A model generated the notes under the pieces. The model was not told the DNA's origin and ran no database searches. It worked only from the letters and a program-made list of their open reading frames with translations. A DNA stretch of 64,000 nt from Raja brachyura (lineage: Eukaryota), in NCBI GenBank assembly GCA_963514005.1, contig OY740810.1, positions 24,056,001 to 24,120,000 on the forward strand, written 5' to 3'. Each line of letters begins with the position of its first letter. Within the stretch, counting starts at the first letter, position 1. The translations under genes were made by a program, and so were the position numbers. This document shows positions 1 to 64,000 of the stretch, in pieces.

Positions 1-941
1 TCCTTTCCAGCCGAAGAGTTCATGTCAGAGTCAGCAGGCGGCATGACTAGTATCTGCAGGTCAGGGAGTCCATGACTCTGGAGATATGTCTTGCTGATTT
101 CCACAACATATATTTATATTACATGCTTAAAATATATAATTTAGAAACAAATTTACAATCTTTATGATAAATGTGGAGATATGAAAAATATCACCGCGGT
201 TCCCAGACTAGGTATGGTATAAAACCTGTTGCAATCTTTTTAAAAGATAATGGAGTTTATATTTACAGTCATATAGTTGTACACTGCAACGTTGCACTTT
301 GTTAAACATATTAATACTACAGGAATAATTCACTACACTAATCGCACTGCTGTTAAGTGCTTAGTTAAGCCTCTTAGAAACGTGTTATGTAAAAGGTGCG
401 CAGAACAGCAGTTACTTGACAGCAGAGACAATGGAACTGTTCCTCAGAAATGCAGCTTTTCTAGCAGGTTTCCAAGTGTCATGGAGCGTGCTGGGGAAGC
501 TGGCTTTCCGTTCGCTGAGTTAGGACACACTTTCAACCACTGAATCCTATTACCTGGTAGCTTTGTACAATTCTCCCTTCTTGTAGACTTTTGACTGTGC
601 AAATTCCCTGCCGAGGACTCAGCCCTTACACACGTGTTAATCCAACACGCGTGCTGTTGATTACAATACCGGTACCAACATGCAGTGGGGAAGAGAGGCG
701 AAGAAAGATGTCAGCTCTTAGTAACGCCACGTCAAAGATTCAAAGGTTGAAGAGTTGTACCTTCAAAACTCACACGACTGAAGAAGAGTTTTGTCCCAGT
801 GGTGATCTTTACGTGCGGGCAGTGTCGCTGAAGGGGGAAATCTATGACATGGTCAACTTTCAGCCTGCATATCAAAATGGTAAGTAGGACTTTGACTGGA
901 GACAGGCACTTTACCATAGCAGCATGCCAGCCTTTTGCTAT
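1..941 (-). other. SBNO2: SBNO2 3' UTR (probably continues beyond the window start)
   Basis: Follows the TGA at 942-944. No recognisable repeats, and no canonical AATAAA seen on the minus strand within the window. Confidence 0.6.
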
Positions 942-1264
942 TCAGCCAGCTTCCCAGATATGTGAAGCTGGCCCAAACTGAATAACACTTTGTCGATCTT
1001 GACTTGGCATTTGTTCCCCATATTGATCGTAATCATACCCTAACAACTCCTGTAAAACACTGACAGGGTCAAAAGTATCTGATAAATTCTGAACATTGGT
1101 GTGAAACGATTGTGCCATGGGTAAACTGGCTGGAGGGTTGCTCTGACACATCTGCAGTACCTGGTTTGCCAGTCGGTTCTCCTCCTGTTTTTTCTTTACT
1201 GCAAAATCCATTTTCTTTAGTTCTTCAACGACATTAAAGACACAGGCTTCAGGAATCTTTATTC
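942..1264 (-). CDS. SBNO2: SBNO2 last coding exon (GIKIPEACV...[17 protein letters not shown])
   Basis: Acceptor tttccag|GA, phase 1, stop TGA at 942-944. Confidence 0.92.
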
Positions 1265-4200
1265 CTGGAAAGAAAATTGCCAGAAAGAGAGTTTGCCCAG
1301 ATTAGTGAACTACAATCATGGCAGAAGTTAATTCCTTTATCAGAAGATGAAGTTCTTAACTGGTAATTTATAATAATACAGTTTCCATTCCCATATGATG
1401 TAAATGTGGTTGCTTGATACTTTTCATGTATGTGGCTTTAAGTCATATACAATCTTAAGGTTGATTACATCTCCACAAACGATTTAAGACTGCGGGAGTA
1501 GCATTCTGATTCCTAAGTGTTCAATTATAACAAGTATCTGCAGATGCTGGTTTACAAAAAAAATACATAAAGTGTTGGAGTAACTCATTGGGTCAGATAG
1601 CATCTTTGGAGGACCTGGATAGGTGACAATGCGAGTCATGACCCTGCATGAAGCAAAACTTCAAGGGTACTGACCTGAAATGTCACCTATTCATGTCCTC
1701 CAGAGATGCTGTCTCAATTAGAGCATGTTCGCTGTGGCAGGATAAGAAGTGTGTAATTCTCTACCCAAGTGCAATAATGGATTATCAGCATGAAGCCATG
1801 AGCTCAAATTTGAGGGCCAGGACAGAGAAAATTCAGGCAATTGCCAAATGATTCACTGCCGTTCATCAACAAAATGAATGTGGGTGTAATATGTGGCCAC
1901 AGAAGAGGCTTGACAAGTGCCTTGTTGGGAAAGCCAAGACTGGCAAATAAAAATATTTCAACATCGTCATCCACCAGATTCAGGGACAGTTTATTCCCAG
2001 CTGTTATCAGGTAACTGAATCATCCTACCATAACCAGAAAGCAGTGCTGAACTACTATCTACCTCTTTGATGTCCCTCGGACTATCCTTGACCAGATATT
2101 GCTTGCATTTCCTAGCACTAAACGTTATTCCCTTATCATGTATCTAGACACAGTAAATGGATTGATTGCAATCATGTATTGTCTTTCTGCTGACTGGTTA
2201 GCACGCAACAAAAAGCTTTTCACTGTACCTCGGTACATGCGACAATAAACTAACCTAAAAACATCCAACAATAAAACTGAAAATCAAAAAATTTGCAAAT
2301 AATGAAAAAATAAAATAAAATCCGAAAATGCTGGGAATAGTCAGCAGGTTCACAATGTGGGAAGTGAAACAGAGTTGCAGGTCTAAAGATTCTTTATCAG
2401 AAGTGGTTAACCGTTAAGCTGCAAAGATTGGAGCCCTCTGAACTTTTAATCCGACTCTGTCGGACTTCAATGTTATATCTTTGCACTAAATGTTGTACCC
2501 TTTATCCTTTGTATTTGCACTGTGGGCAGCTTGATTGTATTCATCTATAGTATTTTTTTAACTGGATAGCACGCAAGCAGAAGCTTTTCAATGTATCTCG
2601 GTACACGTGGCAATCATAAACAACCAAACAAGCCCAATGTCTACAGGGAGCTGAAACCCCATTGGGTAGGAGGTGTCTAATTGCTGGGGGCTGCTCAGAA
2701 GGTGATTTGTCTTGGATGCCAAGAGGCCAGGAAGGGGAAGACCTTCAGCTATTTGCTGCTGGGTGTTAGTGCCTGCCCTCACCAGAGGAAAGGCTGAATC
2801 TTGCCAGATCAAGTTCTGGGCCCCTTCTCATAGACGGGGTATAGACTCGGTTTATTTAAATAATTTGCTGCAAATTATCAAATTATGTTAAAGAAAATTG
2901 TAATTCCTAATGAAAACTTTAAAATGTGTGACATTTGGAAATGAATTAACTGAGTTAGTGTTTCAGATTCAAGACACTGGAAACATTCTGTCTGTAATAC
3001 GGAGTATAGAGAAAAAAACTATAATCTTAGAAGGCTTCAGTTTAAATGTGGCTGCTGCATGATAATCCAAATCCTTAACCCTTTTGTATAATGCTTTTTG
3101 AAACTGATTACAAAACCTGTCAGTCTATTTTAAGTGAGGCAAAATGAAGGGATATCACACCAATAGCTAAAGTAGATGTGGTTTATACTGCGCATCATGA
3201 ATTGTAAATTGCAGTTTTAATCTTCCACGACAAACACAATGTTCATTACAAAGGATTAGCTTTGTTCTTGAGTTTATCACCTATTACAGATATGCAGTGT
3301 ATAATGTTTACTGACAGACAAAATCACTGACTTCAATTACACCAAGTTCACTTTAAAAAAAAAATCACTGTAAATGCTTGGCATGCACTAAAGTCATAAT
3401 TTTAGTAGATTTTAAATTTCATCAACATCTTGGACCAGAATAAAGATAATAATGCATTGAGAACATGCACAATAAAACCTGATGTCAATTTATTACAATA
3501 AAATAAGATTTAGCTCTTAGGGCTAAGGAAATCAAGGGCTATGGGTGGAAAACCAGAACGGGGTACTGATTTTGAAAAGCAGAACGGGGTACTGATTCAA
3601 TATGACCAGCCATGATCATATTGAATGGCGGTGCTGGCTCGAAGGGCTGAATGACCTACTCCTGCACCTACTTTCTATGTTTCTATGAACAGCAAAAATT
3701 ATGATTAACTGCTCCACCTAGGGGCAAGTTGAAAGAACAATTTTCTCCACTGAGCATCCGTTACAACTATATATGACTGAGAAAAATAAAACTTTTACTT
3801 ACCAACTTGCTTTTTCTGCTCCTTGGTTTTGAGACGCACAATTTGTAAGTGACTGGAACTCGTAACTTCGGACATAATGTTTCCCACTTTGTTCCAAACC
3901 CGTAATAAAGCTCCACACAACATGTAGTAATGACGCAGCCGCATGCCTTGAAAACACTCCTTCCCCTGTTGCACGATCTTACACTTCCCATTCCTGGAAA
4001 ATATATGGGGACACGTGAATACTTACTTCAGTCCTGCGCTTTTCTTGCATTTGCCTTCCCATTCTGTAGTTTTCAAGAGCCATTACAATACTCATAACCC
4101 ACCCCAAACTGCGAGCCATTTCAAGGGCACGTAAACTGGGCTGAGGATCTTGCACTGCCACAAGAGCCGACTTGAAAACTATGACATTTCTATATGCTGT

Positions 4201-7200
4201 ATTTTAACTGATTAAATTAATTTATAACTTAGCTAAAATTAAAAAAAGACCTGAAAAGACACCTCCATGTTCTGATGTTGAACACAACATTGTGTTCCTG
4301 TACATCCATCAGATCTATAAGATGAGTTCAAATGGAATGGCAATAGCAGCATAGAGAGTAGTGAGGTGGTTTCATTTCCAGATAATCATAGACAGGCAAA
4401 GTTTAGTTTAGTTTTTAGTTTAGTTTAGTTATACAATGCGAAAGAGAGCTCTTCGGCCCACCGAGTCCGCGCCGACCACCGATCCTAAAGCTACTCACAT
4501 CCAGAGTAAAGATGTCATAACTATGGGGTTAGTCGTCATAACTCCAGCCACTATAATTCAATTCAGCCCCTTTTGATTTGCTTATTATACAGGTAAATTT
4601 TAAATTAGTGGGAAAATAGATTGCTACTTAGAGTCAACATCATCCAATAAAATGAATGTCAACATTCATTTAAAAAAAAAGGAAAATTAAAGAAATAAAG
4701 GAACAAATACAACAATGAAAAGTTGCAACTTTGCAGCATATAAACATCAACAACCCTTTCCGACAGGGTATATCTGGAAGATTGATGATGGGTTAAAATA
4801 TCCTACAAGGCAGCAATTTGTTTATGGTGATTTGGTTTTCCAAAGCTAGATGTGCCTTTGCTAAAAGCTCAGACAACGTCAATGAGACACTCTAATTTTA
4901 GACATAAGGCATAGGAGCAGAATTAAAGCCCTGTCCCATGGTACGAGTTCATTCCAAGAGCTCTCCCGAGTTTGCCCTGATTTGAACTCGGAGATTTATG
5001 GCAATGGCCACTCGTCGGTCCTTGGGACTCTCGTGGACATTTTTCAACGTGTTAAAAGATCTTCACGAGTCTTCCTGTGCTTACCTGCCGTTAGCGAGTC
5101 TTCCCGAGTACCTGCCGTTAGCGTTACTAGCCGCTAAGAGACATCCCCGCGCTCTGACGTACCCGCTACGTTCATTCTCCGCGCTTACCACGAGTTTGAT
5201 TTTTTTTAAACTCGGGAGAGCTCGTGGAATGAACTCATACCGTGGGACAGGGCTTTCAGGCATTCGGCCCCACAAGTCGGCTCCGCCATTTGATCATGGC
5301 TGACCTATTTTTCCTTTTCAACCCCATTTTTCTGCCTTCTCCCCGCAATCTTTGATGCCCTTACTAATTAAGAACCCATCAATCTCTGCTTTAAAAAACA
5401 CCAATTGACTTGGCCTCTGGTGCCATTTGTGGGAATGAATTCCACAGATTTGCCACTCCCTGGAAATTCCTCCTCAAAGATTTATAAATCTGTACCACTG
5501 TCCCACTACAAATAGGAAATGTCAACAAAACACATCTACAATGTATTTAAAACAATCTTTTACAAAAATTAAAATTGTTTCACATGTAAAGAACAGTGCC
5601 AATGTTCTTTACAGAATTCCATTCTTGCACACTATAAGTTCTAGTTATTTTTAAAAGACTCTATTGTTGTAATGTAACATATCACCATGATATGCATCTC
5701 AAAATATTTGTTCCACTCAAGAGTTTTACCAATCAGCTATATTAAGCTTCAGAGGGATTCTTATACAAGGGAAATAAATCACTGAAGTCATTCAGTGACA
5801 AAGTCTTACCAAGCTGCATGGCTGCATTTCTGGAAAGCAAAATTATACAGGTTTCCCCAACATTCTTTGGCCTCTTCTGGTTTGACCTTTAATAGACAAA
5901 AAAAAATCAATAAATACCAATAAATAAATGTTATCTTCTCTTCCAGTGTAAGGAGCACCCCACTCTTATGATTAGAAAGGACTGATTCCATTCTATCAAC
6001 CTTGGTGTTGGAGATGCCATTTCAGTCCACCAGTCAGCCTGGCATACGTTACTGTATCAGTCAGTCTTGTTGTTTCAAAGCAAGACATACATTCTGGGAC
6101 TGTGTGTATTGCAGTCAGACTTGCTGGTTGTACAAAGAGTGGGTGAGGGTTAGCTAGCTATAAGGACACAAAACGCCTGCAAGGAAATGCAGATCTCTAA
6201 GTGAGTGGACAAGAAGTTTTAAAGTGGAATATACAGTGGGAAATGAGAGGTTAAGGAAAAATCAAAAGGCAAATTATTATTTAATCAGTGGGACTATAAA
6301 AAGTCGCAGTACAAACAGATCATGAGGTCTATGAGGGGGGTCCTTGCACAGAAAATACAGAATGTTAGCATGCACGTACACTAAGTAATGAGGAAGGTTC
6401 AATGGTCTTCATTGTTTTGTGTTTGTAATCATCACACCAGAATTGAGGCGGCACAGTGGCGCAGCGGTAGAGTTGCTGCCTTTCAGCACCAGAGACCCGG
6501 GTTCGATCCTGACTACGGGTGTTGTCTGTATGCAGTTTGTCCGTTTTTCCTGTGACCACATGGGTTTTCTCTGGTGCTCTGTTTCCCTCCCACATTCCAA
6601 AGACATGCCGTTTTGTAGGTTAATTGGAGGCGTCTGCAAATTGTCTCTAATACGTAGGATCAAACATAATATATGTGTGATCGCTGGTCGGCAGGGAATT
6701 GCTGACCCTGTTTCCATGTTGCATCTCTAAACTAATATAAATTGTCATTATAATACTTACTCGTTTGTATTTCCTTCGCAAGTTATCAAAACTTTCTGGT
6801 TGTATTTGTTTTCCAATATTTGGTTTGTACAACACATAATTCTTCACAGTAACTTGCTCAGCCAAAAGTGCAAAAGGCTCATTCCCTCTAAGCTGTAACA
6901 GAAAAGCAATTGGTAAGAAGGAAGTTCCAAGGTAGTATGTTTGAAGAATCAGAAATGCAACACATTTTACTTGATAAAAATGCTTTGAAATACATCTCAA
7001 CACAATCATGTCATTTGCTCTTCCATACTTTCTGGACAGTGAACACGCTAACCAATATTTTTTGAAGAAATATGGGAAAGTCACCCACAACAAGACACTG
7101 GAAATAACGTTTTGCTTCAGTGAGTTCAATGGTCAGCATTGCCACAATCAGGCATCTTAGTAACTCCATTGCCAATATTGTGGGAATTGGTGAAGGCAAG

Positions 7201-10200
7201 AAGAGAGCAGGATGGAATTAGATGGAAGATATTGCTAACCCATCCAGCCCCAACAGATCTCATGAATTTGCAGCATGTAGAATGGTGCCATGAATTAATG
7301 GTTCCAGTCCTATCCTCTGACTAGTTTGTAGCCACAGTATTCTATTGTTTGCAGGAAGTGCTTAAAAAAAATAATATTATCCAATTTTGGGGATTGACAA
7401 GTCAGCATTTATTACCCATCACTTCCCATGAGAATATGGAGGTTTGTTTCCTTCTCCAGTCATTGCTGATCCTCTAGCGTGGATATTCACAGCAGCGCTG
7501 TTGGAGAGGCAATTCCAAGATTTGCACCAGTAACGCTGAAGAACCAACAATATAGTTCCAAATCAGGATGTTGTGCATCATGATGGTGTGACTGCAGGTC
7601 ATGGTGTTCCCATGTGCTGGAGAACCTTGTTTAGTATAGTCAGGGTAGCCTTGGTTAGCATTGGCAGGGCGGTTTGTACATGATACATACTGCAGCCATT
7701 GAAAGCCAGCGACAGATGGAATTAATGTTTAAGGTAGTAGTTGGGTGTCAATCATATGGGCTGCTTTCTCCCACATAACGAGCTTCACACACCTGACTTG
7801 CACTTTGTGGACAATGGAGAGGCCGGCGTGTGTCACAAGGTGAATCGTTTGCTGCAGGATCTCCAGCCTGCTCTTGTGATCTTGAGATGGATATTCATGT
7901 GCCTGATCCAATTGAGTTGTTGGTTAATGACAATCCCAGGACACTGATGGTGGGGCACACTGCATGGTAATGCACCATGAAATGTCAAGGGATCATGGTT
8001 AGACTGTCTCTTGCCAGAAATGGTCAAAGTTAGAAACGTATGTGACATATGTATTAATTGCCACTTATAGGCCCGTGCCAGTACGTTCTCCAGGTCTTGC
8101 TTTGTGCAGGACTGGATTGTCTCATTGCGTAATCATCAATGAATATTCCCACTGCTGAACTTATAATGAAAGGATGAAACCACTGAAAATGGTTAGGCCT
8201 AGAACAGCCCCCAAAGAGCTATTGCAATGATGCCTGGGGAGTGAGATGATTGAATTCCAACAATGACAACCACTGCGTGAGGTACGACTCCAACCACTGG
8301 AGTGTTTGCTCTGTGACGGCCTTCCACTTCCCTTTTAGCAGAGTGTCTTGAAGCTATCCTCAGTCAAATGGTACCCAGTCTCGGAGGCAATTATCCTCAT
8401 CTCTGAAATTCACCTCTGTATTGATGCTATGATGAAGTCTGGTTCTCGTGAAACCCAAATGGGGCATCAGTGAGCTGGAAGAGCAGCGTGAGGGTCCTTT
8501 GATGTTACTATCATACACTATCTTTCATCATTTTGCTGATGATTGAGAGTAGCTTCTCTCAAATGAAGTCACTGAAATGACGGAATAAAGACTAAAACTT
8601 TGGCGGCCTCGCAGAAAGTGGACTTGATTTAAACAAACACTGAAAGGTCATTTAAAAAAATAAAAAATAATCTTGCAGTAAAAGAGTGTGTTTTAAATAC
8701 AAGGTAGCTGAGTTGACCTGTTCTGTACTCTGCCACACAGAATCTATGCTTCAGATAGAAATCTCATCTCAGCACCTGTAACTCACTTGGCTGAAAGCTT
8801 TAGTTACATGGCACAAGGTAATGAAGGGACAAAATATGCTACTCACCTTGTGTGAAATGTAAAAGCCATCATTGTCTCCAGTCAGGGTGAGTGACTTCTG
8901 ATAAGCCTCTTCCCAGGGCATGCCTCGATCCACACTTATCTGCATAAAACAAAATCAATTAACTGCAATTGATAGCGAGGAAGGCATTTAAAGTATACAG
9001 CGGGATATAATCAGCTACAGAAATGGGTGGAGAAGGCAGATGGAGGTTAATCTGAAAATTATGAGGTGTCGCACTTTGGCAGGTCAAATGTAAGGAGAGA
9101 ATCTATAGTTAATGGCAAGATCTTTAACTGCATGGATATACAGAGGGATCTTGGGCTCTAAATCCACATTTCCCTGAAAGTGACCAACACAATTAGATAG
9201 AGTGTTGTATGGTATGCTTGTCGTCATCGCTTGGGCATTGAGTATAAGAGTCAGTAAGTTATGTTCCAGCTTTATTGGACTTTGGTTATATCAATTTGGA
9301 GTGCTGTTTGCGGTTCTGGTCATCCCATTACAGGAAGCATGCGGAGGAGGCATTGGAGAAGATGCAGAAAAGATTTACCACTGGAAATGTTGTGAGAGGG
9401 AAATGAATGAAACGTGCATGACGATGAGAGATCGTAAGTGTAGAGGCCGGTTCCTCTGGTGGGAGAATGTAGAATTGTGTAATAAGGCATTGCCAATTTC
9501 AGACAAAGATACGGAAAATCTGAGTCTGTAAATCCTCAAAAAAGCAACAAAAAGCAGAGTCTTTACATATTTAAGGGTGGTGGAAGATAGAATCTTGATA
9601 AGCAAAAGGTGAAACGTTACTTTTTCAGATAAATTACTTAAATAACTTAAAGCCTGAACTGTTACGTTGTCCACTGATGTTTCCTGGCCGATGGAGCATT
9701 TCCATCTTTTTTTGCTTTCCCTCAGTTTTCAAGCATATGCAGGTCTGCACTTTTTGTTGGTGAAAAAAAAGTTCTACTCATTTAATTTATGGAACCATTT
9801 CAAGAATATTATTTGTTAAGAGCAATTGACCTTCAAATCTGAAAAATGGCTTGTGATTATATAATCAACAGAAGCATGATTTACCTTATAGAGCACCACT
9901 TGCCCATCCTGTGGATGCCCTGGTGTTAAGAATACTTCTTGCCGTTCTTCATATATCTCTTCCACTCCTGGAGCTAGATCTGATCAAATGGGGAACAAAT
10001 GCTCAATAAAAGTAGCCATGTGTATTCAATGCACTAAATTCAACATGTAAATCACAAGGAAAACGCATCAGCGCCCCCTATTTCCTTAGAAAATTGAGGG
10101 GGATCGGTATGTTGCCGAATTACATGGTACAGAGCATACTGATGGGTTGTATCACGGCCTATTTCGGTAGCTGGAATGCCCCAGAATGAAGGAGGCTGCA

Positions 10201-13200
10201 GAAATTGATGGACTTTGCCAGGTCCGTCATGGGTACTAACCTCCCCACCTTTAAAGGAATCTACAAGAGACACTTCCTCAAAAAGACAGCTAATATCATC
10301 AAAGGCATTCTCTGCTCACTCCAATCATTGGGAAGAAGGTACAGGAGCCTGAGATCCATGACCTTCAGGTTCAAGAACAGCTTCTTCTCAGCAGCCACCA
10401 GGCATTTGAACACCACAACACCAACCATGATTAACTATAGATTTTACTTAGGTTGCACTACATACTTTGGTTTTGCATTATTATAATCTGCTTACTGTGT
10501 ATTACTAACTGTTGCTTTAGTGCATTACTGATTATTGGCATTGGCCAAGTGATTGGCCATTATTAAAGCGGAGATTGAGAGGTTCTTGAATTGTAAGGGT
10601 GTGGTTATGGGGAGATTACAGAATGAGATTGAGAAGGAAAGATAGATCAGCCATGATTGAATGACGGAGTAGATTCAATGGGCCAAATGGCCAAATTCTG
10701 CTCCTGTGACATATGAACTTGTTCATTTATTTGTGTGTTGTTGTGTGAATAGGCCTGTAAAGCTGCAGCAAGTAGAAATTTCATTATTCTGTTGTGGGTA
10801 CATTTGACAATCAAACACTCTGACTTTTGACTTGTCCTTAAGGTAATATAAAGAGCAACAAATCCTATCTAGTCTCCAAATATCTTATCCAAATGTTGAG
10901 AGTCTGTATTTATTTGTCTCTGTACTCCACAATTTGAGATTTGTAATAGAAAAAAAATCACATTTGATTAAAGTGCACACTGTCAAATTTTATTAAAGGC
11001 CATTTTTATACATTTTGGTTTAACCATGTAGAAATTACAGCTGTGTTTGGGACACATGGCTTCACAGGTGTTTGTAATTGCTCACGTGTGTTTAATTGCC
11101 ACCTTAATGCAGGTGTAAGCGAGCTCTCAGCACCTAGTCATTCCTCCAGCCTTTTCATCACATTTGGAAACTTTTATTGGTGTTTATCAACATGACCAAA
11201 GTTGTGCCAATGAAAGTCAAAGATGCCATTATGAGACTGAGAAACAAGAATAAAACTGTTAGAGACATCAGCCAACCCTTAGGCTTACCAAAATCAACTG
11301 TTTGGAACATCATTAAGAAGAAAGCTTACTAATCGCAAAGGGACTGACAGGGCAAGGAAGACCTCCACAGCTGATGACAGAGCAATTCTCTCCACAAAAA
11401 GAAAAATCCCAAAACACCCATCTGACAGATCAGAAACACTCTTCAGGAGTCAGGTGCGGATTTGTCAATGACCACTGTCCACAGAAGACTTCATGAACAA
11501 AAATACAGAGGCTACACTGCAAGATGCAAACCACTGGTTAGCCGCAAAAATAAGTTGGTCAGGTTACAGTTTGCCAAGAAGTACTTAAAAGAGCAACCAC
11601 AGTTCTGGAAAAAGGTCTTGTGGACAGATGAGGCGAAGATTAACTTATATCAGAGTGATGGCAAGAGCAAAGTATGGAGGAGAGAAGGAACTGCCCAAGT
11701 TCCAAAGCATACCACCTCATCTGTGAAACACGGTGGTGGGGGTGTTATGGCCTGGGCATGTATGGCTGCTGAATGTACTGGCTCACTTATCTTCATTGAT
11801 GATACATCTGCTGATGGTAGTAGCATAATGAATTCTGAAGTGTAAAGGACACATCCTCTCTGCTCAAGTTCAAACAAATGCCTCAAACCCATTGGCCGGC
11901 AGTTCATTCTACAGCAAAACAATGATCCCAAACATACTGCTAAAGCAACAAAGGAGTTTTTCAAAGTTACAAAATGGTCAATTCTTGAGTGGCCAAGTTA
12001 ATGACCCGATCTGAACACCCAGCAATGGGTGATGTCCATGAATCGCAGACTTCAAGCAGTCCTTGTATGCAAAGGATAAGCAACAAAATCCTAAACATGA
12101 CTACTTTCATTCACATGACATTGCTGTGTCCCAAACATTATGGTGCCCTGAAATGAGGGGACTATGCATAAACATTGTTGTAATTTCTACATGGTGAAAC
12201 CAAAATGTATAAAAATGGCCTTTATTAAAATCTGACAATGTGTACTTTAACCTCATGTGATTTTTTCTATTGCAAATCTCAAATTGTGGAGTACAGAGGC
12301 AAATAAATAAATGATGGGCCTTCATCCCGAACATTATGGAGGGTACTGTAGCTGAATGGCGAAGGCAAGAATAGAGACTGAAAAATTGGTCATGCCAAGT
12401 CAAGTCAAGTTTATTCGTCACAAAAACATGCGAGATGTGCAATGAAATGAAAAGTGGCAATGCTTGCGGATTGTGCAAAAAAACTACAAAACAGAATGGA
12501 ACAGAATAGCAGCATTGCCCCTGCTGGCTTGTCATCACTGAGTTTTTATGTTCCCAATATGGAAAGAATGGTTGGACCTAAACAGTTTTGGTTGCTTGTC
12601 GATGATTTTCTGTTATTCAGGTATTAAATGCAATGCATTCTATTTATATTGGTTAATTGTGATTGAATAAACCAGCAAACCCCTGTCGATTCGGAGTGGC
12701 GGCGCTGCTTGTCAGCTGCGGCTCACCTGCAGACCGTCTGTCTTTTATTTTATTTTTGTCCTCGTCCCTGTTTTTGGTGTTTATTTTTGGTTTGTTGGGT
12801 TGTGTATGTGTGTGTGTGTGTGTGGGGGGGGGGGAGGGTGGGAGAAACGGGGTTTTAGTCTCTCCCTTCGGGGGGATGCGACTTTTCCTGTCGTGTCCCC
12901 CGACACCGTCTCCGTCTGTGCTGAGGCCGTGGTGACGGCCTTCCAGCTTCCAGCGGCGGCGGCACGGCCTTCAGAGCTTCAGCGGCGACCTGGCTTCCGG
13001 CGGCGACCTGGGTTTCGGGAGCTGCGGTGCTCCAGCGGCGGCCTGGGTTTCGGGAACTGCGGTGCTCCAGCGGCGGCCTGGCTCCCTCTGAGCTGCGGTG
13101 CTCCAGCGGCGGCCTGGCTCCCTCTGAGCTGCAGTGCTCCAGCGGCGGCCTGGGATTCGGGAGCTGCGGTGCTCCAGCGGCGGCCTGGCTTTCGGGAGCT

Positions 13201-16200
13201 GCGGTGCTCCAGCGGCGGCTTGGGTTTCGGGAGCTGCGGTGCTCCAGCGGCGGCCTGGCTTTCGGGAGCTGCGGTGCTCCAGCGGCGGCCTGGCTTTCGG
13301 GAGCTGCGGTGCTCCAGCGGCGGCCTGGCTTCCGGGAGCTGCGGTGCTCCAGCGACGTTCCGGCAGCGGGCCCTGTGGCGGTGTTCCGGCGTCAGCGGTG
13401 GCGGCGGCCTGGATCCCCTCAGCGCAGAGGGAGAATAAGGAGGGGAGAAAAGACAGAGACCCTAAGACTTTTGCCTTCCACCACAGTGAGGAGGTGTTTG
13501 GTGAACTCACTGTGGTGGATGTTAATTTTGTGTTTATTGTATGGTATTGTTATTTTTATATATGTATGACTGCAGGCACGAAATTTTGTTCAGACCGAAA
13601 GGTCTGAATGACAATAAAGGCATTCAATTCAATTCAATTCAATTCAATCTCAAACACAAGCGATTCACATGCATGTCAACATTTTTTATGAAGGAAATGT
13701 AATTTAAATGATTAATGTTAAATTAGAGGAGTGCAACATATATAGATTAATTTGATTTGTCAAACTTTACCAACTTGTCACAACATATGGATGTAAAGTA
13801 TGAGGAAAGTTAGAACATTATGGGTAAAACTTTTGAGTTAATAAACTCTTCATCATACCTAGAATTCCCATGTCATATTTTCCTTCTTTTTTGTCCTTCT
13901 CAATAAGATAATCAAACGTGTCGGTAAAATATTGAAAAAGTGCATTTTGCTTGTGAACCTCCAGTCCAAGAATTCGATTCAGGAATTTTGTGATGCTACA
14001 GTCTGAAAGCAAACATAAAAAGCCTGTTAGCATAGTTTCACTACAGATTTTAAATCACCTCTTAAAACAATAGAGCAAGCTCCTTTATTAATTGGTCCAT
14101 ATTGAATCTCTCAGATTATCTGGGAGTCTCTCAGAGTTCGGAATAAACCCCATTGTTGCCACGAATCTGGGGGAAATAGGCAGGCTGAGAAAAGGAAGAG
14201 CTTTGAGGGCAATGAAAGGGGTTTGGAAATAATTTTGTTAGTGGTGGGAACATTTGGGGAAGGAGAATGCCTAGAAGCTAGCAGATGTTTCTCAGTCAAT
14301 CAGCATGTATATTTTCATAAGTTTCACATGATAGTGTCTTCTTCACGAGTCAGTATCTGACTCCAAATAATTAATATTGTGGAAAATAAAACGAATTACT
14401 GCCTAATTAAAGTGTTTTACAGAGGAAGATTATTATTAAGATATAAATGATTGCAACGTCTTAGTTCAAAACTTATTTCTTAGTAAATTGCATCAGCACC
14501 AACCAATTCCTCAAAAAGGCAGCTAATATCACCAAAGACTGCACCACCTTAGCAATGCACTCAGCTCATTACAATCATCGGGAAGAAGGTACAAGAGCTT
14601 GAGAACAATGATCTTCAGGTTCAAGAACAACTCCTTCCTAGCAACCATCGGGTTTTTGAACACTGTACATTCCCAACCATGATCAACTATAGACTTTAAA
14701 AAAAAAGGTTTCAAATGTAAATAAGATCTGTATGTAGAACATCACTCAAGCGGAGATTCAAAATCATTTATTTATTTCTTACCTTTCTCCACATTTACGT
14801 ATCCATAGCGGTTTTCTTTGCAGAATATTCCCACAGCCATCAATCCTATCCTCATGTCTGTAAAAGATATACGACGTGATAATTTCTTGGCTGAACATCA
14901 TATTTTACAAAGCTGGATGTTATTAACATATAAAGATAATGTCTTCATTGCTTTATGATGTAGACTTATTTTTGATGTAAATCATAGTTTACTAATACTG
15001 ATGTATTAACAAGCATGTTTCTAAATAATGCATTTTTGAATACAAAAAACTTGTATTTGATTAAATGTTAATGGACTGTTAACGTTACATGCAAATCTCA
15101 AACTAATATTTTACCTTCAATAAAATTAATTGGGCCTCCAACATAATCTTTTGGTGGTTGCACTTTATTCTCAACCTGGCCTAGTATGGTTTTAATAACT
15201 TTATCCAATGCCCTGGTTCCATACTGTAAGGAAGGAAAAATATAATCAGAAAAAAATATTCCACCGTAAATTTCAAATATGAGGTTACTGAGGTTGGTTT
15301 AACATTGTGCATCCAATGTGGATTTGATATGAAAATTGAATCCTAATTTTGTGACAAGCAGTTTGTTTAAAAAATCTTTCATCTTTCCTCCTCTTAAATC
15401 CTCCTGTACGTCTCAACAATTAAGGAAAAAAATCAGAGTGGAGGGAAAGAGAGAGAGATAGAGAGAGACTGGTCAGAGAACTAGGATGGGATGGAGAGAG
15501 AGGGAAAGCAAGGGTTACTTGAAGTTAGATAAATAAATATTCATACCACTGGGTTTTAAGCTGCCCAAGCGAAACATGAGGTGCTGCTCCTCCAATTTGC
15601 ATCAGGACAGAAAGGTCAGTGTGGGAATGCAGGACAAAGCCTGGTAAGTGATAGGTAGATATAGATGAGGGGGGTTTTGATAGACAGATGGATAAAGGCC
15701 AGAGACGGCAAAAGGTGAGAGATAAGGATAAAGGTAGTGCAAATTGTGAAGCCAGAGGAAGAAAAAGGGAGGGCGGGGACTCATTACCTCAAAATCACTC
15801 TGGAGCACATATGCCCAAACTTATTCTTGGTTGGTTCATTAGCCAGCTTTACACTTCCTTGGGTTAAATAAATTATGGCAGTGAAATGAAGATATTACCT
15901 TATTATCAAAATTATATTTGCTGAGGTCTCTGGATTCTGTTGCCCTCCGATCACCGTGTGTCAAAGCACCCTGACAAAGGAAGAGATTTGCAATTCTAAT
16001 ACTGTCAAAAATAGTTTTAACATCTTTAAGCAATGTTGATGATGTAATAAGTTTTGAACTTTAAACCTCTTTATTCTAAATTAATCACATGTAGCCAGTC
16101 AAATGTTTTTCCCAGGGTGTAAATGTCAAAGACTAGATGGCATAGCTTTAAGGTCAGAGGGGGAAAGCATTAAAGGACATATGCAGGGCGGTTTTCTTTT

Positions 16201-19200
16201 ACAGAGTGATGTGTGCTGGAAAGCTTTAACATTGGTGGTGGTGGCGGAAGCAGATAAAATAGTGATGTTTAAGAAGTTTTTAGATTCCTGCTTTGTACTT
16301 TTCTATGTTCTATGTGCAGGCATAGGAGATTAGTTTAACTTGGCATCATGTTCAGGACTGAGAGTAAATGTTGATGGCAGGAAATAAGAACGTGTAGTTT
16401 TCTCATAAACAGTCTAGCGGTATTCAGGGATTGGAAGTCTTGCACAGTTGGCAGATTTCATAATTAATAATCTGAATAGTTAGCTACAGAAAAGGCACTG
16501 GATGCCAAACATAGTCTGGATTACTGATACATTGATTTGAAAAGTATAATGAAACACGATTAAAACGTGAAACACGTGGTGAATTCTCACAAGAACGATG
16601 AACATCTCTCTGCACTTTATTTTAGGTACAGTCTAAGTCACTAATGTGCCACCAATTCTTTTTTTTTTAATATATAAGAAAAATACTGCAGATTGCCACT
16701 TCAAGGAGAGGAAGGATCTGCCCATAGTTGTTTAATGAGAGGTGATAGTTCAGTTTAGTTTAGAGATACAACGAGGAAACTGGCCTTACGGCCCACTGAG
16801 TCCACGCCGACCAGCAATCCCTGCACACATTAGGGACAATTTACAATTTTACCGAAGCCAATTATCCTACAAACGTGTGTGACTTTGGAGTGGGAGAAAA
16901 CCAGAAGAACTGGAGAAAACCCACGCAGGTCACGGGGAGAACACACAAACTCCACACAGACAAACGCCATACAGGCAGGATCGAACCCAGATCTCTGGTG
17001 ATGTGAGGCAGCAACTCTACTGCTTTAAAAAATGTTTAAAAAATGGTTTTCGCTAGAGTTTAGATCCAGTTTCAGTTTTGCTGTGAACAAGCTGTAAAAC
17101 ACTTACACTATAAGTGAACTTCTGCAAAGGGGTAATTAATGCACTGAAGAAGAAAAAAGATATTACCAGACTCTCTAAGCGTTTTGCAACAATGGAGGCA
17201 AATCTCCTTTCTCCTGCAAGTTCAGAGATGAGGAATATATATTCTGGAGCTGACACCTGATTTGACCTATGAGTACGACCTGAAAAAGATAAAGTAAATG
17301 AAGTTTATGCACGAATCATGAATTCAATTGCATTCATACCTTGGGATAACACTGATCACAAATTGCTTAAAAGGTCAGTATTTGATGTGATAACTCTCAT
17401 ACATTTACTAACTAATGCCAAAAGGTTCTGGCTCTCCATGGGTAATGTTAAAGAACAAAGAACATTGGGTATTCGCCGTTAAAGTGGAGATGAGGCCAAT
17501 TCTTAAGGGTCATACAAGCAACTCCTGCTCCTAGTTGTTATGTTCTTAACCAGGAATTACATGTTGTTTGACATCAGAAAGTAACAAAATGTACTCTCTT
17601 TGAACCACAAAAATAGAATAAAACTTTTATTAAGTGTTTACTTAATTAGGATAAACAAGGATTACAAATGTCAGGGTAGTTGCTGGTAAACTACTATTCT
17701 CTGGCCCATGGATAATCTTTTAACTTGGACAGACTTTAAAACTGGATATCTTACTGTAGATTAGTGGCTCATGCTATGAGTCATGCATTTGTTGTTAGCG
17801 TCGCGGTCTGCTGCATTCTGTTAGTCTTAAAGTGAACTCTCCAGTGAGAACTTGTGTTGCTTATTCCTAATAAACTCTATATAACCTGACATGGTGTGAG
17901 GCCATTATTATTACAAGGACTACAAATCAATATGGTGTCAGAAGCAGGATACGAACCCACGCCTCCAATCGGAGACCAGAACTTTCACCACATCACCAGC
18001 AGCCCTGAATATCCAGTCTAACGGGCTGGCTGAACGGGCTGTGTGAAGTGCAAAACAACTCATGGAGCGCTCTCACAGGGCTAAATCTGACAAATTCCTG
18101 GATTTGCTCAATTTACGCAACATTTCCCGTGACCCTGCCTTGGGTTCACCTGCTCAACGATTATTGTCAAGGCAGACCCCTATCCTGTTGCCCGTAGCAG
18201 AGCAAACGTTAATCCCACATGTCTTTCCTCCTGAAGAGGTTCAATCCAGGTTGCAACAGAAGCGTGACGTTCAAAAGAAATGGTTCGACAAGACGAGTAG
18301 GCCTCTGCCGCCATTGACCAAAGGACAGGTGGTCCGCTTACAAACTGACAAAGGCCATGACCGTATTGGGGTGGTTTCTGGTCCTGCTTCAGAGCCACGC
18401 TCGTACATTGTTAGAGCCGATGGCGGCACTACCGACGCAACAGACATCTTCTGCCTGTGAAGGAGCCAATCCCTCCTCCTTATTATCCAGATCGTACAAA
18501 TTCATTTCAATCTGTATCTAGTGACCCTCGCATGCTCTTGCCAGCACAACAATCATTCATGCCTGTGACAGTTCCTCTGTCTGTTCCATCTTCGCCTGCG
18601 CCACAGTTTCCTGCTTCGACTCCAGAGGCGTTGGTCCACTGCCTCACGGCGGTGATATCACCAGCTCTGTCCCCAGAGAAGAGGAATGGAGATGGTCTCT
18701 ATCGTACACGTGTGGTCGCGTTTGCAGGCCGGCCGTAAAGTATCCGGACTATGTTTGACTTTACACATGTCCGTCATCGGTTGTGATATTTGCGTTGCTT
18801 AGTTATACATAACTTGCTTTGCTCAGTATACATTGTTATTGATTCTTTCAGAGGGGGGGGGGGGGATGTAGATTAGTGGCTCATGCTATGAGTCATGCCT
18901 TTGTAGTTACGCCTGCTAGCTTGTTAGCGTCACAGTCTGCTGCATTCCGTTGTCTTAAAGTGAACTCTCAAGTGAGAACTTGTGTTGCTTATTCCTAATA
19001 AACTCTATATAACCTGACATGGTGTGAGGCCATTATTATTACAACGAATACAAATCAACACTTCCCACCTGAGAATACTTTTTTTGATCCAAATTGCTCC
19101 TTACTGATAGTGCACAAGATTAATTAATACCTTCTTCAGAAATAAATGTCTTTGGTTTCAAGCAGAAATTTGTTGATATTTGGGCTTGTTACTGCTACAG

Positions 19201-22200
19201 ATAGCCAAGTGTGAGCAAGCCTTACCAAACTGTTGAATCGCACGGTCTGCACTCCAAGGCAATTCCAGGGTCATATGCACTCTCCTCCGCTGGTTCCTTA
19301 TTCTTTTGTCAGCCTGCAGTGAAATGCCTGAACTGGCTGCTTCTGAGATGATGGCGACCAACTTGACAGATGTAAAAGAATATTTATTACTTAACTCAGA
19401 TGTACTGTTATAAACTGTTACATGCGTGGTATCATTCCCATAATAGCAACTTCACCAGAACAATCTATACACTGTATCAATGGGCACTGAGACATTTCCC
19501 CAATGTGCAGGTTGTGGTATGGTTAACAATGCAGGGATATTGGCTGGTTGAGTTTAGTTTGGTTTAAAGATACAGTGCGGGACCAGGCCCTTGGGCTCAA
19601 GGCTGCGCCGACCAGTGATCTCCGTACCCTGCACTAACCTGCACATTGAGGAAAATTATTTTTTTACCGAAGCCAAATTAACCTAAACACCTGTACATCT
19701 TTGGAGTGGGGGTGGAAACGGGAAATATTGGAAAACCCCCCACGAAGGCTCGGGGAGAACGTACAAACCCTGTACAGATAACACCCGTAGTCAGGATTGA
19801 ACCCGTTTCTGCCTGTAAGGCTGCAACTCGACCGCTGCATCACCGTGCCGCCCCCAGTGCCACCGTGCTATTGAAACATGTTGGGATCACACTCCTCTTC
19901 ACCATATACACCACAGTATATCTATTTACTGATATAGACAGTGAGAAACAAACCTACCTTATCCCCATTCATGAATCGCTCCTTTTCCTTTAAATTTATG
20001 TGGTCAATGGTCAGATTTTGTTCTGCTCTGGACTCGTAACAAACTGAGCCATCTGGTTTGCGAACAACACGACCCTTTCTTCCAGTCATCTATTAAAATT
20101 AATGATTTACATATACGGTAAATGTTAATATGATCACACATTCCCAGAACCCATATGTCACTGACAGAACATGATCTGCAGGGCTAAGGGATAAGCTAGT
20201 GCGACTAGGACTGACTGGATTGTTGCAAAGTTTGGTACGGACTTGTCCTGCTTTAACCACAGGATTACTATGATGATTAATGCCTGGGTCATCATCAGGT
20301 GAATACCAGTGTCATAACCAGACTGAAACAGCATGACTGGAGGCACTGTTCTCTCTTGAGTGTAGGCTTCACTGTTGTCTGGTCCTTTCGCCTCAGCTGT
20401 AACTGAATTGGCTTCTGAAATGATGGGGACCCACAAAGAATGGGGATATTTCTTGGAACTTTCTCCTAACATTAGCTGTTTGAGTCTCCACCACTGTTCA
20501 CCTTTTCCAGTTGTTTTCAATGCCACTGGTATATATTATGGACTGAACATTTGAATGAGAAACCAAATGCCACGAGTTAAATTTACATAATGTGTCTTTA
20601 ATTCTCCATCCGATCCACAGGCTCATCCACTTATGACAACAGGTAGCCAAGCCACACAGCTGAAGCAGTGGACATCAGCATCAACAGAAAAGGAAAGACA
20701 GGCATCAGCTTGGAATCCTGGACCTGATTGCTTTTCAGTGATCCAATTGATTGTGTATCGACGACAGGTTAGTTAAATGACTGAGCTTTTACTCTCGCGG
20801 AACAGCTAATAAAAAAGATACAAAAGGGGGAAAAACTATGATTGAATCTTCCTCCTTTCTTGAAAATATTGATTGATTATTGGTGTTGGTAGGTGTCTGT
20901 ATAAAGGACTGGTGATTAATAATGTCCTGCTGGTTTGTTTTAGAGTTTAGAGAGACAGCGTGGAAACAGGCCCTCCGGCCCACCAATGCACGTTGACCAT
21001 TGATCACCTGTACACTAGTTCTATGTTATCCCACTTTAGCATCTTACACAGTTGGGGCAATTTCCAGAAGCCAAGTAACGTACAAATCTGCACATCTTTG
21101 GAATGTGGGAGGAAACCGGAGCACCCGGAGAAAACTCACGCGGTCACAGGGAGAACGTACAAACTCTGCACAACCAGCACCTGTAGACAGGATCAAACCG
21201 GGTCTTTGGCGCTATGAGGCAGGAGCTCTCATGCTGCACCACTGTGCCGCCCTGTGCTACTTTGAAGGACATGATGCCCAAACAAAATGCAATACATTTT
21301 CTCCTCCCAAGCAAATCATCTATAGTATTGCTGTCGTTGCAAGTGAGTAGTGTACATTCTGGGTTTGTGTGTTCTGGTACCATAGCAAGTAATCACTTAT
21401 AGAGCAAATACAAAGGCAACTTCAGCCATGAGCAGTCTTTATAAATTACCTCAGCCACATAGTCAGGACCACCGAACAAGTCAATTAGTTCATCCAGTGT
21501 ATTTAGAGGTAGTTCTTTGCCGAGTATTTCAACCTTCGCCAGCAGATCCCCTTTCAGTTTTTCCACAAATTCTAGTGTTGCTGCTGATGAAAAATAATTC
21601 ATCAATCAATCAAAATCATGCAAGATCACTCAGAATGTTTGAACATTTACATTACTCTTGCTCAAAGAACAACATGCAGAAAATTGTATTCCATAAGAAA
21701 TGATGAGTAAATAGCCAACATTTCCGTTTGTTAAAAACAAATAATTTACCAGGGTTGGAGGCAAGTCAGTAATAATAAAGGTATACATTGCAATCTATTA
21801 ATACTGAACTATCAGAGACAATGCTTAAATCTGCTTTATCCCTGATGCTGAAGATAGATACAAAATACTGGAGTAACTCAGCAGGTTATGCAGCATCTCT
21901 GGAGAAACAGGATGGGTGACATTTTGGGTCGTGGGTCCTCTTCAGATTGAAGTCATGGCATCATCTTTGGCTTGGACATTGTAAGCCAAGCGGCCTGTTT
22001 TTGCAAAGTCCTGCTCTAGGATCCAAATTCTACAAATAAAAGTGCTCCCTTTGGCCAGACAGTGCTGGAAATGGAATCCTGATGAGTCTAAATCAGCTTA
22101 TCTTGTGCTCTTGAGAGCTTTGGTCGGGAGTCAGTGCTGGAGGATAATGGCTGGATTTTTGATTGTTTTCAATCAATTGATTTTTGATGTCAGAATGGTT

Positions 22201-25200
22201 ACCATTTCCCTCCAAACTTTCTTCTCACCAATCATACTGGAGGTTCCAGCATCTTCATTTCCTTGTATCTCCATACTGAAGAGAAATTATTTCAATTTCA
22301 GACTTGTTATTTTCAATGTAAATTTGGTTGATTAACTTGCCTGCACGAAACATGCAATGTATTCAAGCTAATATTTTTAAGGATATCACTTTTACAAAAT
22401 CACTTGATTCAAAGTCCTCTGTAAATTTTTGTATAAAGTTACTTTGTCTTTTCTTTTCTTTAGACCTGCCATGCCATATACATTGTATCTCAATTGAAAA
22501 GGCATGACGATGAACTTCCAGGCTTGACTGATTAAAACATTGGCTTGGCACGAGTCTCCCTTCCTCTGGTCCCGTGGATAACTGCCTGCCGTATAATCTT
22601 CTAGCATTGCATGGGAACACAATCTCAATGCACTGAAAGTCGAGAGTGTAAACCGTATTTGACTAATGATTTCCATGATCCATTCTTTGGAAATTATTAC
22701 ATTAGGTAGTACCTTTTTCCATAGATAGAAAACCATTAAAGGGTGGATCCACAGCAATGACATCAGCCTCTTCAGATATCTCTATGGCAGATGCAGGTGA
22801 TGAGTTTAAATCACTGTCAGTTTCAACCTCAGAATCACAGCTGCTGAAATCACTATTTAAGTAGTTGCAATCCTGAACATTTCGAACTTGTTTCGAGGGC
22901 CGGCTTGGTGGTTTTCCTATGGGGAAATATTTAAGCAAGGATATAGTTTATAAACAATATTAGTGTAAAACTGTTACGTCACAAGAACAGAAAATCATTT
23001 AACTAAAACACTGCTGGCACTCCATTACTGATCTATTTTAGATATGACACAAAATGCTGGAGTAACTCAGCGGGACAGGCAGCATCTCTGGAGAGAAGGA
23101 ATGGGTGATGTTTCGGGTCGAGACCCTTCTTCAGACTGATGTCAGGGTTGTGGGCGGTACAGAGATAAAATGTAGTCAGAGACAGTAAAACTGGTAGGAG
23201 AACTGGGAAGAGGTAGAGGATGGAGAGAGAAAGCAAGGGCTACTTGAAGTTAGAGAAGCCAATGTTCATACCGCTGGGGCGCAAGCGAAATATGAGGTGC
23301 TGTTCCCCCAATTCGTACGAGGACAATGGAGGAGGCCCAGGACAGAAAGATCAGTGTGGGAATGGGAGGGGGAGTTAAAGTGTTGAGCAACTGACCTATT
23401 TATCTCGCATAGTTGTGATATTTCTACCACATACAAATTATGGGACAGTCTAAAATTTGTTTTAAAAAATGAACAAAGTGCTGGAGTAACTGATCAGTGG
23501 ATCAGGCAACATCTCTGAAGAACATGCATCAGTGATGTTCTGGGTCTGGATCCTTTTCCAGAGATGCGGCCTTGAACCAGAGAGTTACTCCAGCACTTTG
23601 TGCCTTTTATTTTTTAAACCAGCACCTGCAGTTCCTTATTTGTAAATTTGGTAAACTAGAAATCAAGCAAGATATACTGTAAATGCAGACTTATTTGAAA
23701 TACTCCATTTATAACAATCTTACATAAATTGTTTGAGCTTGCAGCTATTTAAATGCAAATGAGACTAAGTGGCTAATTTACTGTATTTGATGTCATGATG
23801 ATTGGCAAACAGTCACTCAATTAATGTAAGAGTTCCAAGGAACACTAAGACTGAGAAACATGACAATTCTTGCTGCTGAGTCATGACAAGATACAAATAA
23901 TGCATATTCAAATTCCATTGAAATAAATTTCAGGGTGTGGCGGCACAGTGGTAGAGTAGCGGCCTTTCACAGTGGTAGAGTAGCTGCCAGAGGCCTGGGT
24001 TCGATCCTGTCTATGGGTGCTGTCTATGTGGAGTTTGCACGTTTTCCCAGTTTCCTCCCACAATTCAAAGATGTACCAGTTTGTAGGTTAGTTGGCTTTG
24101 GTTGTAAATTGTCCCTAGTGTGCAGGATAGTGCTAGTGTAGGGGGATCGCTGGTCAGTGAGGACACTGTGGGCCGAAGGGCCTGTTTCTGCACTGTATCA
24201 CTAAACTAAACATTGTGTTAACAGTGCAGTGTGATCAATGTATTTGGATTTCACTTGAAAACTTCTTCCTTAAGTTGGAATTGCAGGCAGAAGATCCAGC
24301 CACAATTTCCCCGGCAGCAATATAAATAGGCCAGAAAAAAGAGAGCAGAATTCTGGCTCAGTTCGCATCTGTCCCAAATGTTAGGACCACCATCCCAACA
24401 AAATCAGGCTTTTTGGCTTTCTTCAGTGTTAGTTACTCTGAGCCTAAACTTACCAACCACATGTTAGTGGAAAGTAGGGTCACATTGCAGACAATGAACA
24501 AAGAAGCACAAATCCACCGCGATCTGTATTTTTACTCAGAAAAAATTAGCTGTAATGTTATCTTACGTTTCCTTTTCGTCCCAGCTCCCTTTTCTTTCTT
24601 TCTCTTTGTTGAAGGAAAGTGCTTCTGAATTAGTGACTTAAAGACGCCTCTGCAAGGAGAAAGCAAAAGTTGATCCTGTTACTTCGAATTTTAATTTAAA
24701 ACTGATTTATTAATAGTACATATCAAATAAAGTGAAGTCACGATGAAAAACATAAACTGTTAGATAAAACAAAATATACAAATTCTCTTGTTCATTTTAA
24801 ATTCCTCAGTCGAAAATGAACAAATCTGCTGTGCACTCCTATGAAATTGGTCCAGCAGAAGCAAGTTAACAGCACAAGACTCTGATTTATCTTCAGATCG
24901 TATACAGTGCCCTCCATAATGTTTGGGACAAAGACCCATCATTGGTCAATTCTTGAGTGGCCAAGTCAAACACCAGATCTGAACCCAATCGAACATGCCG
25001 TTTACATGCAGAAGGGAAAACTGAAGAGGACTAGCCCCCAAAACAAGCATAAGCTAAAGATGGCTGCAATACAGGCCTGGCAGAGCATCATCAGAGAAGA
25101 CACCCAACAACTGGTGATGTCCATGAATCGCAGACTTCAAACAGTCATTGCATGCAAAGGATATGCAACAAAATACTAAACATGACCACTTTCATTTACA

Positions 25201-28200
25201 TGACATTGCTGTGTCCCAAACATTATGGTGCCATGAAATGGGGGGACTATGTATAAACACAGCTGTAATTTCTACATGGTGAAACCAAAATGTATAAAAA
25301 TGGCCTTCATTAAAATCTGACAATGTGCACTTTAACCACATGTGATTTTTTTTCTATTACAAATCTCAAATTGTGGAGTAGAGGGGCAAATAAATAAATG
25401 ATGGGTCTTTGTCCCAAATATTATGGAGGGCACTGTAAATCTTTCGCATATTACTAAATATTCCTTTACCTGGGCTGCCAAAGAATCTATCTCTGCGTCC
25501 AATTCAAAATGTCAAAGATTATGTGACTCAAATTTAGATGTGCGGGGGAAGTGTTTTTACACATAGTGGTTGGTTCCTGGAATGCACTACCAGGTGTGGT
25601 GTTGGAAACAAATATGATCGTGGCATTTAAGAGGCTTTTAAATAGGGCATACGATATGCAGGGAGTGGAGGGATTTGGATCATGTGCAGAAAGAGAAGAT
25701 TAGTTTAACTTGGCATAGACATTATGGGCCGAAGGGCCTTTTCCTCTGAGACCCATTAGGACATCCACCTATGACCACACCTATGACAACCTATGTCCAC
25801 CCTCGACAAGGTACAACCCTGTCAGTAACAACTGAAGACAAATCAGTCGCCGGTACCTGTTGCCGGTTGACGTAGGTAGTCGCCAATGGAAATCACCAAA
25901 GTCAGCACCGGCGACAACCTACGTCATCCTGGCGACAGCACCCACGTCAGGCTATGATCGTTGGCGTCAACCCCTTGGGCGCTGACTGTCGCCGAAAAGT
26001 TTTGAACATTTCAAAATCCAGTGGCGACCAAAAAAAAGGTACAACTCTTAGGGCGACTGAGGAGACCATACAGGCGACACCCTGGCGACCGCCTAGTCGC
26101 CTAAAAAATCGCCTAAGTGGGACAGGCCCATTATGATATTTTATGATCTGTTCATTGTATTAGATAAATTATAATGCCTGTGATTATCATGTTGTAATTT
26201 CCTTTGAGTAAAACACCACCTCAAATATACATACAAAAACCATTTGCCTACTGGACCATGTGGCCGAAAGCTGAGAAGATTGGAATGGCAAAAGCTGAAG
26301 GGCCTGCGACTGTTGCTATTATAACTAGCGAATTTCACATTAAAATTATCTATTGCCAACTAGCTGGTTCATCCCTACAGTCCGACATGTTTTTTCTAAG
26401 TTATTCAATTTTTGGGGATCTGTATGCCAATAGAGATCTGGGACTTTAAGTTTCCAGCTGGCTTTCCCTAACTTGGAAGGTAATGGTGAGCTGCCTTCTT
26501 GAACGTTTTGTTCTTCTGGTGAAAGCACTCCTGAAGTGTTGAGTAGGGAGCTACAGGACTTTGACGCTGGAGTTCACACCCCCCCCTCCCCCCACAAGCC
26601 TGCATACGTGAGGCGTAAACGCAACTCGCTAACCAGGCAATGAGAGTTTGCGCCTCAAGTATGTAACAAAAGTCTGTAGCTTCCTTTTGCTCTTCTATTT
26701 TCTTTCTTTCTTCACATGTTTAAATTATGTTTTATTTTTAATTGTCTACTGTATGTCGTGTTGTTACTTGCTAGCAAAGCTCCAAGGTAAATTCCTTATA
26801 TGTATTCATGCTTGGCTAATAAAATTTGATATATTTCCAATTCAGGATAGTGTTCAGCTTGGAGGGTAACTTGCACGGATGCCATTCGCCTGCTGCCCAT
26901 GTCTTTGATGAGGGTAGAGATCCCAGATTTAGGAGAAGCCCGTCGGAAGGATGTGTAGGGAATAATTGTACAGTTTCATTGATAGAATACCATTCAAGTG
27001 AGCTGTTTTCTCCTTTGATAACAAGTTAAAAGAAACGCTGGGACACTGTGACAAAAATTAAGCTTTGGGTGTTAATTATATCACATCGAACTGTCCAAGT
27101 GTGATTTGAAACCTGGTTCTCAGAGCTCAGCAGGGATTCTTCCAAACTGGTGTTTTCAGTAGTAATGACATTTCCTGGAAACTAACTGACACCCATCACT
27201 GAGTAACCATTTTTCATGGGTGACCTAGTGGGTGATGACAAACGCCTATCTGTACGTGAGGGAGCTGCATTGATGTTTAATTCTGACCTGGATTCACAAC
27301 CTCTCACATGCACAATGGTGCTGCTGGCTTATGAGCAGAAATGGAAATGTTGCCAAAATGTTCATGCTTATTCCAGCATTGACACCGATGACGGTTTAAT
27401 ATCGGTGAACTGGGTCGTATTAAGTGATTTATTATGAGGAAGAATCAATTCTCGGGCTTGGTCTGTCCAAATTACTACTATCTAGTAACTTTATGGAAAT
27501 TACACGGTCCGAGAATATAACTTCAAAATGTAAATTCTAAGAACTGTAAAAAACTTGTTTAAAGGTCACAGTTATTTATAAACATGTTAGTTTTAGCATT
27601 CAGAGCTGCTTATGTAAACATTTTTGCAAAGGTCAATGATAGTTACATGCTAGTATACATAACTGCAACTTTCAGAAGAGAATCACTGTGGGTAAACTGG
27701 ACATTTTATTTCAAATTAACATTAAGTAACCTCTGCACAATAAAATAAAATATATTAACTTATATACAATACAACACATTATATTTTATTGTTGTTAAAT
27801 GTCTTGTATTTTAAACTAAAAGCATTATATTGTTTTATAACTTGTTGAAACTACGTCAAAATTGCAACCAGATAGTCACAACATATACACAAACTGAACC
27901 TCTTTAATCCAGCAACATTATAGTCATCGAATCAGCTAGGCATCTTTAACTTACTCAGCAGCAGATACAAATTGGTTAAGATGACCATCATTCTCATCAA
28001 GTACTTCCCGTGTCCGAGCTTCACCTGTGGACTGCAATCCTATAACAACGCACTGGAATGGATAAACAGTAAAGTGCAATTAGGTCATGGTGAAGATTGT
28101 CTGCACATTTAAAGTCACTTCCCACAGTCCTCAATGTAGGCAAGTGGACTCCACAGACCCCAATGCAGGCAATGTAGGCAAGTCCGCAATGTAGACAAGC

Positions 28201-31200
28201 CATTCCGGTTGTTCCTGCCCAATGTGTATCCATTAGTTGGAAGCTCCTTCAGGGAAGCACAGGACTGGATCTATTCTTTGGAAGGCCTCTGATACATTTA
28301 TTTGAATCCTCCAGACTGAGATCTATTTTTGTGAGGTGAGGGCTTGAAGATATAGGAATCAAAGGCCAATGAATTGATGTGGTGCAGATTGGCTGTAGCC
28401 TAACTAAATACTGGACTGAACATGAACAATTGAATGGGTACTTGTATCCCTACAATCAAAGAGATAATATGAATAGTATCTACAATGTTCATGACGGAGG
28501 GAATCCTACTGTTATCAGGCAACTGAACACCTAGAGAACAGTCCTGAACTGCTACCTACTTCATTGGAGACCCTCGAACTACCTTTGATCGGATTGCACT
28601 GGCTTTTTCTTTGCACTAAATGTTATTTCCGTTAGCATTCATCTGTGAAAAAGCTTGATTGTAATCATGTATTGCCTTTTCAGACTGGTTAGAACGTGAC
28701 ATAAGCTTTTCACTGTACCTCGGTGCATGTGACAATAAATAACCTAAACTAAATAAACTAAACTACTGTGTCCCCATGCGTAAGCAAAATGCAATTAAAT
28801 ATTGATTATCTTCTATGTTAAAAGTAGAATGTGTAGCAATGTTATAGTCCACAAACGTTACAAAATATAGCCAATGAAAGGCGCATGTTCATATTATTCA
28901 GGAGAAGCACACATCCTTGCATTTACTAGATTCTCCATCAATTACAAAACCATATCCATTTGTGTCAATAAGATTTCCTGTACAAATCACATGGTACATC
29001 AACATCTGTAGACACTCTTAGTGGGGAAGAATTGATTTCATTTGAACTGATTTATTGGTATAATTCTGCCATGCAGAGCTACATATCTTGGTCATTTTGA
29101 TTCTCCTCTGTCCATTCACTATTGGTGCTATGCATAAAAATTACTATGGACATATTTACATAAACATGATTGAAAGGTTCCAACACGTTCTATTCAAAAA
29201 TAGAAGTCAATCATTTTAATGTGCAATTTACATGAAACAATGAGCCAACTTGAAAAAGAAAGTGCCCTCTCACCTTGCCTTTCTGCATTTCTTGTCTGCC
29301 GATGTCTACTAAACGTCTAACTTTGGCAGCAATACATAGATACTTGAAGAAGCGTTGATGTGCAGACCAAAACTGTCCCCAGAGAGATTTTCTCGACTCC
29401 AAACCAATTAATTCTGCTGCATGTTGAAATATATTCATTGCGTCAGCCCACTAAAAAAAGAAAACCCATTTAATTAAAGTAAAAATATAAATACACACAA
29501 CAATTGTCTGCTTTATTTCAGGAACAGAGCAACACATACTATTGTGAACCATCTTTGCCATCAATAGTCTTGATGTCAAGTCAAGTGATTTCTACATGAT
29601 TACCAAAACCAAAGAATCTGGGAAAGAATATGCTTTTATTAATTCAAGATATTCCTTCAACAAGCAATTTTTAGTTGCATGTTCTTGCAATTTGGAAATG
29701 ATAATGAATATCTTGTACAGTTCTTAAATGTAACATGAATATATTGAATAATTAAGTATTGCTTCATAACGCAAGATGCAGTCACAGACTTCTGGGACAA
29801 TGATATGCAATATGCTTACTTTCTCTACTGACAAATAAAAATGTTGGAATTAGTAAGTTTCTAACAAACATGTAATTTGATGTTTCCTTTGCTTTACATT
29901 AAAGTTTGACGTATCTGGGCTGTTTCCCCTTACCCTCTCTTGTTTGAGAACAACAAACCAGAACCACAAAATATATTTGGGCTTGGATTAGACATGTGGC
30001 TAATTGAGAGAATATGGGAATTTTCAATGCAAAAGAATTATAGAATTCATCACTGAAAATACAATGCTTGACATTCCCCACCAGCTGAGAGACAGTTGTA
30101 GCCTTGGCAGAAGGTTGAGGAAAATTGGTTGCGAATTCTCAATCTGGCAATGACTATAATAATGCCTCAGGGTTCAAATTTAGCTAACAAGATGGTCCGT
30201 AGATACATATTTTCTTTCATCTTTACTACAAGCACAGGAAAATCATGCAATTAATATAATCTCTGGCATTAAACATTGCTGCAGGGCAGTGGAAATGGTT
30301 AAATCCAATCTGTCAATTCACTTTATATAATTGATTTCAAAAAACAAAAAGTTAATGTATTTTTTAGATTATGTTGCAAATGTCAATATATCTCACAATG
30401 AGGCAAACAGAAAACAGCAATGCTGCTCTCACCCACAACAGTCAACCCGGAAAATCATAAAATGGCCTCACCCTCCAAGTCAATAACCTTCCGCAGAGAA
30501 AATAGAACGAATTTTTGAATCAACGGGACAGGCAATCAAAATTCCCGTGCTTGGAAAATCCAGCCTGTTATGCCCCAAAACAAGCTCCCTTTCAAATTCA
30601 TATTGAATCTATTTTCTGCCCCAGTCAGTTCTTCCACTTGGTGAAGACGACATGCTGTGCAAAATATCACGGCTCACAGCTCAAATCAGTAAACAAACAC
30701 CCACATTGATCAATCAATCATTGTCTGCAATGAGTGCAGGTGAAATATAACCCATTAATAAGAAGGAAGTTAGCGTTAGTTAATAAACAGATCGATAATA
30801 GTTGTGTTGTTTAGATGGTTTGTTCAGGAATGTGGAATATTTTCCCCCACTTAATGATGAAGCATACAAATTCAGTCGTGCCAAATGTTGCAGTCACACC
30901 GCTATGAGTATAATTTTCATCTTCCAGGTTGGGTGATAATTGTTTGCTCTATTTAATTTAAATATCAAATTAAAATTATGCAGATTTCATTCTTTTAGTT
31001 TACTTGATGAAGATGAAAATGACTCCAAATCTTCTAGTTTTGGTAATCACAAAATACTGATGGTACTGTATATCTGATCAGTTTGGATAGCACACAAAAG
31101 AAAACTTTTCATTGTACCTCAGTACAAATAACAATAATGAACCTAAACCTTGAAGTATTACAATTTAGCATGGTTATCCAAATATATTCTGAAATTTATA

Positions 31201-34200
31201 CTTTATAAAATCAAAAATGTGAAATATTTGTGAAATAAGTTAAACTCCTTACCAGCACAGCTGCTTTGTTGTACACAAGTTTGAAACTTTCATCAAGAGG
31301 TATTTCTTCTATTCTGAATGTTACTCCAGCAAAACTTAGTTGCCGCGCAATATACATGCCGCTAACTTTCATATCCATAGCAACAATTTCCATTGCACCA
31401 ACACCACTAAAAAATAATGGAAGGTGTTAGGTCATTGTCAATTTGTACTTAAGATTAAATCCTTTCAGATTGAATACAGATACATTTGGCTGAAGGGTAA
31501 ATGATATTAAATAGTAATGTGAATGAAATAACCCATTTGAAACCATAGGCGATTTTCATTTTTTGCAGAGTTTAAGGTAGAATCCCTCCCCAGTGCACTT
31601 CCATTAACTATGTTTTGTATATTGCACACTGGTGAAGTGAATGACAGCCTAGGGCTGTGTGCCTGGGGCAATACAAAGGCCCAGCAGATTGTCTTTAACT
31701 TACAGAACATATTTTTATATTGCTCTCAACTTCAGCCCAGTTAGGGACCTGGTTGCTTTCTGTTTGGACTGATAACACACTATTATAAACTCCACCTCTG
31801 CATTAGGGTTGGGTGAGCTCCGGGCAGAGCCACAGACGGCATTCCTGCAACATCCCACTTACACCCATGCACAGGGTATAGAGCCTTTATGCTTTCATAA
31901 TGAGCAATCTGTGGTAATTACTTCTTCAAAGCAGTAAGGAAGTGTCAGCATGTTTCCTTGCAATTTCTGAATTCCCTTTCATAACCAGCCTTCTATTCTG
32001 GTGGCTTAAAACCATACTCTTGGCTGACAGTACTGTGCATTACCAAGGGGGAACTGGATTGTTGGAAGTGGCATTTTCCAGATCGATGTTAAACCATGTT
32101 CTCACCCCATCTCTCAGTTGGATGTTAAAGAACTAAAAACATAATTCAAAGAAATTCAGAGGCATTCCCTGCAGCTACCAGGACTATAGCTATCCCTCCC
32201 ACCATACCTCTGATAATATTTGCTTCTCTCTCACCGATGCATGTGGGCCCATGATCTATTTTCACATTTCCTAACTTCACTTTAAAAAGTACCAAGCTGG
32301 CTGCAAATTCCTTTAAAAAGAAACAATCAAAACAAGAAATATTTGACACCCAGTTGTGTTTTGATATCATTCTTGGTCCAGAATATCATTTTGTTCAACT
32401 GGGTAACTTAACTTAATTGTTTCATGTTTGCTTTAACATTCCCCTTTGCCACGTATTTAACTAATGTTCCCAAATAAACATATGACAGTGACTTTTTTGA
32501 GTACTCTAACAAGTAATTCTTAGAAATGTGTCAGTTTAGAAATTGTTTTTAATGCTTATGGATAATTACCAGAAAGTATGCAGTAGGCTACTTGTAATAG
32601 AATTCTTCTTCTGATTTATCTTTGGTATGAAACAGTAGCAATACTTTCGTTAAATATTTCCCGTGCTTTTAAATGCCGAGGGCCTCACAAAAGCAAAGTC
32701 CAGTGGTGGGTGTACTTTCATGTTGTTCATCTTATCTTCCTTTGTCGCATTTGTGGGTAGGTTTAGTTTAAACTATCCCATGTTAAGTCATCTTTACATC
32801 TGCATGAAATACTACCACAGAAGGCAGTTCCATAGCAAAATCTAAAGGGCTTATCCGTTTTCATATTGAGATGATTGCGGAGTATATGCCAGCTTTTAAT
32901 GAAGTTTGCAGCAAACTTGTTATTTGCAGAGTGTTGCACAAATGTTTTGTTGTGTTGCTTTGCACAGTCTTCATTTTTTTTTAAGTCAAATTGTGTATAC
33001 TTTTTTGTGTAATTTATTTGTGTTCTTGGAGTGCACGAGCCTGCAATGTTGCCGCAGGCAAGATTTTCATTGTACTCATTCCTCACCGTACTTGACAATA
33101 AACTCAACGACCTTACTTGACGATTGTCAAGGCCAACTGTGATAGCAACCGGGCGAGTTCACTGTTGTATACCAGACTAACATCACCACCAGTGTCCTTT
33201 TCAGCTGCCTCCTCACAGCACCCAAACAGCATTCTGTCCATCGAGAGAGAGTGGACATGATTTTCACCCATGAAACATGACCTTACACAACCTCATTAAA
33301 GCCTACAAATCCATCAGTTCAGACAGACAGTGCAACAACCTCTGCAAAATCAGCTGCTCACAAAAATTCCTTTCCACTTTACTTTCACTGCATGGCACGC
33401 ATACCATGTACTGACCAATGGATCACCAACTGAGGTAATCTCAGTGAAGACTGACATCGAACAAGGCAAAATTACTACACCTCTCTCACCCCATTGTTAC
33501 ACCTCACCTCCAACAACTTTTCCATAGCAGGGAGGTTTACATAATTGATGGGAAACTACTTGACCTGTGGCAACAACTCTCCAGAACCAAGGTCACCCAA
33601 ACCTTGATGCCCAAGTAGCTATATACAAATGATGCATGTGTTCATGAATGCTTTGGAACCCAAATCAACAGCGACACGTTCACTGAGAAAATGGATATTG
33701 CACGCAACATCCACAAGATAAAGGTCTTCCATCAACCAGTAGAGATTCACAGCCAGACCCTGGAAACGGTGACCATTTCACACAATTTGGGAGATAATTC
33801 TCGGTGAACGCAGATTTTTGGCAAATAAATTCACCAACCATCGGCGGCCCAATGGGTGGGACAGTGGTGCAGTAGAGTTGCTGCCTTACAGCACCAGAGA
33901 CCCAGGTTCGATCCTGGCTCCGGGTGCTGTTTGTACGTTCTCCCTGCAACCTCGTGGGTTTTCTTCAGGTGCTCCGGTTTCCTCCAAGGTCATGCAGGTT
34001 TGTAAGTTAATATGCTTTGTTAAAAATGGTAAAATTGGCCCTCGCGTGTAGTGCTAGTGTACATGGGCGATTGCTGATTGTCCCGGACTTGGTGGGCCGA
34101 AGGGATTATTTCTGTGCAGTATCTCTAAAGTCTATGGTCAATGCACCAACACAGGCTGTTTGAGGAAACTGTTATCTAAAGTTCAAGACTTCATACCTTA

Positions 34201-37200
34201 CATAAAACCTGTATGTACTTAACAACAGTGCTTCATGCCCTCTCAATTGCTTTTAAGACCTGGAGCACCTCAAGACACTGCAGAAAAAACACCAGTGCTG
34301 ACGCTGGAAAATCCTCCAAATTCATTGCAAGGATAAGTGATCCATCGTCAATGTTCTCTCCCAGGCCAAAATCCACTGCATTGAGGAACTTATTACTCCA
34401 TTGGCTACTCTGGACAGGCCACATTATGTGTATATTCAATACTCTGATCCTCAACAGATACTCAACTCAAGCTCTGTTATTGGAAGGCATTATCTGATAG
34501 AGGGAATGAATCAATATGTGTTCAAAGGCATCTTGAAGGAATGCAACACTCACTGATTCCTCAGAACCATTACCACTCGAAGTAGCGAAAATTCAGATTT
34601 TAGAGTCAAAAGCACACTTTGAAAGCCCGTGGAGAGAGTGCACCATGTCACAAACTACCTACGTCTCATCAGGCACTCGCTACCCCATATGAAGAAGAAT
34701 CTGTAGTTCCACAGGGCCTCATTAGCCACCTCAGAAGGTACTGAACTAGAGTGGAAACAGTTATCTTCAATCCCAAAGAACTGCTGAAGATGACGTGACC
34801 AAGAAATAATTTCCACTCAAAATATTTCCGAAGAGCCGAATCCTGCAAGTCTGTCTGAAGAAAGGTCTTGACCCAAAACGTCACCCATTCCTTCTCTCCA
34901 GAGATGCTGCCTGTCCGCTGAGTTACTCCAGCATTTTGTGTCTATCTTCCTCCTGCAAGTGTCTTGGAACTGAAATATACCATTATGTTGCCAAACATCC
35001 AAAGTAATTGAACTAAATATATTACAATTAAAAGCACAGCATGATGTGCTCATCTGATCTCCATAGCCGCAATTGTTACTTTTAGATAATAATTTCCACT
35101 CATCTCCTCTAGTGAAGCAAAAAATCTAAGGGGTCTCCCCATCAAATGTCAATGATAAATAAGTAACATAGAATATGCAGAACATTGGGAGTTAATCTGC
35201 ATCTGATGACACAGTTAGTGCGCTGGAGACCGGGGTCCAGCTCCAGAGACCAGGGTCCTGTGTTGGAGGTCATCTCATGCCAGAGAGCGGGGCTCTGTAC
35301 CGGAATCTCCCTCATTAAACAGAAAGATTAATTTAAACATCAATGATATGCCCAAAATATGTAACCCAACTGGTACAAAGTTCTCCTCAAATGCCGGAAA
35401 CTTTGAGTTAGCTTTCATTTTAATTACAGAAAATATATGGTTCAATGGTGCTTTATTGTCACATGTGCAAAGTGCAAACGCACAGTGAAATGCTTTTCTT
35501 ACACAGCCCAGTCTAGTATACCACCCCCTGATTAGCAACGGTACAGAAATAGTCTACTGATTTGGCACATTATCGTGCCATTTGTCTAAAAATACTCAGC
35601 TGGTCGGGCGGCATGTGTGGGCGGAGAAACTGGGTTAACATTTCAATAAACTTTCATCACAGCAAAGCAGATTGGACCGAGGTTTTATAAAATGCACGGA
35701 GTACAATATCTAGCAAAAAATATGATAATGCTATGGGAAATAAAACCAGTGTAGAGTTTCATTTCTTTACATTAGAAGGAATATGGAAGAAGGAATGATA
35801 GCAAAGGGACACAAGCGTAATTTGACTGGTAAACTGAACAAGAGATGAAAAATGTTTTGTGTAGGAAGTAATTCTGAATTACTTCTCATCCTTTCTTATC
35901 GCAGAGGGCGCCATGTGGCCCATTCAGTTGTTGCAAGCTTGCAGATGCAGAACATTCCCATTGGTCCTATTTCCTATGCATCTCTGTACAAGCTATTTTC
36001 TCTTCCATGTCCATTAACATATTTACCCCCAACTCCTCTTCCTCCCACTTACATTTAGAATCTATCATTTGCATAGTAGTGTACAATGATAGGAGAAACC
36101 ACAAGAGAAAATTCAGATAATTACTTGAAGGGGGAAAAAAAGTGCAATGAAAAGAGCGCAGTAAAGCACCAGTTGGACTGCCATTCAGAAAAATTGTCAT
36201 GGTTAGACACAAAATACTGGAGTAACTCAGTGGGTCAGGCGGCATCTCTGGAGAGAAGAAATGGGTGAAGTTTCGGGTTAAGACCCTTCTTCAGAGTGAA
36301 GACTTCGATATAAACCAGCGTCTGCAGTTCTTTCCTACACAGAAAAATTGTCATTATCTTTAAACAGGGCAATACGCAATCTGGGTTTACTTTTTATTTG
36401 TTAACATTTTGGTTAAAGCCTTAAACAATAAACTGTTTTGCTAAATGCAGACTCACCGTTTTTCAATAGCACGAAGGAAATCCTCAAACTGAGGGAACGG
36501 CGTGCCTTCTCCCCAAATCCCTAAACGGCACATATATGCCATGTTCTTTGGTTCTGAAGCACCTTCACAAATTAACAAAATATTTTGAACAATGGTTATT
36601 GGATATGTTTTTATTACGATATAACGCAGTGCCCTCCATAATGTTTGGGACAAAGACCCATCATGGATTTATTTGCCTCTGCACTCCACAATTTGAGATT
36701 TGTGATAGAAAAAAATCACATGTGGCTAAAGTGCACATTGTCAGATTAAAAAAAAAGGCTATTTTTATACATTTTGGTTTCACCATGTAGAAATTACAAC
36801 AATGTTTACACATAGTCCCCCCATTTCATGGCACCATAATGTTTGGGACACAGCAATGTCATGTAAATGAAAGTAGTCATGTTTAGTATTTTGTTGCTTA
36901 CCCTTTGCATGCAATGACTGCTTGAAGTCTGCGATTCATGGACATCACCAGTTGCTGGGTGTCTTCTCAGATGATGCTCTGCCAGGCCTGTGTTAGCTTA
37001 TGCTTATTTTGGGGGCTAGTCCCCTTCAGTTTTCTCTTCAGCATGCTCAAATGGGTTAAAAGGCATGCTCAATTGGGTTCAGATCGTGTGATTGAATTGG
37101 CCACTCAAGAATTGACCGTTTTTAGCTTTGAAAAACTCCTTTGTTGCTTTAGCAGTATGTTTGGGATCATTGTCTAGCTGTAGAATGAACTGCTGGCCAA

Positions 37201-40200
37201 TGAGTTTTGAGGCATTTGTTTGAACTTGGTCAGATAGGATGTGTCTATACACATCAGAATTCATTATGCTACTACCATCAGCAGTTGTATCATCAATGAA
37301 GATAAGTGAGCCAGTACTTTCAGCAGTCATACGTGCCCAGGCCATAACACCCCCACCGTCGTGTTTCACAGATTATGTGGTATGCTTTGGATCTTAGGCA
37401 GTTCCTTCTCTCCTCCATACTTTGCTCTTGCCAGCACTCTGATATAAGTTAATCTTTGTCTCATCTGTTCACAAGACCTTTTTCCAGAACTGTGGTTGCT
37501 CTTTTAAGTACTTTTTGGCAAACTGTAACCTTGCCATCCTATTTTTGCTGCTAACCAGTGGTTTGCATCTTGCAGTGTAGCCTCTGTATTTCTGTTCATA
37601 AAGTCTTCTGCGGACAGTGGTCATTGACAAATCCACACCTGACTCCTGAAGAGTGTTTCTGATCTGTCAGATAGGTGTTTGGGGATTTTTCTTTAGTATA
37701 GAGAGAATTCTTCTGTCATCAGCTGTGGAGGTCTTCCTTGACCTGCCAGTCCCTTTGCCATTGTTAAGCTCACCAGTGCTCTCTTGCTTCTTAATGATTT
37801 CCAAACAGTTGATTTTGGTAAGCCTTAGTATTTACTGATGTCACTAATAGTTTTATTCTTGTTTATCAGTCTCATAATGGACTCTTTCACTTCCATTGGC
37901 ACAACTTTGGTTCTAATATTGATAAACAGCAATAAAAGTTTCCAACGGTGAAGGAAAGACTAGGTGCTGAGAGCTCTTTTATACCTGCGTTAAAGAGGCA
38001 ATTATTGTGCACCCGAATAATTACAAGCACCTGTGAAGCCATGCGTCCCACACATTATGGTGCCCTGAAATGGGGGGACTATGTATAAACACAGCTATAA
38101 TTTCTATATGGTGAAACCAAAATGTATAAAAATTGCCTTTATTAAAATCTGACAACGTGCACTTTAACCATGTGTGATTCTTTTCTAATACAAATCTCAA
38201 ATTGTGGAGTACAGAGGCAACTAAATAAATGATGGGTCTGTCCCAAACATTATGGAGGGCACTGTATTTCAGACACACAAAGTAAAAGGCAATCATCCTT
38301 TTGTGGTACATAAGGGTCAAAAGTAGAGGCTGGGAATCGGGTACATAGAAACAATGAGCCGCACAGCTCGTTACAGGCCCTTCATCCAACCCATCCATGC
38401 CGACCTAGTTGACTAACCTAGCCTGTGCCTGGCCATATCCCTCCAAACCTTTCCAGTCCATGTACCTGAGTTTATTTTAAATGTTGTAGCTGTACTCACT
38501 TGTACTACTTCTGACAGTTCGCCCCATGGAAGTACCAGCCTCTGTGTGAACATGTTGCCCCACAGATCCCTTTAACATTTTTTTCCCTCACACCTTAATG
38601 ATAGGCCTCAATCACACCTCACTTCTGTTTATGATAGAAGCAAAGTGCTGGAGTAATTCAGTAACTCAGGCTGAAGAAGGGTCCCGACCCAAAACAACAC
38701 CATCCTTTTTTTCCAGAGATGCGGGCTGACCCGTTGAGTTACTCCAGCACTTTGTGTCTATCTTTGGGATAAACCAGCATCTGCAGTTCTGTAGAATCCA
38801 CTAAATCTCACGACCAAAGTCGCCAGAGTTCTTTGTATCCCCAGTTCTGTTAAACATGAGTGGAAGATCATTCCTTTTTTTCAGTGAGAATGAGTACCGA
38901 AAACAGTGGCCATTCCTTCGCCCTTTAGCCCAGCAGATCTCACTGAAATCTCAAATACCCTTCTTCACTCTCCACCATATCACCAAATTAGTGTAAACTG
39001 AAAATTATCTGACCATGTCACCTGCATTCACATCCATATCGTTAATATAAATAACAACCAAGTGGACCCAGCTCTGATCCCTGTGGTACACTACTGGTTG
39101 CAGGCCTTCAGTATGAAAAATAATTTTTACCACCACCCGCTATCTTCTATCTTGAAGCCAATTTTGGACCTAGTCCTCATCCTGGATCCCATGTGATCTA
39201 ACCATGCGATCTTCAAGATCAGCCTGCCATGAGATACCTTGTCAAAGACCTTGTTTAAGCCCATGTAGACAAAGACTAACGCAACAACCATTTCTCAAGC
39301 TGTCACCTACAACTTTAGATGATTTAGACATTTTTTCTGAACACATTTAACAAATTCTACCTCGTCCAAGCTCTGAGCATTATGGCAGTCCCAGTCCATA
39401 TATAGGATGTTAAAATCTCCCACTATCACAACGCTATTATACTTGCAGTTATCTGTGACCTTCCTCCATATTTCCTGCTCTAATTTCTGATGCTGGGACT
39501 CCTATAATGCAATCCCATCAAAGTGATCTCCTTTTTATGCCTCTGTTCTGCTGATATAGCCTCTCAGGACGAGCCTCCCTACAAATATTCCCTTAAGCAA
39601 CGTCGTGACGTACTCCCACATCAAAAATGTAACTCACCTTCCCTTCTCACCTACCCCTCTATCCTACCGGTGGCATTTGTACCCCAAAATAGTTTTGACA
39701 AATGATAAAACTCCATTCCCAGCTTTGCAACCTGTGCCAGTCGATCAGGGTGATTGAAGAGCAATGTCAGCCTCAGCATGTACTTCAGGCAAGTGCAGCA
39801 ATGTGGCAGTGATTATACTGTAAGTGAACTCAGTCCTGCACCATCCAGCTCACCACATTTATTACAATATTACATTCCATTTAGTGTCTAGCACACCATA
39901 TCAGTTTGTATGGAACATACCTGTTGCACTAGCATAAACAACTCGTGCAGATGGAAGTCTGTTTTGAAGCTCCAGAACAGCCAGACCCGTTTTTGTAGAT
40001 TTGGTACTACCATTCACACAGACGTTTTTTGCCTTGTGACATTCATCAAATACAATCTAAGACACAACAGTCAAGGAAAATCCCAAATTTTCTACCAGAT
40101 TATTCACTTCACGATCAACCCTTTTGTATCTTGTCATAACCTTCAGCATCAGAACCTTTTAGTGAAATAATGTGAACCACAGTGATTGTCATACAGTGTC

Positions 40201-43200
40201 AACCCGGATTACAGTGATTGTCATACAGGTAATAAACAGGCATCCATTCTGCACAAAAGCACAAGAACATATTCATCTTTCTGTGAGATACATCAATTAT
40301 AGTGACTTGCATTTGACTTGACATTAATGGAAGCAAAAGAACTGATAAAACTGGGGGTACACAAAAATGCTGGAGAAACTCAGCGGGTGCAGCAGCATCT
40401 ATGGAGCGAAGGAAATAGGCAAAGTTTCGGGCCGAAACCCTTCTTCAGACTGCAAAGGCAATCTGCAACATTGAAGATGTTGGTAGATTTGTCTATCATC
40501 ACCTTGGGCGATGGTTCCCAAGGAGTGAGATGTAATATAACTTTTCCAGGGTCTTGTTAGATCTTTATCATCTGAGGTGGCATTGTACAGCATGGGCAAA
40601 TTGACAGAGAATCTTTGTTTTGCAGAAGTTTCAAAGCGAGGATACATCACAGACAACAGATATTCAGTTGGCTCCCCCAGGAAAATTTGGGACGGACAAT
40701 TAATAGCTCAAAATTATGTCCATATAACATTAAAAAATCACCATAATCGGAAGTACTAAAGGATACAACACCATCAAATTGCTCTCCACACCAATCGAGA
40801 ATCTGCTTTAGCCTTGTTCTATGTTGACCACCAGCTTGACTTTCACCAATCAGTGCAGAGTAGGTTGCAAACAAAACGCCTTCTGAAGTAGCTGTATCAC
40901 CATACTTTATCTGCATCGATTCAATAGAATGTTATGACGTATGTAACGGATTAGAAAGCATATGGCCGTATATGCAAGTCACAATATAACATTCAAAGAG
41001 GGAGAATAAGTCAATCGAGTTAAAGCATTCCTTGTTGCTCTTCTGAACCCACTGGTGTCAAGCCACCTTCCCTCTCATTCAGCCACGAGGCATCTAAGGG
41101 TTTATTGTAATCTCACCCACCAGCTGCCAGGATCTGTTGTGTGGCCTGTCTTACACTCCGCCCAAGTTAACTTTTTACAGCAAAGATGAAATTGTTGTGG
41201 TGTGAACAAGGTACCCAAATTAATTCCATAGGTTTTTTGTCTTTTGGGTTTGGTTAAATTCCTCAGTTTGTGTGTCAGGTGGGGGAAGATGAAGTGTCAC
41301 AAGAACTTTGCATTCACTATGAAATTAAATACCTCACCCTACCTAAATATCATAATTTTCTTTGGGTCTTCATTAATTTAAAACACCAGACATATTAATT
41401 TAAAATACTAAGATTACACTTCATACCTTGTTGAGAGCATGCACTGGAATGTTTGCAGCAATATCTCGAAGATCCCGTTCTGCATCATATTTCAAGTCAT
41501 TGGAGACACTGAACCTATAACGTGATCATACTGTACTTGATTAACACTGACTTTACCATACATTTCAACAATATGTTTTTTTTTGGTGATCCACATTGTT
41601 ATTCAGCATTTTATTGTCTGTGCTCATATTGGCATCAACAACATTTCTAAGCACTGAACACGAAGGAAGTAGAAGATTGTGAACCTGTTTCACCATTCAG
41701 GTAGAACCACACAATACCTGCAGACATAATTTTTTTTGGTTTTAGTTTAGTTTTTTGAGACACAGCATGAAAACAGGCCCATCGGCCCACTGAGTCCACA
41801 CTGACCATCAGTCATTCGTTCACACCATTTCTACGTTTCCCACTTTCTCATCAATTTCCTACACCCTAGGGATAATTTACAATATCCAATTGTCCTACAT
41901 ACCTGCACATCTTTGGGATATGTGAGGAAACGGGAGCACTCGAAGGAAACCCACGCGGCCACAGGGAGAACATGCAAACTCCACACAAAAAGCACCCGAG
42001 GTCATGATTGCACCAGGAGTCTCTGGCACTGTGAGGCCATAGCTCTACCAACTGCGCCACTATGCCACCCTTTATTTCCCCAAAGTTACAAACTTTAAAT
42101 GAAAATAGTGTAAGAAAGAACTACAGATGGTGGTTTAAACCGAAGATAGACACAAAAAGCTGGTGTAACTCAGCGGGACAGGCAGCATTTCTGGAGAGAA
42201 GGAAAAGGTGACGTTTCAGGTAGAGACCCTTCTTCAAACAAAAATAATTGCATAATAAGAAAGTAATTTTTAAAGACTGTCAAACTTTACACTTTTGATG
42301 CTGATGTTTACTTCATACTTACCACAATGATTTCTTCCGGTCCCTTCTGTAATTTTCATGAATGATGCCGGCCACTGTTCTTCCCTTTCCAACACCAGCC
42401 CCATCACCAATAAGAAACCCTGCACGATGGTTATTTTCCAACAGTATTTCATGTTGCTAAAAAGACGTCAGAGAAATAGAATTTTCTTCATGCAGAAATA
42501 TCTAACAATAAATATATGTACAAAAAAAGCCATCTCAATGGATGGATGAATATATGATTCTAACAACTAGGTCCTTGATTTTCCATCTGGGATTTATGAA
42601 TTTATCTATGGTTAGGATAGAAATAAGGTTCAAGCAAACTAGGATATGATAGAAAAATCAGCTAAATTGCTAAGCAATGACTGAATATACATATTCTATG
42701 GTATATGGACACACTGATCTGATCTGTATTTATACCTAAAATATTCTGTTGTGCTGCAGCAAGCAAGAATTTCATTGTCCTATCTGGGACAATAAACTCT
42801 CTTGACAATAAATTCTCTTGACTTGACTTGACATCATCTGAATTTTACAATTGTCCAGAATAGGCTTGTTTATGTCTTTCAGAGTGGAATCACCTGGCAA
42901 GACATTGTCAATGTTCAAACACAAGATTTGTTGAGCAAAGCACTTTTAGGATGTTGGAACATTTTGGAATTATTTCCCAAGGAGACTTACTAACATAAAT
43001 AAAATGATTAAATGATATGAATTTTCACAGCAAGCACTCAGAAATTATGCATTTTAAGGAGTAAGCTGACAGAATTATTTATAAATTAGCATTATCTTTC
43101 AACATTTAATGTTCTTTTATAGTTTCCATTGTTTGAACAAAAGTAAATGACATCCGAGGGTACACAAAATGCTGGAGAAACTCAGCAGGTGCAGCAGCAT

Positions 43201-46200
43201 CTATGGAGCGAAGGAGATAGGCAACGTTTCGGGCCGAAACCCTTCTTCAGACATCCAAGAATGTGTACACTGTACTCAACAATGTTAATGTAACTGTATT
43301 GTGGTACCCTTTTGAAGTCAGTTCCACTAATACCTATTAAATCTAAAGCTAGCATGCATGCTTAAGCAAACATTTTTTAGGATGCTTTATGATATAATTT
43401 TTAGAGATTACAAAATGTATTATTTACAGTTATAGAGAGTGACCCAAGGGTATGAGCTCAAATGGCAACATGATGAGCTCTATAACCGAATTGAATACAT
43501 TTGTTATCGTGACAGATGGCAATAAAAAAAAATATCATGAGAACTTCTAGATTGTTGCAAAAAACAAAGAATATTATTCTGAGGAAGGAAAATAACCTTC
43601 CAATACATGATTTCAATCCAAGGTTATTTGACAGATACGCTTAATTCAACTGTTTTAAAGGAATGGAATTGCTGTAAAGCAAGAAGGCCCACTAGCTGGC
43701 AATAATCACGCTTTAGTGATATCGTAGGGTCACTTACTTCATAAGAACAAATATAAAAAAATAATAGAGTAACAAGGAACTGCAGATGCTGGCTTACAAT
43801 AAAAAGATACAAAGTGCTGGAGTAACTCAGCGGTCAGGCCGCATCTCTGGAAAACATAGATAGGTGACCTTTCAGGTCAGGATCCTTCTAATGACTGATT
43901 GTAGTGCGGGTGGGAGAAAGCTGGAAGCTGGGGCAAGCCAAAGCCTGGCAAGTAATAGGTGGATACAGGTGACGGTTGATTTTTGATAGGCAGATGGTTG
44001 GACAAAGGCCAGAGATGAAAAGACAGAAGGCGTGAGACAAAAAGATTAAAGAGTTGCAAGTTATGAAGCCCAAGGATAGAATGTAGGTGGAAGGGAGGGG
44101 AAGGGGACAAATCGGCACGAGATCAGGTGGAACAATAGTTTGAATCATTTTTTAATTTATAAATTTATTAACCATTTTGGTATATTTAAACCACAACACA
44201 ACCACAATGTTCCTTTAACAAGTGCAATAAATACACTATACCTGACATGCGTAGATGATTGCCTCTAGTTGTAGTGCAGACAATGACCCATTTGAAATTG
44301 TCAATGGAGGAAGGCAAAGGGTGTATCTGATGTTTGGAGGTGGCACACTAGACAATGTACTTGTTTCAACCACTCTGTCTGGGTGGTTAATTCCAATTTT
44401 AGCTGCATAAGAAAATAATTTAATATCTGAGATATTTCTGGATTATACATTGGACACACAGTCAATCTAAAATAATTAAACAACATGTTATTTTATAAAT
44501 ATATCTGTCTAATATCAGGATTATTTTTAAGCAAGCTTTCTAACAGAAAATATTTGCATTCTTGCTTTTAAGAAACATTGATGCCTAACAATGTAGTCAG
44601 ATTTGATTATGGGAAAAAAAATCACAACTAAGTATTATAAGAGTGAAGTGGTATAGAAAAGTGGGTGAAGGTTCATCTTCAAGAAAAACGGATAAAACCA
44701 TGCAAAGATCTTAACAGAAGGCTAACGTTTTTCAAGTTGATTTCCGAGGGAATGTGAGATGGTTTGACCATGAACTGGTCAAATTGGGAAATCTTTGTAA
44801 TTCCTGATGAATTGTAGCCCATGAGTGTATGCTCCTGAGGAAACCAGGGCAATGGCGAGGCTTTATCAACAAACGTGGAGAAGTAGGGATAACACCAGTG
44901 GAAAGTAAAAGTGGTGTCTTGCTGTACTGGGAGAAAGGTAAGTGCTGACCCGAAGAGCAGTTATGCTGCTTAAATGGAAGCAGGAAAAGAGCAAGAACAT
45001 TGGGTCCTGAAAGTTGACTGTAATTCAAAGCAATGTTTTTTTTAATTTAAATTAGCAGGGAATTATAGCTGATTTAGGTTGTAATGTCGAATTGGGAAAC
45101 TGAATAACAGTCTTTTGATCAATGAGAGGAGTTCAGATCATGTCAATCATTGTCAATGCAGAACGTGTTGCCGGATAATACCTCTGAAAGGAATCATCTC
45201 AATAATCACCAGTTATGCTAAGGGTGGGTCTTTTGGCTGGACAGTGATGGATGTACAAAGGAGGAGACTGTTGGAGAGTTTGTAATATCGGAGGTGAGAA
45301 GTAGAAGTGGAATTGGAAATGCTTCAAGGAGGTGGAATATGAAAGAGCCATTTAAAGATGTAGATAAATTATTAGATTTCAAGATATTTATGCACAAATT
45401 AATTTTATTTTTAAAATAAATCTTATGGCTTCTCTTTCAGATGTGATAATGTGGTTAATGACCAAACATACTGTTGTTGAAAGGTGATAAATCTATCACA
45501 GGAAATGACCACACAACAATCATCACAACTTACATTTGGAAGGGATATAGTCTGCATATGTTTCTGCATGCCCCAATTCTTCAGGCTCCTCATCATCAGT
45601 TTCTTCATCTTCTTCCAGATGTATTACCGTCTGAATGAACAATCGGAATATGGAAAATTTATTGAGATCTATTAATTTTATTTGCTTTTTGTCAAAATAC
45701 CTTACCTTCTACCTTTCATTCATTGCCAGCTTTAAAATCTGAGAAACATTTGTACCATTGTAGCTTTAAAGTGATGAGGCTTTTGGAATTGCGAAATTAT
45801 TTCGGTTTCGGCTAAGCGGAAAGGACTTTTCAAAGAGAGTTAGCCTTTAAAGTGTTACTCAATAATATATCAGAAACACCTCATGAAGGTCAATCAGTTT
45901 TCCACAAAAAATTGCGGTTACCCAGTAAAATAAATTACGTATTGAAGCATTTCAGAACATTGCACGGCAGATTAATTATTTCTTCCATTGCTAATAGATG
46001 AAAGACAAGCTACAATGTGACTGCAGTTACAAACTCTGCTCCGTAATCTAAATCAACAGTAGGGTTGATTGATGTGCTTAAGCCTTCCTTGAAGAAATGC
46101 AACATTTCCCACTGTGGATTGGGAATTCCAGCTCAAAGTGGAGTAGAAATATTCAGGGTGATATTGAGAACCTTGAAGCCATGCATGGGGAGACTCAGAG

Positions 46201-49200
46201 GCACAGTGTAGAAAACCGAATGAATGAAGTGTCTCACAAACTATCCACCCGTCAGTCCCGTCAAGCACCTCCTGCCCCAGTTATGGAAGAGCCAACCACT
46301 CCCACATTAACCTCATCAATCACCTCAGAACCCGCAAAACCAAAGTGAAGGACGATCAACCTCAATCCCGAGGGACTGCCAAGGAAGCGGAAGAATTACA
46401 CATGACCACCCTCAATAGTCTCTCACCGGCTTACGAACGTTAAATGGTGCAGGTATGGTGCAAGAAAAAAACCAAACCCAGCTCAATTCATATGCAAACT
46501 GTTCCAAGTTTTAAGAATTTTCAAGCAGGATAATGTGATAGCCACTAATGAACAAACAAAATATTTGCTTTGCCTTATTTGAGGTATTTACATGGAGAAT
46601 TAAGTATGAAATCAACTGAAGGTATTGAGCCAACCTAACATTGAAGACTTGAGATCAATCTGATGGTTTAAGTCAAGAAAACAAGGTCTTGGTGTTCTGT
46701 GACAGTTAATACTTTGTAAACTATTATATATATATTTATTTAAATAACTTTTTTTTTAAATAGATTAATAAGATAGCATAACGTAGCTATGAATTTGGCA
46801 GCAAAATTACCTGAAAAGGGTGAGTTGGGCCATTGCTGATTTGCAGATGATTTGAAAATGACTGAGTTGGAAATGCAAGGGAAAGCTGTACAAATACAAA
46901 AGACAGATCATTACATTCAATAACACCCAAATAAACCACTAAACTCTCATCATGAAGCCCTTCAATAACTAAGTGAGGGTTAAAATATGTTAATATGAAT
47001 ATGTTAGAGAAATTTATGCTGAAAAGGGCCATCTTCAACTGAGGAACTCTTCTGATGAACAGGCAGGGAGAAAAGAATGCAGTGGGGATGAAATATGAAC
47101 AAATGAGGGATAAGTCAGCTACAATTGTAATTCAAAATCTGAGTAGTGCAAAAGAGTATAAAAGTGCAATAACGAAATAACCAATGAGTTGGAGTTAAGG
47201 GTAAGATTATGTGGTACCACCTCTGGAAATTGGGTGTGTGAGAGGTGATTGGTTCAGCGGTTGGGTAGCACTAGGGAAGAAGTAGTTTTTTAGTCTGGAC
47301 ACCCAGGGTTTCAAGCTCCTGTATCTCCTCCCAGAAGATACAAGAGTGAAAAGGGAATGGCCAGGGAGACTGGCATTGTTGACCGTATTTCCAGCCTCCA
47401 ACAGAATCCATTAATAACCTCTCCACCGAATATTTGGTACTTTAGTCCACTCTTTGATTCAAGATCATTTTGAACATTCATTTTTGGATGATTACAGTGC
47501 CCTCCATAATGTTTGGGACAAAGACCAATCATTTATTTATTTGCCTCTGTACTCCACAATTTGACTTTTGTAATAGAAAAAATCACATGTGGTTAAAGTG
47601 CACATTGTCAGATTTTAATAAAGGCCATTTTTATACATTTTGGTTTCACAATGTAGAAATGAGAACAGTGTTTATACATAGTCCCCCCCATTTCAGGGCA
47701 CCAGAATGTTTGGGACACATGGCTTCACAGGTGTTTGTAATTACTCAGGTGTGTTTAATTGCCTCCTTAATGCAGGTATAAGAAGCTCTCAGCACCTTTG
47801 GAAACTTTTATAGCTGTTTATCAACAAGAGGACGAACGCTGTGCCAATTAAAGTCAAATAAGCCATTATGAGACTGAGAACCAAGAATAAAACTGTTAGA
47901 GACATCAGCCAAATGACCAAAATTAACTGTTTGGAACATCATTAAGAAGAAATAGAGCACTGGTGAGCTTACTAATCGCAAAGGGACTGGCTGGCCAAGG
48001 AAGACCGCCACAGCTGATGACAGAAGAATTCTCTCTATAATAAAGACAAATCCCCAAACACCTGTCCGACAGATCAGAAACACTCCTCAGGAGTCAGGTG
48101 TGGATTTGTCAATGACCACTGTCTGCAGAAGACTTCATGAACGGAAATACAGAGGCTACACTGCAAGTTGCAAACCATTGGTTGGCCGCAAAAATAGGAT
48201 GGTCAGGTTACAGTTTGCCTAGAAGTACTTAAATGAGCAAACACAGGTTTGGAAAAAGGTCTTGTGGACGGATGAGACAAGATTAACTTATATCAGAGTG
48301 ATGGCAAGACCAAAGTATGGAGGAGAGAAGGAACTGCCTAAGATCGAAAGCATACCACCTCATCTGTGAAACACGGTGGTAGGGGTGTTATGGCCTGGGC
48401 TGCTGAAGGTATTGAAGATACGACTGCTGACTTTAGTAGTATTATGAATTCTGAAGTGTATGGACATATCCTATCCGTTCAAGTTCAAACAAATGCAAAC
48501 TTAGTATGCAAACTTAAAGCACACGGTATTGGGGGTTCAGTATTGATGTGGACAGGGAACTGGCTGGCAGAAAGGAAGCAAAGAGTAGGAGTCAACGGGT
48601 CCTTTTCAGAATGGCAGGCAGTAACTAGTGGGGTACTGCAAGGCTCAGTGCTGGGACTCCAGCTATTTACAATATATATTAATGATCTGGATGAGGGAAT
48701 TAAATGCAACATTTCCAAGTTTGCGGATGACACAAAGCTGGGGGGCAGTGTTAGCTGTGAGGAGGATGCTAGGAGGCTGCAAGGTGACTTGGATAGGCTG
48801 GGTGAGTGGGCAAATGCATGGCAAATGCAGTATAACGTGGATAAATGTGAGGTTATCCACTTTGGTGGCAAAAACAGGAAAGTAGACTATTATCTGAATG
48901 GTGGCTGTTTCGGAAAAGGGGAGATGCAACGAGACCTGGGTGTCATGGTACACCAGTCATTGACAGTAGGCATGCAGGTGCAGCAAGCAGCGAAGAAAGC
49001 GAATGGTATGTTAGCATTCAGAGCAAAAGGATTTGAGTATAAGAGCAGGGACGTTCTACTGCAGTTGTACAGGGTCTTGGTGAGGCCACACCTGGAGTAT
49101 TGTGAACAGTTTTGGGCTCCTAATCTGAGGAAAGACATTCTTGCCATAGAGGGAGTACAGAGAAGGTTCACCAGACTGATTCCTGGGATGGCAGGACTTT

Positions 49201-52200
49201 CATATGAAGAAAGAATTAATAGACTCGGCTTGTACTCGCTAGAATTTAGAAGATTGAGGGGGGATGGTATAGAAACTTACAAAATTCTTAAGGGGTTGGA
49301 CAGGCTAGATACAGGAAGATTGTTCCCGATGTTGGAGAAGTCCAGAACAAGGGGTCACAGTTTAAGGATAAGGGGGAAGTCTTTTAGGACCGAGATGAGA
49401 AAATCATTTTTGACACAGAGAGTGGTGAATCTGTGGAATTCTCTGCCACAGAAGGTAGTTGAGGCCAGTTAATTGGCTATATTTAAGAGGGAGTTAAATG
49501 TGGCCTTGTGGCTAAAGGGATCAGGGGGTATGGAGAGAAGGCAGGTACAGGATACTGAGTTGGATGATCAGCCATGATCATATTGAATGATGGTGCAGGC
49601 TCGAAGGGCCGAATGGCCTATTCCTATTTTCTATGTTTCTATGTTTCTAAATGCCTGAAAACTAATTGGCTGGCGGTTCATTCTATAGCAAGACAATGAT
49701 CCCAAACATCCTGCTCAATCAACAAAGGAGTTTTTCAAAGCTAGAAAATGGTCAATTCTTGAGTGGCCAAGTCAATCAGCTGATCTGAACCCATTTTAGC
49801 ATGCATTCTTATATGCTGAAGAAAAAAACTGAGGGGACTAGCTCCCAAAATAAGCATAAGCTATAGATGGCTGCAATACAGACCTGGCAGAGCATCACCG
49901 GAGAAGACATCCAGCAACTGGTGATGTCCATGAATTGCAGACTTCAAGCAGTCATTGCATGCAAAGGATATGCAACAAAATCCTAAACATGACCACTTTC
50001 ATTTTCATGACATTGCTGTGTCCAAACATTATGGTGCCCTGAAATGAGGGGACTATGCATAAACACTGCAGTAATTTCTACATGGTGAAACCAAAATGTA
50101 TAAAAATGGGCTTTATTAAAATCTGACAATGTGCACTTTAACCAGATGTGATTATTTTCTATTACAATCTCAAATTGTGGAGTACAGAGGCAAATAATTA
50201 AATAAAGGGTCTTTGTCCCAAACATTATGGAGGACACTGTACATTCAAGAACCACATTACTCCCATGTAATTAAGAACTGTTTATAATAGCACAACACTG
50301 TACCAACAAGATCAACAGTTACATCTCACCAGTACTGACCTCACAGTCGGTATCTATTCTTGTGTCCCAAATACTTGGTGTGAGACCATCTAGATTAAAA
50401 TCCTCGGTATCCGCGATATCATGCAGTGATTCAGGTGAGGAGAAAAGGGAACTGTCATCAAAATAACTTGAATCCTGCAAACACACAAAAAAAAAGAAAA
50501 TCTGGTTAATGATAAAACACTTCTCACTGCTTGACTAAAGTAGACTTTTTTAATTGGAAAGTACTATTCTCAGTATTCCTACGAGGTAACATAACTGCAT
50601 AGTTATAACATGGAGGGGGCGAGCAGAGACCAGGGCGAGCAATGATCAGGACGAGCGGGAAGCAGATACCTGACGGAAGCTCCGACGCGGAGACCACGTA
50701 GGTGTCAATGAGTTTAAAGAATTACTTTTGGAAGTGTGTGTTTATGTAAATAGCCTATTGCATAAGTTGGGGGAGTACCTGTATTCCACGTTAATGTCTA
50801 CATCCTAAGGCAGAAAGGAATACTCAAGGAGGTAGGGTTGTGTAAATTATGATTATCATTAATCAAATGTAAATTTCAATATGGAATCAACACTGAACTC
50901 AGCATTCACTCTTGCTGATTTGCAATGATTCACTGATCACCTGTGCAATTGTATTTACTTGTTCTGTTAAGAGGCCATGGTCCAGAGAGCTGCACTTGCT
51001 CCAGTACAGGGTTTGGAGAATAGAACTCTAGCTCCTCCTGTAGCAACTGAAAAAATACTTACTGACCTGAGCCACTTGTTTTTAACTCCTTTAAGCTGTC
51101 TCTCCTAATGCAGCAACAATGCAAGTCATCTGCCTACCAAATGAGAAAGTAAGATAGATGCTAATTGTCTGTGGGGGTCTGTGGATGAACCCTGGCCCTG
51201 CAGCAGCTTTACACTTCAATTCATCACCCCACTCCTGGCCTCTTTTACCCTGTTCCACTGACGTCTAATGTGAGCATGAGAAACAACATCTTCACACTAG
51301 GCAAATTATAGCTTTCAATTATAGCTCATATATTATATTATATCAAATATATCAAATTATAGCTCAATACTGCATTCAACAATTGCAGTTGATTAAAGGG
51401 CCTGTCCCACTCTCCTGTTATTCACGGATTCTCCTGAGTTATTCACGAATTCTCCAGCGTTTTCAAACTCACGGAATGTTCATAACGGGTCCGTACGAGT
51501 CCGTGGATATATCGTAGCGGCTCGTTATGCCAGCCGTAGGTGCTCGGGGCTATTTCTGAACTCGTGGACATTTTTCATCATGCTGAAAAAACGTCCCGAC
51601 TTACCTGATGCCCCGAGTATCTACGGCTGGCATAACGAGCTGCTACGATATATCCACGGACTCCTACGGCCCCCTACGGACTCATTACGAACATTCTGCG
51701 AGTTTGAAAACACTGGAGAATTCGTGAATAACTCGGGAAAGTGTGACAGGCCCTTAAGGGCCTGTCCTAACAGCATACGACTCCATGCGATGAGCGCGAT
51801 CAAACTAGAAGCGGGGGCCGCGCGGAGGTCGGGTGATCCCTGTACAGGGCCGTTCCCAACAGCATGTGCCTACATGTGGCAAGCGCGACCAAACCGGCAG
51901 CGAGGGCCGCGCGGAGGTCAGGTGAGTGGCGCAACGCGGCGCAAAGTGAGGCGAACTTGGGGCGAAGTCTTAAAGGTAAGTTCGCCAGGACAGAGAGGGG
52001 CACACAGAGAGGGGCACAGAGGCACACACAGAGAGGGCCATGGAGCCACACACAGAGAGGGTCACGGAGGCACCTACAGAAAGGCTCACGCCAAGGCAGT
52101 GTGTAATCCGTCGAGGCGACTGCGAGCCGACAAGCCTTTGCCACGCGGAATTTTTGAACATGGTCAGTTTTTCGGAGTCCAGCGTGATGTCGGGACGAAC

Positions 52201-55200
52201 TCCGCACATTTCCGCACGGCTCCGGCGATTGAAGTGGGACCGGTCCCTCGACGCCGGACGGCTCAAGCGACCACGTTAGGTCACTCTCATTGCATAGAGT
52301 TGCATGCTGGTGGGACAGGCCTTTTACCCATTGCAGCTTCTATCACAGCAGGCCAGTTCTGATGCCATGTTAAGCTGCAACAGGAACTGAGATTTTTTCT
52401 CGTCACAGTTGCAGCCTGACCTGCAAGCCACTTCCAGTATTCATTTAAAATTCAGATTTTCAGCAACGGCAATAATTTGATTCACAAAATGTATTTTTTC
52501 TCCCTCCATTGTTATCTTTCTTTACATCTTTTTACAGACAGTTAACAAGCATTCCACACCCAAACATCTTCTTTGTACCACCCATTTCCCCCCTCTCTCT
52601 GCAACTGGTAACACGTTTGGTTTCCAACTTTTCCCAGTTGAATTGAATACTTTATTGCCATGTGACAAGTCACAGTGAAATCCTTTGCTTGCATACCCGA
52701 GGTATGCAAATAGTCGCCCATAAAGGATGCTTACAAAGTACCCCCGCGCTAGGTCCCCCTTACTTCTCCCCACCTTCCTCACGCCGGCCCCCCCCACCAC
52801 CGGTGGTCCTCCTTTGTGAAGAAAGTTCACTGACATGAAACATTAACTCTGCTTAACTTTCCACAGTGGCTGCCTGGCCAGCTGGGTATTTCCAGTATTT
52901 TCAGCTTTTATTTTTTTAGAAACATACCAACAAAGAAATATTGTGACGATTTAAGCCTTTAAATTTCTTGAAAACCTTCATCCAAAATTCACACAGATGA
53001 GAAATATTTCCTAATTATGAAAATGACAGCAGACAAAGCAAAACTGCCTATCATCAGGTATGTTCTGTCTTTTCTATCCAGATACATAATGTTATTCCTG
53101 GGCAATGGCTGGTTCTGCATGTCCCTCCTTACCAAGCTACAAAGCAGGGTGCAGAGCCTCTAACTTTATGATGCTCACTCACTACGCCACTGCCCTGAAT
53201 TCTTCTCCTCAAAAGGAATAAGCGAGTTCGGTATTCCGACTGCGCATGCCCAGGTGCTAGGTCACTCGCTATAAACATTCTCGGCTGTGCTGCTGCGTTG
53301 TGTGCAGGCTTTCGTCTTGTCCATGTTTGGGCCCGGGTCTCCGGCGCTGCGGGCGCTGTTGACTTGCTGCTGGCATTTGCAGCCGGCACGCGGGGAGGCG
53401 CTGCCTCCAGCTTGGCTCTACCTGGCCCTGGGACTGGCGGGGTGCCGGCGAGGAGCGTTGGAGCGAGTTTGGTGCTTCCTCTCCGTGCTGACTGTGGGCC
53501 GCCCGGGGGGGGGGGGGGGGGGGGGGTGGAACACGCATAAATTCTGAGAAGTAGTTATCCTGCAACAAAGTTGTTAAAACCATTCCAGCGAATCAACACA
53601 GATATTAAAATCTGGTTCTAAATCTAAATGGACAAAATCTGAAATATCTATAATGCACTGGAGACAGCAGTCAATACAACTCTGATAATTTGGTATCCAA
53701 TTATTTGGAAATCCCAATGCTTGGCTTCTGGCCTATTTGTTAGGCTGGCATGTGGCCGGAAGCAGCGGTCGAGAACATGAGAATTGGAATAGGTTTGTTG
53801 CCGGAGCCCGGAGTGTGGATAGATTTGTGATAAACTGAAACACACATGTCGAAAGATATATGCCGAATCTAATCTGGTCTTCATTTCCTCGCACCTTTCC
53901 ATTTACATTAATCTTATTGGGTTTAGTTTAGTTTAGAGATACAGCGTGGAAACAGGCCCTTCGGCCCACTGGGTCCGTGCTGACCAACGATCCCCACACT
54001 AACACTATCCTACATATACTAGGTACAATTAACAATTTTACCAAGTCAATTAGCCTGCAAAGCTGTACGTCTTTGGAGTAGGGGAGGAGACCGGAACTCC
54101 CGGGGAAAACCTGCAGGTCACAGGAGGAACGTAGAAACTCCGTAAAGACAGTACCCGCGGTCAGGATCGAACCCGGATCTCTGGTGCTGTAAGGCAGCAA
54201 CTCTACCACTGCGCCACCATGCCACCCGCTACTTTGATTTTTGGTTTATTTTAAAGAAACGATTAATTACTGCGTAACATGTAAAAAAAGAAATATGTTG
54301 GGTATGATTAATATTCTATAATCCAGAATATTTACTGGTTCAGCAGCAGCTAATGCGCAAGGATCCTGGTTGTTTGAGTTTTATTGTATTTATTTAATTT
54401 ACTCTCCATTTGAACAAAATCACAGAATGTGATTCAACATTCACAGCAACCAGTTATCTTTAAATAACATTGGTTAATTTAATTTTACATTTATGCTTAG
54501 TTCCAGTTGCGCATTGATCATATTTTGCAGACTGTTTTGCCTGACAACAACACCACTGTAGCAAGGACTAATATTGTTTTTGGAAATATTTTCACTACAT
54601 TGAGGATTTCAGAGGATATGCTGGCTGTTGACCATTCAACTTCAATTAAACAAGATATCCTCTAAAGATCCTAATCTGTATTTTACATTTGTCAAGTATA
54701 ACATCAATGTGAATTTCCCAATAAACATGCATGTGAACAAAAGGCCCACATCCAACTTAAGAAAAGTTAGCAGCATCAAAGCACGTGATTGCATATAATT
54801 TATAGCACATGGTCTCAGTCCTATTTTTATTTTACTAAGTTTAGTGTTTTACAGAAGTAATGCGCCCTCTTTAAATGTAACAGAGGCGCATTAAGAAAAT
54901 GCCATACAACAAATATACCTGCTACCATTGGGAAGGAAGTTCTGGAGTTGGAGAACCATTACCTCAAACTTCAGGAACAGCTTCTTCACAACAAGACAGC
55001 AGCAACAGATAGGAACTAAATGCTGGTGTAACTTGGCGGATCAGGCAGGATCAATGGAGAAAATGGATAGGTGACTTCCTCAGCACCGACCGACTGTGGA
55101 CTTTGCACTCTGGTTACTTTACCTACTTTGGGTTTTGCATTATCATTGTCTAGTTCACTGAGAATAACAGATATTATACGGTATGTTTAATGTTTCTTTT

Positions 55201-58200
55201 GTGACTAATGTACCTGTAAAGCTGCAGCACGTTATGATTTCATTGAAGATAGATAAAAAAAAAGCTGGTGTAACTCAGCGGGACAGGCAGCTTCTCTTGA
55301 GAGAAGGAATGGGTGACATTTTGAGTCGAGACCCATCTTCAGACTAGTTAGGGGAAAGGGAAACAAGAGATATAGACGATGATGTAGAGAGATAAAGAAC
55401 AATGAATGAAAGATTTGCAAAAAGGTAACGATGATAAAGGAAACAGGCCATTGTTAGCTGTTTGTTGGGTGAAAACAAGAAGCTGGTGCGACTTGGGTGG
55501 GGGAGGGATAGAGAGAGAGGGAATGCCGGGGTTACTTGAAGTTAGATAAATCAATATTCATGCCACTGGGCTGTAAGTTGCCAGTGTTCTTGTTCAAATC
55601 TGGTGCATTGCTTAATAACACTGTTGGAACTCATTAATCATCTTGTTTGCTTCCAATGCCGGCACATCTTGTCTCATTCTAAATTTGTTTCCTTCTGCCA
55701 AGCAGTGGATCACAGAGTTGGCTACTCAAAAGCACGACTGACAAATATTTCATTTAGTAAGTTAAGCCTGCACCCAAATTAGTATTCTGCTCTTTTTCCC
55801 CCTCCACATATGTTGTCTGATTTCATGTGCATTTTGCATATTTTCCATTTCTGTTTCAGATTTACAGGATGTGCGAGATCTATATTACTAAATCTATAAT
55901 CTGTAGAATGTTACACTTTATTAACATATGCAGCTCCCCGCCCCTCGTGTAACGCCCAGTGTATAACACATGGTGGTTTAGTGATAGTCACTTCTTTCCT
56001 GTATAAATGGGTCACTTTATAAATCAGTTCACAATGAACTATCCCTTTTGGGCTCACTCCGTCCCTAGCCAACAGCCTATCAGGGAACCTCCCTATCTGA
56101 GGTGATTTGTTGCTTGCCGTGATTTGTGTTGAATTTTTCATGCTTCCAATCCACCCCCCTCCCCCACAATCAGTCTGAGGAAGGGTCCCGACCCGAAAAG
56201 TCACCTATCCATTTTCTCAGGTGATGCTGCCTGACCTGCTAAGTTACTCCAGCATTTAGTTTCTATCTTTGGTATAAACCAGCATCTGCACTTCATTTTT
56301 ATATTATATCTCATTTTTTAATTGATGAATTGAATAACAACTGGAGGTAACTAAGAATTTAATTAGGCATACATTACAGAAAAACTGTAGAGCCAATTAG
56401 TTATTAAAAAAATGTGCATTTAGGCGGATCTCAAGTTGATCTCATGGCACAAGGGGAATATGTGGTGGCTGGGCTGGTGTGGGAGCGGTTCCTTTTCATG
56501 GGACACTGCATCAGTTCTGGTGTAGTAAGGGGTGGTATCAATGGGATAGTGTTTCCCAACTGGGATGGGACACCTCCCATGACAGAAAAGATAAATATAG
56601 AGCTAGCAGAAGGGGAGACACTAGACCCCAATATCTCTGCTGACTACACCTCAACCAACTGCCTGAAGGACTCCAAACCATGTGCTCAGTTTCTCCAGCA
56701 CTGTCTCGTCTGTGTTGATGACAAGACTTTCCAAGCCAGTGCTTCTCAAATGTCTTCCGTTTCCCTTAACCATGGTTTCCCCTCTCTGAAAATGGAGAGA
56801 ACTCACAACCACATCTACACTCTCCCTAGTCCTTGTTGCCTACAACACATTTGTGCCTGCTGCACTATTCATCAGGAGTATGACTGATCTTTTACCTCTG
56901 TGCCACTTCTCTACAGTAACCCTTGAATGTCTCAATATTCTCTTAATATTAAATCTTATCGATCATCCTTTTTCTTTTTGATTAGTTGACAACTATCCCA
57001 GCATGGAGTTTTCTGTATAATTGCAAGCTCAACAGAGAGAACCTTTTCTAACTGTGGAAGAGAGGGATGATGTTCATGATACCAAGAAATCCATTATAAA
57101 ATTCAGTAGAAGCTCCTTTACCTGAAGAATGGTGAGAATGAGGAACTTGTTACCACAGGAAATGTTTGAAGTGAATTGCACTTAGGGGAAACCAAGGTGA
57201 CGGAGAGGGTTGATTAGGGCAGTACAGTGGCACAGCTGGTAGAGCTGCTGCCTAACTGTGCCAGAGACGCAGGTTTGATCCTGACCTTGGGTGCTGCCTG
57301 CGTTTGTATGATCTCCCTGTAACTGTGGGTTTCCATCCACATCCCAAATACATGCCGGTTTTAGGTTAATTGACATCTGTAAATTGTCCCTACTGTGCAG
57401 AGCGTGGGTGGGAAAGGGGAATAACAGAACTAGTGTGAATGGGTGATTGATGGCCGACGTGGACTAGAGGGCCTGCTTCCATGCTGTATCTCTAAACTAA
57501 ACTAATGAGATTTACAAGGCTGGAAAATCATATGCAGAAGTAGGGAATAGAGGATAATGTGAAAACATTTAAATGAGAATAGCTGGGGTGAGGCTGTAGC
57601 GGGGCCTAACTAATAATAATTACAATGAGTGTAAGGAGAAGCAGTGGAAAACTGTTCCAGAGTGGAAGGACTGATGAGTGTTTGGTGTCTTGGTACTCTA
57701 GCCTGATGAAGTTCATAAGGGAAGCTGAAATGAGGAATTTAGACAGATTGTTTTAGATTTCTATAATGTTCTGATACCTTCGCTCTCATCCTGATTGCAT
57801 TTCCAAACACGATAAAATGCTATGGAATGGGATTCAATAGATAATAGAGTAGGAGTAGGCCATTTGGCCCTTCGAGCCAGCACCGCCATTCAATGTGATC
57901 ATGGCTGATCATCCCCAATCAGTACCCCCTTCCTGCCTTCTCCCCATATCCCCTGACTCCGCTGTTTTTAAGAGCCCAATCTAGATCTCTCTTGAAAGCA
58001 TCCAGAGAACCTGCCTCCAACGCCCTCTGAGGCAGAGAATTCCACAGACCCACCACTTTCTGTGAGAAAAAGTGTTTCCTCGTCTCCGTTCTAAATGGCT
58101 TACTCCTTATTCTTAAACTGTTGCCCCTGGTTCTGGACTCCCCCAACATTGGGAACATGTTTCTTGCCTCTAGTGTGTCCAAGCCCTTAACAATCTTATA

Positions 58201-61200
58201 TGTTTCAATGAGATCCCCTCTCATCCTTCTAAACTCCAGAGTGTACAAGCCCAGCTGCTCCATTCTCTCAGCATATGACAGTCCGCCATTCCGGGAATTA
58301 ACCTTGTAAACCTACGCTGCAGTCCCTCAATAGCAAGAATGTCCTTCCTCAAATTAGGGGACCAAAATTGCACACAATACTCTAGGTGTGCTCTCACTAG
58401 GGCTCTGTACAACTGCAGAAGGACCTCTTTGCTCCTATATTCGATTCCTCTTGTTATAAAGGCCAACATGCCATTCGCTTTCTTCACTGCTGCTGTACCT
58501 GTATGCTTACTTTCATAGACTGATGTCCAAGGACCCCCAGATCCCATTGTACTTCCCCTTTTCCCAACTTGATGCCATTTAGATAGTAATCTGCCTTCCT
58601 GTTTTTCTCACCTCACCTCAAAACTTCTGCATTAGAATGGTCAGGACATTGACGTAGAATATTTCCAGCTTTTGAATGAGTATTTTATTCTTTATTTGTG
58701 CTTGCTTTAAATATTAACATTGTGCTTTACTTAAGGATGTAAATATTTGATTCATGATTTAAATGTGGCTCCGGTGATGTGTCTCCACACAGTTAAGGAA
58801 AGGCAGACACTGGGGTAACTCAGTGAGTCAGTCAGCAGACTTTGAGCCTTATTAAGTACACTGCAAAATTGAATGAGGTCCTGGATAAAATGTAATCAAC
58901 AGTGGCCAAATATAAATACTTAAATATAAATAAATACACAACGATGCATATATTAAATATAATGTTAACAGTTTTGGGTTCTGCGATTGGGAAGCCCATC
59001 TCTTTGAGCTAACCAAGCACATGACTGCCAGTAAAGATTTCCCAATCAGTAGGCAGGACCAAACATTTTGCAATAATTTTTTATAGACGTCCTTGTGCGA
59101 ATCATCTACCACAAGTCTCCAAATATAAGTCACTTAATATTTTCAAACTGTGTATATCCTGTTAATTTAAGAAAAATGTACACACAGCAACTCTTGAAAC
59201 ATCACTTTCTGCATTCTTGACAATTCAGCCATAGGGCAGCGTGTGATTCCATGCAAAGGTCTCCTCTACATCACACCCTCTAAACTAAAAGCTATTTTGA
59301 AACCGCAGTGGGGAAAAGGTATTAGCGATCATCAGTACAATTACCTCACATTTTCCCCACACAGGTGATTAAGCGATTTCAAAATCTTTACCATTATGAT
59401 AGACAGATAGACACCAAAGATAGTACAGTTTCCTTGCAATTGCAGGATTTACTCAAGCAAAAGTACATTTATAATGAGATAAAGGGCAGTTTCTAAAAGA
59501 TTTTAAAATATGTTTACTTCTATTACAAAAGTTTTCACAATAACTGGTACAATTCTAAGGAGGTGAAAGTGCCCAAAAGTGCTTTCATCTCTCTGGAAGA
59601 ACCAAATGGCCACTGCACAGGGCGACACAGTGGCACAGCTGGTAGAGCTCCTACCTCACAGTGCCAGAGATCCATAATTACAATGTTTGGATATCTACCG
59701 GGATAGAAAGGATTGTGAATGATATGGCCCAAACACAAATGGGACCAGCTTGCATAGGCACCAGGTTCGGCATGGAAGAGTTGGGCTGAAGGGCTGTTTC
59801 TGTGCTTCAGACCATAAGACACAGGAGCAGACTTAGGCCATTTGGCCCATCGAGTCTACTCCACCATTCCATCTTGGCTGATGCATTTTCCCTCTCAACC
59901 CCATTCTCCTGCCTTCTTCCTGTAATCTCGGACATCCTTACTCATTAAGAACCTATCAATTTCCACTGTAAAAATACCTAATGTCTGGGCCTCTATAGTC
60001 ATTGATGGCAATGAATTCCACAGATTTGTCATCCTCCGGGTTAAGCAATTCCACCTCATCTCCTTTCTTCCTTTTATTCTGAGGCTGTGCCCTCTGGTTC
60101 TAGACTGCCCCATTACTGGAAACATCTTTTCCATGTTCCCTCGCCTTTCATTATTTTGTAATTTATCACTCTATGACTCAATATATCCATTAACTTACAT
60201 GGGTAAGTTGTGTCTACAAATATGCCAGTTTTTAGATTTAACGTTTAGAGTGGGAAAGTATTTATTTAAGCAATGATGTTCTAGTTATCTCTTCGCATGT
60301 TTAGACAGGATTGGCCACAATCAGTAATCATTAAGTTTCATGGGCCTTACCTATGAAATTCAACCACTGGGTCAGAAGTGGAGGTTGGGCTCCATCGAGT
60401 AATGTGCCAGATTGCTGTTGGTGACCTTTGGGATTTATCACGACAGGAGGAACAGGCAGCAGTGTCGAGACTACAAAATGATCACCTGCCTTAGAGAGAA
60501 TCCTAGAGGTTGCTCCAAAGTCTTTTATACTGCATCTCTTCAGAGTCTCTTCTTTCAAAGATCCCCAAGAACTTCACATCCTAATTATATGCTTTATCAA
60601 GTGGTGCAGCTTTCAAGTGGTGCAGCTTTCAACTGGGTCAATTGGCAAAACATGCAGCAGAGCCAGTATTTCCCTTGCTAAATTTTAAATTGCATACACC
60701 TTGTAAGCCATCAAATTCACATTGTACGCCACCAAATTCCTCTCACTGGTAAAGGGACAGCACAGATACAACAGCATAAATCTCCAATCTAGATCCCACA
60801 GCCAACAGCAATGTGATGAGATTGTAATGTTTAGGTAATAACATGAAATATTCTGTCTTCACAGAGTTATGGTGGGCCATGGCAATAATATGAGATGACA
60901 AAAAAAAGCCCTTTCTATTTTAAAAGTTCAAACCATTTTGTTAAATGTTTTATTACCATACACTCCTGCAAGAGAACATGAAAATCAGTAAAGTTGTCTG
61001 CTGTTGCATTTGTAACCAGGTTTGGTATATAATCCTTTCTGTCTTGACAATGCCGAAACATCAAGCATCCTCCTCCTCACCTCACCAATAGCACAATTTC
61101 TGCCAACTGCTTCAAACTTGACCAAAGGCTATTAGAGAAATGCCATGCATTTGGCATCCTCCCAGTTCAAGCAGATGACAATATTTTCATTAACCTCAAA

Positions 61201-61795
61201 AAAAATTGTCAGAATCAGCAATGTTTCAGAACGTTTAAAAAAATGATAGTAAATGGGATAATTAATTCAGATGTTTTGAGAAAACAGACAGTTTAAAGCA
61301 GAGACATTTCGAAGAACTGAATGTCAAGTTCAACAGTGCGAGTTCTTTCTGCAGCGTAAAACTTAAACATTGTTTTTAAACTAGTGTCAACAAGATTTTG
61401 TATTATGTCATAACATCTCGAAGCAAGAATTCATCCATTTATTCCAAGTCAAATCTTCCTATTGTACTTTAATAACACAATTAAGTGACATGGACATTAT
61501 ATAACTTTTCCACTGAGATAAGTTGTAAGATTCATATGTTCAGAATATAGATTTGGCTTACACCTGGAACTTCAAAAATTACTTTTGTTATAAAATACAG
61601 TTAATAAAACAAGTATGGGGTTAGCTTGATTTACAAAGATTTTGGTGCCATGTATAAACATCACCGTACTATGGTCTGTGCCCGCGCAGAACTCGATATG
61701 CCACCTCAACATATTAACAGTTAAAAAGTGAATGTTACCTTGTTGAAAATTCTCCAGGCTGATTCTAATTTTTTATGCAGATGCATCAAATCCAT
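942..61795 (-). CDS. SBNO2: Strawberry notch homolog 2, spliced multi-exon CDS (28 constitutive exons plus a probable alternative first exon; canonical 5' exons lie outside the window)
   Basis: Exons have GT-AG ends and consistent phases, and translate to SBNO motifs: [74 protein letters not shown]2-specific features are [16 protein letters not shown] and the C-terminal RQSVIQF. Confidence 0.95.
1960..2260 (+). mobile_element. LINE 3' end fragment (Rex/L2-like); related fragments near 2430-2625, 28500-28765 and 31070-31150
   Basis: Shared tail ...aagcttttcactgtacctcggtaca..gacaataaac(taa)n in several copies. Confidence 0.6.
3505..3687 (+). mobile_element. CR1 LINE 3' end
   Basis: Matches the 3' UTR of the CR1 at 49490-49648; (TTTCTATG)n tail; internal 17-nt duplication. 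Confidence 0.8.
3803..3993 (-). CDS. SBNO2: SBNO2 exon ([33 protein letters not shown]...[11 protein letters not shown])
   Basis: ccag|...|gtaagt, 191 nt, homology to the SBNO C-terminal domain. Confidence 0.93.
4903..5478 (-). mobile_element. CR1 3' end interrupted by a MITE
   Basis: ggagcagaatta / ggcattcggccc halves rejoin across the MITE. Confidence 0.7.
4926..5255. mobile_element. PIF/Harbinger-like MITE
   Basis: About 45-bp TIRs AAGCCCTGTCCCA...TGGGACAGGGCTT; TTA/TCA 3-bp target duplication. Confidence 0.8.
5810..5886 (-). CDS. SBNO2: SBNO2 exon ([26 protein letters not shown])
   Basis: aag|...|gtaag, 77 nt, phase fits. Confidence 0.9.
6445..6733 (+). mobile_element. tRNA-derived SINE (HE1-like)
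   Basis: A box TGGCGCAGCGG, B box GGTTCGATCC, CR1-like 3' tail ctaaactaa. Confidence 0.85.
6761..6892 (-). CDS. SBNO2: SBNO2 exon ([13 protein letters not shown]...YKPNIGKQ...RRKYKR)
   Basis: cag|...|gtaagt, 132 nt. Confidence 0.9.
7130..8560 (-). mobile_element. Old degenerate LINE fragments
   Basis: LINE-like composition and broken reading frames; family not resolved. Confidence 0.35.
8847..8939 (-). CDS. SBNO2: SBNO2 exon ([13 protein letters not shown]...DGFYISHK)
   Basis: gcag|...|gtgagt, 93 nt. Confidence 0.93.
8985..9400 (+). mobile_element. Degenerate CR1 RT fragment
   Basis: Remnants of KCEVxHFGxSN and QRDLG motifs. Confidence 0.65.
9885..9979 (-). CDS. SBNO2: SBNO2 exon ([12 protein letters not shown]...[13 protein letters not shown])
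   Basis: cag|...|gtaaa, 95 nt. Confidence 0.93.
10040..10830 (+). mobile_element. Rex/Babar- or L2-like LINE 3' fragment with an embedded CR1 3' piece; related fragments near 14500-14700, 47215-47390 (-) and 54915-55000
   Basis: GRRYRSL...RFKNSFFxxAxRxLN C-terminal motif; cttga-type tail. Confidence 0.65.
10907..12348 (+). mobile_element. Tc1 DNA transposon, degenerate, left TIR truncated
   Basis: Transposase remnants KVLWTDE and [12 protein letters not shown]; right TIR ends ...tactg|TA. Confidence 0.92.
12690..13648 (+). mobile_element. Non-autonomous non-LTR-type element with an internal minisatellite and (ATTCA)n tail
   Basis: GC-rich body, 3' stem-loop TTCAGACC-GAAA-GGTCTGAA, AATAAA and pentamer tail. 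Confidence 0.55.
12970..13355. repeat. GC-rich minisatellite, 35-36 bp unit, about 10 copies
   Basis: Unit GAGCTGCGGTGCTCCAGCGGCGGCCTGGCTTTCGG. Confidence 0.95.
13859..14002 (-). CDS. SBNO2: SBNO2 exon ([25 protein letters not shown]...YDMGIL)
   Basis: cag|...|gtatg, 144 nt. Confidence 0.95.
14783..14857 (-). CDS. SBNO2: SBNO2 exon ([25 protein letters not shown])
   Basis: cag|...|gtaag, 75 nt. Confidence 0.9.
15115..15223 (-). CDS. SBNO2: SBNO2 exon ([24 protein letters not shown]...)
   Basis: cag|...|gtaaa, 109 nt. Confidence 0.9.
15430..15775 (-). mobile_element. Penelope-like element fragment
   Basis: Similar to the copies at 23043 and 55249. Confidence 0.6.
15899..15970 (-). CDS. SBNO2: SBNO2 exon ([24 protein letters not shown])
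   Basis: cag|...|gtaat, 72 nt. Confidence 0.95.
16100..16350 (+). mobile_element. CR1 3' fragment; similar one at 25530-25745
   Basis: TRGHSxK-like remnant and CR1 3' UTR. Confidence 0.6.
16749..17024 (-). mobile_element. tRNA-derived SINE (HE1-like)
   Basis: Reverse complement of the 6445 family. Confidence 0.85.
17167..17279 (-). CDS. SBNO2: SBNO2 exon ([38 protein letters not shown])
   Basis: cag|...|gtaat, 113 nt, helicase-C motif VI-like. Confidence 0.95.
17933..17984 (-). pseudogene. 3' 52 nt of mature tRNA-Leu(CAA) including CCA, forming an extended PBS
   Basis: Reverse complement AAGTTCTGGTCTCCGATTGGAGGCGTGGGTTCGTATCCTGCTTCTGACACCA matches the 3' half of vertebrate tRNA-Leu(CAA) as I recall it. 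Confidence 0.8.
17980..18460 (+). pseudogene. Gypsy integrase C-terminal remnant
   Basis: [11 protein letters not shown] / [15 protein letters not shown]...GSPAQRL...PRSYIV, with a frameshift and a stop. Confidence 0.8.
19226..19361 (-). CDS. SBNO2: SBNO2 exon ([18 protein letters not shown]...[14 protein letters not shown])
   Basis: aag|...|gtaag, 136 nt. Confidence 0.95.
19551..19866 (-). mobile_element. tRNA-derived SINE (HE1-like)
   Basis: Family similarity. Confidence 0.8.
19958..20089 (-). CDS. SBNO2: SBNO2 exon ([16 protein letters not shown]...[10 protein letters not shown])
   Basis: tag|...|gtagg, 132 nt. Confidence 0.95.
20935..21252 (-). mobile_element. tRNA-derived SINE (HE1-like)
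   Basis: Family similarity. Confidence 0.85.
21450..21583 (-). CDS. SBNO2: SBNO2 exon ([10 protein letters not shown]...[22 protein letters not shown]); NAGNAG acceptor
   Basis: catCAG|CAG...|gtaat, 134 or 131 nt. Confidence 0.9.
22713..22916 (-). CDS. SBNO2: SBNO2 acidic, low-complexity linker exon (KPPSRPSK...[12 protein letters not shown]...MEK)
   Basis: tag|...|gtact, 204 nt, phase 1-1, resembles the SBNO2 DSDxNSSP linker. Confidence 0.8.
23043..23392 (-). mobile_element. Penelope-like element terminal fragment with a hammerhead-like core
   Basis: Minus strand CTGAAGAAGGGTCTCGACCCGAAACATC; recurrent family in the window. Confidence 0.7.
23932..24210 (+). mobile_element. tRNA-derived SINE (HE1-like)
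   Basis: A and B boxes, ctaaactaaa tail. Confidence 0.85.
24567..24649 (-). CDS. SBNO2: SBNO2 exon ([27 protein letters not shown]), basic NLS-like stretch
   Basis: cag|...|gtaag, 83 nt. Confidence 0.92.
24905..25435 (+). mobile_element. Internally deleted Tc1 element
   Basis: TA|CAGTGCCCTCC...GGAGGGCACTG|TA; C-terminal [13 protein letters not shown]. Confidence 0.92.
25765..26130. mobile_element. Harbinger-like MITE fragment (right TIR only)
   Basis: Ends TAAGTGGGACAGGCCCA|TTA; internal GGCGAC/GTCGCC motifs. Confidence 0.65.
27955..28052 (-). CDS. SBNO2: SBNO2 exon ([33 protein letters not shown])
   Basis: cag|...|gtaag, 98 nt. Confidence 0.95.
29274..29450 (-). CDS. SBNO2: SBNO2 exon (WADAMNIF...[22 protein letters not shown]...GK)
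   Basis: tag|...|gtgag, 177 nt. Confidence 0.95.
31253..31406 (-). CDS. SBNO2: SBNO2 exon ([25 protein letters not shown]...YNKAAVL)
   Basis: tag|...|gtaag, 154 nt. Confidence 0.95.
33854..34130 (+). mobile_element. tRNA-derived SINE (HE1-like)
   Basis: Family similarity. Confidence 0.85.
36457..36562 (-). CDS. SBNO2: SBNO2 exon ([23 protein letters not shown]...AIEKR)
   Basis: aag|...|gtgag, 106 nt. Confidence 0.95.
36627..38264 (-). mobile_element. Near full-length Tc1 transposon (about 1.64 kb), transposase pseudogene on the minus strand
   Basis: About 220-bp IR/DR TIRs; [10 protein letters not shown] and LDNDPKH motifs; TA at the right flank. Confidence 0.93.
38345..39720 (-). mobile_element. 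Degenerate CR1 fragments (3' UTR, RT and endonuclease remnants)
   Basis: CR1-like motif remnants on the minus strand. Confidence 0.55.
39921..40056 (-). CDS. SBNO2: SBNO2 exon with DExH box ([24 protein letters not shown]...VVYASAT)
   Basis: ttag|...|gtatg, 136 nt. Confidence 0.95.
40057..40766 (-). other. U12-type (minor spliceosome) GT-AG intron
   Basis: 5' splice site GTATCCTTT (40766-40758); branch site TTCCTTGAC (40078-40070) just upstream of the AG; no long pyrimidine tract. Confidence 0.88.
40767..40910 (-). CDS. SBNO2: SBNO2 exon ([33 protein letters not shown]...FDGV)
   Basis: cag|...|gtatcc, 144 nt. Confidence 0.95.
41427..41514 (-). CDS. SBNO2: SBNO2 exon ([29 protein letters not shown])
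   Basis: tag|...|gtatg, 88 nt. Confidence 0.95.
41739..42070 (-). mobile_element. tRNA-derived SINE (HE1-like)
   Basis: Family similarity. Confidence 0.85.
42323..42456 (-). CDS. SBNO2: SBNO2 exon with P-loop (QHEILL...[20 protein letters not shown]...KKSLW)
   Basis: tag|...|gtaag, 134 nt. Confidence 0.95.
43158..43252 (-). mobile_element. Short Penelope-like terminal fragment with an intact hammerhead-like core; near-identical copy at 40355-40451
   Basis: Minus strand CTGAAGAAGGGTTTCGGCCCGAAACGTT. Confidence 0.7.
43775..44110 (-). mobile_element. Penelope-like element fragment
   Basis: Family similarity. Confidence 0.6.
44242..44402 (-). CDS. SBNO2: SBNO2 exon ([22 protein letters not shown]...[14 protein letters not shown])
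   Basis: cag|...|gtata, 161 nt. Confidence 0.95.
45534..45630 (-). CDS. SBNO2: SBNO2 exon ([32 protein letters not shown])
   Basis: cag|...|gtaag, 97 nt. Confidence 0.93.
46811..46885 (-). CDS. SBNO2: SBNO2 exon ([25 protein letters not shown]), poorly conserved N-terminal region
   Basis: cag|...CAG|gtaat, 75 nt, phase 0-0, at the position expected between the DSSYF exon and the acidic exon. Confidence 0.65.
47495..50239 (+). mobile_element. Tc1 transposon with a nested CR1 insertion
   Basis: TA|CAGTGCCC...ACACTG|TA; transposase halves on both sides of the CR1. Confidence 0.92.
48497..49648 (+). mobile_element. 5'-truncated CR1 LINE with an open RT C-terminal frame
   Basis: [24 protein letters not shown] and TRGHSL motifs; (TTTCTATG)n tail; flanking AAATGC duplication. 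Confidence 0.95.
50340..50474 (-). CDS. SBNO2: SBNO2 exon ([26 protein letters not shown]...SIWD...)
   Basis: Strong acceptor ttttgtgtgtttgcag|, donor GAG|gtcagt, matches SBNO2 DSSYFEDF...SLSDIVDT. Confidence 0.85.
51397..51754. mobile_element. Harbinger-like foldback MITE
   Basis: AGGGCCTGTCCCAC TIR; inverted arms extend over most of the element. Confidence 0.8.
51757..52323. mobile_element. Second Harbinger-like MITE abutting the first
   Basis: TTA|AGGGCCTGTCC...GGGACAGGCCTT|TTA; internal 24-bp repeats. Confidence 0.75.
53220..53530. promoter_or_regulatory. Intronic GC/CpG-rich segment, candidate internal promoter or enhancer
   Basis: High CpG density in an AT-rich intron; TGCGCATGC motif; strong minus-strand donor TG|GTAAGG at 53133. 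Confidence 0.35.
53921..54228 (-). mobile_element. tRNA-derived SINE (HE1-like), well preserved
   Basis: Intact A and B boxes and tail. Confidence 0.88.
55249..55582 (-). mobile_element. Penelope-like element terminal fragment
   Basis: Family similarity with 23043. Confidence 0.65.
56640..56830 (+). pseudogene. Penelope-like ORF remnant (region C-terminal to the RT core)
   Basis: [18 protein letters not shown]...[13 protein letters not shown]...HGFP resembles the PLE DYxSxHP..K.sIP.SQFLR...F..RG(Y/F)P motif. Confidence 0.5.
57217..57505 (+). mobile_element. tRNA-derived SINE (HE1-like)
   Basis: Family similarity. Confidence 0.82.
57836..58607 (-). mobile_element. 5'-truncated CR1 LINE
   Basis: [24 protein letters not shown] and GDLIETYKI, with frameshifts. 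Confidence 0.92.
59690..60150. mobile_element. CR1 3' fragments in opposite orientations
   Basis: [11 protein letters not shown] on the minus strand; plus-strand 3' UTR piece before it. Confidence 0.7.
61739..61795 (-). CDS. SBNO2: Probable alternative first coding exon of SBNO2 ([19 protein letters not shown])
   Basis: ATG in GGAATGG context with an upstream in-frame TGA; ends AAG|gtaac in phase 0, in frame with the DSSYF exon. Confidence 0.55.
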
Positions 61796-63005
61796 TCCAA
61801 GCAAAGCTCAGAAATGTTTACATTCACAACAATGGAAGAAGGTAGTACCATTAAAAAGCAACTTCTTCATATTAAGGAGCGGGGGAAAAAACACACTGGG
61901 AGGCTCCACCTTTTACTGTTCCCACTATTTGCATATCTGACCAAAGGTTAGTCATCTGTCTGCCTTAACACCCGCTTTAAGGAAGAGAATATTTACAGGA
62001 AATGATGCACATTTGGTAAGCAGAATTACCGACAGTCATGTGCCACTTACTGTAAACTACAGAGTTTAACCACTGCAGCTCCAAACAAATTGGTAAAAGT
62101 AGTTACAAACTAAAGGCTCAGATGGAAATTTTTGAATTGTTCATAATTTATTTATGTGTTTACTTGAAAACTTTGCCATTTTCTTTTCTATTCTTAAATA
62201 ATCATAAAACTATCATTTTAATATCAATACAATGACTAATAAAGTTATTACAATTAAAATAATTTCTTGTTCAAAAGACAATTTTAGATAAAAATATATA
62301 TTTTTTTTATTTCAGTTCAGGTAAATAGATCATTCAAATTAGTCAACCAAATGGGGAACACATAAAAATCAAGGAAGAACTGAATAAATTCCAAGGTAAA
62401 ACAAGCGTATGGCAGGCCCTGATCAAATACAACACTTCTCCATGTTCTCCAGAGATGCTGCCTGACCCGTTGAGTTACTGCAGCAGTTTGTGCCCTTTTT
62501 TGTGAATCAGCATCTGCGGTTCCTTGTTTCTACTTTCTCTACAATTTCAATTTACTTTTGTGATCTCTTTTGCAATATACAGAATACTTAACTGATTTCG
62601 GAGCAAGTCATTTAACTGGATTAACGAACCCGAATTAATATTGTGCTCATCTATTTAAGAATCGGAGTAAAACTCCGTAATATAGCAATAGATACAGACA
62701 ACTCAGTGATTTCCGGTTAATATTTACATGGTTCCTTTTGGATTTGCATATTGTATATACGAGGTAACGATTAGACATTTGGGCCTGCTACATGGCTGCT
62801 TTGGACATTGAGCAGGAAAAGTGATATCGGGCATGCTAACTTTTAAGCAAATATGTAAAAGGAAAAATATACATGAAAGGGTGGGATTAGTATGAATGGA
62901 GCGAAGGGCCTGGTTCCATCGTGTATGTTTCTGTGACTCGAGCAACCAGTTACACTTCCCACTCCATCCTCATGAAGAAGAACATTGCAAGAACACAAAC
63001 ATAAA

Positions 63006-63462
63006 TACCGTATTTCCCGGCATTGAATGAAGACCCCTATTTTGAGTTGCTACATTTTGAAAAAAGGCTGGCGGGACATAGAATTTCTCACGCTCAAAAA
63101 TAATTTCTAGCCCCCTCCCTCTCTGCCCCCCCCCCCCCCCCCCCACCACAACGGGCAGGGGACGGGTGCGTTTTGCAGCCTGGAGCGAGGGATTATTGCG
63201 TTCGGGAACCAGTCCCCCCCCCCTCTGACGACGCGTCCCCCCCAACCCTAAAACTCTACCCCCTCCCTCTCTGCCACCATCACGCCCCCTCTCCCCTCCC
63301 TTCTCTCTCGCAACCCCTCCCTCCCCCCCTGTGCCTCGGTGTCCATCTTTGTGCCTCTGTGTCCGTCTCTGTGTCCCTCTAGCTGCACCTGCGAGTTGGG
63401 GGCTTTATGTGAGTGCATAGGGTAAAAGGAGTGAATGAATAATATTCATATAATATCAATTG
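63006..63462. mobile_element. Probable Tc2/pogo-like DNA transposon end running into the gap
   Basis: TA|CCGTATTTCCCGG terminus typical of pogo/Tc2-type TIRs, followed by C-rich low-complexity sequence. Confidence 0.4.
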
Positions 63463-63802
63463 NNNNNNNNNNNNNNNNNNNNNNNNNNNNNNNNNNNNNN
63501 NNNNNNNNNNNNNNNNNNNNNNNNNNNNNNNNNNNNNNNNNNNNNNNNNNNNNNNNNNNNNNNNNNNNNNNNNNNNNNNNNNNNNNNNNNNNNNNNNNNN
63601 NNNNNNNNNNNNNNNNNNNNNNNNNNNNNNNNNNNNNNNNNNNNNNNNNNNNNNNNNNNNNNNNNNNNNNNNNNNNNNNNNNNNNNNNNNNNNNNNNNNN
63701 NNNNNNNNNNNNNNNNNNNNNNNNNNNNNNNNNNNNNNNNNNNNNNNNNNNNNNNNNNNNNNNNNNNNNNNNNNNNNNNNNNNNNNNNNNNNNNNNNNNN
63801 NN
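63463..63802. other. Assembly gap (340 N)
   Basis: Run of N. Confidence 1.
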
Positions 63803-64000
63803 CGCCCCCTCCCACCGCAACCGGGGACAGGGCCGATCGGGTTCCACAACATCTAGTTAAATTTAAAAACCTCAATACCATCAACAACAAAGCAACCTTT
63901 CACCATCCAACAAATTCACTCCTTCCACACTACGTATCCTATGCATCGTCTACAAAAAACGTTATTAGCAACTTCGAAAATTCTGTTCGAAAGCCCCTTA

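Follow-up and report, generated by a model that had tools for sequence, protein, structure and literature searches.

Plus-strand strong-stop DNA that carries a copy of its tRNA primer has been described for Ty3 and for HIV-1. Excerpts of the Ty3 report (PMC5371799) describe tRNA-tailed strong-stop DNA as a dead end, with a tail of 12 nt that is not inherited. In HIV-1, the modified base m1A58 of the primer and its position 37 are where strong-stop products end (excerpts of PMC13191261); those ending at position 37 are called unusable, and longer ones are called nonintegrating (PMC13191261 and PMC8599865, in the parts that treat these products). Sites at which reverse transcriptase (RT) misreads or stops include m1A58, m3C at e2/47d, m1G37, and m2,2G26 in the available sections of three tRNA studies (PMC8062790, PMC9072684, and bioRxiv 10.1101/2024.01.30.575011). 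Within the same sections, m1G37 is reported for human Leu(CAA) (bioRxiv 10.1101/2024.01.30.575011 and PMC9072684), and reports of m3C in the variable loop concern Leu(CAG) and Ser but not Leu(CAA) (PMC9072684 and a zebrafish preprint). Mutations in the primer sites of mouse endogenous retroviruses do not match modification positions, according to excerpts of PMC7472051. The Steamer/C-clade Gypsy elements have a 12-nt Leu primer site, LTRs of 150 to 220 bp running from TGT to ACA, and a length of about 4.5 to 5 kb, and families are assigned to the clade only by tree (excerpts of PMC8905726). Excerpts of PMC7197481, PMC9278108, and PMC6088434 hold nothing directly on tRNA read-through fossils, and we found no report of genome-wide fossils of this kind in a literature search that covered subscription and older papers thinly.

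Here, we describe an element in a 64,000-nt stretch of skate DNA (Raja brachyura, contig OY740810.1; the window, meaning this whole stretch), along with the genome-wide class to which it belongs. Our main reading, to which we give a probability of roughly 0.78, is that the RT copied the attached, spliced, modified tRNA-Leu(CAA) primer past its normal stop and then reprimed inside the element. The likeness to Ty3 and Ty1 is that of a Gypsy-type element in which a portion of the tRNA primer is copied into the first plus strand and the native primer site can persist unchanged. In contrast to the 12-nt tail of Ty3, tails of about 18 to 62 nt are integrated here in hundreds of copies; because long tails are integrated and near-native copies have primer sites overwritten to 15 to 18 nt, a strict Ty3 route seems not to hold. 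The HIV-1 products P2 to P5 are alike in their stops at m1A58 and at the modified position 37 of the primer. However, as the excerpts present them, those products come from in vitro reactions or mutant cells, whereas the skate copies are fixed in the germ line and carry misincorporations, lack stops at positions 54 and 55, and show an added site in the variable loop. The positions that trip RT are those known from the excerpted tRNA sequencing studies, except that the enzyme here would be that of a natural retrotransposon and the readout is genomic DNA. The Leu primer-site sequence, LTR size, and length agree with those given for Steamer and the C clade, near which we place the element by these features and not by a tree; the passages of PMC8905726 on these elements do not mention extended primer sites.

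The element and its tRNA-Leu(CAA) copy

The element lies antisense within an intron of a Strawberry notch homologue, both flanking exons of which match PF13871, and it reads as an internally deleted Gypsy LTR retrotransposon with the following features (positions are those of the window).

17167 to 17280, minus strand: host exon of the Strawberry notch homologue (PF13871; approximate, Pfam-matched part)
17750 to 17754, plus strand: left target-site duplication, 5 bp, with one difference from the right copy
17755 to 17932, plus strand: 5′ LTR, paired with the 3′ LTR
17933 to 17950, plus strand: 18-nt primer site, complement of tRNA-Leu(CAA) positions 76 to 59
17945 to 17946, plus strand: two primer-site letters at which every host gene differs, common to one other copy of the same LTR family
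17951 to 17981, plus strand: read-through copy that takes in the T arm, variable arm, and 3′ anticodon stem (tRNA positions 58 to 38)
17951, plus strand: A opposite tRNA A58, where 13 of 13 genes give T; putative m1A58 misincorporation
17968, plus strand: A opposite the variable-loop C, where 13 of 13 genes give G; putative m3C-type misincorporation
17979 to 17984, plus strand: junction zone, five of six letters in common with the sister integrase; exact break point ambiguous
17985 to 18849, plus strand: decayed 3′ part of the integrase, which begins within the rve core, together with the 3′ untranslated region
18212 to 18218, minus strand: 7-nt complement to the 18-nt primer copy's end, where five sister elements join inverted
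18850 to 18866, plus strand: polypurine tract, by sequence reading
18867 to 19060, plus strand: 3′ LTR, paired with the 5′ LTR
19061 to 19065, plus strand: right target-site duplication, a 5-mer
19209 to 19394, minus strand: host exon of the Strawberry notch homologue (PF13871; approximate)

The two LTRs are identical at 169 of 177 aligned positions, with one 17-nt and one 1-nt gap, and the 934 bp between them consist of the tRNA complement and the 3′ part of the integrase; gag, protease, RT, and RNase H are all absent, as the initial annotation had stated. Ty3/Gypsy features of this copy are its paired TG..CA LTRs, primer site, polypurine tract, and short target duplication, and its Leu primer site (TGGTGTCAGAAG) and LTRs (150 to 220 bp, TGT..ACA) are of the C-clade/Steamer-like kind. 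A full-length relative from another LTR family of the same class measures 4,712 bp with 203-bp LTRs, which fits the 4.5 to 5 kb of C-clade/Steamer-like elements, and it encodes RT, RNase H, and integrase in Gypsy order (PF00078, PF17917/PF17919, PF17921, and PF00665); its gag open reading frame (ORF) had no Pfam match. Two integrase fragments of the window element had no Pfam match either, and their identity comes from sister copies, whose translation matches the homologous, rve-positive ORF (PF00665) of the full-length relative. The integrase that had been annotated at the junction is therefore upheld through the sisters and not through the window's own fragment.

Behind the 5′ LTR, the primer site continues from 17933 as the complement of tRNA-Leu(CAA), as annotated, for 49 to 52 nt. 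The copy had been drawn to 17984, and it stands up to 17981; the last three letters are ambiguous, since the intron also starts with C on that strand and TT is also integrase sequence. Because five sisters match the tRNA for only 9 to 10 nt, the 18-nt primer site itself was probably copied from the tRNA. Neither the window nor the sequence around the element gave a tRNA call with ARAGORN or Rfam. Two further statements about the primer fared differently: a CCA tail had been deduced from this primer site, which is uninformative given that native primer sites already begin with TGG, and splicing is not readable from the window locus alone but is borne out by the class, as described below.

We compared the copy with the host Leu(CAA) genes, which were sought by pattern and direct reading because ARAGORN miscalled the intron-bearing ones; a 5′-exon pattern found 12 genes and a second pattern found two more. 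An intron follows position 37 in every gene listed. The comparison covered the 13 of 14 genes that passed the match filter (one degenerate gene was left out), and in each of the 13, position 58 carries the normal letter and the variable loop has a C, in agreement with the intron and normal base at 58 that had been expected of them. The variable-loop C lies in the loop of the arm with U after it, which fits the position and context of m3C e2/47d. Over columns 4 to 49, the window differs from the closest two of the 13 genes at four positions (17945, 17946, 17951, and 17968). The A at 17951 had been annotated as a mismatch to tRNA position 58, and it is one, with T in all 13 genes; it is not the single mismatch that was claimed, and 17968 is the second genome-wide hot spot. 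The C at primer-site column 13 (window 17945 to 17946; also L363, L053, and L364) recurs in four copies, two of which also have A at column 14; an older isodecoder or mutation with CpG decay may account for it.

Probable read-through copies across the genome and their junctions

A search of the genome gave 318 exact extensions (primer site, any letter, and 12 tRNA letters), 715 near-exact extensions (35-letter pattern with up to two mismatches), and 1,334 intact 18-nt primer sites; since reversed-pattern controls gave 0 matches for each of the three, the extension is not due to chance. Read-through was seen in 13 of 30 intact primer sites (the first 30 of 1,334, judged by eye with decay allowed), and the share of intact primer sites that are extended is about a quarter to two fifths. 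A separate search with the junction returned 360 candidates, 40 of which were scored, and all 29 other loci fetched carry the tRNA copy behind an LTR-like end; they come from several families, and their downstream sequences differ in all except one pair. A pattern for other primers, limited to one T-loop form, had 496 matches, of which 99 of the first 100 were of Leu(CAA) type.

We examined 160 of the at least 715 loci in detail. LTR-type CA ends precede the tRNA copy in 151 of the 160, with the copy in primer orientation and starting at the CCA end, and sorting the LTR ends gave 46 clusters, many with a single member that may be a decayed copy. One read-through locus is present twice, 9 kb apart (L208 and L209), through local duplication or an assembly repeat, and was counted once. 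In a young family with 201 exact LTR-end matches, we classified the first 30 copies, picked by LTR end alone: 9 were read-through copies, 7 had an 18- to 20-nt copy joined elsewhere, and 14 ran into the normal leader. Family members without the extension, which the initial annotation had left to be looked for, thus exist (these 14 of 30 in one family and all full-length copies examined). Among the near-native copies of the young family (10 of 14 measured), primer-site forms of 10, 15, 17, and 18 nt coexist, with the 10-nt form in 3 of 10.

The template was the spliced tRNA and not the gene: 11 copies run over the spliced anticodon junction into exon 1, and no element copy enters the intron, all intron-type matches being genes. 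Six of these 11 end at positions 27 to 28, three at position 33, one at position 29, and one past G26. Most copies of the class stop before G37 or before G26, where m2,2G26 is expected, and 18 of 24 unselected copies that reach position 38 stop there, in line with the stall near the anticodon loop that had been proposed from the window. From the loop to position 38, copies drop out steadily at about 5 to 18% per column, and 10 of 95 copies end at column 35. These end-point peaks depend in part on our calling rule, which assigns a copy to the column before a modified base if it misreads that base and ends within three bases of it.

The microhomology proposed at the window was not recovered in its original form. 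The integrase landing site in eight related copies reads GAATTT in seven and GAATTC in one, and GAACTT, which holds the AACTT expected of the parent integrase, in none; read literally, this is a result that the initial annotation had set as a refutation. Given that the sisters read GAATTT, the exact overlap at the window is 3 nt (end at position 38, with a later silent change) or 2 nt (end at position 35), not 5 to 6 nt, and it reaches 5 of 6 only with one mismatch. Across the class, the general idea held. Sisters of at least 90% identity were available for 44 of the 160 loci, 6 of which were set aside because the match began 1 to 2 nt later, and the remaining 38 direct joins had a mean overlap of 2.74 nt versus 0.74 nt for random placement (P value = 8 × 10−5), with at least 3 nt in 19 of 38. 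Several joins carry unexplained or templated insertions.

Landings in the young family span 221 to 3,528 nt behind the primer site of the full-length relative, some of them inverted and some with insertions, and the longest matches (8 to 9 nt) draw repeated landings. Almost every copy has its own junction, which answers the question of how many copies share one: a single pair among the 160 loci has its first junction in common, and its two members carry different letters at position 58 and differ in all later joins. We read this pair as two events, since the common site is a 9-nt match and position 58 and the later joins differ. Most flags for shared junctions were artifacts of a loose filter and, when inspected by eye, proved to be nearby but different landings. 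The suggested route to nonautonomous LTR elements is not borne out by this lone pair, and no amplified nonautonomous lineage of TRIM or LARD type, with a common junction and internal structure, was found among the 160 of at least 715 loci.

Sixteen unselected copies were extended to about 6.5 kb: eight have a 3′ LTR (six of these with exact target duplications) and eight lack a full 3′ LTR, one of which is a mini-element with an exact target duplication. Six mini-elements (L033, L086, L133, L161, L219, and L298) are built from a single LTR, the tRNA copy, and a short stretch that repeats the tip of the LTR; they rejoin their own LTR tip, so that the right end is about 10 to 30 nt of tip, and are flanked by exact 5-bp target duplications. 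Such mini-elements would be annotated as solo LTRs. The young elements L301 and L302 have identical LTRs and are stitched together from three to four pieces of gag-pol, one of them inverted, suggesting repeated template jumps within one round. We discarded autointegration circles as a source of the inversions, as the joins follow the tRNA tail and not the LTR tip.

In the main reading, plus-strand strong-stop DNA would read through the modified primer beyond position 58, with misreading at m1A58, at an m3C-type loop base, and at m1G37, and synthesis would stop before G37 or G26. Because the match of the native primer site to the tRNA spans only 10 to 15 nt, the resulting tail of 18 to 60 nt would have an unpaired 3′ end, and because this tail cannot pair at the native site, it would prime wherever 0 to 9 nt match on the element cDNA or RNA, sometimes repeatedly or in inverted orientation. 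Integrase would then insert the misjoined product, in keeping with the intact LTR tips and 5-bp target duplications that are seen. The read-through copies are by-products without functional structure, and they look like dead-end strong-stop products that were rescued and integrated.

Which activity made the joins is the point at which the closest alternative departs. It accepts read-through and misincorporation and has the tail joined to a truncated 3′ half by nonhomologous end joining or polymerase theta after a failed second-strand transfer; the two LTR-bearing halves would be integrated or kept together before joining. Overlaps that peak at 2 to 3 nt, with none in 8 of the 38 direct joins, are what such repair would leave, as are the templated duplications, inversions, and multipiece patchworks and the lack of a nearby full 3′ LTR in 8 of 16 copies. 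Against it, five further sisters of the window element (L290, L291, L292, L293, and L020) have an 18-nt primer copy that lands on one antisense 7-nt match to its end (18212 to 18218) and then diverge, returning to the sense strand at different points, so that this site acts as a mispriming hot spot without read-through. Moreover, matches of 8 to 9 nt attract repeated landings, and six mini-elements have only about 10 to 30 nt of LTR tip yet exact target duplications, which would be easier to explain if the join preceded integration. The hot spots and mini-elements thus favor RT as the joiner, and the blunt and inserted joins favor host repair; we regard joining by the host as a serious but distinctly less probable account than repriming by the RT.

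Errors at fixed tRNA positions

To describe the errors of the read-through copies, we took as an unselected set the 99 copies left from the first 100 exact matches once a duplicate had been merged. At column 19, which corresponds to tRNA position 58, this set has A in 49 copies, T in 37, C in 9, and G in 4, so that position 58 is wrong in 62 of 99; the read-through past position 58 with misincorporation that had been proposed for one locus thus extends to the class. At column 36, the variable-loop C, the 52 unselected copies that extend past the loop have A in 36, G in 8, T in 4, and C in 4, so that 44 of 52 are wrong. In a set anchored on both flanks (n = 76), there were 49 differences at column 19, 70 at column 36, and 16 of 1,216 elsewhere, that is, 64 to 92% at the two columns versus a background divergence of 1.3%; because this 76-locus pool was partly selected on the letters at the columns in question, the unselected set provides the unbiased figures.

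All four letters are found in two of the three main isodecoder classes in the unselected set (three of four letters in the third) and in all three classes in the full set, and the skew at the loop site is present in each class. Young copies that reach column 36 (LTRs at least 99% identical) have a mismatch there in 4 of 4 cases. In the 11 copies that cross the splice junction, G37 is represented by C in 5, A in 4, and G in 2, and 6 of 11 are wrong. Errors at position 58 and at the loop site were uncorrelated (Fisher P value = 0.28, n = 52), which gives no support for two distinct primer pools. Errors and end points are confined to sites of Watson-Crick-face modifications, and the four positions concerned (58, the loop C, 37, and 26) are the classic ones at which methylation blocks RT. 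Read in the tRNA sense, T is the usual misreading of both m1A and m3C. From the positions and letters, we infer that the errors stem from m1A58, an m3C-type variable-loop base, and m1G37, the modifications being named by their positions in the literature. LTR families differ in the Leu(CAA) isodecoder copied, and the correct letter at position 58 was present in 8 of 34 versus 13 of 21 copies of two LTR families, in a sample partly selected on that letter.

The loop-site difference could instead be tRNA sequence, derived from extinct or unassembled isodecoders with U or from C-to-U editing. A, which corresponds to U in the tRNA, is indeed the commonest letter (36 of 44 loop mismatches), isodecoder use varies among LTR families, so that the gene pool has changed or been selected, and assemblies can miss tRNA genes. 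However, the loop letter is C in all 13 genes compared, a pattern left open at the loop column gave only G among intron-bearing matches, the skew recurs in all three isodecoder classes as well as in young copies, and U cannot account for the letters of 8 of the 44 mismatches. We therefore consider this origin unlikely and retain misreading of a modified base.

The long tRNA complement is very improbable as a functional, inherited extension of the primer site or as the founder of a nonautonomous lineage, even though the extension is frequent (the quarter to two fifths given above) and HIV has a short primer overextension sequence in the excerpts of PMC13191261. In one family, 14 of 30 copies run into the normal leader with no such extension, none of the full-length copies examined has it, its length, error letters, and landing sites vary from copy to copy, and the lone junction-sharing pair differs at position 58 and in its later joins.

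LINE-made tRNA retropseudogenes do exist and the loop change is a transition, but LINE-made pseudogenes or SINE heads at primer sites, or ordinary mutation behind the mismatches, are scarcely credible for copies that open precisely with the CCA end, immediately after LTR tips (151 of 160), always in primer orientation, with 64 to 92% divergence at two columns against a background of 1.3%.

What the copies may record

The ingredients of the main reading are known from HIV-1 read-through, from the dead-end tails of Ty3, and from deletions by transfer error reported in older work; what appears to be new is the scale and the putative recording of several modifications. Pulsinelli and Temin reportedly described in 1991 deletions in retroviral vectors through strand-transfer errors, in a few laboratory clones and with no genome-wide natural population or modification readout, and the basic mechanism may therefore be older. 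On balance, we lean toward the view that this Gypsy clade routinely integrates dead-end strong-stop products, in a quarter to two fifths of its primer-bearing copies, and that the genome is thereby a datable, single-molecule library of germ line tRNA modification.

RNA modifications leave no trace in DNA, and their history and germ line levels are therefore hard to reach in nonmodel animals. Under our reading, each copy would stand for one reverse-transcribed tRNA molecule dated by its LTR pair, and the copies together would provide spectra of read-through and error for a natural Gypsy RT at work in vivo. A new modification site is predicted within Leu(CAA)'s variable loop, and its writer is given as unknown in the excerpted part of PMC9072684. 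Faulty second-strand transfer can explain a large share of insertions (16 of 30 copies mistransferred in one family), which is relevant to the question of why most copies left by such families are deleted ones, and of whether transposition is curbed by short primer sites or by tRNA modification.

Elsewhere in the window, there is a tandem array of about 13 copies of a 35-nt unit (12949 to 13405), and repeats with 41-nt inverted ends, like those of a DNA transposon or MITE, lie at 12015 to 12350, 24903 to 24943, and 25100 to 25437. Among the host genes, L152 is a divergent, intron-bearing Leu(CAA) gene with paired variable-arm changes and a different intron. Six intron-bearing Leu(CAA) genes are clustered within about 21 kb (G000:C13:9469492-9489935), several of them with a changed T-loop letter, and several of the six may be inactive. 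Lastly, L366, the sole copy of the 11 that passes G26, has the gene-encoded letter at position 58, the loop C, position 37, and position 26, and was possibly primed by a spliced but unmodified tRNA.
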